Below are positions 1-64,000 of a stretch of 64,000 bases of DNA, one piece after another. The notes below the pieces were generated by a model, which ran no database searches, had not been told where the DNA came from, and saw only the letters and a program-made list of their open reading frames with translations. Made by a program: the position numbers and the translations under genes. The first letter of the stretch is position 1; the number at the start of each line of letters is the position of its first letter. This DNA comes from Alphaproteobacteria bacterium (lineage in GTDB: Bacteria; Pseudomonadota; Alphaproteobacteria; JAAXGF01): assembly GCA_965218865.1 (NCBI GenBank), contig CBDCME010000027.1:14991-78990 (forward strand). The letters run 5' to 3'.

Positions 1-143
1 AACATCAACGGCGACGCGACCGTTACCTGCATCGTCGCCAAGAGCGAGGGCCAGCTCGACGAGGCGGTGTTCAGAGACCCGGACGCGGGGATCCTGCGTT
101 CAACCGAGTTCCCGATCGCTCCGCCGAAGAGCGGGGATCCCTA
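1..143 (+). CDS. 3' end of an unidentified gene truncated by the window edge; stop at 141-143
   Basis: Open frame runs in from the window start and ends at a TAG. The next gene follows on the opposite strand. Confidence 0.3.
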
Positions 144-150
144 GAGCCGC

Positions 151-957
151 TTAGGTTTCTTTCTTTTCCGGCGCCGAATTGCCGGTTTCCTTTTCGAAGC
201 CCTCGAGGTATTGGGGCGGCATGGTCTCGGGGCCGAGGGCGCCGAGCGACAGGTAGATTTTCATGACGTCGTCGACGCTGATTTCCGGAGCGGGAACGAC
301 GGCCTCCTTGCGGACGAATATCAGGCCACCCGACATGGGCACCGGCGAGGTCGGGATGTAGACGATCACGTGCGGGGTGCCCTCGACGGTGTAGACGTCC
401 TGGCTCGGCTGAAGCGCGAGCATGCGAACGCCGTTGTCCGCGCCGAAACTACAAAAAACGACCGACATGCCCTTCATCTCGGTGTTCTCGTCGGTTCTCA
501 GAAGCTTCAGAATTTGGGATACGGGCTTGTAGATGGTCCGAAATATCGGAACCTGGCTGAGGAGCGTGCTGAGCGCGTTGTCGATTTTTCGTTTCGCGAA
601 TCCTTTGATGAGAACCCCGATGAACCAGATTATGGCCATCGCGAAGACCACGCCGAACCAGAACGCCACCCGTCCGCTATCGGTTCCGATGATCGCCGAG
701 CCGCTATAGGTAAATAGATTTCCGAAAAACGTTCCGGGACCGAAAATGTCCCGCAAGGTCTGTACCAGCCACTGAATGATCGCGACGCTCACGAAGATCG
801 GCAAGATCACGAACAGGCCGGTGACGAAGCTTCCGATCAGGCCTTCGTTCCAGCTCCATTTCGCCAAGCGTACCGTTCCCCGCTTGCCTTCCCACCAAAG
901 CCATTTGGCCTCATTCCAAACCCATTTCAGGAATTTCAGCGTCGGCTCGAGATTCAT
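151..957 (-). CDS. DUF502-family membrane protein
   Basis: 268-aa ORF with N-terminal transmembrane helices. It carries the conserved motif [20 protein letters not shown]. Confidence 0.55.
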
Positions 958-1006
958 TCATCGTCTCCTTGGAGGGGGTGCGCCTTGGCGCTGGCCGCCT
1001 TCGATC

Positions 1007-2218
1007 TCAGGCGGTGAAGGCCTGGATGCCGGTTTGGGCGCGGCCGAGGACGAGGGCGTGGATGTCGTGAGTGCCCTCGTAGGTGTTGACCGCCTCGAGG
1101 TTCATCATGTGGCGGACGACATGATAGGCGTCGGCGACGCCGTTGGCGCCGTGCATGTCGCGGGCCTGGCGGGCGATGTCGAGCGCCTTGCCGCAGGAAT
1201 TGCGCTTGATCAGGGATATCGCCTCGGGCGTGTCCTGGCCTTGGTCGCGCAGGCGGCCAACGCGCAAGCAGGCCTGGAGACCGAGAGCGATTTCGGTTTG
1301 CATGTCCGCGAGCTTCTTCTGGATCAGCTGATTCGCCGCCAGAGGCTGGCCGAACTGGTGCCGCGACAGGGTGTAGTCGCGGGCGGCGTGCCAGCAAAAT
1401 TCCGCCGCTCCCAAGGCACCCCAGGCGATCCCGTATCGGGCCCCGTTGAGACAGGCGAACAGATCCTTGAGGCCACTGGCCCCGGGCAACAGGTTGTGCT
1501 CGGGGACGAACACCGATTCCATGACGATCTCGCCCGTCGCCGAGGCCCGCAAGGCAAATTTGCCTTCGATCGGCGGGGTGCTCAAACCATCCATCCCGCG
1601 TTCGAGAATAAAGCCCTTGATGGCGCCGGCGTCGTCTTTCGCCCACACGATGAACAAATCCGCGACGGGGGCATTGGTGATCCAAGTCTTGGTGCCCGAA
1701 AGCCGATAACCACCGGCCATCCCTTCAGCTCGGCTCCCCATGCCGCCGGGGTCGGATCCGTGATCCGGTTCGGTCAGGCCGAAGCAGCCGAGCGATTCGC
1801 CGGCGCCAAGGCGCCGCAGGTAGGTCTGGCGCTGCGCCTCGCTGCCGAAGAGGTATATTGCCTCCATCACGAGGCTCGATTGAACACTCATCGCCGAGCG
1901 GTAAGTCGAATCCACGCGCTCGATCTCGCGCGCGGCGAGGCCGTAGGCGACGGCACCGACACCGGCGCATCCGAAACCGGAGATGGTCGCCCCCAAGAGG
2001 CCGAGCGCCCCCATTTCATTGATGATTTCGCGCTCGAATTTTTCCTCGCGGTTGGCCTCGATAATCCGCGGCATGAGTTTTTCCTGGGCGTAGGCGCGGG
2101 CCGTGTCACGGACCGCCCGCTCGTCCTCGCTGAGCTGGTCGTCTAGGCGAAAGGGATCTTCCCAGACGAAGGCGGGTCTGGCGGCCGATTTCGGGCGAGG
2201 GGACTCGGATGGGGACAT
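1007..2218 (-). CDS. gcdH: glutaryl-CoA dehydrogenase (acyl-CoA dehydrogenase family)
   Basis: 403 aa. Shows [17 protein letters not shown] near the N-terminus. The acyl-CoA dehydrogenase fold signatures are present throughout. Confidence 0.75.
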
Positions 2219-2315
2219 CGCCGCTCCAAGGTTGACGCCGGCGCGATCGTCGCCGAGTCTAGCGTGATGCCGTTAGCATCTCCAGGATTCTCCGTCTGCT
2301 CTCCCGGCGGCGTCC

Positions 2316-2513
2316 ATGAATAGGGGCGGGGGCGATGCCGAGGACGTGATCATCGAATTCCATCGGCTCGGCGCCAGCGTCAAGGTCAGCGCCTTCGATC
2401 CCAAGACCATGACTGAGGTCGCGATCGTCGGACCGGCCACGGCCGGGGAGGCCGAATTGACCCGAAACGTCCTCAATAAACTCGAATACGTGATTGCGAA
2501 AAAACGCCGCTGA
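2316..2513 (+). CDS. small hypothetical protein of 65 aa
   Basis: ATG preceded by a G-rich stretch. Positioned divergently from gcdH. No recognisable domain. Confidence 0.3.
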   Translation: MNRGGGDAEDVIIEFHRLGASVKVSAFDPKTMTEVAIVGPATAGEAELTRNVLNKLEYVIAKKRR

Positions 2514-2519
2514 AGGCGG

Positions 2520-2849
2520 TCAACGAGGCGTCGTCGGGTTCAGATGGGTGCTCAGGTAGTTGAGGATGCGCCGCCGCGCCAAGGGTTCCAGCGCCGGCAT
2601 GCCCTGTTCAGCCACCATCCAGTCGAGGGTTTCGTCCCACACTTCCTGGCTCAGGCGTTGCTGGACGACGAGGCGGAGGGAATGACAGGCCGAGCACGTC
2701 TCGACAACCTCCTGACGGCCCTCGCCGAGGGGAAGTTCGGGGATCTTCGCCTCCTCGGCCGCCGCCGACATGGCGGTGACAACGATCCCGGCGAGCGCCA
2801 GTTGGCGCCGGGTGGACCCAACCGGGGCGGGTTTCTCGGCCGCCGTCAT
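2520..2849 (-). CDS. sorB: monohaem cytochrome c subunit of sulfite dehydrogenase, SorB-like
   Basis: 109 aa with a single CSACH haem-binding motif. It overlaps by 4 bp and is co-oriented with the upstream molybdoenzyme gene. Confidence 0.55.
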   Translation of the reverse strand: MTAAEKPAPVGSTRRQLALAGIVVTAMSAAAEEAKIPELPLGEGRQEVVETCSACHSLRLVVQQRLSQEVWDETLDWMVAEQGMPALEPLARRRILNYLSTHLNPTTPR

Positions 2850-4159
2850 GCGGCGACCTTGAGCGCGATCCGGTGCATCGAATTATTCAAGTATCCCTTG
2901 GGGTTCCAAGCAATCTCGAATGGTTGCGCGCGGCCTTCGTCGTCGCTGGCGCGGGCCCAGATTTCGTAATAACCGCGTCCCGGCAAGCGGATTTTCGCCC
3001 GCCAATGCTGCCAAGCGTAGCGGTTGCGGGGGGAATCGAGCTGGGCCCGAGTCCAGGTGGCGCCGAAATCATGCGAGACGTCGACCCGGGTGACCGAGCC
3101 ATCCCCAGCCCAGGCGTGGCCGCCGACCTCGAACGAGGCCCCCGGCAGCGTGGTCCCGGTCATCGGACGGGTTATGAGCGACTTTATCGGCATAGATTCG
3201 ATGACTCGAAAATCCGCCTCGGGCACCTTGGCGCCCGGCGCCACGGGATAAGCGGGAACGCGATACGATTTTCCGGTCATCTTGGGGCCGTCGTGAACCC
3301 GGTCCCGAAGCCACAGGCGGCGCAGCCATTTGCCCGAGACCGACCCGGGCCAGCCGGGGGCCACGAGGCGGACCGGAAAACCGTGCCATGGAGGCAGCGG
3401 CTCGCCGTTCATCCGGTACGCCAGGATGGTATGGGGGTCGAGCATTTTGGTTATCGGCGCGCCCCGTGAAATCACGACTTTTTCGGGGTCGCCCGAGAGG
3501 TGGAGGTCGGCGCCGTAGTAAGCCGTAAAGACCGCGCTCGACTTGATTCCGGCCACCTTCAGGACGTCACGGAGCCGTGCCCCCGTCCATTCCGCGCAGC
3601 CGACCGCGCCGACGGTCCATTGGTTTCCCCTGGCCGGCGGATTGAAGGCGGCCCGGCCATTGCCCCCGCATTCGAGTTGGAGTTGTAACGTTACCTCGGG
3701 AAAATCCTTCATCAGCTCGCTCAGGCCCAGCCGCAGCGGGTTTTCGACCTCGCCGTCGATGACGAGCGACCAATCCTTCGCCTTCATGGCGCCCGCCGCC
3801 TCCGGCACCACACCGTTGTTGCGGATGAAATGACGGTGGTTCGGCGTCACGGCGTCATCGAGCAAATGGGCCGGTGTCTCGGCGTTGACCGGCCGGTCGT
3901 TGAGAACCGTCAGGCCATCTTTCCCCGCGATCGTGAAGGATTCGGGGGTTTCGGCGAGCGCCGCCGGGATAAGCCCGGCCGGCAAATTGCGGCTGAAGGG
4001 AATGTTCGCGCCGACGGCGGCGCACATCGCCGCCAGACCCGCACCCTTCAAGAAACCACGCCTGCCGGCCCCGGCGCGGCGCCCGAAAACCAGGAAATCG
4101 GCGCCATCCGGATCGTCCTGGTAAAGAGCGCATATTCCACGTTCACGTCGTTCCTGCAT
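2846..4159 (-). CDS. sorA: sulfite:cytochrome c oxidoreductase molybdopterin subunit, SorA/SoxC-like (sulfite oxidase family)
   Basis: Sulfite-oxidase-family Mo-binding and dimerisation domains. Twin-arginine (TAT) signal motif RRGFLKGAGLAA. The exact start codon is uncertain. Confidence 0.65.
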   Translation of the reverse strand: MQERRERGICALYQDDPDGADFLVFGRRAGAGRRGFLKGAGLAAMCAAVGANIPFSRNLPAGLIPAALAETPESFTIAGKDGLTVLNDRPVNAETPAHLLDDAVTPNHRHFIRNNGVVPEAAGAMKAKDWSLVIDGEVENPLRLGLSELMKDFPEVTLQLQLECGGNGRAAFNPPARGNQWTVGAVGCAEWTGARLRDVLKVAGIKSSAVFTAYYGADLHLSGDPEKVVISRGAPITKMLDPHTILAYRMNGEPLPPWHGFPVRLVAPGWPGSVSGKWLRRLWLRDRVHDGPKMTGKSYRVPAYPVAPGAKVPEADFRVIESMPIKSLITRPMTGTTLPGASFEVGGHAWAGDGSVTRVDVSHDFGATWTRAQLDSPRNRYAWQHWRAKIRLPGRGYYEIWARASDDEGRAQPFEIAWNPKGYLNNSMHRIALKVAA

Positions 4160-4170
4160 GGCGTTACTCC

Positions 4171-4288
4171 ATTCCAGCGCGAGCTCGGCACTCGTTGGCG
4201 TCGTGACGGCTTGCTTTCCACAAATATGTCGTTACTCCGTTACGGGGCGAGCTCCGAGCACATTGGCGCCTTGACGGCACGGCACCAT
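4171..4288. repeat. two imperfect ~50-bp direct repeats (4171-4220 and 4239-4288, ~75% identical) directly upstream of sorA
   Basis: Both units share gttactcc..gcgagctc..ttggcg..tgacggc. Each carries an internal GAGCTC-type palindrome. Confidence 0.5.
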
Positions 4289-4403
4289 TTCACGATTGGT
4301 TGGCCGATCGCGCAAGGCAAAATCGATTTCCGCTGGCGCGGCGCCGTTCTTTCATTCATGTGACAGTCTTCTCGAAAATGCGCTTCCGCGCATTTTCGAA
4401 CAG

Positions 4404-5860
4404 ATGGGGTAATCGGCGGGGGTTGGCCGCAAGGTTTGACATTGGTGGCTGCCTTCCGGAGTGTCGTTGAAACGAGGTCTGATATCAGCCTCAAACGCCA
4501 TGAAAGGAAGACAGCCGCGGAACATTATGCAGGATTGGACCTGTCGCTTGAAGAGACAAGTGTTTGTGTTGTCGACGAGGACAGAAAGGTTGTCCTGTAG
4601 GAGAAGGTTTTGAGCGAGCCGGAAGCGATCGTGGCGGTGCTGGAACAGTTTCGCGGCTCGCTGGCGCGGGTCGGCCTGGAAGCGGGACCGCTGTCGCCAT
4701 GGCTTCACGCCTGTCTTCACAAGGCGGGTTTTGCGGCGATCTGCATCGAGACCCGGCACGTGAAAGCATCGCTTGCGGCGATGCGCAACAACCGTAAAGA
4801 CGCCCATGGCATCGCCCAGATGATGCGCCTGGGGTGGTATTGCATGGTTCACGTCAAGAGCCGGGAGAGCCAGGAGCTGCGGATGCTCTTGAACAACCGC
4901 AAGACCTTGCAGAAGAAGACACGCGACATCGAGAACGAAATTCGAGGCACCCTGAAGGCGTTCGGACTGAAGGTGGGCAAGGTGGGCGCGGGGCGATTCG
5001 AGATGCGGGTCTTGGAGCTGCTCGAGGGCGAGGCCCGGCTTGGTGCCATGGTGCGGCCGATGCTGAAGGCGCGTGCCGCTTTGATCACCCAATTCGGCAA
5101 GCTTCACCGCTTGGTCCTCAAGGAGGTTCGCGGCGACGCGGTCTGCCGCCGGTTCATGACCACCCACAGCGTCGGCCCGATCACGGCCTTGACTACCGGG
5201 GTTGATGATCCGGAGCGATTCCGAAAATCGAAGAACGTCGGCGCCCACTTCGGGATCACGCCGAGAAAGTATAGCTCCGGCGAAACCGACTACTCGGGCC
5301 ACATCAGCAAGTGCGGCGACGCCATCGTGCGCAGTGCTCTCTACGAGGCCGCCACGGTGCTGCTGACACGGGACAAGCGGCCCTCGGCGCTCAAGGCCTG
5401 GGGCGAGCGGATCGCCCAGCGGTCCAGCCCCAAGCGGGCCCGGGTGGCGGTGGCGCGCAAGCTCGCCGTGATCCTCCACCGCATGGGGATCGACGGCAGC
5501 GACTTCCGCCGCGAGGCCGCGGCCAAGGCCGCCGGCTAGGAGGCTCCGAGATGACTCTTTTGCCAGCAAACAATCGCCGAGGAGAAAGCTCCATAAAACA
5601 AACGGTCGATCGAGATCCGCCGTGGCGGATGGTGCCCTGGTGGGGACCGGGGACGAGGAGAGCACGCTCAGAGTCTTGTCGTCGATCCAGGTCGTTTCGG
5701 ATCGAACACGCCGAACAGATTGTCGCCGCCTCACCCTTCTGATCCCATCCTGTGCCGGCAAGCCCCGAGCACGTAGAGAAGCATGGACCACCAGGCCAAC
5801 CCCACGCCCGCGGACCCGAATCACTTTGGAAGCTTGACCTTCAAATGCCGATTAGAGAAG
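4404..5860 (+). mobile_element. IS110-family insertion sequence, copy 1, about 1457 bp, inserted in a REP-like palindrome
   Basis: Boundaries are inferred from an uninterrupted copy of the flanking sequence at 9622-9648: ttttcgaacag then actgtgagacgaatct. The family lacks terminal inverted repeats. Non-coding ends are 122 bp (5') and 321 bp (3'). Confidence 0.55.
4526..5539 (+). pseudogene. IS110-family transposase with an in-frame TAG at 4598-4600
   Basis: The N-terminal signature YAGLDLSLEETSVCVVDEDRKVVL runs into a TAG and continues in frame as EKVLSEPEAIV. The C-terminal domain is intact, with motif GAHFGITPRKYSSGE. Confidence 0.7.
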
Positions 5861-5931
5861 ACTGTGAGACGAATCTGTTCGAAAATGCGCTTCTGCGCAT
5901 ATTTTGCGTCTGGCCTTCTCCCCCCCCCCCT

Positions 5932-5971
5932 CCCGGCCACCCACGAGAGGTTGCTGATATGGGTGGCCGGG
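5932..5971. repeat. 12-bp perfect inverted repeat, CCCGGCCACCCA..TGGGTGGCCGGG, forming a stem-loop; preceded by an 11-nt poly-C tract at 5920-5930
   Basis: Seen directly in the sequence. It lies about 45 nt beyond the stop of the IS110 copy 2 transposase on the minus strand. Confidence 0.6.
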
Positions 5972-6012
5972 AGGGACTCCCCACCATTGAGCAAGGGCGA
6001 AATGAGAGGTGG

Positions 6013-6158
6013 TCACGCTGCCGGAGTGAGGCGGCGTTGGGCTTTTTTTTGAGCATGGGATGGATCGAAGAGGGTTTGATTTCTGAGCATGGCGCAGGCG
6101 ACGGCAAGCAGTCTATCGGCGACGGTTCTCAGCGCTCTGGCGTGGCCGTGTCCCCGGG
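6013..6158 (-). pseudogene. 3' fragment of the same IS110-family transposase, separated by the nested IS1634 element
   Basis: Conserved IS110 C-terminal tail is in frame with the upstream fragment once 6159-8194 is removed. Confidence 0.6.
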
Positions 6159-8194
6159 CCCTAACCCGACTTCGCCAACTCGGCACATTGGGAGGTGATA
6201 ACACATTGATTTTCAGTGATCAGACCCTCAAAGGTCGGCACTACACGGGGCGACCGGGAGGTCCTCAAACGTGACTTGAAGACAGAAGCTTCGGCGCGGG
6301 TTGCTTCGGCAATGTCAGATGGAGTTGACGCAGGAGTAATTCGTGGTCTCGGTTCGGCTGGGTATGGCGCGCTAGCACCAGATGGCGCCCATCGGTGGTC
6401 GGCACATGGATGTCCACCATCTGCAAAGTGGTGAACTTCTCAAGGATGGCGCATGGGGTGAGGCCTGGGGCCTGTGGCCGGGCGAGGTTCTTCAGGGTCA
6501 CGAGCAGGCAATAGGCGATGAACGAGACGAAGATGTGCGCCTCGATCCGCTCCTCAAGCTGGTGGAAGATGGGTCGGATGGCAAGATTGTGTTTCAGTTC
6601 CTTGAACGCCTGCTCGATTTCAGTGAGCTGCATGTAATGGCGCCACAACGCGGCGGGGTCTTCACCGGTCATGTTGGAGCGCAACAGGTAGCGGCCTTCG
6701 CGCCGAAACACCTGGCGCAGCTTCTCGCGACGCAGGCGGTAGGTGATCCCGTGGGCGGCCAGCTCTTCGTCGGTTTGCGGGACTTGGACCTCGACCAAGA
6801 ACCAAGCCCGACCGGCGTCTTTCTTCGCCGCACCAAGCTTGAGCATGAGCTGATCGCGACGGTTTGATTGCCGCCGAAGCTCGCCCAGACGCTTCCATAG
6901 CTTCTTCAGCCGCCGCCGGCGCATGCTGCGCTCCTTGAGCACCCGTCGTTCGCTACGCACCAGCACGTAGAGTTCTCCGTCGTTGGTCAGGAGCTTGACA
7001 TCGACCGATTGGCGGACTGCTTGCCAAGGCAGATCGAGGAATGACCTCTCAAGCCGGGTCAGCCGGCCCTTGGGTGTACCGACTAGATAATGTACCGGCG
7101 CATCGCCTGCGCGCATCGTCTCCAGCGTCTCCTCGGTCGGAATCCCGCGGTCCATGATCCACACCCGGTCCGAACGCCCGTACTGGTCCTCAATCTTGGT
7201 GAGAAAATCCGCCAGCGTCGTGTTGTCCGAGGTGTTGTCCGGCATCACCTCATAGGCCAGCGGAAAGCCGTCCGGGGTCACGATCAAAGCGATCACCACC
7301 TGCACGCAATCGCGGCGCTGGGCGCGGCTGTGGCCGAACTGGCGCTTGTCCTCGAACGGGGGGTCGCTCTCGAAGTACGTGCTGGTCAAATCGTAGAGCA
7401 ACACCTCGAAGCGGGCGTTGAACATCGTCGCCCAACGCGCGCGCAAGAACGAGAAGAAGTCCTGCTTGTGCGCCGCGAGCTTGTCCAGGCACCGATACAA
7501 CGTGTTGCTGGCAATCACCCGGTCGCAACCCAGCATATCGCGCAGTGCACTGTGTTCGTACCAATGCCGATGAAGACGCCAATCGCTTCCCGGGTCGATG
7601 AGTCGGTAGCAGACCTGGATCTTCAAGATGTCCAGCCATCGGGTGCCTTCCCGGCTCGCCGGCAAGCGCGGCCCCCAGAACCGGTCCAGCTCGAGACGGT
7701 CCCAAAGCGTCAGCGCCAGCCAGCACGCCCCCCACTGGCGCGGGTCGTGCAAGGTCAGATCCTTGAGCCGGACCTGCACTACCTCGCAGTCCAGCTCCGG
7801 CGCTTCCCGATCCTCGGGAAACAGCGCCACCTGCTTCGAGCGCTGAGTCCCCTCCACCACCTCGATCGAGCGGCACCACGCCGCACGCTGGCCGTCGTTG
7901 ATCTCGCCCAGATACAACACTTGGCGCTGCACCACGCGCCCGCCGCTCACGCGCACGTTCTCGACTACGCTCCAGTAGCGGTGCTCCTTGCCGTCTTTGA
8001 ACCGTTTCTTGCAGCGCACGAACATGCGCTCATCGTTCGGCTAAACGAAAGGCAGATCAATAGGGTAGGTCGGCACTACAGGCGATATTGAGGTGAATTT
8101 CACGGGCAGGGCATCAACAATTCAATCACTTGGGTTGCGGAAAAAAATGAAAATCGACAGAATTCACGCCGAGTTGGCGAAGTCGGGCTAAGGG
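6159..8194 (-). mobile_element. IS1634-family insertion sequence of about 2036 bp nested inside IS110 copy 2
   Basis: Imperfect 26-bp terminal inverted repeats: ccctaacccgacttcgccaactcggc at 6159-6184 and its complement at 8168-8194. Removing the element restores the IS110 transposase frame. Confidence 0.7.
6265..8025 (-). CDS. IS1634-family transposase, intact, 586 aa
   Basis: Family-typical N-terminus MFVRCKKRFKDGKEHRYWSVVEN. Long uninterrupted ORF. Confidence 0.75.
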   Translation of the reverse strand: MFVRCKKRFKDGKEHRYWSVVENVRVSGGRVVQRQVLYLGEINDGQRAAWCRSIEVVEGTQRSKQVALFPEDREAPELDCEVVQVRLKDLTLHDPRQWGACWLALTLWDRLELDRFWGPRLPASREGTRWLDILKIQVCYRLIDPGSDWRLHRHWYEHSALRDMLGCDRVIASNTLYRCLDKLAAHKQDFFSFLRARWATMFNARFEVLLYDLTSTYFESDPPFEDKRQFGHSRAQRRDCVQVVIALIVTPDGFPLAYEVMPDNTSDNTTLADFLTKIEDQYGRSDRVWIMDRGIPTEETLETMRAGDAPVHYLVGTPKGRLTRLERSFLDLPWQAVRQSVDVKLLTNDGELYVLVRSERRVLKERSMRRRRLKKLWKRLGELRRQSNRRDQLMLKLGAAKKDAGRAWFLVEVQVPQTDEELAAHGITYRLRREKLRQVFRREGRYLLRSNMTGEDPAALWRHYMQLTEIEQAFKELKHNLAIRPIFHQLEERIEAHIFVSFIAYCLLVTLKNLARPQAPGLTPCAILEKFTTLQMVDIHVPTTDGRHLVLARHTQPNRDHELLLRQLHLTLPKQPAPKLLSSSHV

Positions 8195-9303
8195 CGGCAT
8201 AGCGTTGGCGGCTGATGGGATCGTGTTGGATGGCGACGCGGGCCCAGTGGTAAAGGGCGGTTCGCAGCCGAACGTGGCAGGCCTGACGCATGATGACGAG
8301 ACAGCGTTTGCCGCTCCGGCGGGTAACGGGGGCGGCGCCGGACAAGGTGCGCAGGGCCTGGTAATTTCTTTCCCGCAGGGGCGTCGAGGCTTCTGCGAGC
8401 AGCGTGGCGAGGACGGTCCTCCCGATTCCGGGCATGGAAAGCAGGATGTCCACGTCGCGCTGCTCGGATTTCTGCCCCGAGGCGCTGTCCTGTTGATCGG
8501 CGATGTGTCGGCAGAGGCCGTCGATGCGGCTTCGGGCCTGCTTGACCTGGCGGTTGACCAGGCGCAAACGCTCGGCCAGGGAACCGATATGAGCGCAAGC
8601 GGCGGCGATAGTTCCCGGCGCGACGGTGAGCGGCTTTTGGCGCAAGAGGCGCAACACTTCAGGCGCGTCGATTTTGCGGATGCGGTGGGTTTTCAGCAGC
8701 TTGGCAACGGTATTGGTTCGGATGCGCCGCGCCTTCTCGGGAGTGGGCGCCTTCTTCCACAGGGCGAGAAACCACTCGCTGGCGACATCGTCGCTGACCT
8801 CCAAGGCCTGGGGATAATAGCGTCTCAACTGTTCGCGCAGGTGGTTGGCGAGGCGCACGCGCTCCTGGCCGAGGTCCTCGGCCCAGGCGCGAATATTCGC
8901 GCAGTTCGATGATGGCGGGAGCATCGGCCTTCAAGCGACGAAAGCAATGGCCGTCGGTGCGCAAGGAATCGCCGAGGACATGGGCGTCGCGGCGGTCGTC
9001 CTTGGCGCCGGCGACGGTGAAACGATCGCGAAAGCGGTCGAGCTGCTTGGGGTTGATACTGTGAATGGCGAAACCCCGCTCCAGCAAGGTATCGACGACC
9101 GCCCCATGCGGGACCTCGATGGAGACGGCAATCCTCTCCGGCACACTGCCACTCTTTTTCGTCAGCCACGCGCACAACTCGGCCAGCCCTTCCCCGCTGT
9201 GGGCGAACGACCTTTCAACGACGATGACGCCGTTACCATCAAGAAGGCAAACCTGGTGCCTCTCGGTCGCCCAGTCAATGCCAGCAAACCAATCAAAGTT
9301 CAT
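8195..9303 (-). pseudogene. IS110-family transposase, N-terminal 5' part, with a +1 frameshift near 8892-8894
   Basis: Frame A reads ..IELREYSRL and frame B continues AEDLGQERVRLANHL. One extra G in a GGG run accounts for the shift. Confidence 0.65.
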
Positions 9304-9621
9304 CGCCTTTCTCCTCTCTTGCCTCGGACCGCCGCGACGCCGAACATTCCCTGTACTGGCGCTCGCAGGCGCAACTCCCCACCGGCTGTCCGCCGCGGCC
9401 GTCCCTCCGGGGCACGCGTCCCCCCCAGGTGCTCGAAACACAGGGAGCAATGGGTCGCTCCCAGAAGGCTCGTCCGATCCGAAAAAATGACACGATCAGA
9501 TCTTCAGCTGACCGCATTTTGTGGATAACGCTCCGCGTTACCCACAAAACAACAACCACATCAACTTTCTATGTTCGAGTGGTCAACTTAAATGGTACAG
9601 GGAGAGGGCCGGTGCCGCGAG

Positions 9622-9648
9622 TTTTCGAACAGACTGTGAGACGAATCT
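9622..9648. repeat. unoccupied copy of the IS110 copy 1 target sequence
   Basis: Contiguous ttttcgaacag|actgtgagacgaatct. The two halves match the sequence immediately left of 4404 and right of 5860. Confidence 0.5.
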
Positions 9649-9675
9649 TGGGCGGGGCAAAGTAGCGACAAATTC

Positions 9676-9717
9676 CCGTTGTCGCGGTATCGTGGCCCGT
9701 TGTCGCGGTATCGTGGC
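9676..9717. repeat. perfect 21-bp tandem duplication, ccgttgtcgcggtatcgtggc x2, upstream of nnr
   Basis: Two exact adjacent copies. Confidence 0.8.
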
Positions 9718-9746
9718 TGTAATCCGTGGAGGGAGGGGGGGAATCC

Positions 9747-11240
9747 ATGAAACCGACCCTGCGCCCGCGCTCGCCAAACGCGCTGCTGACGGTGGCGCAC
9801 ATGTACGCCGCCGATAGGGCGGCGGAGACGTCGGGCGTTCCCGGGGAACGACTCATGGAGGCCGCCGGCGAAGCCATCACGACGTCGATCCGCGAACGCT
9901 GGTCACCGCGACCCGTGGCCGTGCTTTGTGGTCCGGGAAACAACGGCGGCGACGGCTTCGTCGTCGCCCGCCTGTTGCAACAGACGGGATGGCCGGTTTC
10001 CCTGGCCGTGCTCGGAAATCCCAACAATCTCAAGGGGGAAGCGGCCACCATGGCGCAACGCTGGGATGGCGCCGTGACGTCACTAACGCCGGAGATCCTC
10101 GACGGTGCCGGCCTGGCGGTGGACGCCTTGTTCGGTGCCGGCCTTGCCCGGCCCTTGAAAGGCGCCGCCCGCGCGGTCGTCGAATCGCTCGACGATCGCG
10201 GCACGCCCTACGTGGCCGTGGACGTGCCCAGTGGCGTCGACGGCAACACGGGCGCCATCCTCGGGGCGGCCGCCCCGGCCGCGTTGACGGTGACGTTTTG
10301 CCGGCGGAAACCGGCTCATCTGCTTCTGCCCGGCCGAATCCTATCCGGCGAGGTCGTTGTCGCCGACATCGGGATACCGGAGGCGGTGCTCGACGACATC
10401 GATATTCGAACTTTCGTCAACGGTCCCGGCCTTTGGGAACGGCGGTTTCCCTGGCCCGGGGCCGCAAGCCACAAATACAGCCGCGGACACGCCGTCGTCG
10501 TCGGCGGAGACGCCGTGGCGTCCGGCGCCGCCCGCCTGGCCGCCCGGGCGGCGTTACGGGCGGGGGCGGGCCTGGTTACCATTGCCTGTCCGGCCGAGGC
10601 CGCCACGGTGTACGCCGCGCAGTTGACGGCCGTGATGGTCGTGGCGATCACGAACAACGATGCCTTTGCCGAGGTCCTGGCCGATCCGCGCAAGAACGCG
10701 ATCCTCCTCGGTCCCGGGGGCGGAATCACGGAGCGGACCCGGCGCGGAGTCCTGGCGGCACTTGCCGCGGAGAAGGCTTGTGTCCTCGACGCCGACGCGC
10801 TTTCTGTATTCGAAAGTAAGAAAAAACAACTATTTGAAGCGATTCTCTCAGAATGCCTCTTAACGCCGCACGAGGGCGAGTTTCGCCGCCTTTTCGGCCT
10901 CGAGGGTGATAAACCGGGGCGGGCCCGGGCCGCCGCCGAAAAGTCTGGGGCGAGCGTACTCCTCAAGGGACCGGACACGGTGATCGCTTCGCCGGACGGG
11001 TACGCGGTCATCAACGACAATGCCCCGCCCGAGTTGGCCACCGCCGGATCGGGCGACGTTCTGGCCGGAATCGCGTTGGGGCTGATGACCCAGGGTCTGT
11101 CGGCCTTCGACGCGGGTTGTTGCGCCGCTTGGTTGCACGGGGCGGCGGCGGCACGGATTGGATCTGGTCTGATCGCCGAGGATATCGGCGAGGCCCTGCC
11201 CGCGGTCCTTGCCGAGCTGAAGGGGCGGGGCGCTCCCTGA
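9747..11240 (+). CDS. nnr: bifunctional NAD(P)H-hydrate repair enzyme Nnr (YjeF-N epimerase plus ADP-dependent dehydratase)
   Basis: CGPGNNGGDG motif in the N-terminal domain and GSGDVLAG in the C-terminal domain. GGAGGGGGGG ribosome-binding site before the ATG. Confidence 0.8.
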   Translation: MKPTLRPRSPNALLTVAHMYAADRAAETSGVPGERLMEAAGEAITTSIRERWSPRPVAVLCGPGNNGGDGFVVARLLQQTGWPVSLAVLGNPNNLKGEAATMAQRWDGAVTSLTPEILDGAGLAVDALFGAGLARPLKGAARAVVESLDDRGTPYVAVDVPSGVDGNTGAILGAAAPAALTVTFCRRKPAHLLLPGRILSGEVVVADIGIPEAVLDDIDIRTFVNGPGLWERRFPWPGAASHKYSRGHAVVVGGDAVASGAARLAARAALRAGAGLVTIACPAEAATVYAAQLTAVMVVAITNNDAFAEVLADPRKNAILLGPGGGITERTRRGVLAALAAEKACVLDADALSVFESKKKQLFEAILSECLLTPHEGEFRRLFGLEGDKPGRARAAAEKSGASVLLKGPDTVIASPDGYAVINDNAPPELATAGSGDVLAGIALGLMTQGLSAFDAGCCAAWLHGAAAARIGSGLIAEDIGEALPAVLAELKGRGAP

Positions 11241-11407
11241 CGGGGCGGGCGTACGCGAGTTCACGTCAACGACGGGTCTCGGTCACGGCTCGCGATTTCC
11301 GGCCGCTCGGGCGACCTTGCTTTGCCCTGTTAAGACGGGCGCCGCGTATGATATAGAGGCTCATGCGGGGGGGGGGGCTGGTGGCCCGCAACCCTGGAAA
11401 GCGCGGG

Positions 11408-11492
11408 GCGGGCGTGGTGGAATTGGTAGACACGCCAGATTTAGGATCTGGTGGCGAAAGCCTTGGGGGTTCGAGTCCCTTCGCCCGCACCA
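11408..11492 (+). tRNA. tRNA-Leu (anticodon TAG)
   Basis: Cloverleaf with a GCGGGCG/CGCCCGC acceptor stem, long variable arm, anticodon loop TTTAGGA and an encoded CCA. Confidence 0.85.
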
Positions 11493-11537
11493 TTTTGCAT
11501 CACGGACGGAATGATTTGATTTTCTAGGCGAGAGCAG

Positions 11538-12902
11538 ATGCAGGTAACGCAAACCAGCGAAAAGGAACTTCGGCGCGAATTCAAAATTGTCGTGGACGCC
11601 GGAGATATCGAAGAGAAGCTCATCGCCCGCCTCAAGGAATTGGGTCAAAACGTCCGCATGCCCGGTTTTCGGCCCGGCAAGGTCCCCGTGTCCCTGTTGC
11701 GCAAACAGTACGGCAAGGCGGTGCTTCGCGATGTGATCGACCATTCCGTCGCCGAGGGGTCTCAAAAGGTGATCACCGACGAGGAATTGCAACCCGCCTC
11801 CCAACCTCATGTCACGATCGGGGGATTCGACGAAGGCGCCGACCTCGAATTTTCCGTCGCCGTGGATCTGATGCCGAAGATCGATCCCGGGGACTTTCGC
11901 AAGACAAAGCTTACGCGCTACGCCTCGGAGGTTGGTGACGCCGACGTCGAGGACGTGCTGAAGCGAATGGCGAAGGAAGAGGCCGAGCAGAACCCTGTGA
12001 ACGACCGCCCGGCGCAGGCCGGGGACGTGGTCGTGATCGATTTCATCGGCCGGATCGACGGCGAGGCCTTCGAAGGCGGTGCCGGCAACGATTTTCCCCT
12101 AGAATTGGGTTCGGGCCGATTCATCCCCGGCTTCGAGGACAATCTCGCCGGTTCCCAAACCGGCGAACACAAGACGTTTGAACTTAACTTTCCGGACGGC
12201 TACCCCAAAGAGGAATTGGCTAGGAAAACCGGCACATTTGACGTTGATGTCAAGGAAATCAAGGAATTGGTCCCGGCGACTGTAGATCAAGCGTTCGCCG
12301 AGGCGCACGGACACGCGAACCTCGACGCATTGCACGCGGCCGTAAGGGAACGCATCGGGCGCCAATTCGCCGCGGCCTCGCGCGCAAAGCTCAAGCGCGC
12401 GCTTCTCGATCGCCTCGCCGAGGAACACGACTTTCCGGTTCCGCAAGGTATGGTGGAGCGGGAGTTCGAAACGATTTGGAGCAGGATCACCGAGGAATTG
12501 GATCACCGGAACACCAACCTCGCGGATTCGGGCCAGGACGAAGAGGCGCTCCGCTCCGATTATCGCGGCATCGCCGAGCGCCGTGTGCGGCTCGGACTTT
12601 TGTTGGGCGAAGTTGGACGTATCAATAACATCACGGTTGAGCCGGACGAGATCAAACGCGCGGTTCTGGCCGAGGCGATGGCCTCTCCCGGTAGGGAAAA
12701 GGAGGTGGTCGAGATGTATCGAGACAACGCGGAGGCGTTGCAGGCCCTGAGAGGTCCGATTTTCGAGGACAAGGTCGTCGATTTCATATTGGAAATGGCG
12801 ACCATCGAAGATAAGGAGGTTTCGGCCCAGGAGCTCCTGCGCGATCCCGACGCCGACAACGAAGGCGGTACGGACGAGGGGGAGGCGGCAGCCCCCGTTT
12901 GA
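11538..12902 (+). CDS. tig: trigger factor
   Basis: 454 aa. Shows [14 protein letters not shown] with PPIase and C-terminal domains. The gene order tig-clpP-clpX is conserved. Confidence 0.9.
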
Positions 12903-12958
12903 AGGCGGCCGAGCGAGTTAGCCCGCGAATTGATCGCCCACAAACTGGAAGGTCGGAC

Positions 12959-13600
12959 ATGCGCGACGTGCATCGTACCCGAATGAATTATCTGATCCCG
13001 ATGGTGGTCGAGCAGACCGCGCGCGGAGAACGCTCCTACGACATCTATTCGCGTTTGCTCAAGGAAAGGATCGTTTTCTTGACCGGGCCGGTCGATGACG
13101 CCGTCGCCTCGTTGGTGACGGCGCAGTTCTTGTTTCTCGAATCGGAAAACCCGAGCAAGGATATCTCGCTCTACATCAATTCTCCGGGTGGCCTTGTCAC
13201 CGCCGGCCTCGCGATTTACGATACCATGCAGTACATTCGTTCGCCGGTTTCCACCTTGTGCATTGGCCAAGCGGCATCGATGGGATCTCTTCTCTTGGCC
13301 TCCGGCGCCGCCGGGCAACGGTTCGCGTTGCCCAACGCCCGTATCATGATTCATCAGCCCTCGGGCGGTTATCAGGGACAGGCCTCGGACATCGAGATTC
13401 ACGCCCGCGAAATCCTGTCGTTGCGCGCGCGTTTGAACGAGATCTACGTCAAACACACGGGACAGGCGCTGGACGTCGTCGAGAAAAACATGGAACGTGA
13501 CAAATTCATGACCGGCGAGGCGGCCAAGGAATTCGGTCTGATTGACGAAGTCATCAAGGATCGGCCACAACCAAAGGATGAATCGAAATCCGATGCATGA
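12959..13600 (+). CDS. clpP: ATP-dependent Clp protease proteolytic subunit
   Basis: Shows [29 protein letters not shown]. Start chosen at MRDVH; the longer ORF from 12899 overlaps the tig stop. Confidence 0.85.
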
Positions 13601-13772
13601 CGATTTAACCCTTTATTGAGGGGGAATCGGTTAGTCTTCGCGCGTGGCGGGGCCGCCGTGTGACCTGCCCCAGCGGTTCAAAGTGTGACAGTTGGCATGT
13701 TCGGTGCTTGTATTCACTGTTTGATGGTGACTAACGTTCTGATCGGTAAGAAAGTTCTCTGACGGAGTAACT

Positions 13773-15050
13773 ATGACGAAATCTGCCGGCGGAGATTCCA
13801 AGAATACGCTTTACTGCTCGTTTTGCGGCAAAAGCCAACACGAGGTGCGCAAACTCATTGCGGGCCCGACGGTTTTCATCTGCGATGAGTGTGTCGAGCT
13901 GTGCATGGACATTATTCGAGAGGAGCACAAGAGTGCTCTGGTTAAATCCCGAGATGGTGTGCCGACGCCGGTCGATATTTGCCGGGTGCTCGACGATTAC
14001 GTGATCGGACAGGGCTACGCCAAGCGGGTTCTATCGGTTGCCGTACATAATCATTACAAGCGTCTGAGCCACGGTGCCAAATCGAACGACGTCGAGCTTG
14101 CCAAGTCGAATATTCTGCTCATCGGCCCGACGGGGTGCGGAAAAACGCTCCTGGCCCAGACTTTGGCGCGTATTCTTGACGTCCCCTTCACGATGGCCGA
14201 CGCCACGACCCTGACCGAGGCGGGATATGTCGGCGAGGACGTCGAAAACATCATCCTCAAGCTTCTACAGGCGGCCGATTACAACGTCGAGCGCGCCCAG
14301 CGCGGCATCGTGTATATCGACGAAGTCGACAAGATTTCGCGAAAATCCGACAATCCGTCGATCACGCGGGACGTCTCGGGCGAGGGCGTTCAACAGGCTC
14401 TTCTCAAGATCATGGAAGGGACCATCGCATCGGTGCCACCCCAGGGCGGCCGCAAGCACCCGCAGCAGGAATTCCTTCAGGTCGACACGACCAACATCCT
14501 GTTCGTTTGCGGGGGGGCCTTTTCGGGTCTCGAAAAGATTATATGCTCGCGCGGGCGTGGGACCTCGATCGGTTTCGGAGCCGACGTGCAGGCGCCGGAG
14601 GAACGCAAGACAGGTGACATTTTGCGCGAAATCGAGCCCGAGGACCTCTTGCGTTTCGGGCTTATTCCCGAGTTCGTCGGCCGCCTTCCGGTTATCGCGA
14701 CCCTCGATGTCCTGGACGAGGATGCCTTGGTCGAAATTCTGACCAAACCGAAGAACGCCTTGGTGAAGCAATATCAGAAGCTTTTCGAGATGGAGGACGT
14801 CCATCTCGCGTTTTCCGAGGACGCGTTACGCGGCATCGCCAAAAAGGCGGTCTCGCGCAAAACGGGCGCCCGGGGGCTGCGCTCGATCCTCGAGGCGATC
14901 CTGTTGGATACGATGTTCGATCTCCCGGCCCTGGACGGTGTCCAAGAGGCGGTGATCAACAAGGAAGTCATCGAGGGACGGGCTCAGCCCTTGCTCATCT
15001 ACGCCGATCGGCGCGATGAAGTCGGGCGGACGCCGCGGACCTCGGCATGA
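13773..15050 (+). CDS. clpX: ATP-dependent Clp protease ATP-binding subunit ClpX
   Basis: N-terminal C4 zinc finger and Walker A motif GPTGCGKT. Confidence 0.9.
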
Positions 15051-15069
15051 CGTGGTTCCGACCGTTGGT

Positions 15070-15097
15070 CTTCAAATTTTCTTCGGTATCCCCATAT
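15070..15097 (+). promoter_or_regulatory. putative sigma-32 (RpoH) heat-shock promoter upstream of lon
   Basis: cttcaaa, then a 13-nt spacer, then ccccatat. This matches the CTTGAAA-N13/14-CCCCATNT consensus. It ends about 40 nt upstream of the lon start. Confidence 0.5.
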
Positions 15098-15138
15098 CAA
15101 GTTGATCTTTAACGTCTTTCCCCATGTGAGGTGATCTC

Positions 15139-17544
15139 TTGAGCGATTCGCGCGCGTCCCTTTATCCTGTTTTGCCCCTGCGGGACATCGTCGTCTTTCC
15201 ACATATGATCGTGCCGCTATTCGTCGGCCGTGAAAAATCGGTTCGGGCGCTCGAAGACGTCATGAAAGACGACAAGCAAATCCTATTGGTGGCACAGAAG
15301 GATGCGGCGCAAGACGATCCGGGCACCGATGATATTCATGCCGTCGGCACCGTCGGTACCGTATTGCAGCTTCTCAAATTGCCGGACGGAACGGTCAAGG
15401 TTTTGGTCGAGGGGGGACCGAGGGCCCGAATTCTGCGTTTCGCCGATACCGAGAAATTTTTCCAAGCGTACGCCGAACAAATCGAGGAGGACAACGAGGA
15501 GGTCAGCGAGTTCGAAGCCTTGGCCCGTTCGGTAATTTCCCAGTTCGAACAGTACGTCAAGCTCAACAAGAAGGTCCCGCCCGAGGTCCTGGTGTCGCTC
15601 AATCAGATCGACGATCCGAGCAAACTGGCCGATACGGTGGCGTCGCACCTGACCGTAAAGGTCGCCGAAAAACAGGAGCTACTGGAGATCGCGGCCGTGG
15701 CCGAGCGCCTCGAGCGCGTTTACGCGTTCATGGAAGGCGAGATTGGTGTACTCCAGGTCGAACGCAAGATACGGAGCCGTGTCAAGCGGCAAATGGAGAA
15801 AACACAGCGTGAGTACTACCTAAACGAACAGCTCAAGGCGATTCAAAAGGAACTGGGCAAAACCGAGGACGGACGCGACGAGGCCAGCGAATACGAGGAG
15901 CGAATCAAGAAAACCAAGTTCACGAAGGAAGCGCGCGAAAAAGCGCTCGCCGAGGTGAAGAAACTGCGGACCATGAGTCCAATGTCGGCCGAGGCGACCG
16001 TGGTCCGCAATTACCTGGATTGGCTTCTGACCATCCCGTGGCGCAAGCGGAGCAAGATCAAGAAGGACATCCGATGGGCCGAGCAGGTGCTTGACGTGGA
16101 CCATTACGCGCTTGAAAAGGTCAAGGAACGTATTCTCGAGTATCTCGCCGTCCAGCAAAGGCAGTCCAAGCTCAAGGGGCCGATATTGTGTCTGGTGGGG
16201 GCGCCCGGCGTTGGTAAAACCTCGCTCGGAAAGTCGATCGCTCGGGCGACGGGCCGAAAATTCGTCCGCATGTCGTTGGGCGGCGTCCGCGACGAAGCCG
16301 AGATCCGGGGCCATCGACGCACCTATATCGGTTCGATGCCGGGCAAGATCATCCAGTCGATGAAGAAGGCGAAGACCTCCAATCCCCTTTTCCTGCTCGA
16401 CGAAGTCGACAAACTGGGAGCGGACTGGCGGGGAGATCCGTCGTCCGCGCTGCTCGAGGTCCTCGATCCGGAACAGAATAGTACATTCAACGACCATTAC
16501 CTCGAGGTCGATTACGATCTCTCCGACGTGATGTTCGTGACAACGGCGAATACCCTGCGAATTCCGCAACCGTTGCTCGACCGCATGGAGGTCTTGCGCC
16601 TCTCCGGCTACACGGAGGACGAAAAGATTCAGATCGCCAAGCGCCACCTGATCTCGAAACAGATGGAAGCGCATGGTTTGAAGGAAAAGGAATGGTCGAT
16701 ATCCGATGAGGCCTTACGAGCGTTGATTCGGTTTTACACGCGCGAGGCCGGCGTGCGTAACCTTGAACGCGAGATCGCGAATCTCACGCGAAAGGCGACC
16801 AAGGAGATTTTGTTAGAGGATTTGACCCGAATTCAGGTCACCTGCCGCAACCTCCATAAATACGCCGGCGTCAAACGCTATCGTTACGGGCAGGTTGAAC
16901 TTGAAGACCTGGTCGGCGTGACCACCGGCCTGGCCTGGACGGAGGTCGGGGGTGAGCTTCTTTCCGTGGAAGCGGTGATCGTTCCCGGCCGAGGCCGCAT
17001 TGTCCAGACCGGTAAGCTCGGCGACGTGATGCAGGAATCCGTGCAAGCGGCCAAGAGCTTCGTGCATTCACGCTCGCGGCGATTCGGTATCAAGGCACGG
17101 TTGTTCGAAAAAAATGATATTCACGTTCACGTGCCCGAGGGTGCGACGCCAAAGGATGGTCCCTCGGCGGGCGTCACGATGTGCACCTCGATCGTCTCGG
17201 CGTTGACCGGGGTCCCTGTGCGGCGCACGGTGGCGATGACCGGCGAGATCACGTTACGCGGCCGCGTGTTGCCGATCGGAGGTCTCAAGGAAAAGCTCTT
17301 GGCGGCCCTGCGCGGCCTTTTGAAAACGGTCATCATTCCAAAGGAAAACGAAAAGGATTTGGCCGAGATTCCGGACAACGTGAAGCGCGGGATCGAAATT
17401 ATACCCGTATCAACCGTCGACGAAGTGCTCGATTTTGCCCTTTCCGAAAAACTGGAACCCCTGAAAGAGGGCGAGGATGTGAATGTTGACGAGGTTCGGC
17501 CGGTCCGTGGCGAGGACGAATTGGGGGAGTTGGTTACCCACTGA
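15139..17544 (+). CDS. lon: Lon protease
   Basis: 801 aa with a TTG start. N-terminal substrate domain, AAA+ module and the S-K dyad protease domain. Confidence 0.9.
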   Translation: MSDSRASLYPVLPLRDIVVFPHMIVPLFVGREKSVRALEDVMKDDKQILLVAQKDAAQDDPGTDDIHAVGTVGTVLQLLKLPDGTVKVLVEGGPRARILRFADTEKFFQAYAEQIEEDNEEVSEFEALARSVISQFEQYVKLNKKVPPEVLVSLNQIDDPSKLADTVASHLTVKVAEKQELLEIAAVAERLERVYAFMEGEIGVLQVERKIRSRVKRQMEKTQREYYLNEQLKAIQKELGKTEDGRDEASEYEERIKKTKFTKEAREKALAEVKKLRTMSPMSAEATVVRNYLDWLLTIPWRKRSKIKKDIRWAEQVLDVDHYALEKVKERILEYLAVQQRQSKLKGPILCLVGAPGVGKTSLGKSIARATGRKFVRMSLGGVRDEAEIRGHRRTYIGSMPGKIIQSMKKAKTSNPLFLLDEVDKLGADWRGDPSSALLEVLDPEQNSTFNDHYLEVDYDLSDVMFVTTANTLRIPQPLLDRMEVLRLSGYTEDEKIQIAKRHLISKQMEAHGLKEKEWSISDEALRALIRFYTREAGVRNLEREIANLTRKATKEILLEDLTRIQVTCRNLHKYAGVKRYRYGQVELEDLVGVTTGLAWTEVGGELLSVEAVIVPGRGRIVQTGKLGDVMQESVQAAKSFVHSRSRRFGIKARLFEKNDIHVHVPEGATPKDGPSAGVTMCTSIVSALTGVPVRRTVAMTGEITLRGRVLPIGGLKEKLLAALRGLLKTVIIPKENEKDLAEIPDNVKRGIEIIPVSTVDEVLDFALSEKLEPLKEGEDVNVDEVRPVRGEDELGELVTH

Positions 17545-17706
17545 ACCTCGGGCCGATTGCAATGCGGCGCCCGACGGGTAAATTTTCCCAGTTGATTCAC
17601 GCAAGTGTGATTGACGGGCACGCGCCCCGCGATCTAGACTGCCTCATGCCCTGAAAGGGGCACCGTTCCTTAATTTATATGGTCTTTCCGAGCAGGGGGT
17701 TAGCAA

Positions 17707-17985
17707 GTGAACAAAAACGATCTGATCGCGAGTGTTGCGGATTCCGGCGGTTTCACCAAGGCCGACGCCGGAAAAGCCGTCGACAGTGTGTTCGACACCA
17801 TCACGAATTCCTTGTCCTCCGGTGAAGAGGTACGCCTTGTGGGTTTCGGGACTTTCAGCGTCTCTCACCGCGCGGCGGGCACGGGACGTAATCCGGCAAC
17901 TGGCGAAACGATTCAGATCGCTGCGTCGAAATTGCCGAAGTTCAAGGCCGGAAAAGCGTTAAAGGACTCAGTCAACTCAAAATAG
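17707..17985 (+). CDS. hupB: DNA-binding protein HU
   Basis: 92 aa with a GTG start. HU signature GFGTF..R.GRNP.TGE. Confidence 0.85.
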
Positions 17986-18054
17986 GTTTCGGTAGCGCGC
18001 TGCGTCTCACGTCCCCGAATTCCGCTTTCGTCGGGTGAAATTGATCGTCGTATC

Positions 18055-18130
18055 GGGCGATTAGCTCAGTCGGGAGAGCGCCTCGTTTACACCGAGGAGG
18101 TCGGCGGTTCGAGCCCGTCATCGCCCACCA
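18055..18130 (+). tRNA. tRNA-Val (anticodon TAC)
   Basis: Acceptor stem GGGCGAT/ATCGCCC, anticodon loop TTTACAC, T-arm GGTTCGAGCC, encoded CCA. Confidence 0.85.
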
Positions 18131-18246
18131 GGCGGCGGACGGCTGCGCACTCTGTTTTCATGCCGTCCGTCAATGACTCGGCCGAGGTGATGATTCTTGA
18201 CATGTTTTGTCGGCTAACGGTACATGAACCCACGCGAATTCCGTTT

Positions 18247-18325
<79 letters not shown>

Positions 18326-18465
18326 GTGCGCCGAACGTTCGAGTTTCGGTGACAGATGACCTCGAAGTCGACCGCCGAAGCCCAATCGTTTGTTTTTCTA
18401 AAAATACTAGATCAACGTATCGCCCATACGTGAAAATTTTGTAACCCACAACCACCGGGGAGAAC

Positions 18466-18487
18466 TTGGTTACGATTTCGTAACCAA
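18466..18487. promoter_or_regulatory. perfect 22-bp palindrome TTGGTTACGA-TT-TCGTAACCAA about 190 bp upstream of nuoA
   Basis: Exact 10-bp arms with a 2-nt centre. The loop is too tight for a terminator hairpin, so a dimeric protein-binding site is more likely. Confidence 0.35.
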
Positions 18488-18673
18488 ACGTCGGTACTGA
18501 AGATTTTTGGGCGGTTTCGGCGGGTAGATCGCGCTCGGGATCGCGACCCGGATCGTGGAAAGGGGAGGTTCGGATTATCGGGCGGGGATCTTCGGCACCC
18601 GGCGATGATTCGGCCGGGTCCAAGAGCCACGGCGTCCGGGTTCGGTGAAACGTGGCAATATCGAGGGGCCAAG

Positions 18674-19039
18674 ATGCAGCCAGTGCTAATTGAATATCTA
18701 CCAATTCTGATTTTTCTGGCGATCGCGTTGGGTCTATCATTTGTCATTATTGGAGTTTCGTATCTGTTCGCGCCCCAACGACCCGACAGCGAAAAGCTAT
18801 CGCAATATGAATGTGGATTTGACGCCTTTGGCGACGCCCGAAAGCGTTTCGACGTAAGGTTTTATCTCGTGACATTACTATTCATTATATTCGACCTGGA
18901 GGTGGCCTTTCTTTTTCCTTGGGCGACGGTTCTGGCTAAAATTGGCGCCTTCGGGTTTTGGTCGATGATGATATTCCTAGCCGTTCTCACCGTGGGATTC
19001 ATTTACGAATGGAAGAAAGGGGCGTTGGAATGGGAATGA
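18674..19039 (+). CDS. nuoA: NADH-quinone oxidoreductase subunit A
   Basis: 121-aa membrane protein; first gene of the nuo cluster. Confidence 0.85.
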
Positions 19040-19581
19040 AGGGTCCCGCCGGCGCGGCTACCGGGGAGGCGGCCGTGCCTCCGGATCAAGACGCCTTTCT
19101 CCGCTCGGTCGCGGCTCAAACCGCTGACAGAGGATTCCTCGTTACCCAATTGGATAAATTGGTGAATTGGGCGCGAACCGGCTCTCTTTGGCCGATGTCG
19201 TTCGGTCTTGCCTGTTGCGCGGTTGAAATGATGCACTCGGCGTGCAGCCGCTACGACCTCGATCGATTTGGGGTCGTGTTCCGGGCCAGTCCACGTCAGT
19301 CCGACGTCATGATCGTCGCCGGAACGCTGTGCAATAAGATGGCCCCCGCCTTGAGAAAGGTCTACGACCAGATGGCCGAGCCGCGTTATGTCATCTCGAT
19401 GGGTAGCTGCGCCAATGGGGGCGGCTATTACCATTATTCCTATTCGGTTGTTCGCGGTTGCGATCGCATCGTCCCGGTCGACGTATACATTCCTGGTTGT
19501 CCGCCGACCGCCGAGGCACTTCTCTACGGAATCCTGCAGCTGCAAAGGAAGATCCGTCGTACCGGAACGATCAATCGCTGA
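19030..19581 (+). CDS. nuoB: NADH-quinone oxidoreductase subunit B
   Basis: Fe-S cluster N2 cysteines in CCAVEMM and [10 protein letters not shown]. Start overlaps the nuoA stop. Confidence 0.85.
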
Positions 19582-19612
19582 TCGTTGCCGAATGGCCGGA
19601 ATCGGAGAGCTC

Positions 19613-20215
19613 ATGACGGAAGCCCTACGAGAAGTTAGCGAGCATATCACAGCGTCGTTGGCGGACGCCGTGATCAGCACGGATATCACAACCGGAGAGT
19701 TGGCGCTTTACGTCGAGCGTGGCGCGATCGTTACAGTGTTGACTTTCTTGCGTGACAATGCCGCTTGCCAGTTCAAATGCCTCATGGATATTTGTGGGGT
19801 CGATTACCCGGACCGTGATCAGCGTTTCGAGGTCGTCTACAATCTTCTCAGCGTCTCGCACAATCAGCGCGTTAGGGTAAAGCTTTCGACCGATGGGGAA
19901 ACTCCGGTCCCTTCCGCCACCCCCGTTTATTCGTCGGCCGGATGGTGGGAACGTGAAACCTGGGACATGTACGGAATTTTATTTGCCGACAATCCGGATT
20001 TAAGAAGGATTCTCACGGATTACGGCTTCGAAGGTCATCCTCTACGCAAGGACTTTCCCTTGACCGGATACGTCGAGGTTCGATACGACGACGAAAAGAA
20101 ACGGGTCGTTTACGAACCGGTCGAACTCGCCCAGGAGTTCCGCAGTTTCGATTTCCTAAGTCCCTGGGAAGGCGCGCGCGCCGTGCTGCCCGGCGACGAG
20201 AAGGCGCAGGACTAG
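19613..20215 (+). CDS. nuoC: NADH-quinone oxidoreductase subunit C
   Basis: 30-kDa subunit fold. GGAGAG ribosome-binding site 8 nt before the ATG. Confidence 0.85.
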
Positions 20216-20221
20216 CGTCCG

Positions 20222-21400
20222 ATGGGGGAGGTTCAAATCAACAATCTCACCCTGAACTTCGGGCCGCAACACCCTGCCGCCCATGGCGTTCTGCGCTTGG
20301 TTCTGGAGATGGACGGAGAAGTCGTCGAACGTGCCGACCCGCATATCGGTCTGTTGCACCGGGGCACCGAAAAACTGATCGAGAGCAAGACCTATCTCCA
20401 GGCCGTTCCCTATTTCGACCGCCTCGACTACGTCTCGCCGATGTGCCAGGAACACGCCTTCGCCCTTGCCGTCGAGAAGCTCCTCGATGTCGAAGTTCCT
20501 CCACGCGCTCAATACATTCGTGTCTTGTTTTCCGAGATCACTCGAATTCTCAATCATATTTTGAATCTTTCGGCTTTTGCCATGGACGTCGGCGTCATGA
20601 CACCGATGTTATGGGGATTCGAGGAGCGTGAACGGCTTTTGGAGTTCTACGAGCGGGTTTCCGGGGCGCGTTTCCATTCCGCCTATTTTCGGCCGGGGGG
20701 CGTCCACCAGGATCTCCCGGCGGGACTCACCGACGACATATTCGATTTTTGCGAGAAATTTCCGAGCTTTATCGACGACGTGGAAGTCTTGCTCACGAAC
20801 AATCGGATATTTCGCCAACGTACCGTCGACATCGGGGTCGCGACCGCCGAGCAGGCGTTGGACTGGGGTTTCAGCGGACCGATGCTTCGCGCTTCCGGCA
20901 TCGCCTGGGATCTGCGCAAGGCGCAGCCCTACGAGGTTTACGATCGCATGGAATTCGCGGTACCGGTCGGCAAGAACGGGGATTGCTTCGATCGCTATCT
21001 GGTGCGGCTCGAGGAAATGCGTCAGAGCCTGAAAATAATCCGTCAATGCCTCGAACAAATGCCCGAGGGCCCCATCAAGACGCTGGATCGAAAGATCGCG
21101 CCGCCGCCGCGCGCCGAAATGAAACGCTCTATGGAAGCCTTGATTCATCATTTCAAGCTTTACACGGAAGGTTACGAGGTGCCCGCGGGCGAGACCTACA
21201 CGGCTGTCGAGGCGCCAAAGGGCGAATTCGGCGTTTATCTGGTCTCCGACGGCACCAATCGGCCTTACCGCTGCAAAATTCGAGCGCCCAGCTTCGCCTT
21301 CCTTCAAGCCACCGATTTCCTTTCCAAGGGCCATATGTTGGCGGACGCCGTCGCCATCATCGGGGTCATGGACATCGTCTTCGGCGAGATCGACCGATGA
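20222..21400 (+). CDS. nuoD: NADH-quinone oxidoreductase subunit D
   Basis: 49-kDa subunit, 392 aa. Confidence 0.9.
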
Positions 21401-21987
21401 AACATACAAAGGCATTTTCCCTTACCGCCAAGAACCTTAGGCAGGCGAAAAAGATCATCGCCCGTTATCCGAAAGGTCGTCAGGCCAGCGCGCTCATGCC
21501 CCTGCTCGATCTGGCGCAACGGCAGAACGGCGGTTGGTTGTCGAGGGAAACGCTGGATTACGTCGCCGGGTATTTGGACCTGGCGCCGATCCGTGTCTAC
21601 GAGGTGGCAACTTTTTACACGATGTACAATCTTGCACCCGTGGGGCGGCACTTGGTTCAGGTATGTACCTGTACGCCCTGTTGGCTGCGGGGATCGGACG
21701 CCATTGTCGAGGCTTGCCGCGAGATGCTCGGGGTTGGGTTCGGCGAGACCACGGACGACGGTTTCGCGACCCTGGTCGAGGTCGAATGCCTCGGTGCCTG
21801 CGTCAACGCGCCGATGATGCAGATCAACGACGATTTCTACGAGGATCTCGACACCAAATCGGCGACGAAGGTACTGACAGCGCTGAAACGCGGCGAAGCG
21901 CCCAAGGTCGGGCCCCAAAACGAGCGACGTTCGTCGGAACCCGTGACCGCAACCCTGCAAATCAACGAACCACCCAAGGGCCAGTGA
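21397..21987 (+). CDS. nuoE: NADH-quinone oxidoreductase subunit E
   Basis: 24-kDa subunit with 2Fe-2S cysteines in [10 protein letters not shown] and CLGAC. Overlaps the nuoD stop. Confidence 0.85.
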
Positions 21988-23276
21988 TGTTAGCGGATGG
22001 CGACAGAATCTTTACCAACCTCTATGGATTCGAGGATTGGAATCTGCCGGCGGCGCGCAAACGCGGCGACTGGGACGGCACCTCGGAACTCATCGCTAAG
22101 GGCGCCGAGGAGATTATCGAGGAAATCAAGGAATCCGGGTTGCGAGGTCGGGGCGGCGCGGGCTTTCCGACCGGACTTAAATGGTCGTTCATGCCGACGA
22201 TCTCAGACGGACGCCCCAGTTACCTCGTCGTCAACGCCGATGAGGGCGAACCGGGAACCTGCAAGGATCGCGATCTGATGCGGCACGACCCGCACAAGCT
22301 CATCGAGGGCTGTCTCTTGGCGGGTTTCACCATCGGCGCGCGCGCCGCCTACATTTACATTCGCGGCGAGTTTCACGCCGAGGCCGAGGTTCTCGAGGCG
22401 GCCATCGCCGAAGCCTATAAGGCCAAGCTGATCGGCCAGAACGCGTGCGGCACCGGATTCGATTTCGATGTTTACGTTCATCGGGGGGCGGGGGCCTACA
22501 TTTGCGGCGAGGAAACGGCGCTGATCGAAAGTCTCGAGGGCAAGAAGGGGCAACCCCGTTTGAAGCCGCCTTTCCCCGCCATGGTCGGGGTTTGGGGCTG
22601 TCCAACGACCGTGAACAACGTCGAAACCATTGCCGTCGTCCCGACGATCCTGCGCCGGGGCGCCGAGTGGTTCAGCGACATGGGCCGGCCCGGGAACTCG
22701 GGAAGCAAGGTCTTCTGCATTTCCGGGCACGTCAACGCGCCCTGCAACGTGGAAGAGGAAATGGGGATCCCCTTGCGCCAACTCATCGAAAAGCACGCCG
22801 GCGGCGTTCGCGGCGGATGGGACAATCTTCTCGCCGTCATTCCCGGCGGCTCCTCAGTCCCGGCGCTTCCGAAATCAATCTGCGACAGGGTGCTGATGGA
22901 CTTCGACAGCCTGGCCGAGGTCAAGTCGGGGTTGGGTACGGCGGCGGTGATCGTGATGGACCAGTCCACCGACATCGTCAAGGCCATCGCCAGGCTCGCG
23001 AAATTTTACATGCACGAGAGCTGCGGCCAATGCACACCGTGCCGCGAGGGAACCGGGTGGATGGCGCGGGTCATGGCGCGACTGGTGCGGGGCGAGGCCG
23101 ACGAGTCCGAAATCGACCTGCTCGACGAGGTGACGCGGCAAATCGAGGGGCATACGATTTGTGCCCTGGGTGATGCCGCCGCATGGCCGATTCAAGGTTT
23201 GATCCGCCACTTCCGCCCCGAGTTGGAGCGGCGGATCGCAAAACGCCGAGCCGACCGCGACGAGCGGGCGGCGTGA
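21987..23276 (+). CDS. nuoF: NADH-quinone oxidoreductase subunit F
   Basis: 51-kDa subunit with an FMN/NADH site ([13 protein letters not shown]) and 4Fe-4S cysteines [12 protein letters not shown]. Confidence 0.9.
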
Positions 23277-23286
23277 GGGATGGCTA

Positions 23287-25353
23287 ATGCCTAACATCAC
23301 GATCGATGGCCGGGAGTTCGAAGTTCCGACGGGAATTACCGTTTTGCAAGCATGCGAGGTCGTTGGCATCGAAATTCCCCGATTCTGTTATCACGAGCGC
23401 TTGTCGATCGCGGGGAGCTGCCGGATGTGCTTGGTCGAGATAGAACAGGTGCCGAAGCCGATCGCCTCCTGCGCCATGCCGGTCGGGGACGGCATGGTGA
23501 TCCACACGAATACCGAGAAGATCAAGCGGGCCCGCGAGGGCATCATGGAGTTCCTGCTCATCAATCATCCGCTCGATTGCCCCATATGCGATCAAGGCGG
23601 CGAATGCGATCTGCAGGACCAGGCCATGTCCTATGGCCGCGGCACGAACCGCTTCATAGAAAACAAGCGAGCGGTGAAGGACAAGGACCTGGGGCCTTTG
23701 ATCAAGACGGTCATGACCCGCTGCATTCATTGTACCCGCTGCATTCGCTTCGCGACCGAGATCGCCGGGGTCGAGGAACTCGGGGCGACGAGACGGGGCG
23801 AGCACATGGAAGTGGGCACCTACGTCGAGAAGGCGCTGACTTCCGAACTGTCGGCCAACATGATCGATCTGTGCCCGGTGGGGGCGCTGACATCGAAACC
23901 CTATGCCTTCATGGCACGCCCCTGGGAACTCCAGCGTACGGAATCCATCGACGTTCTCGACGCCGTTGGGTCCAACATTCGGGTCGATTCGCGCGGGCCG
24001 GTCGTGCTCCGCGTCCTCCCCAGCCTCAACGAGGACGTCAACGAGGAGTGGATTTCGGATAAGACTCGGTTTGCCTGCGACGGCTTGAGCCGTCAACGTT
24101 TGGACCGGCCCATGGTGCGGCGCAAGAAACGTCTCGAGGCGACCACCTGGGACGAAGCCTTTGGGGTCATCGCCACCCGTCTGGGGAAACTGAAGGGATC
24201 CCAGCTCGGTGCGATTGCCGGTGATTTGGCCGACGCCGAGGCGATGTGCGCTCTCAACGATTTGTTCGCCTCCCTGGATTGTCCCCATGTCGATTGCCGC
24301 CAGGACGGCGCCAAATTTGAGGGATCATGCCGGGCGGGATATCTCTTCAACACCACGATCGCGGGCATCGAACGGGCCGATGCCTGTCTATTGGTCGGCA
24401 CCAATCCCCGTTGGGAAGCTCCGCTGATCAACGCTCGGTTACGCAAACGCTCTCTTGCCGGCGGATTCCCGGTCGGTTTCGTCGGCGAGGCGGTCGATCT
24501 AACTTATAACGTCGATCATCTCGGCACCGGGCCGGACGTCCTGTTGGCCCTCGCCCACGGAGACCACCCCTTCGCGAAGACGTTGGAAACCGCCGAGCGG
24601 CCGATGATCGTCGTTGGGATGGGCGCGCTCAGCCGGGCGGATGGCGCCGCCATCCTTGCCGAGTCACGCGCGGTCGCCGAACGAAGCGGGATGGTCCGCG
24701 ACGATTGGAACGGTTTCAACGTGCTGCAAACCGCCGCCGCGCGGGTCGCCGGCCTGGATTTGGGCTTCCTGCCGCGCCCCGGCGGACACGACGTCGCGGG
24801 AATTCTCGACGCCGCCGGCAGGGGCGACATCGAATTGGTCTATCTGTTGGGCGCCGACGAGATCGATACGAAACGACTGGGCAAGGCTTTCGTCGTTTAT
24901 CAGGGTCATCACGGCGACGCGGGCGCCCGCCGGGCAAACGTCGTTCTCCCGGGAGCGGCGTATACCGAGAAAAACGCCACCTATGTGAATACGGAAGGCC
25001 GCCCCCAGCAAACCCGTTTGGCGCTATTTCCGCCCGGAGAGGCGCGCGAGGACTGGAAAATTCCGCGGGCGCTTTCGCAAGTGATAGGCAGGAAGCTTCC
25101 CTACGACACTTTGCCGCGGCTGCGCCGCCGGATGGCCGAGATCGCACCGTCGTTCGCGACACTCGACGGCGCAACCCCAGCGCAGTGGGGCGATTTCGGC
25201 ACTGGAGGCGCGATTGATTCGGCACCCTTCGTCAATCCGATCAGTGATTTCTACGTAACCGACCCGATCAGCCGGGCCTCCCCGACCATGACCGCGTGCT
25301 CGGCCAATATTCGAGACCCCAACGCGGCCCGGGCGACGGGTACCGATGGCTAG
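23287..25353 (+). CDS. nuoG: NADH-quinone oxidoreductase subunit G
   Basis: 75-kDa subunit with 2Fe-2S and 4Fe-4S cysteine clusters at the N-terminus. Confidence 0.9.
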
Positions 25354-26356
25354 TTTGTGGGAAGGATATATCTGGCCGGGCGCACTCATCGTCGCGCAGA
25401 TCGTCGCGATTCTCGTTCCTCTGTTGCTCGCGGTCGCTTATCTCACCTACGCGGAACGCAAGGTCATCGGGGCCATGCAATTACGCAAGGGGCCCAATGT
25501 CGTCGGCCCCTTCGGCCTTCTCCAGCCCATCGCCGACGCCCTGAAACTGTTGGCCAAGGAAACCGTGGTGCCCAGCGGCGCCAACCGGATCGTGTTCATT
25601 CTGGCGCCGGTGATCACATTCGTTCTCAGTGTCGTCGCCTGGGCGGTGATTCCTTTCGGCGAGGGCTTGGTCCTGTCCGATATCAACGTCGGAATCCTGT
25701 ACCTCTTCGCGATCTCGTCGCTCGGGGTATACGGGGTCATTCTCGCGGGCTGGGCCAGCAATTCGATGTACGCCTTCCTTGGGGCGCTTCGCTCCGCCGC
25801 GCAGATGGTTTCCTACGAAATCTCCATGGGCTTCGTGATCATCACCGTCTTGATATGCGTTGGCTCGTTGAATCTCAGTGACATCGTCATGGCACAGCGA
25901 GGCCTCTGGTACTTCATTCCGCTGTTCCCGATGTTCATCGTGTTTTTCATTTCGACCCTGGCGGAGACCAACCGCCATCCCTTCGATTTGCCGGAAGCCG
26001 AGGCCGAACTGGTCGCGGGCTACAACGTCGAGTATTCCGCGATGCCCTTCGCCCTGTTTTTCCTCGGCGAATACGCGAACATGATCCTGATGTGCGGGAT
26101 GACAACGGTTCTCTTTCTTGGCGGCTGGCTGCCACCGTTCGACATCGCGCCGTTCAACCTGGTACCTGGACCGATTTGGTTTTTTCTGAAAGTAGCGTTC
26201 TTGCTCTTTTGTTTTCTTTGGATTCGGGCAACTTTCCCGCGCTACCGTTACGACCAACTCATGCGTCTCGGCTGGAAGGTTTTTCTTCCTATTTCCCTTA
26301 TCGCCGTGGTTGTCACCTCGGCGACTGTTCTGGCCTTCGACTTGGTGCCGAATTGA
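25346..26356 (+). CDS. nuoH: NADH-quinone oxidoreductase subunit H
   Basis: Polytopic membrane subunit, 336 aa. Confidence 0.9.
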
Positions 26357-26386
26357 GCGATTCCGCACCCAGCAGTGGAGGGGACA

Positions 26387-26875
26387 ATGTCGTTTCTTGA
26401 CGGTGGGGCGCGGGCCCTGTTGTTGACCGAACTGGTTTCGGGCATGGCTCTTACGCTGAAGTATTTTTTCCGCCGTAAGGTGACGTTGAACTATCCGTAC
26501 GAGAAAGGGCCGTTGAGCCCGAGATTCCGAGGTGAGCACGCCTTACGGCGCTACCCGAACGGCGAGGAACGCTGCATCGCTTGCAAGCTGTGCGAAGCGA
26601 TTTGCCCGGCCCAGGCAATTACTATTGAAGCCGAGCCACGCGCCGACGGCAGCCGGCGCACGACCCGGTACGATATCGACATGACCAAATGCATTTATTG
26701 TGGATTTTGTCAGGAGGCCTGCCCCGTCGATGCGATCGTCGAGGGACCCAATTTTGAATTCGCCACGGAAAGCCATGAGGAGTTGCTTTACGACAAGGAA
26801 AAATTGCTTGCCAACGGAGACCGATGGGAATCCCAAATCGCCGCCAACCTCTCTTCCGACGAACCCTACCGATAA
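26387..26875 (+). CDS. nuoI: NADH-quinone oxidoreductase subunit I
   Basis: Two 4Fe-4S ferredoxin motifs, [12 protein letters not shown] and [15 protein letters not shown] lies behind a GGAGGGG ribosome-binding site. Confidence 0.85.
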
Positions 26876-26922
26876 GCGATCATGAGCACTCAAAATCCTC
26901 TGATTCGGCGGCATCGTCGACG

Positions 26923-27531
26923 ATGATCCTAGAAGCGCTCGCATTCTATATGTTCGCGGGATTCGCGATTGCTTCCGCCGTGCCCGTGATAGCCGCACGC
27001 AACGCGGTTCATTCGGTCATGTTCTTGATTCTCGCCTTTTTCAACTCGGCCGGGTTGTTCGTGTTGCTGGAGGCGGAGTTCCTGGCGATGATTCTCGTCG
27101 TCGTTTACGTCGGCGCCGTGGCCGTGCTTTTTCTCTTCGTCGTCATGATGCTCGACGTCAACGTGGCGACCCTTGGCGAGGGTTTTTTGCAATATTTACC
27201 GACTGGCAGCTTGGTCGGCCTGATCCTGCTCGCCGAATTGGCGGTGGTGGTTGGCGCTTGGTCATTGACACCGGAAATCCGTGAAGTCGCGACCAGCCCG
27301 GTGCCGACCCAGTTGACCAATACGGAAGCGCTCGGAACGGTAATCTACACCGATTACATTCTCCTCTTTCAAACCGCCGGGCTGATTCTCCTGGTCGCCA
27401 TGGTGGGGGCGATCGTTTTGACCCTGCGGGTACGCTCGGGAACCCGCAAGCAGCGGATCGGGGCCCAAGTCGGCCGGCGTCGCGAGCAGGCCGTCGAATT
27501 ACACGACGTGCCGCCGGGGGAGGGCGCCTGA
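26923..27531 (+). CDS. nuoJ: NADH-quinone oxidoreductase subunit J
   Basis: Membrane subunit with start at MILEAL. Confidence 0.8.
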
Positions 27532-27839
27532 TGGATATCGGTCTCGCCCATTATCTCACCGTCGCCGCGATCCTGTTTACGCTTGGCGTTCTCGGAATCT
27601 TCATCAATCGCAAGAATATCATCATCGTCTTGATGTCGATCGAACTCATGTTGCTGGCCGTCAACATCAACCTGGTGGCCTTCTCCACCGCCCTGGGGGA
27701 TCTCGCCGGTCAAGTATTGGCGATCTTCGTCCTGACCGTCGCGGCCGCCGAAGCGGCGATCGGTCTCGCCATTCTGGTGGCATTCTTCCGCAATCGTGGT
27801 TCGATCGCGGTCGAGGACGTCAACCTGATGAAGGGCTGA
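27531..27839 (+). CDS. nuoK: NADH-quinone oxidoreductase subunit K
   Basis: 102-aa membrane subunit. Start overlaps the nuoJ stop. Confidence 0.85.
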
Positions 27840-27843
27840 GCCG

Positions 27844-29775
27844 TTGAGCGCGGTGTACCTGGCGTCCGTGTTCCTACCCCTCCTCGGCGCGATAATTTCG
27901 GGATTTTTCGGACGCTTCATCGGTGTACGGGCCGCGATGGTGACGGCAAGCGCTCTCGTGGGCGTGCCGATGTTGCTATCTTTTTTCATTTTATACTGGT
28001 CGGTACAGGGTCGGGAACAGACCGTCGAAGTGTCCACCTGGATCGATTCGGGAGCGCTGGAGGCTTCGTGGGCGCTCCGATTCGATGTCCTCACGGCGGT
28101 CATGGTCTTCGTCGTCACCACCGCCTCGTTCCTGATCCACGTCTATTCAATCGGTTATATGGACAGCGACCCGCGTAAACCACGGTTCTTCGCGTATTTG
28201 AGCTTGTTCACCTTCAGCATGTTGATGCTGGTCAGCGCCGACAATTTCGTCCAGCTTTACTTCGGTTGGGAAGGTGTCGGCCTGTGCTCGTATCTCTTGA
28301 TCGGTTTTTGGTACACCCGTCCGGCGGCAAATGCCGCGGCCATCAAGGCATTTGTCGTCAACCGTGTCGGTGACTTCGGATTTGCCTTGGGGATATTCGC
28401 GGTATTTTTCGTTTTCAGATCCGTGGGCTTCGATGAAGTCTTTGGGGAGGTGACGAAACACGTTGATTCGACGATCGTGTTTCTGGGCTACGAGGTCCAC
28501 GCCTTGACGCTGATCTGCCTTCTGCTGTTTGTCGGCGCGATGGGAAAGTCCGCGCAACTCGGCCTGCACACTTGGTTGCCGGATGCCATGGAGGGTCCGA
28601 CCCCGGTATCGGCGCTTATCCACGCGGCAACGATGGTGACGGCGGGGGTTTTCATGGTCGCGCGCCTGTCGCCGTTATTCGAGCACGCGCCCGTGGCCCT
28701 GATGGTCGTGACCGTGGTCGGTGCCTCGACGGCGTTTTTCGCCGCCACCGTCGGGGTCACGCAAACCGACATCAAGCGCGTCATTGCCTATTCGACGTGC
28801 AGCCAACTCGGCTACATGTTTTTTGCTTGCGGTATCTCGGCATATCCTGCGGCGATTTTTCATCTGATGACCCATGCCTTCTTCAAGGCACTCCTATTCC
28901 TCGGCTCGGGTTCCGTGATCCACGCGATGTCCGACGAGCAGGACATGCGCAAGATGGGTGGACTTTGGAAATTGATCCCATGGACCTACGGTTACATGTG
29001 GGTCGGCAGCCTGGCCTTGGCCGGGTTACCCCTTTTCTCCGGGTACTATTCGAAGGACATCATCATCGAATCGGCTTTCGCGGCCGGAGGCGGGGTGGGG
29101 CTTTACGCCTTTTGGCTCGGCATTATCGCTGCATTCCTCACCGCATTCTACTCGTGGCGCCTGTTGATATTGACGTTCCACGGCGCGCCCCGGGCCGATG
29201 AAAAGGTCATGGCCCACGTCCACGAATCACCCTTGATGATGACGGTGCCGCTTTTCTTTCTCGCGGTCGGCGCCGTTTTCGCCGGATATTTCGGGACCAG
29301 CATGGTCGCCGAGGGCGGCGAGTTTTGGCGCGGAAGCATTGTCGTGTTGCCCGAACACACGGCCTTGGCGGACGCACATCATGTCCCGTTCTGGGTCAAG
29401 ACACTGCCCATCGCCGTCGCCCTCGCCGGAATTCTGTCGGCCACGATTATCTACGGCATAAATCCGCGCGTCGCACCGTTCCTCGCGGACAAGATGCGGC
29501 CACTACACACCTTCCTATACAACAAGTGGTATTTCGACGAGATCTACGACGCGCTGTTCGTGAAACCGGCGAACTACCTCGGCCGGGGACTTTGGAAAGC
29601 GGGAGACAATGCCGTGATCGACGGCGTCGGCCCGGACGGGATCGCGGCCGCGGCCATGGGCTTGGCGCGGCGCGTGATACGATTACAGACCGGTTTTCTT
29701 TACCACTATGCCTACGCGATGTTCATCGGGGTCGTGTTGCTCGTGACATGGTACCTGCTCTGGGCTGGGGGCTAA
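27844..29775 (+). CDS. nuoL: NADH-quinone oxidoreductase subunit L; true start is probably the GTG at 27853
   Basis: Antiporter-like subunit with a long C-terminal helix. Confidence 0.85.
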   Translation: MSAVYLASVFLPLLGAIISGFFGRFIGVRAAMVTASALVGVPMLLSFFILYWSVQGREQTVEVSTWIDSGALEASWALRFDVLTAVMVFVVTTASFLIHVYSIGYMDSDPRKPRFFAYLSLFTFSMLMLVSADNFVQLYFGWEGVGLCSYLLIGFWYTRPAANAAAIKAFVVNRVGDFGFALGIFAVFFVFRSVGFDEVFGEVTKHVDSTIVFLGYEVHALTLICLLLFVGAMGKSAQLGLHTWLPDAMEGPTPVSALIHAATMVTAGVFMVARLSPLFEHAPVALMVVTVVGASTAFFAATVGVTQTDIKRVIAYSTCSQLGYMFFACGISAYPAAIFHLMTHAFFKALLFLGSGSVIHAMSDEQDMRKMGGLWKLIPWTYGYMWVGSLALAGLPLFSGYYSKDIIIESAFAAGGGVGLYAFWLGIIAAFLTAFYSWRLLILTFHGAPRADEKVMAHVHESPLMMTVPLFFLAVGAVFAGYFGTSMVAEGGEFWRGSIVVLPEHTALADAHHVPFWVKTLPIAVALAGILSATIIYGINPRVAPFLADKMRPLHTFLYNKWYFDEIYDALFVKPANYLGRGLWKAGDNAVIDGVGPDGIAAAAMGLARRVIRLQTGFLYHYAYAMFIGVVLLVTWYLLWAGG

Positions 29776-29781
29776 TCGCCG

Positions 29782-31293
29782 ATGACCGATTTCCCGCTCC
29801 TCTCGCTGACGATCTTCTTGCCTCTGACGGGGGCTGTCTTCGTCCTCATCATCAAGGGAGAGGCAGAGATCGTCGCCCGCAACGCGCGTAACGTCGCGTT
29901 ATGGACATCGGCCATGACGTTCGTCGTTTCGCTCATGCTGTGGAACGGCTTCGACTCCGAAATATCGGGATTCCAGTTCGTTGAAAAGGTCGCGTGGCTG
30001 CCGACGTTCGGCATTTTCTACCACGTCGGAATCGACGGCATTTCCTTGTTCCTGATCTTATTGACCACTTTTCTCACTCCGCTCTGCGTTTTGGCGAGTT
30101 GGGACGCTATTACCAAACGCGTCAAGGAATTCATGGTTGCCTTCTTGGTATTGGAAGCAACTATGATTGGGGTTTTCTCATCTCTTGACTTCGTTTTGTT
30201 CTATTTATTTTTTGAAACGATGCTTATCCCCATGTTTTTGATTATCGGTATTTGGGGTGGGCCAAGGAGAGTTTACGCGGCGTTCAAGTTTTTCCTTTTT
30301 ACCTTAGTGGGTTCGGTTCTTCTCTTGCTCGCCATCCTGACGATGTACTTCAAGGCCGGAACGACGGACGTGCCTAAGTTGATGGATTTCGCGTTCAACC
30401 CCGATCTGCAGCGCTGGCTGTGGCTCGCGATGTTCGCGTCCTTCGCCGTCAAGGTTCCAATGTGGCCGCTCCACACCTGGCTTCCGGACGCCCATGTCGA
30501 AGCGCCGACAGCCGGTTCGATGGTGCTGGCCGGTGTTCTCCTCAAGATCGGTGGTTATGGGTTTTTGCGTTTCTGCCTGCCGATGTTGCCCGAGGCGACC
30601 GTGTTCTTCACCCCCTTGATCTACGCCTTGAGCGTCGTCGCGGTGATCTACACCTCGCTCGTTGCCCTGGCGCAGGAGGATATGAAAAAGCTCATCGCCT
30701 ATTCGTCCGTCGCCCATATGGGATTCGTCACGATCGGTATTTTCACCCTCACGGTCCAGGGCGTCGAAGGCGCCATCTTGGTCATGCTGAGCCATGGATT
30801 CGTTTCCGCCGCCCTGTTTCTTTGCGTCGGAGTCGTTTACGACCGGATGCATTCACGCATGATTTCACGCTACGGTGGGCTCATCCACCGGATGCCGGTC
30901 TATGCCTTCATATTCATGGTATTCACGCTGGCGTCGGTGGGCCTTCCCGGAACCTCGGGTTTCGTCGGCGAGCTCCTGGCGCTCGTCGGTGCCTTCGAGG
31001 CCAACACATGGGTCGCCACGTTGGCGACGATCGGGGTGATCCTGGCGCCAGCCTACATGCTTTGGCTCTATCGCCGGGTCATATTCGGAGATTTGACCAA
31101 GGACGACCTAAAATCGATCCTTGACTGCAATCCCCGGGAAATCATTACCTTCGCCCCGATGGTGGCCTTGGTGTTCTTGATGGGTGTTTATCCGGAGCTG
31201 TTCTTGTCGTTCATCCGGCCGGCCGTGGTCGAATTGCTGGCGCAATCGGCGGTTTCCGCCGATCCGGCGGCCACCGCCTTGCTCGCTCATTGA
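29782..31293 (+). CDS. nuoM: NADH-quinone oxidoreductase subunit M
   Basis: Antiporter-like subunit, 503 aa. Confidence 0.9.
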
Positions 31294-31306
31294 GCCGGAG
31301 AGAATA

Positions 31307-32755
31307 TTGGCTGATTTGTCGGACATTTATCCAGCGACGGCGGAGATTTGGCTCGCAATCGCCGGAATGTCCATGCTCATGTTCGGCGTTTTCCGGGGGA
31401 ACGCGGCCACGATGATCGTGGCCTGGATGGCTGTCGCCGCCTTTTTCGTCGCGTTCTCCTTGGTTTGGGACCTGCCCGACGAACGGGTGAAGTTGTTTGG
31501 CGGCCTGTTCGTCGTCGACGGATTCGCCGCCTTCATGAAAGCGCTCGTCCTCACGGGTTCCCTGCTCACCCTGGTTCTTTCCCTGGGCTATATCGAGCGC
31601 GAACGCATGTATCGCTTCGAATACCCGGTCCTCGTCGTGTTCGCGACTCTCGGCATGCTCGTCATGATCTCGGCCAACGATCTGATGACACTCTATATCG
31701 GCCTCGAATTACAGAGTCTGGCACTTTACGTCTGCGCGGCCTTCCAGCGGGATTCCCTGCGTGCCACCGAGGCGGGCCTGAAGTATTTTGTCCTCGGATC
31801 TCTTGCCTCTGGCATGCTCTTGTATGGGTGCTCGATGATTTACGGATTCACTGGGACGATGCGGTTCGACCTCCTGGCGGAGCTGTTCGGTGAAGGCGGT
31901 AACGGTCAAGTCTCGACGGGATTGCTCGTCGGCCTCGTATTCTTGACGGCGGGACTGGCCTTCAAGATTTCGGCGGTGCCTTTCCATATGTGGACGCCCG
32001 ACGTTTACGAGGGGGCGCCCACGCCGGTCACCGCGTTCTTCTCGGTCGCTCCAAAGGTGGCCGCGGTGGCGTTGATTCTGCGCGTTTTCGCCCATCCCTT
32101 CGGTGACCTCGCGGATTATTGGCAGCAGATCATCGTCGTTATCTCCGTCGGCTCGATGCTGGTCGGAGCCTTTGCCGCCCTGGCCCAGACAAACATCAAG
32201 CGGCTGATGGCGTACAGCTCCATCGGTCATGTCGGTTACGCGCTCGTCGGCCTGGCCGCGGCAACGCCGGCCGGCGTGTGCGGCGTCTTGATCTATATGT
32301 TGATTTATGTGTTCATGAACGTCGGCACCTTCGGCTGCATTTTGGCGATGCGGCGTCAAAAGCGGATGGTCGAGGGAATCGCCGATCTCGCGGGGTTGGT
32401 GAAGTCCAATCCGGCGATGGCGTACGCGTTGGCGGCATTCATGTTCGGTTTGGCGGGAATTCCCTTGTTCGCGGGTTTTTTCGGCAAGTTGTATGTCTTT
32501 TTAGCCGCCATCGAGTCCGAGCTGTACACGCTCGCCATCATCGGTGTTTTGACCAGCGTCGTGGCCGCGTATTATTACTTACGGATCGTCAAGGTGATGT
32601 TGTTCGACGAGCCGGCCGAGCCGTTCGACCGACCGGCTGGCCATGAATTGGCGTCGGTGATCGCCGTTACCTGTCTGTTTACGGTGTTTTTCTTCGTCTT
32701 TCAGTCGCCCTTCATTTCTGGCGCCAAGGCCGCCGCCGAGTCGCTGTTTCCGTGA
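31307..32755 (+). CDS. nuoN: NADH-quinone oxidoreductase subunit N
   Basis: Antiporter-like subunit. Likely TTG start preceded by a GGAGAG ribosome-binding site; the long ORF from 31184 overlaps the nuoM 3' end in a different frame. Confidence 0.8.
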
Positions 32756-33516
32756 GCACCTCAGCGGAATTGCCGCCAGGCTATCGCTTGATCGCCCTCG
32801 ACGAGGTGGTCAGCACCAACGACGAGGCCAAGCGCCTCGCCGTATCGGGTGCCGGAGAGGGAACCGTTATTTGGGCCCGCAGCCAGCGAGGAGGGCGTGG
32901 CCGCCGCGGCAGGGCGTGGATATCACCCCCCGGAAACCTTTATCTTTCCATCATTTTGCGGCCCGAATGCGCCCCTTCCGAAGCGGCCCAATTATCCTTC
33001 GTCGCCGTCGTTGCCCTCGGCGAAACTCTGGAGCCCTTGCTACCATCCGCTACGGCGCTGAAGTTCAAATGGCCCAACGACGTCATGATCAGCGGCCGCA
33101 AGGTCTCCGGAATCCTGTTGGAGACGGCCACGACCGGGTGGGCGGCGCTGGAATGGGTGGTTGTTGGTGTCGGTCTCAACGTCTCCAGCCACCCCACCGG
33201 GATTTCGGCGCCGGCGACCTCTCTCCTCGCGGAGAGCGCGGAAGAATGTGAACCCACGAGGTTGATCGGAGCGTACTGCCGCAACTTCAAGAATTGGTAC
33301 GATCGTTGGCGGGAAGGCGGATTCCCGCCCTTGCGCGCGGCTTGGCTGCAAAGGGCCATGGGAATTGGAGAACAGTTGCAGATAAACCTTGAAGGCGTGC
33401 CGTTGGCCGGGAAAGCGGTGGCCCTTGACGCGGCCGGCGCCTTGATCGTTGAAACCACTTCCGGAGAAAGGCGGGCGATCACCGCCGGCGAAGTATTTTT
33501 CGGAGGCGATGGATGA
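32752..33516 (+). CDS. birA: biotin--[acetyl-CoA-carboxylase] ligase lacking an N-terminal HTH
   Basis: GRGRRGRAW biotin-AMP binding motif. Confidence 0.8.
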
Positions 33517-34301
33517 ACAACAATATTCTGTTGGCAATCGACGCCGGCAACACGAACACGGTATTCGCGGCCTTCGAGGGCGACGAAATGCTCGGCCAGT
33601 GGCGAACCTCGACCGACGCCAATCGAACCGCAGACGAGTACGCGGTCTGGTTGGGTCAGCTGTTGAAACATGACGGGATAGACGCGAAACGCATCGGGCA
33701 GGTGATTATCGCTTCCGTTGTTCCGCAAACACTCTTTAGCCTACGCGCCCTTTGTCGCCGATACTACGGTTGCGTGCCCTGGGTGGTGGGCGACGCCGTC
33801 GAAATCGGGATCGATATATTGATAGATCGACCCGATGAAGTCGGGGCCGACCGGCTGGTCAACGCTGTCGGCGCTCATAGCCGTTATCCGGGCGCGTTGA
33901 TCGTGATCGATTTTGGAACCGCGACCACGTTCGATCTCGTGGACGAGGGCGGAGGTTACCGGGGAGGCGTCATCGCGCCGGGAATCAATCTATCGCTGGA
34001 AGCACTTCACAAGGCGGCGGCGCAACTTCCACGCATCGCCGTCGAACGGCCGAAAAACGTGATCGGCCGCTCAACGGTGCAAGCCATGCAATCAGGTGTT
34101 TACTGGGGCTACGTCGGCCTGTTGGAAGGGATGATCGCGCGCCTAAAGTCCGAAATCGGGAAACCGATGACCGTCATCGGAACCGGGGGCCTGGCATCGG
34201 TATTCCAGGAAGCGACCGATGTGATCGAGCATGTCGATCCCGACCTCACCATGCACGGCCTATTGGAAATCTATCGACGTCACACGAAAGGTGCCTCATG
34301 A
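33513..34301 (+). CDS. coaX: type III pantothenate kinase
   Basis: Shows [14 protein letters not shown] and an ASKHA fold. Confidence 0.85.
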
Positions 34302-35989
34302 CGGGGAACGGCAACCCCCTGTTGTTCCTGCCGCTGGGCGGCGCCGGCGAAATCGGCATGAATCTGAACCTCTACGGTTACGGCGGGAAATGGCTCATGG
34401 TCGATCTCGGCATCAGTTTCGCCGACGAGAGGTTGCCGGGTGTCGACATCATCATGCCCGATCCCGGATTCATCGTGGAACGGCGCGACGATCTGTTGGG
34501 CCTGGTGCTCACCCACGCCCACGAGGACCACCTGGGCGCGGTGCCATATCTTTGGCCCCGGCTCCGCTGTCCGGTTTACGCGACTCCCTTCTCGGCTGCC
34601 GTGCTGCGGCGAAAGTTGAACCGCGACGGGGCGGCCCCGGGGATCAACGACCTGGACCTCACCGAAATTCCCCTCTCTTCCAAATTTACTTTGGGTACGT
34701 TTGATATAGAGTTGATTTCATTGACACATTCCATACCAGAACCAAATGCGCTCGCGATCCGGACTCCCTTGGGAACGGTATTGCACACCGGCGATTGGAA
34801 GATCGACCCGGATCCGGTCGTCGGTGGCACGACCGACGAGGAGGCATTACGTCGTTATGGTGAGGAGGGAATTCTAGCGATTGTTTGCGATTCGACGAAT
34901 GTGTTCCAACCCGGCGTCTCCGGCTCGGAGGGCGAAGTACGGAAAAATTTGATCGAGATCGTGGGCAAATTCGATCGTTGCGTGGCCGTTTCTGGCTTCG
35001 CCTCGAACGTCGCCCGGATCGATACCGTCGCCGCCGCGGCGGAGGCGAACGGCCGCCAGGTGGCGGTCGCCGGCCGATCACTTTGGCGTATCATCGAAGC
35101 GGCCCGGGAAACGGGCTATATCGATTCGGATCGAAAATTTCTTAACGACCGGGAGGCGATCGCGCTGCCGAGGGATCAGGTGCTCTACCTATGCACCGGG
35201 TCGCAGGGAGAACCGAACGCCGCCCTCGCGAGGATCGCCAGCGATAGCCACCCCCATATCAGCCTTGAACGGGGTGACGCGGTCATTTTTTCCTCGAAAA
35301 TCATTCCCGGCAACGAAACGGCGATCAACCGGCTGCACAATCTTTTCGTCTACAAGGGGGTCGAGGTCGTGACCGAGGATGATCACTTCGTCCACGTATC
35401 CGGTCACCCGTGCCGCGACGAGCTGGCCCGCATGTACCAATGGATTCGGCCCCAAATCGCCGTCCCCGTTCACGGCGAGGCCCGCCACCTCATCGAACAC
35501 GCGCGTCTCGCCGGAGAACTGCAAGTTCCACAACCTGTCGTGGTTGAGAATGGGGACCTCTTGCGCCTGGCGCCGGGTTCGCCCGAGATCGTCGACCAAG
35601 TCCCGTTCGGGAGGTTGATGGCCGATGGGAATGCCGTCGTCAACGTGGCCAGCCCCGTCATGCAGATGCGCCGCCGCCTGATGCACAACGGCGCCGCCTT
35701 CGTTTCCGTGATTGTCGATGCCAAGGGACGGCTGAGCGCCGAGCCGCAGATCACGGCCCAGGGATTGTTCCACGACAACGAGCCCGGGAATAACCGCGAG
35801 TGTGCGTTGGCGCGGGCGGTGGAAGCCGTTCGTGTGGCCTTTTCCGGACTTAGCGAACGTGACCGAAAGGACGACAAAAAAGCCCGTGAAGCGGTTCGCC
35901 TATCCGTATTGAGGTCGCTCAAGGGCAGTCGGGGGAAACGTCCGTTCGTGGAGGTTCAGATCGTCCGCCTGAGGGCGGGGGTGTCGTGA
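34298..35989 (+). CDS. rnj: ribonuclease J
   Basis: Beta-lactamase-fold HAHEDH motif plus a beta-CASP domain. Confidence 0.85.
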
Positions 35990-36390
35990 TTGGCCGGCTC
36001 AACCATATTGCGATCGTGGTCGCCGATTTACAGGCCGCGCGAAGAATGTACCGGGATCTCTTCGGGGCCGAGGTTTCCGATCCCGTGGACATGCCCGAGC
36101 ACGGTGTGACGACGGTATTCGTCGAATTGCAAAATACCCGGATAGAGCTGTTGGCTCCCCTCGACGAAGGCTCGCCGGTGGCCAAGTTTCTGGCTCGCAA
36201 TCCCGCCGGCGGGATGCACCATGTCTGCTTCGAGGTCGACGACATCGCCGCCGCCCGCGACCGCATTACGGCCGAGGGTCACCGGGTCCTTGGCGGCGGA
36301 GAGCCGGCCATCGGCGCCCACGGAAAGCCGGTGCTGTTTCTTCACCCGAAGGATTTTCACGGCACCTTGATCGAATTGGAGCAGGCCTAA
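35986..36390 (+). CDS. mce: methylmalonyl-CoA epimerase (VOC/glyoxalase family)
   Basis: 134-aa VOC-fold protein; typical positional partner of rnj. Confidence 0.7.
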   Translation: MIGRLNHIAIVVADLQAARRMYRDLFGAEVSDPVDMPEHGVTTVFVELQNTRIELLAPLDEGSPVAKFLARNPAGGMHHVCFEVDDIAAARDRITAEGHRVLGGGEPAIGAHGKPVLFLHPKDFHGTLIELEQA

Positions 36391-36430
36391 AAACGGGCCG
36401 TTCCCTTGGCGGTTGGGGTGATCATCGCAA

Positions 36431-37870
36431 TTAGGTCAGGGATGAAATTGCAGGTCTGTTTCCGCAGTGATCGAGCCATGGCTTGACTCTTTCATAGGCC
36501 GCCGCGGCGCGGAAAACACTGAGATCGTCGTAGGGACGACCCACGATCTGAAGACCGGTCGGGACGCCTGAGGAGGCAAAACCGCTCGGCACCGCGGCGA
36601 CGGGACACTGAGCCAACATGTTGAAGGGGTAGGTCAGGGCCCATTGGATTTCAGCCGCTAGTCGTTTGCCGTTGATCTCGACAGACAAATCCAGTGGCGA
36701 TTGCGTCGCGGGCAGCGACGGAAGCGCCAGGGTCGGGCAGAGCAGGAGATCGTATTTCCGGAAGATTGCCCCCAGGCGGGCGTACATCTCGCCTTGGACG
36801 GCATTCGCCCGGTAAAGGTCGATCGCCTTGATTTCGAGACCGTCCTCGGCGACAACGCGGGCGTAGTCCGACATTTCACCTCGCCAGCGAGGCAAATATT
36901 TCCCGATGACGGCCGCGAAACCCGCCACCCCATGGGTGAGAAAAGCGGACAACGAGGCCGAGGTCCAGCCGACGGCCACTTCCTCGACCTTGCATCCGAG
37001 ATCACGGAAACCATCGACGGCCGCCCGGGTATTCGCTTGAACCTCCGGATCGACCTCGAAGTACCCGAGATCGATCGAGAACGCGACCTTCAACCCTCTT
37101 ATCCCGGGGAATCTTTCGGGAATCATCGGTCGCTTCGCAAGAGACACGATGTCGCCCGGGTGCTGTCCCGACATGACGTTGAGCATCAACACGGCGTCCG
37201 ACACCGTACGGGTCATCGGACCCTGATGTCCGTAAACGTCGAGATTTCTGGGGGCAATTCGCGGGACCCGTCCGAAGGGAGGTTTGTAGCCAAAAATACC
37301 GCACGCCGACGCGGGAATTCGGATGGAGCCACCGTAATCGGAACCGTCCGCGAGCGTCGTCATGCCCGCCGCGAGCGCAGCCCCGGCGCCTCCGGAGGAG
37401 CCCCCGGGGCTGAAGTCGAGGTTCCAGGGGTTCCGCGTCACGCCCCATAGGGGGCTGTGGCATATCGTGGCCGCGCCGAACTCCGGGGTGGCGGTCCGCG
37501 CCAACAAGATCGCGCCGGCCCCGAGTAGGCGCGTCACCGACGGGTCGGAAACGGTGTCCACGTTGTCGGCAAATATTCTCGAACCATAAGTCGTGACCTC
37601 GCCTTTTATCGGATGGAGGTCCTTGATCGCGACGGGCACCCCCTCCAAGCGACCCCGGCGGGCGCCTTTTCGCGCGTACTTGGCCTCGGATTTTCTGGCC
37701 TGTTCGAGCGCCCGCTCGAAGTGAGCCGTCGTAAAGGCGTTGATCGTTGGGTTCAGCGATTCCGCCCGGGCGACGATCGCCGTCATCAATTCGAGCGGCG
37801 ACAGGGTTCGGGCCTTGAAACGCGCGATCGCCTGGGTGGCCGAAAGGTAGCAAAGATCTTGCTCGGACAT
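36431..37870 (-). CDS. amidase-signature family amidase
   Basis: GGSSGGAGAALAAGM motif. Start chosen at MSEQDL; the ORF extends 51 codons further upstream. Confidence 0.75.
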   Translation of the reverse strand: MSEQDLCYLSATQAIARFKARTLSPLELMTAIVARAESLNPTINAFTTAHFERALEQARKSEAKYARKGARRGRLEGVPVAIKDLHPIKGEVTTYGSRIFADNVDTVSDPSVTRLLGAGAILLARTATPEFGAATICHSPLWGVTRNPWNLDFSPGGSSGGAGAALAAGMTTLADGSDYGGSIRIPASACGIFGYKPPFGRVPRIAPRNLDVYGHQGPMTRTVSDAVLMLNVMSGQHPGDIVSLAKRPMIPERFPGIRGLKVAFSIDLGYFEVDPEVQANTRAAVDGFRDLGCKVEEVAVGWTSASLSAFLTHGVAGFAAVIGKYLPRWRGEMSDYARVVAEDGLEIKAIDLYRANAVQGEMYARLGAIFRKYDLLLCPTLALPSLPATQSPLDLSVEINGKRLAAEIQWALTYPFNMLAQCPVAAVPSGFASSGVPTGLQIVGRPYDDLSVFRAAAAYERVKPWLDHCGNRPAISSLT

Positions 37871-38026
37871 TTCGAGGGTTCCTCGCGGCGACAATCTGGA
37901 CGGTTTGGCCAAGGGCCGACCGGAGAAATTAGTCACGACCGGCAATCGCGCGCAATCGCGGAATCGCCATTCGACACGTACTTTGCTCGCCGCCGCATTG
38001 ATCTCGTAAGCAAGCTGGGCCACTTT

Positions 38027-39256
38027 ATGAGTCCAAGAATTCCTGGAGCGCTCATGGGCCCGAAGTATCTATTACTCGTTTGTCTTATCGCGATCGCCGT
38101 TGTTTCCACCGTTCGTCCAGGAACAACGGCGGAATCCTGCGTGCCGGTCGGAACCTGGGTCGAACCCGCGAGCGGACAACACCTGACCCATCCCGCCATG
38201 ATCTCGCGCCTCGCCAACGGGGGCGTCGTCTTGCTCGGCGAAGCCCACAACCGGGCCGATCACCACCGCTGGCAGCTGCAGACGATTGCATCGCTTTACG
38301 GGCACCGGAGCGACCTGGTCATGGCCTTCGAGATGTTTCCCAGGCGGGTGCAGCCTGTGCTGGAAAAATGGGTCGACGGGCAATTCGGAGCAGAGGAGTT
38401 CCTCACCGAGGTCAGTTGGAACCGGACCTGGGGAATCGACCCGGCCCTTTACATGCCGTTACTCGATTTCGCCGCCATGAACCGGGTTCGAACCATCGCC
38501 CTGAACATCGATTCGAAATTGGTGAAGCGCGTCGGGGAGGAGGGGTGGCAAGCCATTCCCCCGGACGACCGGGAGGGTATATCCAACCCCTTGCCGGCCA
38601 CCGACGCCTACCGAGCACAGTTGAAAAAGGTTTATCTCCAGCACCTCGACGACGATCACCCGGCAACAAACGATCCCGACAAGCTCGGCCCGGACGATCC
38701 TGAATTTCTCAGGTTCGTCGAAGCCCAACTGCTCTGGGACCGGGCTTTCGCCGAGGCGATCGTCGAAACTCAATCGGGTGCCGATTCGCCCCTCGTCGTC
38801 GCCATCATCGGGATGAGCCACCTCGAGCATGGCTACGGCGTCCCAAGGCAACTCGCGAGTTTAGGCGTTGAAGACCCTCTCGTCCTGTTGCCATGGGACG
38901 TGAACAGGGATTGCGCGGATCTGTCCCCCGATCTGGCGAGCGCCATATTCGGGGTTAGGCCTCCGAAACAAGCGTCGAGCCATGGAGCTACCGGCTCCAA
39001 GCCCCGTCTCGGCGTGTATATCGAAGACGGCGATGGCGGCGTGCTGGTGACGAACGTGGCGGAGGGGAGCGTCGCCGAGGCCGCCGACGTCCGGGCCAAG
39101 GACGTGATCGTGAAAGCCGCCGGCGTGACGGTAGCGCGGACCTCGAAGCTGATCACCGTCGTCCACCGACAGGCCCCCGGAACCTGGTTGCCGCTTTTAA
39201 TCAGGAGACAACAACAAGATATTGAAATTATAGCAAAGTTCCCCGCACACCAATGA
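38027..39256 (+). CDS. ChaN-family (Tiki/TraB superfamily) exported protein with a C-terminal PDZ domain
   Basis: Signal peptide, the GEAHNRADHHRWQ motif and a PDZ-like C-terminus. Confidence 0.6.
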   Translation: MSPRIPGALMGPKYLLLVCLIAIAVVSTVRPGTTAESCVPVGTWVEPASGQHLTHPAMISRLANGGVVLLGEAHNRADHHRWQLQTIASLYGHRSDLVMAFEMFPRRVQPVLEKWVDGQFGAEEFLTEVSWNRTWGIDPALYMPLLDFAAMNRVRTIALNIDSKLVKRVGEEGWQAIPPDDREGISNPLPATDAYRAQLKKVYLQHLDDDHPATNDPDKLGPDDPEFLRFVEAQLLWDRAFAEAIVETQSGADSPLVVAIIGMSHLEHGYGVPRQLASLGVEDPLVLLPWDVNRDCADLSPDLASAIFGVRPPKQASSHGATGSKPRLGVYIEDGDGGVLVTNVAEGSVAEAADVRAKDVIVKAAGVTVARTSKLITVVHRQAPGTWLPLLIRRQQQDIEIIAKFPAHQ

Positions 39257-41226
39257 TCGCGCGGAGCCTATTTCTGGGCCTTCTCCTGGTCTTCTTCCAG
39301 ACACCACCGGCCGGGGCGGAGGTTACCGAACTGCACCATGACATCGAGCTGGCACTCGATCCCGAGGCCCGTACCCTTGCCGCCGTCGACTGTATTCGCT
39401 TCGCCGCCCGGGGCCGGGTCGCGTTTGCGCTCGGTCCCCAATTCATACTCGAGCGCCTGAGTGTCGATGGCAATGAGCTGTCCGTGGATTCGCGGGCGGG
39501 AAGATGGGAACTCGACCTTCGAGATGGCCCCGACCACACCCTCGCGGTCCATTACAAAGGTAAGCTGGCGCCCCTGGACGCGGACTCGGCGCCGACGGGT
39601 CCGCGACGAGCCGTCGCAGGCCGCGAGGGGAGTTTCCTGCCGCCCAGCGCGGGCTGGTATCCGCTCATGGACAGCGACCGCTTCACCTATCGGATCAAAA
39701 TTCGGGTTCCCGCCGACCAACGGGTCGTGACGCCGGGCGCGCTGAGCGATGAGGTCGCGGGCGAGGACGCCTATCGGGTTCGTTTTACGCAGAATCTTCC
39801 CAGCGAGGACATCGTTCTTGTTGGCGGACCATTCGAAATCACCGAAATACGGCACGGTGGTATCCGCATGCGGGCCTATTTCCATCCCGAGGTTGCAAAT
39901 TTGGCCGATGATTATCTCACCAAAACAACGGAATATCTCGACCTCTACGAGAACTGGATCGGTGCCTATCCGTTCCCCGCCTTCCATATCGTTTCAGGTC
40001 CGTTACCGGTCGGCCTGGGATTCGTCAACATCACCTATATCGGGACCCGTGTTCTTCGCTTGCCATTCATTCGCGACACCTCGCTCGGTCACGAAGTATT
40101 GCATAACTGGTGGGGAAACGGCGTCGCCATCGATTGGCGAAAGGGTAATTGGGCCGAGGGATTGACGACATTCATGGCCGATTACACTTACCGCGCGCGG
40201 CAGGGTGACGCGGCCGCTCGCGAGCAACGCCTTGCTTGGCTCCGCGATTTCGCCGCCCTGACCGAAAACCGCGATCAGGCGGTCCGCGACTTCGTCGCTC
40301 GGCGGCACGGAGCCTCACAGGTCACCGGGTACAACAAGGTCGCGTTCATATTCTTGATGTTGCGCGACGAGATCGGGGTGGCGGCGTTCGACGCCGCGAT
40401 TCAAGCGTTTTGGCGGGAATTTCGTTTTCGGAACGCAAGTTGGTCCGATCTCGAAGAGGTATTCGAAGAACAGGCGGGACGGGCCCTCGAAGGCTTTTTC
40501 GAGCAGTGGCTGGACCGCAAAGGAGCGCCTGAACTTGCGATCGCGAAAGTCGTCCGGAACGGTCATCGGGTCTCGTTCAAGCTTTCCCAATCGGAACCGG
40601 TCTATGATTTGAGCGTTCCGGTGGTGGTGACGACGGAAAAAGGGATCGAGCGTCAGCGAATCCGCTTGAACGCACTTGAAATGCCCGTATCAATCGACTC
40701 CACGGAAAGACCCATCGGGCTTTCCGTCGATCCCGATTTCGAGTTATTTCGGCGACTCGCCCGGGCGGAAAGTCCGCCAATCCTGCGCCAAGCGATGTTG
40801 GACCCCTCGACGGTAACGATTTTGGCCTGGGATACGTCGGATGCCCAGGAGACGGCTCGCGCCTTGGCCGGCCGGATGCTCGACCTGGGCCGGGTCCATG
40901 AAGGTTTGGCGGGGATAACTCCGCGGACACCCTTGCTGATCATCGGATCTCGGGACGAAATCAGCCGTAAATTTGAGGAACTGGATTTGCCGCCGGTTCC
41001 AGTCGATCTCGCTGGACGCGGAAGCGCCGCCGCCTGGGCCGGGCGGAGCAAATCGGGACGGTCGTTTATCGCCGTCATGGCCAGCGACGCCGAGGCGTTG
41101 TCGGCGCTACTGCGGCCGCTGCCCCATTATGGACGGCGGAGTTATGTTGTCTTCGACGGCTCGCAAGCCATCGAACGTGGAATCTGGCCCTCGGGGGAAA
41201 GCCCCCTTACGGTGCGATTCCCCTGA
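39253..41226 (+). CDS. M1-family (gluzincin) metallopeptidase-like exported protein
   Basis: Signal peptide and an HEVLHNWWGN..E zinc motif. No GAMEN exopeptidase motif was found. Translationally coupled to the ChaN-PDZ gene. Confidence 0.6.
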   Translation: MIARSLFLGLLLVFFQTPPAGAEVTELHHDIELALDPEARTLAAVDCIRFAARGRVAFALGPQFILERLSVDGNELSVDSRAGRWELDLRDGPDHTLAVHYKGKLAPLDADSAPTGPRRAVAGREGSFLPPSAGWYPLMDSDRFTYRIKIRVPADQRVVTPGALSDEVAGEDAYRVRFTQNLPSEDIVLVGGPFEITEIRHGGIRMRAYFHPEVANLADDYLTKTTEYLDLYENWIGAYPFPAFHIVSGPLPVGLGFVNITYIGTRVLRLPFIRDTSLGHEVLHNWWGNGVAIDWRKGNWAEGLTTFMADYTYRARQGDAAAREQRLAWLRDFAALTENRDQAVRDFVARRHGASQVTGYNKVAFIFLMLRDEIGVAAFDAAIQAFWREFRFRNASWSDLEEVFEEQAGRALEGFFEQWLDRKGAPELAIAKVVRNGHRVSFKLSQSEPVYDLSVPVVVTTEKGIERQRIRLNALEMPVSIDSTERPIGLSVDPDFELFRRLARAESPPILRQAMLDPSTVTILAWDTSDAQETARALAGRMLDLGRVHEGLAGITPRTPLLIIGSRDEISRKFEELDLPPVPVDLAGRGSAAAWAGRSKSGRSFIAVMASDAEALSALLRPLPHYGRRSYVVFDGSQAIERGIWPSGESPLTVRFP

Positions 41227-41503
41227 TCGAGTTCGGCCTGAAATCGACTCTTTCGGGGCCTGAAAACAATCGAGATTGAGAGTCATCCGATCACTTGTTA
41301 GATTTGCGGCCGAAGGACGCCTGCCATGACTTTGCGATAGTCCTTGGATATCGTCTCTCCCGTTCACCACGTCCTGGACACACCGAGTAGAGCGAAAAAT
41401 CGATTTTCGTTTGGTGACCAGGAAGGGTAGGGGCCCCGCAATCGAGATGCTTCCGAGAACGATGCAGGACGACCGAAACACCGATGTATGATGAGGTATT
41501 GCC

Positions 41504-41848
41504 ATGTTTAGCGCCGTCAAACCTTTGCTCGCCTTTGCGTGCGTAATTCTGTTCACGGCCGCCGCCTCGGCGGAAACGCACGTGATCGAGGTCAATTCAA
41601 AGTCCAGGATGTATTCGCCCAACCGACTTCATGTTTTCCCGGGCGACGAAATCGAATTTCGCAATGTCGGTCAAAATGCGGAAACCGTCACGTTGAAGGG
41701 CTTCCCGGAAATTCTCGATGCTCAGATCGATCCCGGCGGCACACATACGTTGAAATTCGAGGATTCCTTTCAGCCGGGTCGATACCATTTTTATTCCCCG
41801 TCCGAATCCATGTACAAGGGCATCCTTCTGGTCAACCCCACGAGGTAG
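41504..41848 (+). CDS. small exported protein of 114 aa, possibly cupredoxin-like
   Basis: Signal peptide ending AASA. Plastocyanin-like spacing of GD..F.N and H, but no cysteine in the mature part. Confidence 0.45.
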   Translation: MFSAVKPLLAFACVILFTAAASAETHVIEVNSKSRMYSPNRLHVFPGDEIEFRNVGQNAETVTLKGFPEILDAQIDPGGTHTLKFEDSFQPGRYHFYSPSESMYKGILLVNPTR

Positions 41849-41882
41849 TTCCTTTCAAGGTGTCGTACTCGGTTCTCCGGCT

Positions 41883-43022
41883 CTAGAGCCGTCCTTTCCA
41901 TTCGCCGCCACGGCCGATCCAGTGACGGCGTGCCGAATTCATGGTCATGGCGACGAAAAACGCGGCGGCGACGGGAAGGAGAAACGCCGAAACGCGCCAC
42001 CGGCGGTAAAACGCCAGGGTGGGCATGTACGCGGCGGCCATGAATAACCAGACGGCCCCGCCGAGACACACGTGCCCGAGACGTCCGGAAGCAATCCCGG
42101 CCAGGGCGAAAACGGGACCCACCCAATAGGTCAGCGCCATCCCGAGGACGGTGCCCGCGAGCAAGAACGGCGAGTGCCGCAGTTGAGTGTAGGCTGTCCG
42201 GGCGACCATCGACCAAACATTCGCCAAGCCCGAATAGGGACGCAGGCTGCGTGTCGTTCTCGCGAGGCCGATCCAGAGGCGGCATCCGTGTCCGATTTTC
42301 AGGCTCCGGGCAAGGGCGCAATCGTCGATCAAGGCGCCGCGAATCGCCGCCAACCCTCCGGCGCCCAGGAGCGCCGACTTGCGGACCAGCATGCATCCGC
42401 CCGCCGCCGCCGCGATTCGACTCGCCGGGTCGTTGACAAGGGGAAACGGATACAGTTTTTGGAAAAAGAAAACGAACGCGGGGATGAGGAGACTTGGCCA
42501 AAATCCCTGGCTGTCGAGCCGTACCATCAACGAAACCAGATCAAGCCGCTCCGCGACCGCCTTGGCGGTCAAACGGCGAAGGTTGTCGCGGGGATGTTCG
42601 ACGTCGGCGTCGGTGAACCACAGGAACTCGGGGGTATTTTCGAGGCCGTGACGAACACCGTGTTCGAGGGCCCAGGGTTTGCCGCGCCACCCGTTCGGAG
42701 GCGCTGTCCCCTCGATCACCGTCAAGCGATGGCGCGAGGCCAACGCGGCCGCCGCTCGCGCCAGCTCGGCGGTGCCGTCATGACTGCCGTCGTCGACGAC
42801 CACGACGTCAAATTTGCCCGGATAATCCTGGCCCAGCAGCGACGCCAGGGACTCGGCGATGCAGGCCGCTTCGTTCCGCGCCGGAACCACGGCGGTGACA
42901 CGGGGCCATTTCGCCGGGGCGGGGAAATTCGGGCCCAGGAACGGTGCCGCGCGCCAGAATCCTCCGCGGAGGAAAAGCAGATCGAGCCAAATCGTCAGCG
43001 CGAGACAAAGAGTCAACGTCAT
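41883..43022 (-). CDS. family-2 glycosyltransferase, HpnB-like
   Basis: VVPARNE...DVVVVDDGSHDGT, followed by LIPAFVFFFQKLYPF..AAAAGGCMLVR..IRGALIDDCALA. Transmembrane segments at both ends. Confidence 0.65.
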   Translation of the reverse strand: MTLTLCLALTIWLDLLFLRGGFWRAAPFLGPNFPAPAKWPRVTAVVPARNEAACIAESLASLLGQDYPGKFDVVVVDDGSHDGTAELARAAAALASRHRLTVIEGTAPPNGWRGKPWALEHGVRHGLENTPEFLWFTDADVEHPRDNLRRLTAKAVAERLDLVSLMVRLDSQGFWPSLLIPAFVFFFQKLYPFPLVNDPASRIAAAAGGCMLVRKSALLGAGGLAAIRGALIDDCALARSLKIGHGCRLWIGLARTTRSLRPYSGLANVWSMVARTAYTQLRHSPFLLAGTVLGMALTYWVGPVFALAGIASGRLGHVCLGGAVWLFMAAAYMPTLAFYRRWRVSAFLLPVAAAFFVAMTMNSARRHWIGRGGEWKGRL

Positions 43023-43128
43023 CGGTGCGGAATTTCTTGATTAGTTTTCGCCCCTTCGGCAAGCTTGAGGCGGTCGCATACCCTGCCAATGATAACTATC
43101 GCCCTCCTTCAACGGGAAATATCGCTCT

Positions 43129-44292
43129 TTGTCGATGCTGGCGGATAGCGACGTGTTCGTGGAATCGTCCTCAGACGACCCCATACTCTTGACCCCGGGG
43201 CCCCTGGCGACGTCGCCGGCGACCAAGCGGGCCATGATGCACGACTGGGGTTCGCGCGATCGCGAAGTCGTCTCGATGACCGCGCGCGCGCGCGCGCGTC
43301 TGTTGGCCCTGGCCGGGGCCACCGAAAATCATGTTTGCGTCCCGCTGCAAGGGAGCGGAACCTTCGCGATCGAAGCGGCGATCGGGACCCTGGTGCCGCG
43401 CGGCGGCAAGCTCCTGGTTCCGGTCAACGGCGCCTACGGACAGCGTATGGTGCGGATCGCCGAGGTCTTGGGGCTGGCCCACGTGGCGACGACGACACCC
43501 GAAAACTTGGCCCTCGATCCGGAGCACGTCGGCGCCGTTCTCGATTCGGATCCGGCGATCGGCGACGTGGCCGCGGTCCATTGCGAAACCAGCAGCGGGG
43601 TTTTGAATCCGGTGGCCGAGATCGCGCGTCTCGTCGACAAACGCGGAAAGCGGTTGTTGGTCGACGCGATGAGCGCCTTCGGGGCCATCCCTCTCGACGC
43701 GGCCGAGGTTCCCTTCGATTCCATGGTGTCCTCGTCGAGCAAGTGTCTCGAGGGCGTGCCCGGCCTGGCCTTCGTCATCGCGCGACGCGATTCATTGGCG
43801 AAGCGCGGCGGAAACGCGCGTTCGCTCAGTCTCGACCTCCATGATCAGTGGCGCACTCTCGAACGCACGGGCGAGTGGCGGTTTACGCCGCCGACCCAGG
43901 TATTGGCGGCCCTCGACCAGGCCTTGACCGAGTTGGACGAGGAGGGCGGTATCGCCGCCCGCGGCGGGCGTTACCGGAGGAACCGCGATCGCTTGGTAAA
44001 AGGCATGCGCGAAATGGGATTCGCAACCCTCCTTGCGGATGACGTCCAGGCGCCGATCATCGTTACTTTCCTCGCGCCCGCCGATCCGAACTGGCGATTC
44101 GAGACTTTCTTCGCCGGATTACGGCGGCGAAACTACGTCATTTATCCCGGCAAACTGACGGCGGCGGAGAGTTTCCGCGTCGGCTGCATCGGTCATCTCG
44201 GCAACGACGCGATTCCGGGCCTGATCGAGGCTGTCCGGGCGACAATCGATGAAATGGGTCTTGTCAATCGCGGTCCGGCGCCGGGCCAATGA
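43129..44292 (+). CDS. phnW: class-V aminotransferase, PhnW-like (2-aminoethylphosphonate--pyruvate transaminase)
   Basis: N-terminal LLTPGPLATSPATKRAMMHDWGSRD signature. Confidence 0.6.
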   Translation: MSMLADSDVFVESSSDDPILLTPGPLATSPATKRAMMHDWGSRDREVVSMTARARARLLALAGATENHVCVPLQGSGTFAIEAAIGTLVPRGGKLLVPVNGAYGQRMVRIAEVLGLAHVATTTPENLALDPEHVGAVLDSDPAIGDVAAVHCETSSGVLNPVAEIARLVDKRGKRLLVDAMSAFGAIPLDAAEVPFDSMVSSSSKCLEGVPGLAFVIARRDSLAKRGGNARSLSLDLHDQWRTLERTGEWRFTPPTQVLAALDQALTELDEEGGIAARGGRYRRNRDRLVKGMREMGFATLLADDVQAPIIVTFLAPADPNWRFETFFAGLRRRNYVIYPGKLTAAESFRVGCIGHLGNDAIPGLIEAVRATIDEMGLVNRGPAPGQ

Positions 44293-44306
44293 TCAACGGC
44301 AATCGA

Positions 44307-44676
44307 TCACTTGTTCGCGTCACGCCGCTTTTTCGCGACCGCATCCGCCGATAACGGATCGGCGCCCTCGAATTCCAACTCGAGCGGTTTCTCGTCCGTC
44401 GCCTCGTTCAGGGAGGTTCCCTTGGCTGCTCGCAAGAGCCATCTGCGGGCCTGGTCGGTGTCCTTTTTGACGCCTTGTCCGATGTGGTACATCACCCCGA
44501 CGAATACCTGGGCCTCAACATTCCCCGTCTGCGCAAGAGGCAGCAAGATTCGGAACGCGGTCGCGTAATCCTGGACCAGGTACGGACACCCCAGCCTGAA
44601 AATCCGCCCGCGCCGGAAGCACGCAGACGACCGTCAAGACTATCGCGAGCGCGATCCGCCGTATCGTCGATTTCAT
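44307..44676 (-). pseudogene. small exported Sel1-repeat protein disrupted by a 1-nt frameshift near 44590
   Basis: The signal peptide plus DFQAGV is in one frame. PYLVQDYATAFRILLPLAQTGNVEAQVFVGVMYHIGQGV continues in another frame. Confidence 0.55.
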
Positions 44677-44853
44677 GGCCACTCCAGCGCCGTTCCTTCC
44701 CCTGTTGAATAGTCCGAAAACCCCCTGGCCGCAACCGGGTTACCACCGATAACGATTGGGGGTTCGTTCGGGGTGGTGGCAACTTTATCGTTGGTCTGAT
44801 ATGAGCACAACAGTGTGCTCCCTGGCACACCGTCCCTTTCGACGAACCCGCAT

Positions 44854-45102
44854 TCAGCGCGCGTCATCGAAGAATTGAAACATAGCGGATGCAGGAAGAG
44901 TGATCGGCGGGGCGCCAACCTGTCGAATGAGATATGGCCCCCGGCCAAACCGACGCACGGCTTCGGTCGCGGCGTTGTCGAGTGAATCGTACGCACCGAT
45001 GAATTCACCATCATGGAACACGACCCACTTGCCATGATGATGTTGCTCAAGCTCTTCGCGCTTGGCGTCGTACGCCGCGATGTCTTTGTCTAGTTCCGCC
45101 AT
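44854..45102 (-). CDS. small hypothetical protein of 82 aa
   Basis: Compact ORF with sequence HGKWVVFHDGEFIGAYDSLDNAATEAVRRFG. No function assigned. Confidence 0.4.
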   Translation of the reverse strand: MAELDKDIAAYDAKREELEQHHHGKWVVFHDGEFIGAYDSLDNAATEAVRRFGRGPYLIRQVGAPPITLPASAMFQFFDDAR

Positions 45103-45429
45103 CGGAGAATTCCCCTACCGCAAAAACCTAAGCATAGGAAGCATGTGTTGCACAACAATGAACGGCAGCCCCCATCGAGGTGTCCAATTATTTTGTGTAA
45201 TGATACCCGCCACGGCATGCTCCCACAAGTTGCGCAGTGATGACGGTGGACATGACCGTGCGACGAAAGCTGGGTTCGGGGGACGCGATACTTGATCTTT
45301 TATGCCCACCGCTCGTCAGCCGTGAGGATCAGATGGACCTGGTTGGACAAGCTCGGCGTCCGCATCTCTCCTTTCGGGGCCTACTCGGAGTTCACTCGCG
45401 ACCCGCTGGGTTGCTCAGCCGCCCAAGGC

Positions 45430-45653
45430 GGCCTTTGTCGCGGGGCTTCGATCCAGCCGGTACCCCAACCAAACCGCCCGCCAGCACCCAACCAACAATT
45501 ATCCGCGTGGAACCTGCCTCCACTGGCATTCCGCGCCCTCGTGGCGCACTAAAGAGGCGAAGTCTCAAGGGGTAACGGTCCTGGCAACCCGAAAGCCGAT
45601 GAAGCTGTAGCGGACGGAGGCGACGTCCCCGAGCCGAATTGTACGTCTCCAGC
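45430..45653 (-). pseudogene. decayed partial copy of the 3' end of a DGR-type FGE target gene
   Basis: Only 29 codons (45653-45564) remain open. They end ...SFIGFRVARTVTP*, which is 75-90% identical at the nucleotide level to the 3' end of the caspase-FGE gene. The adjoining 45430-45548 is homologous to 50790-50935. Confidence 0.55.
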
Positions 45654-45886
45654 TTTATCGAGGATTCCGATATTTCCGGCGGCCGGAACATCCCCTCGAC
45701 CCGGCACTCGGTAGTTCGTGTTACTGGGCGGCCATGCCTATATAGTCGCCCGTGAAGAACGCGTAAGCGGCTGATGTTGGTAGCTCTTTCGGTTTGGCGA
45801 AGTAATCGGATTTGCAAGAAAACGGGTTTTGGGCCTGAAAAGCTTGCGATTTGAAATAATTGATTTTGGGGATTCCCTTCCGTTGC

Positions 45887-47338
45887 GGAACGTGATTCTC
45901 TGCTCCCGTCGATTGGGATTGGAGAACTGTGATGAAGCCATCGCGCAAGGTGTCATCGGGAATAGAGGACCTGTTCCGCTCGCGGTTCGAAAACATCATC
46001 AACCTGCGCCACGAGTTGGTGGTGTTGGGGGGCCGGATCGCGTGGACTTTCTTCGACGAGACCTATGAAGCCTTGTATTCGGAGGAGGGTCGGCCGGGGG
46101 TCCCGACGCGGTTGATGGTTGGGCTGCACATCCTCAAGCATATGTTCGATCTCTCGGATGAGGAGGTCTGCGAGCGCTGGGTCTACGACCCATACTTCCA
46201 GTGCTTCTGCGGCGAAGAGTACTTTCAGCATGAGCTGCCCATGGAGCGCTCGTCGATGACCCGGTGGCGGGACCGGATCGGTCCGGAAGGTTTGGAGAAG
46301 GTATTCCAGGAGAGCCTGGCCGTGGCCCACCGGGTGGGGGCGCTGCGGGAGAAGGACCTCGAGCGGGTGATGGTGGACACCACCGTACAAGAGAAGGCGA
46401 TTGCCTTTCCGACCGCCGCCAAACTGATGCAACGAGCCCGCGAGCGGCTGGTGCGACTGGCACGGGAGCACGGCATTGCCCTGCGTCAGTCCTATACCCG
46501 CCTGGGCAAGAGGGCGTTGATCATGCAAGGCCGCTACCGCCATGCCAAACAGCACAAGCGGGCCAACAAGGCCCTGCGCAAGCTCAAGACCTATCTCGGG
46601 CGCACCGTCCGCGACATCCGCCGCAAGACGGCCCAGGAGGAGAGCCTACGGGATACCTTCCGCCGCCCCTTGTGGCTGGCCGAGCGGGTGTCGACCCAGA
46701 AGCGGCGCGACCCCTTGCCCAAGGTCTATTCGCTCCACGCGCCCGAGGTCGAATGCATCGGCAAAGGGAAGGCGCACAAGCCGTACGAGTTCGGCTGCAA
46801 GGTCTCCGTGGCGGCGACCAATTCCCGCCCCCCCGGCGGCCAGTTCGTCGCCCACGTCAAGGCCTTCCACGGCAATCCCTATGATGGCCACACCTTGAGG
46901 CAGGTGATCGAAGAGATGGAACGCTGGACGGGGATATCGGCCGAGCGCATCTATGTCGACAAGGGATACCAGGGCCACTATTACCCCAACAAACACCGCG
47001 TCTTTAGATCAGGCCAGAAACGCGGCATCACGCCGACGATCAAGAAGGAGCTCAGGCGGCGCTCCGCCGTCGAGGCCGTGATCGGACATCTCAAGAGCGA
47101 TGGCAGGCTGGGGCGCAACTTCCTCAAAGGCCGCGACGGCGACAAGATCAACGCCATCCTCGCCGGCGCCGGCTACAACTACCGCCTTGTCCTCAAATGG
47201 CTGAGGCGTTTGTTTGTCCAAATCCTGGCCGCGCTCCTCAGCGACATCTCGCACCCCACCGCAAACCCAATCGCCGCTTCAGATTGAAATCAGGGTTCTT
47301 CACGGACGACTCTATAAATGCGCCCCGCAAGGATGTGG
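45887..47338 (+). mobile_element. IS5-family insertion sequence of about 1.45 kb
   Basis: Imperfect terminal inverted repeats: GGGATTCCCTTCCGTTGCGG at about 45889 and the complement of AATCCCACATCCTTGCGG at about 47319. Boundaries are good to within +/-10 bp. Confidence 0.6.
45929..47287 (+). CDS. IS5-family transposase (DDE), intact, 452 aa
   Basis: Shows DTTVQEKAIAFPT, YEFGCKVS, YVDKGYQG and AGYNYRLVL. Confidence 0.75.
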   Translation: MMKPSRKVSSGIEDLFRSRFENIINLRHELVVLGGRIAWTFFDETYEALYSEEGRPGVPTRLMVGLHILKHMFDLSDEEVCERWVYDPYFQCFCGEEYFQHELPMERSSMTRWRDRIGPEGLEKVFQESLAVAHRVGALREKDLERVMVDTTVQEKAIAFPTAAKLMQRARERLVRLAREHGIALRQSYTRLGKRALIMQGRYRHAKQHKRANKALRKLKTYLGRTVRDIRRKTAQEESLRDTFRRPLWLAERVSTQKRRDPLPKVYSLHAPEVECIGKGKAHKPYEFGCKVSVAATNSRPPGGQFVAHVKAFHGNPYDGHTLRQVIEEMERWTGISAERIYVDKGYQGHYYPNKHRVFRSGQKRGITPTIKKELRRRSAVEAVIGHLKSDGRLGRNFLKGRDGDKINAILAGAGYNYRLVLKWLRRLFVQILAALLSDISHPTANPIAASD

Positions 47339-47403
47339 GATTTGTGCTCCCAGATCGGGAACAAATCACTTGATCCCATTTTGGGATCGGAGTAGGGTGG
47401 GTC

Positions 47404-47712
47404 ATGAGGATTATCGCCCGAAGGACGCTCAAAGTGTTCTGGGAGCGGCATCCCCTCGCCGAGCAACCCTTGAAGGCGTGGTTCAGGTTTGCAAAGGCTG
47501 CCCTTTGGGATTCACCGGCGGCCGTGAGGACGGACTACCGAAGCGCGAGCATCCTCGAAGATAACGGGGTTTGCTTCAACATCGGCGGAAACAGGTTCCG
47601 CCTGGTCGTGAAGATAAATTACCCATACCGAATTGTTTACATTCGGTTTGTCGGTACCCATGCCGAGTACGACAGGGTGGACGCGACGAAGGTTTGGGAG
47701 TTCCGACGATGA
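47404..47712 (+). CDS. higB: type II toxin HigB (RelE/ParE superfamily)
   Basis: Shows FNIGGNRFRLVVKINYPYRIVYIRFVGTHAEYD. It is upstream of an HTH antitoxin and overlaps it by 4 bp. Confidence 0.75.
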   Translation: MRIIARRTLKVFWERHPLAEQPLKAWFRFAKAALWDSPAAVRTDYRSASILEDNGVCFNIGGNRFRLVVKINYPYRIVYIRFVGTHAEYDRVDATKVWEFRR

Positions 47713-48092
47713 AAATAATGCCGATCAAGGATGAAGGGGATTACGCGGCCGCGGTGGTCGAAATCGACGGCCTGATGGACGCCGAACCGGACACCCCCGA
47801 GGGCGACCGTCTCGACGTCCTGACCACGCTTGTCGCGGATTGGGAGGAGAACCACCACGCGATCGAGGAACCGGACCCGATCGAGGCCATCGTTCACCGC
47901 ATGGAAGCCCTTGGTCTGGAACGCAAGGACCTGGAGCCGATGATCGGCACCCGGGCCCGGGTCTCCGAGGTTCTCGGCCGCAAGCGCCCGCTGACGATCA
48001 AGATGATCCGGCGACTCAACAAGGAATTGCGAATTTCGGCGGACGTGCTGATCCGTGCCTACGACGTTGAGGAATCCACCCCTTTAGCATGA
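47709..48092 (+). CDS. higA: HigA-type antitoxin with a C-terminal XRE-family HTH
   Basis: Shows LEPMIGTRARVSEVLGRKRPLTIKMIRRLNKELRISADVLI. Confidence 0.7.
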   Translation: MKIMPIKDEGDYAAAVVEIDGLMDAEPDTPEGDRLDVLTTLVADWEENHHAIEEPDPIEAIVHRMEALGLERKDLEPMIGTRARVSEVLGRKRPLTIKMIRRLNKELRISADVLIRAYDVEESTPLA

Positions 48093-48261
48093 CAGCGCCT
48101 TCAAGGGCCTCCAACTCCGTGGCCTGGATGCGATCCCCGAGAAGGAATCTCTGGCTCCTCGGAAACTTCTCGACCGTTGGGACGAGCCAGAGAATAAACA
48201 CGTACATTTGCTCCGACGCCGGGCCAGTGCGCCGGGACCCGTCGGCCAGCTTTCCATCCAT
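48016..48261 (-). pseudogene. truncated Avd-like (DGR accessory variability determinant, four-helix-bundle) gene
   Basis: YVFILWLVPTVEKFPRSQRFLLGDRIQATELEALEG aligns with the Avd helix-1/2 region. The last ~25 codons are read from the antisense of the higA 3' end. The gene lies just downstream of the VR-bearing gene on the same strand. Confidence 0.4.
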
Positions 48262-48286
48262 CGCTTCAATATCCCAAAAAATTTCG

Positions 48287-48303
48287 CTGGGGCTCCGCCC
48301 CAG
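48287..48303 (-). other. GC-rich hairpin, ctggggc-tcc-gccccag, about 25 nt downstream of the VR-bearing gene's stop
   Basis: 7-bp stem with a 3-nt loop. The position matches the hairpin that follows a DGR variable region. Confidence 0.4.
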
Positions 48304-48328
48304 TTCCAAGAGGTTAAGATTTAAAGTG

Positions 48329-50686
48329 TCAAGGAGTAACAGTCCTGGCAACCCGGAAGCCGATGTCGTCGCTTCGGTTGGAGGTGTCGTCCCCGGCCCG
48401 ATTCGCGGAACGTACGACCCTCGGAGTGCCGTCCCAGGAGCCGCCGCGCAGAACACGGCGAGAACAATTTCCCTTTGTCCAAGCCGAGACATTTGATGGT
48501 GCACCCCTATACGAGTCGTTCCAGCAATCCCCGACCCATGCCCACACGTTGCCCAGCACGTCATGCAAACCAAACCCATTGGCCTGAAATCTCCCCACCG
48601 GTGCCGTCTGACCATAGCCATCGCGACAATCGTGATGCACCCATGAAAATCCGTTTTCCGATTTACTGGTTTGGTCATGTACGTTCGCGTAGCCGCAGGC
48701 ACCGCTTGAATTGCTTCCCCAATAACGGGCTGCCGTCGTCCTGGCCCGCGCCGCGTATTCCCATTCCGCTTCGCTCGGCAGACGGTATTCCTTCCCCGTC
48801 TTTCCGCTCAGCCAACGGACGTAGGCTTTCGCGTCTTGCCAATTGACGCAGGCAACAGGATGGGAATCGCTCTGTGAATATCCCGGATCGCGCCAGTTCC
48901 GGGACGAATCTTCTTGCCATTCGCCAGCTTGATAAATCCGACAACCGTCGCTCGTCTTGTGGCCCGTGGCGCGGACAAAAGCTTCAAACCCCCCTCGCGT
49001 CACCTCGTACTTGCCCAAGGCAAAGGCTCGGGGAATCCGAACCTCGTGCTGAGGTCCCTCGTCGTCGTAACGCCCCTTCTCGCTTGCCGGAGACCCCATC
49101 GTGAAATTGCCCGCCGGGATCACCCCCATCTCTGGGCACTCGGGGCAGTCCTTAAAGGTGGAACCAGGTTCCTTCGTTCCCGGATAAATCCCCACCGCCG
49201 GCTGGGCCGGGGTTTCCGGCGCCGGCCTTTGCGGTACGGTCACCGCCGCGTACTGCTTGGCCCGGGCTCGGGCCAGAGAGGCAAATCTCCCCTTGGGGTA
49301 GGTTTCCAAATAAGCCTTGTAGTCCGCCGCGCTCGTGCTGTTCTTGACCGAATCCCAGAAAGCGATCTCGGCGGCAAGCGGATCGAGCTTCGCCGGTTCG
49401 GCCGGCGCCGGCGGCTCTGCCAGCGGTTCCCCCAGGAGCTTTGCGTAAACGTAAGCCGGTTTGCCTTCGTCCCCCTCGACCCGGTACCACTCCGCGTCCT
49501 TGACCTTACCGGTCACGGTTACGTGTTCGCCGGCCGACAGCTTCCCCACCTTCTCGTAGTCCGTCGACGGACCCGCCCGCAGGTTCACCGTCTTCACCGC
49601 CACCAGTTCGGTATCCATCGGGGCCACCACGATCTTCGGTGGGACAACCACGGCGACCTGCTTGTCCTCTTTCAGGCCGTCGAGGTGGCTCCTCGCGAGA
49701 GAGGCAAAGGCGCCGTCGGGATATTGAGCCAGATATCCCTCGAAATCGCGTGCCCTCCCACTGGCCTTGACCGACTGCCAATACTCCAATTCCATCGCCC
49801 GTTCGTCGAAGGCCGGCGGCGCCGGGGATATAGCGTCGCGCGGGATCGCCACCGTTCCCTTGATTTCGATGGGTATGAACAGAAAATCGCCGCCTTCGTG
49901 CGCCGCCATGCGGATATCCGAGTATTGGGGCGTTTGATCGGCGTTCATGACCACTGACTGGCGTACCTCGCGGAAAAGCTCCTGGCCGTCGAGGATGGTG
50001 TCGTTTTCGCGCAACGCCGTAAGAAACGCGGCGGCGAACACCGAATGCCCGCCGCTGCCGGCGTCCACCACCGGCTCCAGTCCGCCTGAAACCAACGCCG
50101 TGCGCGCCCGCTTGGCCGCCATGCGCCGCAGGTATTCGCTTCGATCGTCGCCCGTTCGAAGCTTGCCCGTTTCGGTCCGAACCAAGGTTCCGGAGTAACA
50201 CGAATCGGCCACCACCAGGACGTGCCGAGCCGTCATCGCCTTGAGGTGGCGGGTGATGGCGCGGACCGGAATCCAGTGGGTATCGCTTTCAGGCTCCGCG
50301 TCCACCGGCTGCCAGTAGCCGGTGCCGGTCTCGCGATCCAAGGTGCCGTGGCCAGCGTAGTAGATCAAAAGCCGGTCGTCCGGCGTCAAATTCCCGCGGT
50401 AACGGTTTATTTCCTCCAGAATGTCCGCGCGGGTGGCGTTGAGGATGAGTTTGACATCATAGTCGTACTTGAGCTTGAGCAGTTCGGCCACGGCGGCGGC
50501 GTCGCTGACCGCTGTTTTCAGCCGCGTCATATGGGCGTATTCGTTGTTGCCGATGACCAGCGCGTGGTAGTCACCGGCCACGTCGGCGATGACCGACGCG
50601 TCGCCGGTGGTTTCCACGACGGCGTGCCCCGCCACGAGCATCGCGCCTAGCGTCAGCGGAATGAAGGTCTGCCGGAATCGCCTCAC
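48329..50686 (-). CDS. exported caspase (peptidase C14)-SH3b-FGE/SUMF1 fusion protein with a DGR-type variable C-terminus
   Basis: Signal peptide. Caspase His/Cys dyad in YYAGHG and VVADSCYSG. Two YWQSVK/FWDSVK repeats. FGE fold with RLPSEAEWEYAAR. C-terminus reads VLRGGSW-DGT-PRVVRSANR-AGDDTS-NRS-DD-IGFRVAR. Confidence 0.8.
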   Translation of the reverse strand: MRRFRQTFIPLTLGAMLVAGHAVVETTGDASVIADVAGDYHALVIGNNEYAHMTRLKTAVSDAAAVAELLKLKYDYDVKLILNATRADILEEINRYRGNLTPDDRLLIYYAGHGTLDRETGTGYWQPVDAEPESDTHWIPVRAITRHLKAMTARHVLVVADSCYSGTLVRTETGKLRTGDDRSEYLRRMAAKRARTALVSGGLEPVVDAGSGGHSVFAAAFLTALRENDTILDGQELFREVRQSVVMNADQTPQYSDIRMAAHEGGDFLFIPIEIKGTVAIPRDAISPAPPAFDERAMELEYWQSVKASGRARDFEGYLAQYPDGAFASLARSHLDGLKEDKQVAVVVPPKIVVAPMDTELVAVKTVNLRAGPSTDYEKVGKLSAGEHVTVTGKVKDAEWYRVEGDEGKPAYVYAKLLGEPLAEPPAPAEPAKLDPLAAEIAFWDSVKNSTSAADYKAYLETYPKGRFASLARARAKQYAAVTVPQRPAPETPAQPAVGIYPGTKEPGSTFKDCPECPEMGVIPAGNFTMGSPASEKGRYDDEGPQHEVRIPRAFALGKYEVTRGGFEAFVRATGHKTSDGCRIYQAGEWQEDSSRNWRDPGYSQSDSHPVACVNWQDAKAYVRWLSGKTGKEYRLPSEAEWEYAARARTTAARYWGSNSSGACGYANVHDQTSKSENGFSWVHHDCRDGYGQTAPVGRFQANGFGLHDVLGNVWAWVGDCWNDSYRGAPSNVSAWTKGNCSRRVLRGGSWDGTPRVVRSANRAGDDTSNRSDDIGFRVARTVTP

Positions 50687-50755
50687 CGAGGTCCCCCTTT
50701 CCTGACATTATAGCAAGGAGGAGGGTTATGTGCCGGCAAATAGAAAATCCCGCGC

Positions 50756-51025
50756 TCAGCGGAGGTGGTGGTTGTCACCGCCGATCACGGGGCCAATCGG
50801 AATCGTCCACTGTTGCGGCGGGGCTTCGATCCAGCCGCTTGACCGACCAATCCCCCCGCCAGCACCCCCCCATAAATTGTCCGCTTGGAAGTTCACACGA
50901 CTGGCATTCCAAGTCCCCTTGGCGCACTCTTTGTCGTCTCCGTTCGTCAACGACCTGCACCACGGTTTCAGGTCACAAACGATGGCGCGCCCGCCGGTGA
51001 GAAACCGAGCCGCCGCCGTACCCAT
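50756..51025 (-). CDS. small Cys/Gly-rich hypothetical protein
   Basis: The ORF is open to 51100; start chosen at an internal Met. Its C-terminal half (..NAS..GAGGG..GWIEAP) has a decayed homologue at 45430-45548. Confidence 0.3.
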   Translation of the reverse strand: MGTAAARFLTGGRAIVCDLKPWCRSLTNGDDKECAKGTWNASRVNFQADNLWGGAGGGIGRSSGWIEAPPQQWTIPIGPVIGGDNHHLR

Positions 51026-51102
51026 GACGTCAGGTGAACGTTTCGTTGTATAGTGTTGTACGAATTGATTTTTATGGTATTGTGATGGTGTTGTTCTCAA
51101 GG

Positions 51103-51993
51103 ATGGTAGGAGCAGTCGTGGGGGGAATCGGCGACAGATTGGCGGGGGCGGCCCTTGCCATCGTCATCGCGATCGCGGCTTGGCCCGGGGTCGCCGGGGC
51201 CGGTGATTGGCGGGATCGCAAGACGATCGAGGCCGTCTTGCACCCGGAAAGATATACGGCCTTCGTCGGTATCGAGGATCCCGATGCCTTCGAGCGCGCC
51301 TGGGAAACCAACAAACCATGGGTTCTGGCGAATTTGGCCCACGCCGCTTATTTCGACGAGGACAAATTGTGTGCCTTGCTGGCGCCGTTCCTGCGCGCCG
51401 CGAATCCCTGCGAGCCGACCGCGACACCGGGGCCGCCACGGCTTCACGTCTATTCCAACGACGGATCCCAAGGTTATCTTGCCGTCTGGCCGGACAAGGC
51501 GGTCCTTGTTTTCCGCGGTACCGAGGTCCACAGCCACACCGACCTCCTCGCCGACGCCGATTTTATCCTTCAAGAACCGCTCGGGGAGGCTCGGGTGCAT
51601 CGGGGCTATCTCCGCGAACTCAACAAAATATGGCCGAATGTCTCCCGTGACTTGGAAACCTACCGCGAACTTCCGCCGATCCCGATCTGGGTTACGGGCC
51701 ACAGCATGGGCGCGGCGATGGCGACCCTCGCCGGGATGCGGGGGATTCCCTTCGAAGCGATCATCACTTTCGGAGAACCGAGAGTGGGACTCAACATCGC
51801 CTCGGCGTTTATGGCGAAACGCCACGTCCGCTACGTCAACGGGTACGACCCGGCCATCCACTATCCCTTCCCGATCGGCTATGAACACCATGGAGAAAAA
51901 GTCGAAATCGTCGATCCGGACGGGCCCAGAATATTCCATGACCACGCGATCGTTTATTATTCCGCGATTCTCGGGCGGGGGATGAACGAATGA
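51103..51993 (+). CDS. exported class-3 lipase (alpha/beta hydrolase)
   Basis: GHSMGAAMATL nucleophile elbow and a signal peptide. Start is at ATG 51103 or GTG 51118. Confidence 0.7.
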   Translation: MVGAVVGGIGDRLAGAALAIVIAIAAWPGVAGAGDWRDRKTIEAVLHPERYTAFVGIEDPDAFERAWETNKPWVLANLAHAAYFDEDKLCALLAPFLRAANPCEPTATPGPPRLHVYSNDGSQGYLAVWPDKAVLVFRGTEVHSHTDLLADADFILQEPLGEARVHRGYLRELNKIWPNVSRDLETYRELPPIPIWVTGHSMGAAMATLAGMRGIPFEAIITFGEPRVGLNIASAFMAKRHVRYVNGYDPAIHYPFPIGYEHHGEKVEIVDPDGPRIFHDHAIVYYSAILGRGMNE

Positions 51994-53006
51994 CCCCATT
52001 TCGCGCCGCTTCGGCCAATTCGCGCCATGGAAGAATCCCTTCGACGATCGTTTGGATCGTTTTCGTGTTTTCCTGGCTCGCCGCGACGGGGACCCTCGCG
52101 GCCGAACGCGATTTTTCCGTCTGGCTCGCCGAATTTCGCCAGGAAGCCACCCAGGCGGGGATTTCCCGCGCCACGCTCGAGGCGGCGTTCGCGGACACCA
52201 TGCCGATCCCGAGGATCGTCGAACTGGATCGGAAACAACCGGAATTTACCCAAACCTTTTCCGAGTACATGGCATTGCGGGTCACCGACGCCCTGGTGGA
52301 AGAGGGGCGCCAAGCGCTGCGCGCCAATCGCGACGCGCTCGAGGAAATCGGCCGCGAATACGGTGTCCAACCGCGATTCATCGTCGCCTTGTGGGGGGTT
52401 GAAACTCGGTACGGCACCTATACTGGGGGGTTTCCGGTGATCGACGCTCTCGCCACCTTGGCTTTCGACGCCCGCCGCGCCAGCTATTTCCGGGGCGAGC
52501 TCTTGAACGCCCTGAAGATTCTCGACGCCGGCCACATCTCGGTCGCCGATATGAAGGGTTCCTGGGCCGGGGCCATGGGCCAGAGTCAATTCATGCCGTC
52601 CACTTTTCTCCGTTCCGCGGTCGATCACGACGGCGACGGCCGCCGCGACATCTGGAATACGCCGGCCGACGTCTTCGCCTCGGCCGCCAATTACCTCACC
52701 CGGCTGGGTTGGCGTGACGATCAAACCTGGGGTCGTGAGGTCCGTCTCCCGGCGGATTTCGACCCCGAGTTGGTGGGCCACGAGACCATAAAACCGCTTG
52801 GGGATTGGCAAGCCCTAGGGGTTCGCCGAGCGGATGGTAGCAATCTCCCACGGCGCCAACTCGAAGCCTCGGTCATTCTGCCGGGCGGGCAGGGAGGACC
52901 CGCCTACGTCGTGTACGATAACTACCGCCGAATCCGAAAATGGAATCGCTCCGATTATTTTGCCATGTCCGTGGGAAGACTGTCGGATTTAGTGGGCCAA
53001 TACTAG
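51990..53006 (+). CDS. mltB: lytic murein transglycosylase (MltB family)
   Basis: Conserved MltB lysozyme-like core ..GAMGQSQFMPSTF... Confidence 0.75.
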   Translation: MTPFRAASANSRHGRIPSTIVWIVFVFSWLAATGTLAAERDFSVWLAEFRQEATQAGISRATLEAAFADTMPIPRIVELDRKQPEFTQTFSEYMALRVTDALVEEGRQALRANRDALEEIGREYGVQPRFIVALWGVETRYGTYTGGFPVIDALATLAFDARRASYFRGELLNALKILDAGHISVADMKGSWAGAMGQSQFMPSTFLRSAVDHDGDGRRDIWNTPADVFASAANYLTRLGWRDDQTWGREVRLPADFDPELVGHETIKPLGDWQALGVRRADGSNLPRRQLEASVILPGGQGGPAYVVYDNYRRIRKWNRSDYFAMSVGRLSDLVGQY

Positions 53007-53065
53007 AGAGGACAAGAATTCGTGACGGCGGTTGACATACGGCGTGGGTTGGGGGAATTTCGGCC

Positions 53066-53821
53066 ATGGCACGTCCGTTAACTTTATTTTTCGCCCTTGC
53101 CGCGCTGGCCTTCCTCGTCGATGCCTGCACCGAAACCCCTCGCCCCGTACCAAGGGATCCGGGACCAGCAAACCCTGTCTACAAGGTCGGAGATCCTTAC
53201 CAAGTCGCGGGAACCTGGTACACCCCGGCGGAGGATCCCGGCTACGACGAGATCGGCGTCGCTTCCTGGTACGGGTCGGATTTTCACGGCCGCCGAACCG
53301 CGAACGGTGATATATACGACATGAATCAGGTGACGGCGGCCCATCCGACGCTGCCGATGCCCAGCCGCGTGCGGGTCACCAACTTGGAGAACGGGCGCTC
53401 ACTGGTGCTCTCGGTCAACGATCGCGGGCCCTTCGTTCGCGGTCGCATCATTGATATTTCGCGGCGCGGCGCCGAATTGCTCGGTTATCGGGCGAAGGGC
53501 ACCGCGCGGGTACGCGTTCAGGTTCTCGGCACCGGTCATGACGCGCGGCCGGCGGTCAAGCCGACGGCGACCGTCAGCGATGAAATAATGGCCAATCGCG
53601 TATTCATTCAGGCGGGGGCGTACAGCAACGTTCAAAATGCGCGTCTCGTCAGTGGGGGACTCGAAAAATTCGGTCAAACGTCGGTTACACGAGTGGCTGT
53701 CGACGGCCGCTCGCTGTTTCGTGTCCGCCTAGGACCCATCGCTTCGCTCGACGAGGCCGGCCGGCTTCTTGGAAAGGTCGTCGCCGACGGTTTTCACGAC
53801 GCCCGGCTGGTGGTCGAGTGA
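53066..53821 (+). CDS. rlpA: septal ring lytic transglycosylase RlpA (DPBB domain plus C-terminal SPOR domain)
   Basis: Lipobox LVDAC, then ASWYGSDFHGRRTANGDIYD, and a SPOR domain at the C-terminus. Confidence 0.8.
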   Translation: MARPLTLFFALAALAFLVDACTETPRPVPRDPGPANPVYKVGDPYQVAGTWYTPAEDPGYDEIGVASWYGSDFHGRRTANGDIYDMNQVTAAHPTLPMPSRVRVTNLENGRSLVLSVNDRGPFVRGRIIDISRRGAELLGYRAKGTARVRVQVLGTGHDARPAVKPTATVSDEIMANRVFIQAGAYSNVQNARLVSGGLEKFGQTSVTRVAVDGRSLFRVRLGPIASLDEAGRLLGKVVADGFHDARLVVE

Positions 53822-53978
53822 GAGCCACTTCCGCGGCGGGTCGGAGTTCGGCGGCGGCGAGAACGTTGATTTAGGTCGTGCCAAGCTTGTCATCACTTCC
53901 GGTCCCAGGGACAATGAAATGTATTTTCCACCTGGGCCCCGACAAACAGGGCAATTTTTGCACTCCGTGTATCCGGAA

Positions 53979-55139
53979 ATGACGTACGCACGTTTGATTC
54001 GCCGGCTTTTCCGAATCGTATTTTGGACCGCCGTGCTGGTGGTTCAGGGTAACGGCGCCGCGGCGTTCGAGACTCAGGCGCAACGCGCTATCCTCATCGA
54101 TGACGTGACCGGCACCGTCATTTTCGAGAAGAACGCCGACGATCTCATGCCGCCGGCCTCGATGAGCAAACTTATGACGGCGTACATGCTCTTCGAACGC
54201 CTGGGAACGGGACGCCTTTCCCTCGAGGACACGTTTCCGGTGAGCGAAAAGGCGTGGCGAATGGGCGGGTCAAAGATGTTTGTCGAGGTTGGAAAGCGGG
54301 TTTCGGTGGAGGATCTCTTGCGCGGGATCATCGTTCAGTCCGGAAATGATGCCACGATCGTCGTCGCCGAAGGCCTGGCGGGATCCGAGGATGCCTTTGC
54401 GGCCGAAATGACGAAACGGGCAGACCAAATCGGGATGACGCGTAGCGTCTTCAAGAATGCGAGCGGTTGGCCCCAGGAGGGCCATGTGATGACCGCGCGC
54501 GACCTTGCCTTGCTGGCCCGCCGCACGATCCATGAATTTCCGGAGTTTTACGGATATTACAAGCAAGAAAAATTTACTTTCAACGATATCTCGCAAGCGA
54601 ACCGGAATCCGCTGCTCGGAAAATCACTGGGAGTCGATGGACTGAAAACTGGCCATACGAGTGAAGCTGGTTATGGTCTGACGGTCTCGGCGAAGCGTGG
54701 TGACAGGCGCCTTATCCTCGTCGTCGCGGGTCTCGACAGTAGCAAACGGCGGGCAACCGAGGCCGAGCGCCTGCTCGAGTACGGTTTTCAGGATTTCTCC
54801 AATTACGTGCTCTTCAAGGCCGGCGAAAAAGTAATCGACGCCGACGTCTGGTTGGGCGAATCCGTCAATGTTCCGATGCTCATCGAAGACAAACTCGTCC
54901 TCACGCTCTCTTACGAGAACCGCCGGAACATGACGGTCAAGGTGGTGTACGACAGTCCCATTCCGGCACCGATCAGCGCCGGCACGACGGTGGCGAAGCT
55001 CGTAGTGGAGATTCCAAACGCTCTCGATCTCGAGGTTCCCCTGGTTGTCGGCGACAGCGTGGCGGGATTGACGATGTTCCGCCGCTGGAGCGCGGCATTG
55101 GATTATCTGCTGTGGGGATCCGCCGCGCCGCGGCGCTGA
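53979..55139 (+). CDS. D-alanyl-D-alanine carboxypeptidase (PBP5/6 class)
   Basis: SMSK active-site motif, an SGN motif and a C-terminal beta-sandwich. Start chosen at MTYARL. Confidence 0.8.
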   Translation: MTYARLIRRLFRIVFWTAVLVVQGNGAAAFETQAQRAILIDDVTGTVIFEKNADDLMPPASMSKLMTAYMLFERLGTGRLSLEDTFPVSEKAWRMGGSKMFVEVGKRVSVEDLLRGIIVQSGNDATIVVAEGLAGSEDAFAAEMTKRADQIGMTRSVFKNASGWPQEGHVMTARDLALLARRTIHEFPEFYGYYKQEKFTFNDISQANRNPLLGKSLGVDGLKTGHTSEAGYGLTVSAKRGDRRLILVVAGLDSSKRRATEAERLLEYGFQDFSNYVLFKAGEKVIDADVWLGESVNVPMLIEDKLVLTLSYENRRNMTVKVVYDSPIPAPISAGTTVAKLVVEIPNALDLEVPLVVGDSVAGLTMFRRWSAALDYLLWGSAAPRR

Positions 55140-55166
55140 GCGAATGGGTCACCGTGGGGGAATGTC

Positions 55167-55805
55167 GTGAAAAGGGGCAGGTTCATTTCCTTGGAGGGCG
55201 GCGAAGGGGCGGGAAAATCAAGCCAATCGAAACTCTTGCAGTCGGCCCTCTTGGAACGTGGTCTCGAGGTCATCGAAACCCGAGAACCCGGCGGGAGCCC
55301 GGGGGCCGAGGAGATCCGAAATCTGCTCGTGATCGGCGCGGCGGACCGCTGGGACGCGACGACGGAAATCTTGCTCCATTTCGCCGCCCGCCGCGACCAC
55401 GTGGTCAAAACCATAGAACCGGGCTTGGCCAGGGGACAGTGGGTCGTGTGCGACCGTTTCACGGACTCGACCATGGCCTATCAAGGCTACGCCCAGGGCT
55501 TGGGTCGCGACGCCGTTATCGCATTACAGACGAACGTGATCGACGGCTTGACGCCGGATCTGACGTTGATCCTGGACCTTCCCGTCGAAACCGGACTGGC
55601 GCGGGCACTTGAACGCGGTGACGCAGACCGTTACGAGCGCATGGGTGCCGCCTTTCATCGGCGGCTGCGCGAGGGCTATCTCGATATCGCCCGGCGCGAA
55701 CCCGACCGCTGTGTTCTGGTCGATGCCCGCGGCGACCTCGACGCGGTGCATCGCGACATTCTTGGCGCCGTCCACGAGCGCCTCGGGCTTCCGGGTCGTG
55801 ACTGA
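55167..55805 (+). CDS. tmk: thymidylate kinase
   Basis: GTG start. P-loop EGGEGAGKS. Confidence 0.85.
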   Translation: MKRGRFISLEGGEGAGKSSQSKLLQSALLERGLEVIETREPGGSPGAEEIRNLLVIGAADRWDATTEILLHFAARRDHVVKTIEPGLARGQWVVCDRFTDSTMAYQGYAQGLGRDAVIALQTNVIDGLTPDLTLILDLPVETGLARALERGDADRYERMGAAFHRRLREGYLDIARREPDRCVLVDARGDLDAVHRDILGAVHERLGLPGRD

Positions 55806-56859
55806 CGGTGGCTCGAACGCCGCGGTTGCCGTGGCCCCACGGGCCAATCCCGAGCTCGTGGGCCATGCGGAGGCCGAGGCGCTTTTTCTCGATTGTTGGC
55901 GTCGTGACAGATTGGCGCATGCCTGGTTGATCACGGGGCCGCGCGGTGTCGGCAAGGCGACGCTTTCCTACCGCCTCGCGCGCATGCTCCTCGGGGCCGG
56001 GGAGGAGGTCCCACCGGACCATCCCGTGTTTCGGCGGGTCGCCGCCGGTTCTCACCCGGATCTCTTGAGCGTCGAACGGTCCGTGGGCGAAGATTCGAGA
56101 GCTAAGCTTCGAAGCGAGATCGTCATCGAAGACGCGCGCAAGGTGGCGCGGTTCCTGCACCTGACACCGTCGGAGGCGGGCTGGCGCGTAGTCATCATCG
56201 ACGGAGCCGACGAAATGAACCGCAACGCCGCCAACGCGGTCCTGAAAATCGTCGAGGAACCGCCGGCCAAGGCGCTCATCCTCATGACCTGCCACGCGCG
56301 CTACCGGGTGCTGCCGACGATACGCTCGCGGTGCCGGACCCTGGCCTTGCGTCCGCTCGACGTATCCCTTGTCGGCGATTGGCTCTGTCGGCGGCGTCCC
56401 GAACTCGCGGCCGACCAGGGCAGCGCCTTGGCGCGTCTCGCCAAGGGGCGACCGGGCGCGGCACTGACATTGGCGGACGGGGGTGGACTGGCACTTTACG
56501 AGGAATTGCTCGAACTCTTCGGCCAGCTGCCCAACCTCGAAATACCGGCGGTACACGAATTCTGTGAACGATTGACGCGGCGTGGGGCCGAGGAAACCTA
56601 TAGAATGTTCTTGAATATGTTGACCGAATGTCTCGCCCGATTCATCCGCTCGATCGCCGGCGGAAACCATTCCGACGCCATTGTCGCCAAGGAGGCCGCC
56701 GTCGGGGATCGTCTGGCCAAGTTGGCGGGACTTGATCAATGGCTGGACGTGTGGGACAAAACCCTTCGCCTCGCGGGCCAGGTGGACGGAATCAATCTGG
56801 ACCGTAAGCAGATCGCCCTGAGCTTATTCAATTCCATCGAGGCCGTCGCGCGGCGCTGA
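55798..56859 (+). CDS. holB: DNA polymerase III subunit delta-prime
   Basis: AAA+ lid GPRGVGKATL. It overlaps the tmk stop in the usual tmk-holB arrangement. Confidence 0.75.
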   Translation: MTDGGSNAAVAVAPRANPELVGHAEAEALFLDCWRRDRLAHAWLITGPRGVGKATLSYRLARMLLGAGEEVPPDHPVFRRVAAGSHPDLLSVERSVGEDSRAKLRSEIVIEDARKVARFLHLTPSEAGWRVVIIDGADEMNRNAANAVLKIVEEPPAKALILMTCHARYRVLPTIRSRCRTLALRPLDVSLVGDWLCRRRPELAADQGSALARLAKGRPGAALTLADGGGLALYEELLELFGQLPNLEIPAVHEFCERLTRRGAEETYRMFLNMLTECLARFIRSIAGGNHSDAIVAKEAAVGDRLAKLAGLDQWLDVWDKTLRLAGQVDGINLDRKQIALSLFNSIEAVARR

Positions 56860-56902
56860 CGCCGGCATTCCGCGAGGAAGCGAAGGCTTCCGGAGACCCC
56901 CA

Positions 56903-58450
56903 ATGGCGCAGGCCCCCGCGTACTACATCACCACGCCGATCTACTACGTCAACGACAAGCCGCACATCGGGCACGCCTACACCTCGTTGGCGTGCGACGC
57001 GGTGGCGCGATTCATGCGCCTGGACGGCTACCAGGTCTGGTTTCTGACCGGCACGGACGAGCACGGCCAAAAGGTGGAAAAGGCGGCGCGGAAGGCCGGA
57101 GAATCGACCCAGGCGTTCGTCGATCGGATGTCGCGGCCCTTTCGCTCTCTTTGCGGGTCGATGAATTTTTCGAACGACGACTTCATTCGCACCACGGAAC
57201 CCCGGCATATCGAAGCGGCGCAACAGTTGTGGCGCGAGCTCGAGGCGCGCGATCAGATTTATCTGGGCAGTTACGCCGGTTGGTACGCCGTGCGCGACGA
57301 AACCTTCTATGCCCAATCGGAAATCGTCGACGGCAAGGCTCCCACGGGCGCGCCCGTCGAATGGGTCGAGGAACCGAGCTATTTCTTTCGTTTGTCCCAG
57401 TGGCGGGAACGGCTGTTGTCGTTCTACGAGGACGAGGCGGATTTTGTCGCCCCGGCGAGCCGGCGAAACGAAGTCATCAGCTTCGTCAAGGGCGGCCTGA
57501 GCGATCTTTCGATCTCGCGCACGAGTTTCCGATGGGGCGTTCCGGTACCCGGCGACGACGACCACATCATGTACGTTTGGCTCGACGCCTTGACCAATTA
57601 TCTCACGGGCGCGGGATATCCGGACGTGGACGGCGCCGACTTTCGCGCCTACTGGCCGGCGGACCTGCACATGGTCGGCAAGGACATTCTTCGCTTCCAC
57701 GCCATATTTTGGCCCGCGTTCCTGATGGCGGCCGAAATCGCGCCGCCCAAACGGGTCTTCGCCCACGGCTGGTGGACCAACGAAGGGAAGAAAATCTCGA
57801 AGTCGCTCGGAAATATCATCGACCCCGTGACCTTAATCGACACCTATGGCCTCGATCAGGTCCGTTATTTTCTTCTGCGCGAGGTCCCCTTCGGCAACGA
57901 CGGCGACTTCTCGCACCGGGCCATGGTCAATCGGATGAACGGCGAACTGGCCAATGATATGGGGAATCTGGTGCAGCGGATCCTGGCGATGATTCAAAAG
58001 TATTGCGCCGCCCGGGTGCCGCGGGCCGGAAATCTGGACCCGGCCGACACGGCGCTCCTCGATGCCGCCTTTGGCTTGATCGAACGGGTGCGGGGAGCGT
58101 TTTCGCGGCAAGCGTTTCACGAAGCCCTGGACGCGATCTGGAGCGTGGTGCGGAGCGCCAACGTCTACGTCGATCGCCAAGCCCCGTGGAAGCTGCGCAA
58201 GTCCGACCCGGACCGGGCCGCCACGGTCCTCTACGTCGGAGCCGAAACCGTTCGCCACTTGGCGCTCATACTGCAAGCCGTGACACCCGCGGCGGCCGCT
58301 CGAATTCTGGACCAACTCGCGGTCCCGGAAGCGGGCAGGGGCCTTGAGGGGATCGGTCCCGACGGGGCCCTGGTGGCGGGGACGCCGCTGCCCAAACCCG
58401 CCGGCGTCTTTCCACGCTTCAAGACCTATGACGACGAGGCCCGATCGTGA
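56903..58450 (+). CDS. metG: methionine--tRNA ligase, short form
   Basis: HIGH motif (HIGHAYT) and KMSKS motif (KISKS). Confidence 0.9.
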   Translation: MAQAPAYYITTPIYYVNDKPHIGHAYTSLACDAVARFMRLDGYQVWFLTGTDEHGQKVEKAARKAGESTQAFVDRMSRPFRSLCGSMNFSNDDFIRTTEPRHIEAAQQLWRELEARDQIYLGSYAGWYAVRDETFYAQSEIVDGKAPTGAPVEWVEEPSYFFRLSQWRERLLSFYEDEADFVAPASRRNEVISFVKGGLSDLSISRTSFRWGVPVPGDDDHIMYVWLDALTNYLTGAGYPDVDGADFRAYWPADLHMVGKDILRFHAIFWPAFLMAAEIAPPKRVFAHGWWTNEGKKISKSLGNIIDPVTLIDTYGLDQVRYFLLREVPFGNDGDFSHRAMVNRMNGELANDMGNLVQRILAMIQKYCAARVPRAGNLDPADTALLDAAFGLIERVRGAFSRQAFHEALDAIWSVVRSANVYVDRQAPWKLRKSDPDRAATVLYVGAETVRHLALILQAVTPAAAARILDQLAVPEAGRGLEGIGPDGALVAGTPLPKPAGVFPRFKTYDDEARS

Positions 58451-59241
58451 CCCTGATCGACAGCCATTGCCACCTTGATTTTCCGGACTTCGAAAGCGAG
58501 TTGGACGACGTCGTCAGGCGGGCCCGCGAGGCCGGCGTGAGCGTCATGCAAACGATCTGCACCCGGCTTTCGGCTTTCCAAGGGGTCCTCGCCGTGGCCC
58601 GAAGGTACGACGGAATTTTCTGCTCCGTCGGCGTCCACCCGCACCACGTCGACGAGGAAGCCGTCGGCGACGGAGAATCCCTCGTCGCCTTGAGCGCCGA
58701 GGCCGAGGTTATCGGCATCGGGGAAAGCGGTCTCGACTATTACTACGACAACAGCCCCCGCGACCTGCAACGCGCCAGCTTCCGGGCCCATATCGCCGCC
58801 GCCCGGACGAGCGGACTGCCCTTGATCGTCCACACCCGCGGCGCCGACGACGACACCATGGCGATTCTCTCCGACGAAATGCAGGCGGGCCCGTTCAGCG
58901 GCCTCATCCATTGTTTCAGTACCGGCCGGGCCCTGGCCGAAGCCACCCTGGAACTGGGATTTTACATCTCGCTTTCCGGGATCGTGACGTTCAAGAACGC
59001 TGAATCCCTGCGCGCCATCGTCCGGGACCTGCCGCTGGACCGTCTACTGGTCGAGACCGACGCGCCCTATCTGTCGCCGATGCCCCGGCGCGGCCACAAG
59101 CCCAACGAGCCTTCGTTCGTTGTCCACACGGCAGCGTGCGTCGCTGAACTGAAGGGCCTCGACACGGACTCGTTTGCGGCGGCGACGAGCGCCAATTTTT
59201 TCGCCCTTTTTCAAAAGGCACAACCGGGAACCGAGCCATGA
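58447..59241 (+). CDS. tatD: TatD-family deoxyribonuclease
   Basis: DSHCHLDF at the N-terminus and a TIM-barrel metal site. Confidence 0.85.
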   Translation: MTLIDSHCHLDFPDFESELDDVVRRAREAGVSVMQTICTRLSAFQGVLAVARRYDGIFCSVGVHPHHVDEEAVGDGESLVALSAEAEVIGIGESGLDYYYDNSPRDLQRASFRAHIAAARTSGLPLIVHTRGADDDTMAILSDEMQAGPFSGLIHCFSTGRALAEATLELGFYISLSGIVTFKNAESLRAIVRDLPLDRLLVETDAPYLSPMPRRGHKPNEPSFVVHTAACVAELKGLDTDSFAAATSANFFALFQKAQPGTEP

Positions 59242-60008
59242 GAGTGATCATTTTGGGTTGCGGAGCCTCGGGCGGGGTACCCCTGATCGGCTGCGAGTGC
59301 CCGGTCTGCCAATCGGAGAATCCGTGCAACAAGCGCCGCCGGGTTTCGATTCTCGTAGAAGACGAGGCCACTCGGCTCTTGGTGGACGCATCGCCCGACC
59401 TCCGGGCCCAGCTCTTATACGCCCGCGTCGGGCGCTTGGACGCCGTGTTGTTCACCCACGACCACGCCGACCACGTCCACGGCATCGACGATCTTCGCGC
59501 CGTCAATCACCAGATCGATCAAGCGCTCGACGCCCACGGGCGAGCCGAGGACCTTGCCTCGATCGCCGCCCGCTTCGGTTACGCCTTCGCCCCGATCAAA
59601 CCGGGCCATGGCTGGTACAAGCCGCAACTCGTCTCTAGGGCCATCGAGGGGCCGTTTCGGGTCGGCACGATCGACGTCATACCCTTCGAACAGCGCCACG
59701 GCCGCAAGATTTCCCTAGGGTTTCGCTTTGGCGCCCTGGGGTATTCGACCGACGTGAACGAACTCGACGAAGCCGCCTTCGCCGCGCTCGCCGGAATCGA
59801 CACCTGGATCGTCGATTGCCAGGACCCCAGGCCCAATCCGGTTCATGCGTACCCCGAACTCGTTTTCCGCTGGATCGAGCGGATCAAGCCCCGCCGCACA
59901 ATCCTGACCCACATGAACCACGAGATGGATTACGAAACCCTGTGCGCCGAGCTCCCGGCCAACGTCGAACCAGCCCACGACGGCATGGTGATTCTCTCCA
60001 AGCCCTAA
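59238..60008 (+). CDS. MBL-fold metallo-hydrolase
   Basis: HDHADH motif; conserved partner gene of tatD. Confidence 0.7.
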   Translation: MRVIILGCGASGGVPLIGCECPVCQSENPCNKRRRVSILVEDEATRLLVDASPDLRAQLLYARVGRLDAVLFTHDHADHVHGIDDLRAVNHQIDQALDAHGRAEDLASIAARFGYAFAPIKPGHGWYKPQLVSRAIEGPFRVGTIDVIPFEQRHGRKISLGFRFGALGYSTDVNELDEAAFAALAGIDTWIVDCQDPRPNPVHAYPELVFRWIERIKPRRTILTHMNHEMDYETLCAELPANVEPAHDGMVILSKP

Positions 60009-60416
60009 CCAAAGCCCCCCGAGCGATTTTCCGCAGAGTGCCAACGGAACCCGTATTGGCCGGATAAAATGTGTCATAATATATCTTATGCGGCATTCCT
60101 GTGGCGCGCTGTTGCCGCCTCACCCACGGAAATGGCCCCCGGCTGATATCCGATCACCAGGAAGAGCGCAACCGCCACGGTCCCCCCCTTCGCCACGGTC
60201 GATCGAATCTTCCGGTCAAATGCGCTTGGCCCGCCTCATGGGGCGGCGCTTGGTGAAGTCGAGTAAAGCGACCTCTTGACGGAGGTCAGCAAACTTCTGG
60301 ATCCCCCTCTGCGCCATGAGGCCATGTTGTGCGGGGCGTGTGTCATGAGAGGTAATTCCGATCGTTTGGCTAGCGTATCATCGCGGCGGCCAAAGGGGCG
60401 CCACGGTCGTTAAAGG

Positions 60417-60478
60417 CAAGCGGTCGCCGCAAGACGAGGCCCAAGCGCCGTAGCCGCAAGCGGCGGCGGTGAGGGCGT
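60417..60478. repeat. left copy of a ~55-bp imperfect direct repeat; partner at 63876-63940
   Basis: Shared cgccgcaagacg..aagcgccg..ag.cg.aagcgg blocks, about 70% identity. The pair flanks the methyltransferase/IS630/RAYT segment. Confidence 0.45.
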
Positions 60479-60754
60479 AAGAACAATTCCAAAGTCAGCT
60501 TTTAGCCAATAGGTGCCGTTCAGGTTCCTTTCAACTTTTTCCATGCTTACTGGAGTAAAGCCGTCAAAATCAGTTCCGATTTTCCCTACATGCCAATTCT
60601 CTGATTGAGTATTCCCAAACAGTCGAATCTCACCAAGAAGCGACAGTCCGTACGCCGAGATGGATCGTATAAGGTGATCAAGTAATAACGAAATTATGGT
60701 GTCGTTGACTCACAGAACCGAGTTAACAATGGATCGTCTATAGAATAATCGCGC

Positions 60755-61456
60755 TCACAATACAATATTACTTAATGGGCCATACCAATCAAAATATTTT
60801 CCAAATAGTTTCTTAGCAAGCCGTCGCAGCGGACCCGTTACAACGACCTGCGAATGCACTTTAATTCCGAAGTATTCCAAAGTTTCGAGTAAGGCTTTCT
60901 CATTAAAGTAAGAATATGGATGGCCGCATAAACTGTTTGGGTTAGAGTCTGCTGGAATCGGACAATATAACAAACTATTTGTGTTGAAATCTTCGTATAT
61001 ACCCGTCTCCACTATGACTGTTGCACGATCGTGCAAAAGGTCTCTAACAACCTTCAAAGCCCAAAAAGGATATCTCAAATGATAAAGAAGTCCTGCAAAT
61101 ATAACCAAATCGAATTTACCATAGGCTTCACTATCGAAATCAAGTACGTTTAGAGTCATTGTTTTTATATTTGAATTCAAATGTGGTATTATAATGTTTT
61201 CCAGAGCTTCTATATTTTTCGTCGCATGATCAACTGCTATGACTTCTTCGGCTCCCCGCTTTTCCGCGGCAAGAGCAAACAACCCATTAGCACATCCAAG
61301 ATCTACTACACGCTTACCTTTCAAATCTATCAACTTTAATACTTCTTTTTGCTTTTCCCCCAGAGGTCGACCTGGCGTCTTAACCCCGTCGCCAAGATCA
61401 ATTGTTTGATAAAACGTGTATTCAGCAAGTTTGCTTTGAAGTAATTCACGATCCAT
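60755..61456 (-). CDS. class I SAM-dependent methyltransferase in a low-GC island
   Basis: DLGCANGLFALAAEKRGAEEVIAVD SAM-binding motif. The gene is AT-rich (about 35-40% GC against about 65% for the window). Confidence 0.65.
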   Translation of the reverse strand: MDRELLQSKLAEYTFYQTIDLGDGVKTPGRPLGEKQKEVLKLIDLKGKRVVDLGCANGLFALAAEKRGAEEVIAVDHATKNIEALENIIIPHLNSNIKTMTLNVLDFDSEAYGKFDLVIFAGLLYHLRYPFWALKVVRDLLHDRATVIVETGIYEDFNTNSLLYCPIPADSNPNSLCGHPYSYFNEKALLETLEYFGIKVHSQVVVTGPLRRLAKKLFGKYFDWYGPLSNIVL

Positions 61457-61532
61457 TCCCCGTCCTCCACACACGCAATCCGTCAGATTCCGACTGATGA
61501 TTAGGACCGCGAATATGATTTAGGGCATCTTA

Positions 61533-62703
61533 TACCAACCGCCCTTAACATTGACTTGTGCGAGCCCACGCTCTGAGGCCGATGGACATGATCTTCCAAG
61601 GTCGGTCGGTCAGGTTGTTCCAGGCTTGGCAAGAGGCCTCGACGATGGCTTCATAGGAGGTCGAAGACACGATTGGAGAGCCAGTTCTGGCGGAGGTATT
61701 GCCAGACATTTTCGGCGGGATTGAGCTCCGGGGACTTGGGTGGCAAAGGCACGAGGGAGATGTTCTCCGGGATGCCGAGTTTGGCAGTGGTGTGCCATGC
61801 GGCTTGGTCGAGCAGCACGACGGCATGGGCGTTTGGGGCAACGGCCCGGCTGATTTCCTCGAGATGCAGGTCCATGGCTTCAGTATTGGCGCGCGGCATG
61901 ACCAGCGCCGCGCCCTCACCGCGCTCGGGGCAGATGGCGCCGAAGAGATACGCCGAAGAGGTCCGTAGGTCCTTGACCTGGCGCGGGCGCGATCCCTTTG
62001 GGGCCCACTGGCGCACCAGGCTGTTCTTCTGGCCGACGCGCATTTCATCTTGAAACCAAACCTCGATGGGCGTGTCCGGTGGCTGTGCCGCTACGATTTT
62101 CGCCAAGTGTTCGGGAAAACTTTTTTTTAAATTCCTCCTGTGCCCGCGCATCCTGGCCGACGTGGCGCGGGCGCGCGGAAATATGCGAGAACCCGAGCCG
62201 CGGCCAGCAGCTTGCCGACGCTCCGCTCGTGATAGTCCACGCCGAAGCGCGTTCGGATCAGTTGCTTGAGATCGATGCAGCGCCAGCGCACGACCCCATC
62301 CCGTTCGGGATCGGGACCGGCCTCGATAGCCCGCGAAAGCGCCGCCATTTGCGACGGCGTCAACCGACGCAACGCCCCGTTCGGCTTGCGGTCGATCAGA
62401 CCGGCCGGACCTCCCGCGTTGAACCGGTGAACCCAGTCCCGCAACGTCTGCCGATCCATGCCGCCAATACCCGCCGCGCACGCTCGATCCATCCCATCGT
62501 AGATGGCCGCCATCGACAAAAGCCGGCGCGCCTGGTTCCCATCATCGCTCCGTGCCGCAAGAACACGGACTCTTTCAGCATCAAAGTCGTTTCGCAAAGG
62601 AATCGTTGGCATTGAACACACTCCCTTGTTGCCAACAACCTTGAATCACACAAAACCTAGCGTGTAAACCTCTTGCGCGAGTCAAACTCTAGGGCGGTTG
62701 GTA
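61533..62703 (-). mobile_element. IS630-family insertion sequence of about 1.17 kb
   Basis: About 35-bp terminal inverted repeats, TACCAACCGCCCTTAACATTGACT at 61533 and its complement ending at 62703, with TA at the flanks. Confidence 0.7.
61545..62612 (-). pseudogene. IS630-family transposase broken into three frames
   Basis: HTH region MPTIPLRNDF.. (62612-62127). DDE core IEVWFQDEMRVGQK..LDQAAWHT.. (62481-61651). C-terminal tail (62048-61545). Each piece is in a different frame. Confidence 0.65.
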
Positions 62704-62997
62704 TTAATATGTGCCGTGGAGACTGAGAAATAGCCCTGCCCCAATTAACACGCACCGGTTACCGGCGACAAAAGCACGTTTGGGTAACGACAGCAAGTGG
62801 CAAGCCGCAATCTTGGTTTGCGCCTTCGGATGGTCCGCGCCCTGAAGGTCTCTTAGGGGTCAAAAGCGGCCTAAAATTCGGGATCCAGGTGAGCGCGGGC
62901 GGCTTTCTTCCGTCTCTCGTTGATTATTCGGCTCACGCTGTTGGGGTGTAGCGGGCGCCGATCTTTCGGCTCGTCCATCCCTGCCCCGCCAGGATCA

Positions 62998-63801
62998 TTA
63001 TTTCGCGATCGCGCCGCCGCACGACGGTGTTTTCGCGGTGACGGTGCCGGACGTGAAAGGCGACGAACCGGTTCCGGTTCGGGGGACACAATACTTTCTT
63101 CGATAGCCACCGCGGCTCGGCGCGCGGTCCAACTTGTCTTCAGGTACGGCCTTGGCGGGGCCTGGTTTGCGCTTCTTCAGCCAGCGCCCCAGCCGTTCCT
63201 CCAAGTGCGCGATGAAATCCTCGGATCCCAGGGGCCGTCCGGTGCGCTCGTGCTGGCGCAAGACATCGCGCTCGCTCTCGCTCAAACCGGCGCGCAGATA
63301 GGCCGCCCAGTCCGCGATCCGATCCAGTAAGGGCGCCACGTTGACGAGATCGTCATCGCAGCCCCGCAGATGCGCCCGCGCGCTCGACCAGGGCCAATCC
63401 CGCGCCCGCCGGACCAGCCCCGCGCGCACCGGATTGAGTTCGACGTAGCGCCCCGCCGCGTGGAGGTGCGCCTCGTCCAAGGGAAAGGAGGCAAAGCGCC
63501 CCTGCCAAAGATAGCCGCGCCAGCCCTCGCGAAAGTTGATCCGCCGGGTGTAACGACGGTGTGCTTCGCCCAGCGCCTGGTGCAGCCCCGATCCGTCCTC
63601 GGGCGTCAGGGTCAGATGAACGTGGTTGGGCATCAGGCAGTAGGCCCAGACCGCAACCCCGGCCTCGCCGCAACACCTGGCCACCAGGTCCTTATAGCCC
63701 TGATAGTCTTCCTCGCCGAAAAATGTCTGCTGGCGCCGGTTTCCCCACTGCGTCACATGATGCGCCACCCCCGGAACCACAACCCGCGCCAATCGTGCCA
63801 T
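62998..63801 (-). CDS. REP-associated tyrosine transposase (RAYT/TnpA-REP, IS200-like Y1 HuH)
   Basis: MARLARVVVPGVAHHVTQ, HuH motif MPNHVHLTL, catalytic RYVELNPVRAGLV..WPWSS and a C-terminal LRQHERTGRPLGSEDF extension. Confidence 0.8.
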   Translation of the reverse strand: MARLARVVVPGVAHHVTQWGNRRQQTFFGEEDYQGYKDLVARCCGEAGVAVWAYCLMPNHVHLTLTPEDGSGLHQALGEAHRRYTRRINFREGWRGYLWQGRFASFPLDEAHLHAAGRYVELNPVRAGLVRRARDWPWSSARAHLRGCDDDLVNVAPLLDRIADWAAYLRAGLSESERDVLRQHERTGRPLGSEDFIAHLEERLGRWLKKRKPGPAKAVPEDKLDRAPSRGGYRRKYCVPRTGTGSSPFTSGTVTAKTPSCGGAIAK

Positions 63802-63864
63802 GCCCGCGAACATGACAGCGGTGACCCGACCAGGTCAATTAAGTATTGTGTCCCCAGAACAGGA
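63063..63864. repeat. 24-bp inverted repeats, AAGTATTGTGTCCCC(A/C)GAAC(A/C)GGA, bracketing the RAYT gene (arms at 63063-63086 and 63841-63864)
   Basis: The left arm lies inside the last about 30 codons of the RAYT ORF. The right arm lies 40 bp upstream of its start. Confidence 0.6.
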
Positions 63865-63875
63865 GAACCACGCCG

Positions 63876-63940
63876 AGGCGACGGGGCCCGCCGCAAGACG
63901 CGGAAGCGCCGCAGTCGTAAGCGGAGAAGGAGGTGATTGC
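63876..63940. repeat. right copy of the ~55-bp direct repeat pair; see 60417-60478
   Basis: It sits directly outside the right RAYT-bracketing inverted repeat. Confidence 0.45.
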
Positions 63941-64000
63941 TACGAAACCCACCGTTGCTGTAACTTCACTAATCCGGTTTAGCGAACGGGGAAGTCCGGT

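Follow-up and report, generated by a model that had tools for sequence, protein, structure and literature searches.

Putative group II intron 5′ stubs and a degenerate DGR locus side by side in an alphaproteobacterial contig

On either side of a caspase-SH3-FGE gene with a DGR-type VR, the 64-kb stretch of alphaproteobacterial DNA analyzed here (64,000 nucleotides; the window) holds one copy of a repeat built of near-identical blocks and variable spacers, and the copy termed A follows a second VR-type gene end, VR2. The question raised by this locus is what the repeat, in its copies A and B, has to do with the DGR. An earlier note on this DNA had offered two answers, a linker surviving from a once-tandem array of target genes or a structured DNA or RNA element linked to the DGR-like locus. 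Neither is borne out: A and B are best read as the 5′ end of group II intron domain I, and their plasmid relatives lie upstream of ltrA. The window very probably presents two unrelated kinds of mobile-element debris side by side, group II intron stubs and a degenerate DGR (Table 1), and the association between them is one of juxtaposition only.

Table 1. Features of the locus in order of position within the window
Feature	Position	Strand	Description
Group II intron 5′ fragment A	45343..45549 (3′ limit ~45343)	-	GUGCGCC start at 45549; ~207 nt of domain I
Spacer from VR2 stop to intron A (5′-exon flank of A)	45550..45564	-	15 nt; sequence reading
VR2, orphan 3′-end relic of second DGR-type target gene	45565..45639	-	24 codons + stop; reads IRLGDVASVRYSFIGFRVARTVTP*
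Stretch between VR2 relic and IS5 target duplication	45640..45733	.	~95 nt; similarity search
IS5-family insertion sequence	45738..47317	+	Transposase 45929-47287; Pfam DUF772 + DDE_Tnp_1
higB (47404-47712) and higA-like (47712-48092), toxin-antitoxin pair	47404..48092	+	Pfam HigB_toxin, E 6e-29
Truncated avd (DGR accessory gene)	48091..48213	-	N-terminal ~40% left
GC-rich hairpin CTGGGGC-GGA-GCCCCAG, then T-run	48287..48303	-	Downstream of VR1
caspase-SH3-FGE target gene	48329..50686	-	785 aa; Pfam Peptidase_C14, SH3_3, FGE-sulfatase
Group II intron 5′ fragment B	50813..50927 (3′ limit ~50813)	-	GUGCGCC start at 50927; ~110-115 nt; more decayed than A

In terms of DGR parts, the caspase-SH3-FGE gene carries VR1 at its 3′ end (roughly 48335-48460), and its FGE-sulfatase domain extends to residue 781 of 785, which places the VR at the 3′ end of an FGE-fold target. 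The avd stub matches NCBIfam NF033474 DivGenRetAVD over profile positions 5-45 of 104 (E 5.5e-8; 33 bits, cutoff 80) and Pfam bAvd with an E-value of 0.006, and its 903 phmmer relatives include full-length Avd proteins of 120-135 aa at 67-71% identity; the impression that all Avd homologues are truncated was a word-index artefact, exhaustive phmmer finding full-length Avd. Abutting the stub, in place of the rest of avd, is higBA, the higA-like member of which matches TIGR02607 HigA weakly (E 0.049). Neither a DGR reverse transcriptase (RT) gene nor a template repeat (TR) differing from VR at adenines was found in the 64-kb window, and the locus, with its truncated avd and with no TR or RT in this range, is a degenerate DGR.

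The canonical DGR of Bordetella phage BPP-1 comprises target, avd, TR, RT, IMH and a downstream hairpin. The present locus resembles it in the succession of target, GC-rich hairpin and avd and in variable codons of the AAC type, and differs from it in that avd is cut at about residue 45-57 and that TR and RT are absent. The degenerate DGR would have kept an intact caspase-SH3-FGE target, the hairpin and the avd stub, with higBA sitting in place of the missing DGR parts and IS5 inserted later. The IS5 element had been thought to have broken up an array; its ends, with inverted repeats of ~22 nt and a probable 4-bp target duplication (ATGC), are those of a simple insertion that did not itself break the locus, and it is higBA that abuts avd.

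A related locus, L020, has a VR, a hairpin, an avd stub and an AAC-rich TR, with 14 of its 20 TR/VR mismatches at TR adenines. VR1, the spacer downstream of it and the hairpin align with those of the L020 target (score 85, shuffle maximum 28), and both L020 and L015 have GC-rich hairpins of different sequence at the aligned position of the hairpin in Table 1. A peptide downstream of the L020 avd stub, considered as an RT C terminus, was left without family support. In the loci of caspase-FGE homologues that are more distant (L004-L009), nothing of a DGR adjoins the gene, and the genome-contig collection scanned with the caspase-FGE protein yielded only a distant planctomycete FGE protein. VR1 is identical in three near-identical assemblies, which argues against recent diversification.

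The second VR-like gene end described earlier is real: 45560-45637 matches 48324-48401, at the 3′ end of the caspase-SH3-FGE gene, with 78.2% identity (78 nt, E 5e-13), and the window contains no further copy of the VR-type repeat. It is a gene end with a stop codon, which lies at 45567-45565 and not at 45564, and the gap between this stop and A measures 15 nt instead of the ten that had been given. The differences between VR1 and VR2 are concentrated, as had been noticed, at AAC-type codons; 13 of the 17 mismatches fall on codon positions 1-2 and 10 of the 17 on positions that are A in the L020 TR, which serves as a proxy for this genome's own TR (Fisher one-sided p = 2e-4). The common 3′ part differs only at three synonymous sites. 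VR2 has the VR-type GCCAGGAC, where the L020 TR reads GCCAGCAC, and goes on to the last codons of the gene and its stop, an end that lies at or beyond the point at which the L020 TR and VR diverge. With this VR-type end and the stop kept, VR2 is therefore the relic of a target gene and not a template repeat, in agreement with the earlier note.

The upstream part of the same claim, an extension reading SWRRTIRLG and indels within VR2, is not supported: aligned with the sequence upstream of VR1, the 101 nt that precede the 78-nt block do not outscore shuffles, and the peptide upstream of VR2 gives no match to the FGE-sulfatase HMM. Nothing in the stretch from VR2 to the IS5 target duplication significantly resembles FGE, VR, TR or Avd sequence. 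The 90-100 nt ahead of VR2 were also tried as an avd 3′ end or as FGE coding sequence and rejected (no HMM match, alignments no better than shuffles), and a similarity seen by eye, CSGRR, was lost on testing. Because the homology covers the 3′ two-thirds of the repeat and lacks ~40 nt of a full VR, and no FGE-like sequence lies upstream, we infer that VR2 was once part of a whole gene. A second DGR target gene of the FGE type would have undergone adenine-directed mutagenesis for the last time and afterwards lost its body, leaving its last 24 codons and the stop as VR2.

VR2 could instead be a former TR, the adenines of which were lost by self-directed mutagenic homing before decay. The minus-strand order of target, avd stub, insertions and VR2 puts it downstream of avd, where a TR is expected; it resembles VR1 only within a block the size of a repeat, with no FGE coding sequence upstream; and engineered Bordetella-phage DGRs reportedly mutagenize their own TR once IMH replaces IMH*. 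This origin is nevertheless improbable, as VR2 keeps an IMH-type end together with the last codons of a gene, its stop and some of the downstream spacer (the 15 nt between VR2 and A weakly resemble the pre-hairpin spacer downstream of VR1, in TTGA.ACTT and CCTCTT), and spans only part of the repeat, whereas the L020 TR diverges from VR before that end is reached. VR2 as an ex-template repeat was set aside on its IMH-type end and retained gene end.

The identity of the repeat next to VR2 was established from covariance models and plasmid relatives. Copy A matches Rfam RF02003 (group II intron D1-D4) at 45391-45525 on the minus strand with 55.5 bits, above the gathering score of 49, from model position 1 to 138. 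Its relatives occur in 34 plasmid records, as alphaproteobacterial introns 75-79% identical to it; blastn of full-length plasmid introns against A covers intron nt 1 to ~208 only. The full-length relatives match RF02003 with 99-105 bits and encode a protein with RVT_1 and GIIM, with RF00029 (domain V/VI) just behind. Among six relatives inspected, all five that are annotated have ltrA (RT/maturase) on the same strand 400-490 nt downstream of the match, with IS256 lying in between in one of the five. A covariance model, R1, built from seven plasmid introns alone, gives 99.1 bits at A (45425-45549, E 1.4e-20) and 14.9 bits at B (E 0.066), these E-values being rough, and matches nothing else across the window. 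Direct blastn of B against the R. tropici intron is weak (E 9e-4). On these grounds the block repeat can be assigned to group II intron domain I, at its 5′ end, and B, marginal by itself, appears to be an intron fragment mainly through its homology to A. Of the two stubs, B escapes Rfam entirely, both in the scan of the window and when searched alone.

The homology between A and B was seen in a self-comparison of the window, in which 45440-45550 and 50818-50928 are 78.4% identical over 111 nt (E 1e-21). Counted from GUGCG, 86 of 111 positions are identical in an ungapped alignment, the B part of which is 50817-50927, narrower than the 50790-50935 first proposed. The four blocks reported as near-identical are perfect, at 8, 11, 13 and 20 nt, and the spacers between them are indeed equal in length, with identities of 4/9, 20/32 and 10/17 (44%, 62% and 59%), so that only one is below the 50% claimed for all. 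The hairpins of different sequence, GCGCC-ACGAG-GGCGC at A and CCAAG-GGGA-CTTGG at B, are both present; they are offset from each other by 3 nt, not at the very same position, and R1 places that of B on the same first stem as that of A. Compensatory changes occur in 9 of the 55 pairs that make up the consensus fold of the intron 5′ region, which confirms the suspicion of a structured RNA. Both copies agree with the 5′ splice-site consensus GUGYG, with GUGCG at 45549-45545 in A and 50927-50923 in B, aligned with the 5′ ends of the seven plasmid introns. The two copies are closer to each other (77% identity) than to any of the plasmid introns (65-73% for A, 53-59% for B) and form their own subfamily, with a common 5-nt deletion and common blocks. 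The perfect blocks would correspond to conserved ribozyme sequence, the variable spacers to helices drifting with their pairing kept, and the hairpin flagged in the earlier note to the first stem-loop of the intron. Both copies, on the minus strand, would belong to a single lineage of alphaproteobacterial group II introns, having diverged from each other and kept their 5′ ends.

In terms of what follows the 5′ end, RF00029 is absent from the window at its gathering score and from 43000-52000 at E-values up to 5, the relatives' proteins give no tblastn match to an intron protein in the window, and the 64 kb contain no YxDD frame of at least 150 aa and no intron DNA besides A and B. With no domain V/VI, RT or other intron part in this range, A and B are dead 5′ stubs, and as RF00029 is present in the full-length relatives, they are fragments and not functional introns. 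Nothing remains of the sequence 3′ of the truncation points, from the later part of domain I through domains II-VI, nor of the RT/maturase gene, and A and B can therefore neither splice nor move. Their exon-binding sites (EBS) are deleted, the EBS regions lying beyond the truncation points, and the 5′ flanks of A and B, which bear no relation to each other, read ...CGCCUCUUUA at A and ...GACGACAAAGA at B at the candidate homing sites, as would-be partners of EBS1/EBS2. A metagenome scan with the 20-mer common to A and B found 10 loci, none with an intron signal, which are therefore chance matches.

The identities, extents and truncations described above are shown by the sequence; in which order the events took place, and that A and B inserted independently of each other, we infer. 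Full-length introns would have retrohomed into both sites and later lost their 3′ parts, intron A having inserted 15 nt past the VR2 stop, in the spacer that at VR1 precedes the GC-rich hairpin. Loss of the 3′ terminus with an inert 5′ remnant is a known decay route of such introns (Toro et al. 2014, PMC4181065).

That both stubs flank the DGR locus and are oriented like its genes is treated as coincidence. It is very unlikely that the A/B lineage homes specifically into the VR-hairpin spacer or otherwise tracks DGR target cassettes; if it did, intron insertion would be a recurrent disabling of, or a hitch-hiking on, DGR targets, and same-strand stubs around the locus would be no coincidence. 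The same placement, the 15-nt distance from A to a VR-type gene end and the co-varying helices would also fit a structured RNA or DNA element functional in the DGR-like locus, such as a cis element needed to recognize the target or to handle the template. This notion is largely refuted and holds out only a slim chance, as, on the 34 plasmid records, this element forms the start of complete group II introns with no DGR nearby; it is also absent from every related DGR-target locus compared, and the cis hairpin of this DGR family, at 48287-48303, differs from it in sequence.

Slimmer still is the chance that the locus is what remains of a tandem array of target genes with the same linker after each (VR, linker, next gene). 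Two VR-type ends and two linker copies in direct orientation do lie within 5.5 kb, but B has no VR-like sequence ahead of it, the sequences flanking A and B on the 5′ side bear no resemblance to each other, and the supposed linker runs on as intron over the ~207 nt of A and aligns with introns elsewhere; A and B, moreover, differ by 22%, as opposed to the three synonymous sites in the VRs' common 3′ part. The idea that the blocks are an ordinary coding C terminus, conserved in a small paralogous protein, which the earlier note had named as what would speak against its proposals and for which open frames on both strands across A and B with some residues conserved in both could be cited, is refuted by perfect 8-20-nt blocks without synonymous variation beside spacers of 44-62% identity, by the lack of a Pfam family for any frame, and by strong covariance-model matches and relatives in intron context.

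The group II intron stubs find their closest counterparts in the ltrA introns of Rhizobium, Bradyrhizobium, Mesorhizobium, Nitrobacter and Polymorphobacter plasmids, alphaproteobacterial introns with an RT/maturase lacking an endonuclease domain. A and B agree with them, at 65-79% identity, in the GUGCGCC start, the first hairpin and the sequence and structure of domain I, for ~207 nt in A and ~110 nt in B; the plasmid introns, which match both RF02003 and RF00029, continue to the end of domain I and through domains II-VI, and carry the protein gene. Like FRE652, the RmInt1-related fragmented element of Sinorhizobium (Toro et al. 2014, PMC4181065), A and B are intergenic, inert 5′ remnants with the 3′ terminus lost, although they belong to another intron lineage and host, and one of them directly follows a DGR-type gene end. 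On the DGR side, degenerate loci and remote FGE/C-type-lectin targets (Doré et al. 2024, PMC10907252) likewise combine a C-terminal VR in an FGE fold, on a conflict-system-like protein (a caspase effector), with missing or pseudogenized machinery and transposable elements within the locus; the present one differs in having no TR or RT within 64 kb and an orphan 78-nt VR relic by an intact target.

A, B and VR2 are familiar mobile-element debris, and neither a new RNA element nor a gene array is present. The value of this result is mainly corrective, in that a seemingly novel co-varying RNA tied to a hypermutation system resolves into two well-known decay products. For annotation, the lesson is that group II intron 5′ stubs of 100-200 nt may go unannotated. 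For the DGR family, the locus adds one further degenerate example, in which the caspase-FGE target is intact, avd is reduced to a stub and a VR relic is orphaned; should an active DGR exist elsewhere in the source genome, it could still have the caspase-FGE gene as a remote target.

The structured RNA of elements A and B, the conserved-block repeats on either side of the caspase-FGE locus, is the 5' end of an ordinary group II intron. The whole window has a single non-tRNA Rfam match, to RF02003 ("Group II catalytic intron D1-D4-4"), which lies in A at 45391-45525 on the minus strand and extends across the full model with 55.5 bits (gathering score, 49); on the same strand, both A and B start with GUGCGCC, the group II 5' splice-site consensus. 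BLASTN finds relatives of A at 75-79% identity in 34 PLSDB plasmid records from Rhizobium, Bradyrhizobium, Mesorhizobium, Nitrobacter, Polymorphobacter, and others. Six were inspected, one of them a record without annotation. In all five annotated sites, the match lies 400-490 nt upstream of a group II intron reverse transcriptase (RT)/maturase gene (ltrA) on the same strand, with an IS256 element inserted between the two in one site. Full-length relatives comprise, in order, an RF02003 match (99-105 bits), the gene of a protein of 440 aa (RVT_1 and GIIM domains, no endonuclease domain), and, right after the gene, RF00029 (domains V/VI).

A covariance model of seven plasmid intron 5' ends only, with A and B left out, has exactly two matches with E ≤ 1 in the window, A (99.1 bits, E = 1.4e-20) and B (14.9 bits, E = 0.066, the E-values of this model being rough). 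The hairpin that the earlier note had described as kept in place but built from different sequence agrees with this alignment, in which CCAAG-GGGA-CTTGG of B is matched as the first stem with GCGCC-NNNNN-GGCGC of A and its relatives. A consensus fold of nine sequences contains 55 pairs, nine with compensatory double changes, which upholds the proposal of a structured RNA. A and B are closer to one another (77% identity over intron nt 1-115) than to any of the plasmid introns, with which A shares 65-73% and B 53-59% identity. Several pairs are broken in B, which looks older or more decayed than A.

Layout of the locus in the window
Feature	Position	Strand	Pfam domains
Element B	50927→~50813	minus	
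Caspase-SH3-FGE gene, 785 aa	50686→48329	minus	Peptidase_C14, SH3_3, FGE-sulfatase
GC-rich hairpin and T-run	48303→48287	minus	
Short Avd-like reading frame	~48213→48091	minus	
higA/higB	47404-48092	plus	
IS5-family element	45738-47317	plus	
Stretch of ~95 nt	between IS5-family element and VR2 block		
VR2 block	45639→45565	minus	
Spacer of 15 nt	between VR2 block and element A		
Element A	45549→~45343	minus	

Both elements are dead stubs. Against full-length introns, A aligns to intron nt 1 to ~207 only and B to nt 1 to ~110 only. Across the 64 kb, the remaining ~1.7 kb of intron has no blastn match, the intron proteins have no tblastn match, RF00029 has no match, and no open frame of at least 150 aa carries an RT-type YxDD motif. 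Bacterial group II introns are described as decaying by this route, with loss of the 3' part and retention of the 5' end (Toro et al. 2014, PMC4181065). Since the sequences 5' of A and of B are unrelated, we infer two separate insertions. The targets of the relatives are varied, several lying inside transposase genes; varied targets are usual for group II introns of this sort. As two such stubs, the block repeat is neither an element linked to the diversity-generating retroelement (DGR) nor the linker of a tandem array, the two roles previously offered for it. Near the stubs, a terminator-like hairpin (TCCGC-TGAGC-GCGGG, then ATTTTC; 50749-50763, minus strand) lies between B and a TATAAT-like box 5' of the caspase gene start. 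An 82-aa reading frame (44854-45102, minus strand; weak DUF5678 match only, E = 0.077) lies a short way past the truncated end of A and is followed by a Sel1-repeat fragment at 44307-44546.

Self-BLAST of the window confirmed both similarities claimed in the earlier note, each with exactly two copies: A/B (78.4% over 111 nt, E = 1e-21) and VR1/VR2 (78.2% over 78 nt, E = 5e-13), VR1 being the variable repeat (VR) at the 3' end of the caspase-SH3-FGE gene and VR2 the second VR-like copy, near A. The earlier observation is largely real and its interpretation half right, in the second VR-type copy and in the structured RNA. In an ungapped alignment that starts at the first G, A and B agree at 86 of 111 positions, in four perfect blocks (8, 11, 13, and 20 nt) and three spacers of equal length; only one spacer falls below the 50% identity ascribed to all (44%, 62%, and 59%). 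This pattern is explained by blocks of conserved ribozyme sequence and "spacers" that are drifting helices with their pairing kept. The homologous part of B is 50817-50927 rather than 50790-50935. At VR2, the gene end is present, with its stop codon at 45567-45565 instead of an end at 45564. Its supposed upstream extension, "SWRRTIRLG" with indels, finds no support, the 101 nt upstream resembling the region upstream of VR1 at or below shuffled-sequence level. An FGE-sulfatase HMM did not match the VR2 peptide; the equivalent VR1 peptide matched at E = 5e-9.

Over 69 codon-aligned nt, 17 positions distinguish VR1 from VR2, 13 of them at codon positions 1-2 and all of these in codons ending in C (GAC/GTC, ACC/GCC, AAC/GTC, AGC/TAC, GAC/AGC, GAC/TTC, and GCC/CTC); the other four, at third positions, are without exception synonymous. 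The window contains no template repeat (TR), so a related one was sought. In L020, a JGI metagenome contig reached via homologues of the Avd-like peptide (Avd, DGR accessory protein), an FGE target with its VR is accompanied by a hairpin, an avd stub, and a genuine AAC-rich TR, which is 84% identical to the VR over 125 nt, with 14 of 20 mismatches at TR adenines. VR1, its downstream spacer, and the hairpin align with their L020 counterparts (score 85; shuffle maximum, 28). With this TR as a proxy from a related locus, adenines, which occupy 16 of the 69 positions, account for 10 of the 17 differences between VR1 and VR2 (Fisher one-sided p = 2e-4), supporting the reading of the differences as scars of adenine-directed mutagenesis. 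VR2 ends in GCCAGGAC, as do the VRs of the window, L015, and L020, whereas the L020 TR has GCCAGCAC; it also keeps the gene's last codons and stop with some of the spacer that follows, an end at or beyond the point where the L020 TR and VR diverge. Judged by this end, VR2 is VR-type, not TR-type, and we take it for what is left of the 3' end of a second target gene; that it is a former TR that mutagenized itself is improbable, given the same GCCAGGAC and gene end.

NCBIfam NF033474 (DGR protein Avd) matches the peptide encoded 3' of the caspase-FGE gene with E = 5.5e-8, at profile positions 5-45 of 104 only; Pfam bAvd also matches, at E = 0.006. Exhaustive phmmer found 903 relatives, including full-length Avd proteins (120-135 aa, 67-71% identity), all aligning with residues ~5-57 of the window peptide only, and the truncation point is exactly the end of higA. 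The window contains no RT. The IS5 element, named earlier as a breaker of the array, carries inverted repeats of 22 nt between copies of ATGC (45734-45737 and 47318-47321), a probable target duplication, and is therefore a simple later insertion and not the cause of the deletion; by the same flanking repeat, the VR2 side and the higB promoter side were once contiguous. Two near-identical assemblies share the same VR1, even though one differs elsewhere in the protein, which speaks against recent diversification. Precedents exist for degenerate DGR loci, for remote targets, and for DGR neighbourhoods shaped by transposons (Doré et al. 2024, PMC10907252).

The combination of FGE-domain target, GC-rich hairpin, and short avd stub (~45-57 residues), without an RT nearby, recurs in the window and in related loci (L015-L018, L019, L020), in settings of three unrelated kinds: kinase-FGE, caspase plus FGE, and FGE alone. 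The avd stubs of the window and L015 differ mostly at third codon positions, and many phmmer relatives are <100 aa. A possible cause is that targets were duplicated segmentally, with the breakpoint inside avd. L020 holds a degenerate DGR at 2631-3297 (VR, 2631-2755; avd stub, 2848-3063; TR, intact, 3173-3297) and no RT; TnsA-like and TniB genes downstream suggest that a Tn7-like element replaced the RT. The window's GC-rich hairpin (CTGGGGC-GGA-GCCCCAG, ~25 nt after the caspase-FGE stop) shares its aligned position with those of L015 and L020, with different sequences, and could serve in DGR target recognition, as a terminator, or in both roles. On L004, a contig crowded with transposases, a tRNA 3'-end-like sequence (GGTCGTGAGTTCGAATCTCGCCGGGTGCGCCA; ~10860-10895) ~400 nt 3' of a related caspase-FGE gene could point to an integration site.

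Intron A lies 15 nt (not 10) 3' of the VR2 stop, in the spacer that precedes the hairpin at VR1. The other DGR-target loci fetched (L003-L009, L015-L020) gave no intron signal, a metagenome scan with a 20-mer common to A and B returned chance matches only, and the intron family is widespread without DGRs in the plasmid records. That the lineage of A and B targets the flanks of DGR targets is very unlikely; we conclude that the association is a juxtaposition within a patch of mobile-element debris. The exon-binding sites of both stubs have been deleted. The intron stubs and VR2, with its degenerate DGR, are further instances of already known kinds.

Follow-up and report, generated by a model that had tools for sequence, protein, structure and literature searches.

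We propose that this alphaproteobacterial locus is probably a DGR that decayed in place, leaving a once-hypermutated caspase-FGE target gene with a frozen variable region (VR1) that presumably no DGR elsewhere still serves. Local decay is favored because VR1 is identical in three assemblies, the neighboring avd gene is truncated, a second variable region survives as a stump (the VR2 remnant), and an insertion sequence (IS) and a putative toxin-antitoxin pair have been inserted (Table 1). The window, by which we mean the whole 64 kb stretch of DNA that was analyzed, does not contain a complete autonomous DGR: reverse transcriptase (RT), template repeat (TR), and intact Avd are all missing within it. 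The original prediction had offered either a remote target or a decayed DGR, and with RT and TR locally absent, these are the right two alternatives to weigh.

Table 1. Features of the DGR-derived locus and its flanks (positions within the window)
Feature	Position	Strand	Basis or remark
Group II intron 5' fragment	45391..45549	(-)	RF02003, 55.5 bits vs GA 49, full model
VR2 remnant	45560..45648	(-)	repeat match to VR1, 78% over 78 nt
IS5-family IS	45739..47316	(+)	NF033578, 525 bits vs cutoff 275
IS5 transposase	45929-47287	(+)	
Convergent putative higBA-type toxin-antitoxin pair	47404..48092	(+)	
higB	47404-47712	(+)	HigB_toxin PF09907, E 6e-29
higA-like gene	47709-48092	(+)	next to HigB_toxin gene; own best match HTH_3, E 0.16
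81-aa ORF containing avd stump	48019-48261	(-)	stop 48016-48018
avd stump, first ~57 codons	48093..48261	(-)	NF033474 and L012 Avd alignment
GC hairpin CTGGGGC-GGA-GCCCCAG	48287..48303	(-)	25 nt past target stop, T-run after
Target gene, 785 aa	48329..50686	(-)	ORF call and Pfam
VR1	48329..48448	(-)	last ~110 nt of target gene; homology to intact-DGR VR ends
VR1 variable codons, D752 to D774	48365-48433	(-)	
VR1 scaffold RGGSW	48434-48448	(-)	
FGE-sulfatase/CLec (PF03781)	48344-49138	(-)	residues 517-781; Pfam, E 8.5e-67
SH3b (Pfam SH3_3)	49433-49591	(-)	residues 366-418
Peptidase_C14 (PF00656)	49916-50566	(-)	residues 41-257; Pfam, E 9e-24
Putative Sec signal peptide	50621-50686	(-)	residues ~1-22; n-region, hydrophobic stretch, AGHA
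Second, shorter intron 5' fragment	50813..50927	(-)	78% identity to first copy, GTGCG start

A putative exported caspase with a lectin-fold C terminus

Pfam domains bear out the predicted fusion of a caspase-like peptidase to an FGE domain, with an SH3b domain in the same protein. The caspase His-Cys dyad is present (His113 in YYAGHG and Cys163 in DSCYSG) and, together with the fold, places the protein in peptidase family C14 (caspase/orthocaspase). Two repeats of ~35 amino acids, of the form YxxYLxxYPxGxFASLAR, flank SH3b. Of the signal peptide that had been anticipated, an n-region (MRRFRQ), a hydrophobic stretch (residues 7 to 19), and a following AGHA can be recognized, which together suggest a putative Sec signal. 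Compared with solved structures, the C-terminal domain matched PvdO (5hha, E 5e-62) and TvpA (2y3c, E 1.5e-8), and the target scored 252 against the NCBIfam PvdO model, which has a cutoff of 500. The protein ends in RVLRGGSWDGTPRVVRSANRAGDDTSNRSDDIGFRVARTVTP. With a CLec fold bearing a VR at its extreme C terminus, it has the predicted form of an FGE/CLec-type DGR target. Its product would be an exported caspase-like protease with a lectin-fold domain that may bind a ligand.

Variable region, hairpin, and truncated avd gene

The conserved 3' end of VR1 (ATCGGCTTCCGGGTTGCCAGGACTGTTACTCCTTGA) is an IMH-like segment that extends through the stop codon. This end and the downstream spacer match the corresponding VR end of locus L037, which has an intact DGR, at ~82% identity. 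The GC hairpin was found 25 nt after the stop, as predicted, although on the strand complementary to the one originally given (it reads from 48303 to 48287). It lies where a DGR target hairpin would be expected and also scores as terminator-like; the hairpins of L012, L033, and L037 share its position and pairing with other stem sequences. The codons presumed to derive from Asn coincide with AAC or AAT in the TRs of related intact systems (L037 and L006), which carry these triplets where VR1 has GAC, GGC, ACT, GTC, GCC, and AGC. By analogy with those systems, VR1 itself may have undergone adenine-specific mutagenesis.

The avd stump begins 67 nt after the target stop codon. Residues 17-57 of the ORF that contains it align with profile positions 5-45 of 104 in the NCBIfam DivGenRetAVD model (NF033474; E 8.8e-8), and no intact Avd was found at the locus beyond these positions. 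Because it is truncated, the ORF scores 32.4 bits, below the 80-bit cutoff that the Avd of L037 exceeds with 117.8 bits. The stump is 75% identical to the Avd of L012 over 49 aligned residues (L012 residues 8-56; E 5.6e-22), and relatives of the L012 Avd adjoin DGR RTs in L037 and L024, two intact alphaproteobacterial DGRs with the orders VR-avd-RT-TR and VR-TR-avd-RT, respectively. The VR 3' end, spacer, and hairpin have homologous counterparts in L037, L012, and L033, and the VR end, hairpin, and avd stump in the intact DGRs of L037 and L024; the target gene is physically linked to former DGR components. A further Avd-like tblastn match in the window (13370-13588, minus strand; E 0.001) was rejected as spurious, being antisense to clpP (12899-13600).

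Homology to Avd gives out at ~48093, precisely where the convergent higA-like gene has its stop codon, and past its ~57 codons the avd frame stays open antisense to that gene. The NF033474 and L012 alignments thus agree with the original prediction of a truncated Avd-like gene that runs into higA about 60 codons in. The gene adjoins a HigB_toxin gene, whose stop it overlaps by 4 nt, but is named higA by position only, given its marginal HTH_3 match (E 0.16). Decay of this kind recurs in the lineage: Avd stumps without an RT were also seen in L012 and L033 in a genome scan and in 5 of 14 metagenomic loci (L042, L045, L047, L048, and L054). Such stumps are common in this DGR lineage and often abut toxin-antitoxin pairs.

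The scaffold at the C terminus is as the original prediction described it, but it is a poor sign of a DGR: RGGSW...R...GFRVAR is generic to FGE/PvdO-like domains and common to thousands of caspase-FGE proteins, and no DGR parts lie within 8 kb of the caspase-FGE homologues P0019 and P0031. The gene could on these grounds be read as an ordinary caspase-PvdO/FGE fusion with a generic FGE signature beside a chance Avd-like ORF. We consider this very improbable, given the close match of the avd stump to the L012 Avd and to the Avd equivalog model, the homology of the non-coding spacer and hairpin to the VR flanks of intact DGRs, codon-position-specific differences in the VR2 remnant (see below), and two other loci where this architecture accompanies DGR parts. 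One of these, in a Hyphomicrobiaceae MAG (L006), has a target with signal peptide, Peptidase_C14, and FGE domains together with a bona fide adenine-rich TR; the other (L054) has a caspase-FGE gene on each side of an Avd stump. Assignment to a DGR therefore relies on the avd stump and the VR-end and hairpin homology, and not on the motif.

Probable loss of the DGR core and the elements around it

The original prediction, which saw no template repeat in reach, had missed the VR2 remnant, which lies beyond higBA and IS5 from VR1. It comprises the last ~25-30 codons of a second FGE/CLec target, ending in RLGDVASVRYSFIGFRVARTVTP before the stop codon, together with the very beginning of the 3' flank; the upstream part of that gene is lost or frameshifted. 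Compared with VR1, the remnant has 13 differences in 8 variable codons (36 nt), 12 of the 13 at first or second codon positions, and 4 differences in the other 42 aligned nucleotides, which are silent or past the stop. This pattern is typical of VRs copied from a single TR, and the pair of target genes in L054 shows it too. The remnant was rejected as the missing TR itself, since it is not adenine-rich and its end (AGGACYGTTACYCCTTGA) is of the VR type, unlike the TR-type end seen in L037.

In agreement with the original prediction, neither an RT nor an adenine-rich TR was found in the window. Searching it by tblastn with five DGR RTs (L001, L008, L020, L024, and L037) gave a best E value of 0.3, and a search under an "X or A" rule gave a best non-self match with 35 mismatches in 109 positions. 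No AAY-rich stretch was found in the 64 kb, and blastn of VR1 against the window returned the VR2 remnant, with its VR-type end, as the sole match.

These absences could also mean that VR1 is an active remote target, with RT, Avd, and TR provided in trans by a complete DGR that belongs to the same lineage and lies elsewhere in the genome, and with the avd stump being the leftover of a duplicated copy. The target ORF, VR 3' end, and hairpin are all intact, as would be expected if VR1 were still serviced, and Hyphomicrobiales-type MAGs are very rich in RTs of this lineage (identity of at least 73% among the matches listed). Non-adjacent targets and action in trans are documented (PMC5758913, PMC10907252): 45 of 372 DGRs have non-adjacent targets, which in 10 are more than 100 kb away (PMC5758913), and incomplete DGR loci in Thiohalocapsa are diversified in trans (PMC10907252). 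Against a remote target, beyond the lack of RT and TR in the 64 kb, stands the identity of VR1 in three assemblies, one of which differs elsewhere in the protein (E316A), although the three possibly come from related samples and consensus assembly masks within-population variation. A further point against it is that contigs of 83-260 kb were assembled straight through the VR. On balance, we regard continued service in trans as a serious but unlikely alternative and favor local decay.

The IS between the avd stump and the VR2 remnant is assigned to the IS5 family from its predicted DDE transposase and terminal inverted repeats (22 nt, 20/22 matching [91%], with TATA at both ends). From its position, and since IS elements contribute to the decay of DGRs in Thiohalocapsa (PMC10907252), one might suppose that an IS5-mediated deletion removed the DGR core. 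We think this improbable. The avd breakpoint lies 776 nt past the end of the IS, at the stop codon of the higA-like gene and not at an IS terminus, and we rejected the idea that IS5 truncated avd because the break falls at the putative toxin-antitoxin gene. Both inverted repeats and the TATA at each end are, moreover, compatible with a simple later insertion into the spacer upstream of higB.

Two intron-like segments flank the locus, the first starting with GTGCG 15 nt past the VR2 stop codon and the second lying ~125 nt upstream of the target start codon. No Intron_gpII match (domain V) at E<=1 was found in 43500-52000 and no RT ORF in the window, and both copies are fragments only, with the 5' GUGYG and domain I but without domain V/VI or RT. 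The motif had been considered as a DGR-associated RNA; since Rfam models did not detect it in 13 related loci, it was set aside as unrelated intron debris of this genome. Base composition does not mark the segment as foreign.

In our favored reading, the ancestral system belonged to an abundant alphaproteobacterial DGR lineage. Its RT would have copied an adenine-rich TR with adenine-specific errors, and Avd would have helped the resulting cDNA to take the place of the VR, with the conserved VR 3' end and the GC hairpin beyond it as guides. The DGR core would then have been deleted, with avd cut after ~57 codons at the convergent higBA junction and RT and TR lost, and a second target gene would have shrunk to its last ~80-90 nt, now the VR2 remnant. 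The IS5 element and the group II intron fragments would have landed later in the decayed locus. The surviving intact target would most likely now produce a single, fixed version of an envelope or periplasmic binding protease that used to be hypervariable.

Significance and comparison with known systems

The locus offers a clean, well-delimited case of DGR death, in which target, recognition end, and hairpin survive and avd, RT, and TR do not. It also suggests that the very large and uncharacterized family of signal-peptide caspase-FGE fusions includes genuine DGR targets outside cyanobacteria. If the receptor is indeed frozen, such genes could be natural snapshots of selected binding specificity; if targets are instead serviced in trans, annotation pipelines that require a nearby RT would overlook them. 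The frequency of Avd stumps beside toxin-antitoxin pairs hints at a rule of DGR decay. Rather doubtfully, exported caspase-SH3b-CLec proteins might be recurrent DGR-diversified envelope sensor-proteases of alphaproteobacteria, in which repeated loss of the core freezes the receptor and deletions characteristically stop at neighboring toxin-antitoxin pairs, as barriers or replacing cassettes; alternatively, one master DGR per genome might still service the stumps in trans. The current understanding of DGRs is not overturned by this locus. Published examples already exist of orthocaspases as DGR targets, of remote targets, and of DGR loci that lack parts, and the present locus is a fairly ordinary decayed system.

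The original prediction implied that a caspase-type DGR target would be new, which is not supported in view of precedents in cyanobacteria (PMC7517822), Thiohalocapsa (PMC10907252), and L006. Orthocaspase N-terminal domains occur in cyanobacterial DGR variable proteins (Vallota-Eastman et al. 2020, PMC7517822), which, like the present protein, join an N-terminal caspase-family peptidase to a C-terminal CLec/FGE-type VR, and which include remote variable proteins and paralogues. Those targets are of a cytoplasmic signalling type and belong to intact DGRs of filamentous cyanobacteria, whereas the present protein is alphaproteobacterial, carries SH3b behind a putative signal peptide, and no longer has a DGR core beside it. 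In Thiohalocapsa PB-PSB1, incomplete DGR loci and candidate remote targets have been described (Dore et al. 2024, PMC10907252). These loci resemble the present one in keeping a target without RT and/or TR and in being shaped by transposons and pseudogenes, and their CLec targets are joined to effector domains of the caspase-like (CHAT), TIR, and peptidase kinds. However, reads from PB-PSB1 reveal diversification at most incomplete loci, whereas three assemblies show none here, and the present locus belongs to another lineage and encodes a probably exported combination of C14, SH3b, and FGE domains.

Among solved structures, TvpA of Treponema denticola (PDB 2Y3C) is the structural prototype of FGE-type CLec DGR targets. 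It aligns over the VR-bearing part (E 1.5e-8), and both proteins are exported (putatively so here) and have a VR stretch without the catalytic FGE cysteine pair; unlike the present target, TvpA is a lipoprotein that lacks a protease domain, and it belongs to an intact DGR that has several remote targets. The best structural match, PvdO (PDB 5HHA), is a periplasmic FGE-fold protein with a non-FGE function, features that the present protein may share, but it has a single domain, acts in pyoverdine maturation as an enzyme or accessory factor, and is no DGR target. The DGR of Bordetella phage BPP-1 (mtd-avd-TR-brt) shares with the present locus a 3' VR, a conserved VR end (IMH), a downstream GC hairpin, and avd beside the target. 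Its gene order differs from those of the intact relatives L037 and L024. In contrast to the phage-borne system and its Mtd-type fold, the locus described here is chromosomal, FGE-type, and without TR and RT.

The target gene and its variable region

The target gene encodes a caspase-FGE protein whose N-terminus (MRRFRQ, then hydrophobic residues 7-19, then AGHA) looks, by sequence, like a Sec signal peptide. The caspase domain carries the His-Cys dyad (His113 in YYAGHG, Cys163 in DSCYSG). Among solved structures, periplasmic PvdO (5hha, E 5e-62) matches the C-terminal domain best, and TvpA (2y3c), the variable protein of a Treponema DGR, aligns with the VR-bearing part of this domain (E 1.5e-8). 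The protein ends in RVLRGGSWDGTPRVVRSANRAGDDTSNRSDDIGFRVARTVTP and there lacks the cysteine pair that is a feature of catalytic FGE. The gene is of the FGE/CLec class of DGR targets.

Related loci were collected with a gapped DNA pattern of the VR scaffold (38 genomic loci) and a DNA pattern of the Avd N-terminus (14 metagenomic loci). The original prediction held that the variable codons of the 3'-terminal variable region (VR1) stand at presumed Asn positions, and analogy supports this: where the TRs of two such loci, L037 and L006, carry AAC or AAT, VR1 reads GAC, GGC, ACT, GTC, GCC, GAC, AGC and GAC. The caspase-FGE family is huge: of the candidates scored, 3328 match at E<=1e-20. Around two members whose context was inspected, P0019 and P0031, 8 kb are free of DGR parts. 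The scaffold motif alone therefore does not mark a DGR, unlike the avd stump and the flank homology. As both point to a DGR, a target gene without any such relation is highly improbable.

The hairpin predicted about 25 nt past the stop is present, and L012, L033 and L037 have one equally far from the stop, with varying stem sequences and pairing kept. A run of 5-6 T always trails the hairpin in the window and in these three loci; lying directly 3', it makes the window hairpin score terminator-like. Given this run, the hairpin could have two roles, one as the target hairpin of the DGR and one as an intrinsic terminator separating avd from the target gene.

Features of the target locus, and positions of avd stumps followed by TA pairs (coordinates of each locus)
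Feature	Position	Strand	Details
Target ORF	48329-50686	minus	785 aa
Peptidase_C14	target residues 41-257		Pfam, E 9e-24
SH3_3	target residues 366-418		Pfam
FGE-sulfatase	target residues 517-781		Pfam, E 8.5e-67
GC hairpin	48303-48287	minus	7-bp stem, 3-nt loop, 25 nt past target stop
avd stump ORF	48261-48019	minus	81 aa, next same-strand ORF after target
HigB_toxin gene	47404-47712		E 6e-29; overlapped by gene 47709-48092
IS5 element	45739-47316		transposase 525 bits (cutoff 275); 22-nt inverted repeats match; TATA at both ends
VR2 remnant	45560-45648	minus	
Group II intron 5' fragment	45391-45549	minus	GTGCG start, 15 nt past VR2 stop codon
Group II intron 5' fragment	50813-50927	minus	GTGCG start, ~125 nt upstream of target start
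Stump-TA, window	47404-48100		
Stump-TA, L033	3235-4060		
Stump-TA, L012	2808-3722		
Stump-TA, L045	502-1469		
Stump-TA, L047	758-1418		

The truncated avd gene, the second stump and the insertions

A truncated Avd-like gene does follow the target, as predicted. It matches the NCBIfam DGR Avd equivalog at profile positions 5-45 of 104 only (E 8.8e-8; 32 bits, cutoff 80) and is 75% identical over 49 aligned residues to the Avd of L012, from an uncultured alphaproteobacterial MAG (L012 residues 8-56, E 5.6e-22). Full-length relatives occur in L037 (117.8 bits) and L024, each adjoining a DGR-type RT. In the DNA alignment avd homology stops at ~48093-48097. The convergent gene 47709-48092 has its stop codon (48090-48092) at exactly this point. 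The predicted run of the stump into higA thus stands as to the breakpoint; the HTH match of this gene, the partner of HigB_toxin, is weak only.

The expected absence of RT and TR was borne out over the 64 kb: tblastn with five DGR RTs as queries found no DGR RT in the window, and a scan in which each VR1 base was matched by the same base or A found no TR for VR1 there (best non-self site, 35/109 mismatches). The window also has no AAY-rich stretch. The locus lacks the RT, TR and intact Avd of a complete DGR.

The VR end recurs as a 78-nt direct repeat at 45560-45637 (78% identical; blastn and repeat finder) within a second VR-like stump, VR2. The minus-strand reading of VR2 runs to its stop as ...RLGDVASVRYSFIGFRVARTVTP, against RAGDDTSNRSDDIGFRVARTVTP in VR1. 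The two differ at 17 positions, 13 of them in eight codons. Twelve of these 13 fall at first or second codon positions (VR1/VR2 GAC/GTC, ACC/GCC, AAC/GTC, AGC/TAC, GAC/AGC, GAC/TTC and GCC/CTC), and the other is CGA/CGC; the four remaining differences are silent or beyond the stop. VR2 as the missing TR was ruled out, its end being VR-type (AGGACYGTTACYCCTTGA), unlike the TR-type end of L037. Together with the pattern of differences, this makes VR2 what is left of a second target gene, written from the same kind of template.

The segment from VR1 to VR2 contains the avd stump, higBA and an IS5 element. With 776 nt between the IS5 end and the avd breakpoint, the element seems not to have caused the deletion but to have been simply inserted later. 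The two group II intron fragments (78% identical over ~111-116 nt) bracket the locus; that next to VR2 matches Rfam group-II-D1D4-4 over the full length of the model (55.5 bits). Neither domain V nor an intron ORF was found near either fragment, and 13 related loci lack the motif.

The DGR remnant sits inside ~6.7 kb of mobile-element debris (44300-51030), flanked by an aminotransferase gene on one side and cell-envelope genes on the other (a Lipase_3-domain gene by Pfam; lytic transglycosylase, RlpA and PBP5-like genes by eye). The presence of tig, clpP, clpX and lon (11538-17544, by eye from translations) places the window in the chromosomal core. A short Sel1-repeat ORF and an 82-aa ORF (44307-44546 and 44854-45102, both minus) separate the intron fragment from the aminotransferase gene. 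Because a caspase-C-terminal/Sel1-repeat protein adjoins the caspase-FGE target in L006, the Sel1 piece may be a further remnant of the caspase-FGE gene neighbourhood.

Related loci and the state of VR1

L037 is an intact DGR (order VR-avd-RT-TR) with an AAC-rich TR 3' of the RT and a VR differing from it at adenines; both VR ends of the window share ~82% identity with its VR end and the spacer that follows. L024 is likewise intact (VR-TR-avd-RT). In the lineage of L037 the RT frame often continues through the TR (L037 921-2420; P0190, P0206, P0214, P0232, P0243), hence the spurious precomputed FGE-sulfatase (PF03781) C-terminal match on ~417-aa RTs. L006, from a Hyphomicrobiaceae MAG, encodes a signal-peptide, Peptidase_C14 and FGE protein with a TR 258 nt downstream of its VR, and all 14 VR/TR substitutions fall at TR adenines. 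The closest analogue of the window layout is L054, where an Avd stump (residues 8-75) lies between two signal-peptide, C14 and FGE genes whose VRs have different variable codons and nearly identical flanks; in L054, however, the second gene is still whole. L012 (1370-2743) and L033 (1214-3229) are decayed relatives with TIR and FGE targets rather than caspase and FGE (TIR_2 in L012, E 6e-11). L033, with a frameshift inside the target VR and a CAG-to-TAG stop in the avd stump, is further decayed than the window.

RT-less Avd stumps are frequent in the lineage: besides the window, they occur in L012, in L033 and in 5 of the 14 metagenomic loci. In 5 of these 8 a TA pair of varying family (higBA, vapBC twice, DUF4160/DUF2442, hicBA-like) directly follows the stump. 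Two intact loci have a TA pair right after RT/TR (L049, DUF4160/DUF2442; L050, MNT/HepT). A convergent TA gene has its stop codon where avd homology ends, or within a few nt of that point, in the window, L033 and L012. As the simplest reading we speculate that, in a TA-rich neighbourhood, deletions of the DGR core reach up to, not into, an addictive TA pair, which would act as a deletion barrier.

The target protein represents a 90% cluster whose members come from three contigs (145,782, 83,373 and 259,788 nt). The VR is the same in all three, and one protein differs elsewhere (E316A). On the 259,788-nt contig the gene is split into two ORFs (P0122, P0123) with small tandem duplications (TGHKT, VAC) and an unchanged VR, which may reflect an assembly error or a disrupted allele. 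The identical VRs argue for a frozen VR, although the samples are perhaps related and consensus assemblies mask minority variants; we consider local decay with a frozen VR probable. That VR1 is instead an active remote target, diversified in trans by a DGR elsewhere, has precedent in catalogued remote targets (PMC5758913) and in documented trans activity (PMC10907252); we regard it as rather unlikely. These two readings and that of no DGR relation are mutually exclusive; the estimate for an IS5-caused deletion is separate, concerns the cause of decay and overlaps the frozen-VR reading.

Putative mechanism and precedent

By analogy with the Bordetella phage BPP-1 and Treponema DGRs, VR1 would formerly have been overwritten with cDNA that was reverse-transcribed from a TR with mutagenesis at adenines and that homed via the conserved VR end and hairpin. 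Judging from its domains, the mature protein would be exported; the former VR surface of its CLec domain (residues ~752-774) would bind a ligand, with the caspase domain as the effector.

That a C14-type DGR target would be new is not supported: L006 combines C14 and FGE with a TR, and cyanobacterial DGR variable proteins with orthocaspase N-terminal domains are published (PMC7517822). Thiohalocapsa and relatives have caspase-like/CHAT and TIR targets, incomplete loci and transposon-driven decay (PMC10907252). Being alphaproteobacterial, SH3b-containing and presumably exported, the present variant extends these published targets modestly. Its logic parallels that of the sensor-plus-peptidase conflict proteins among DGR targets (PMC10907252, PMC7517822), but those are placed in the cytoplasm, whereas the present target would act in the envelope.
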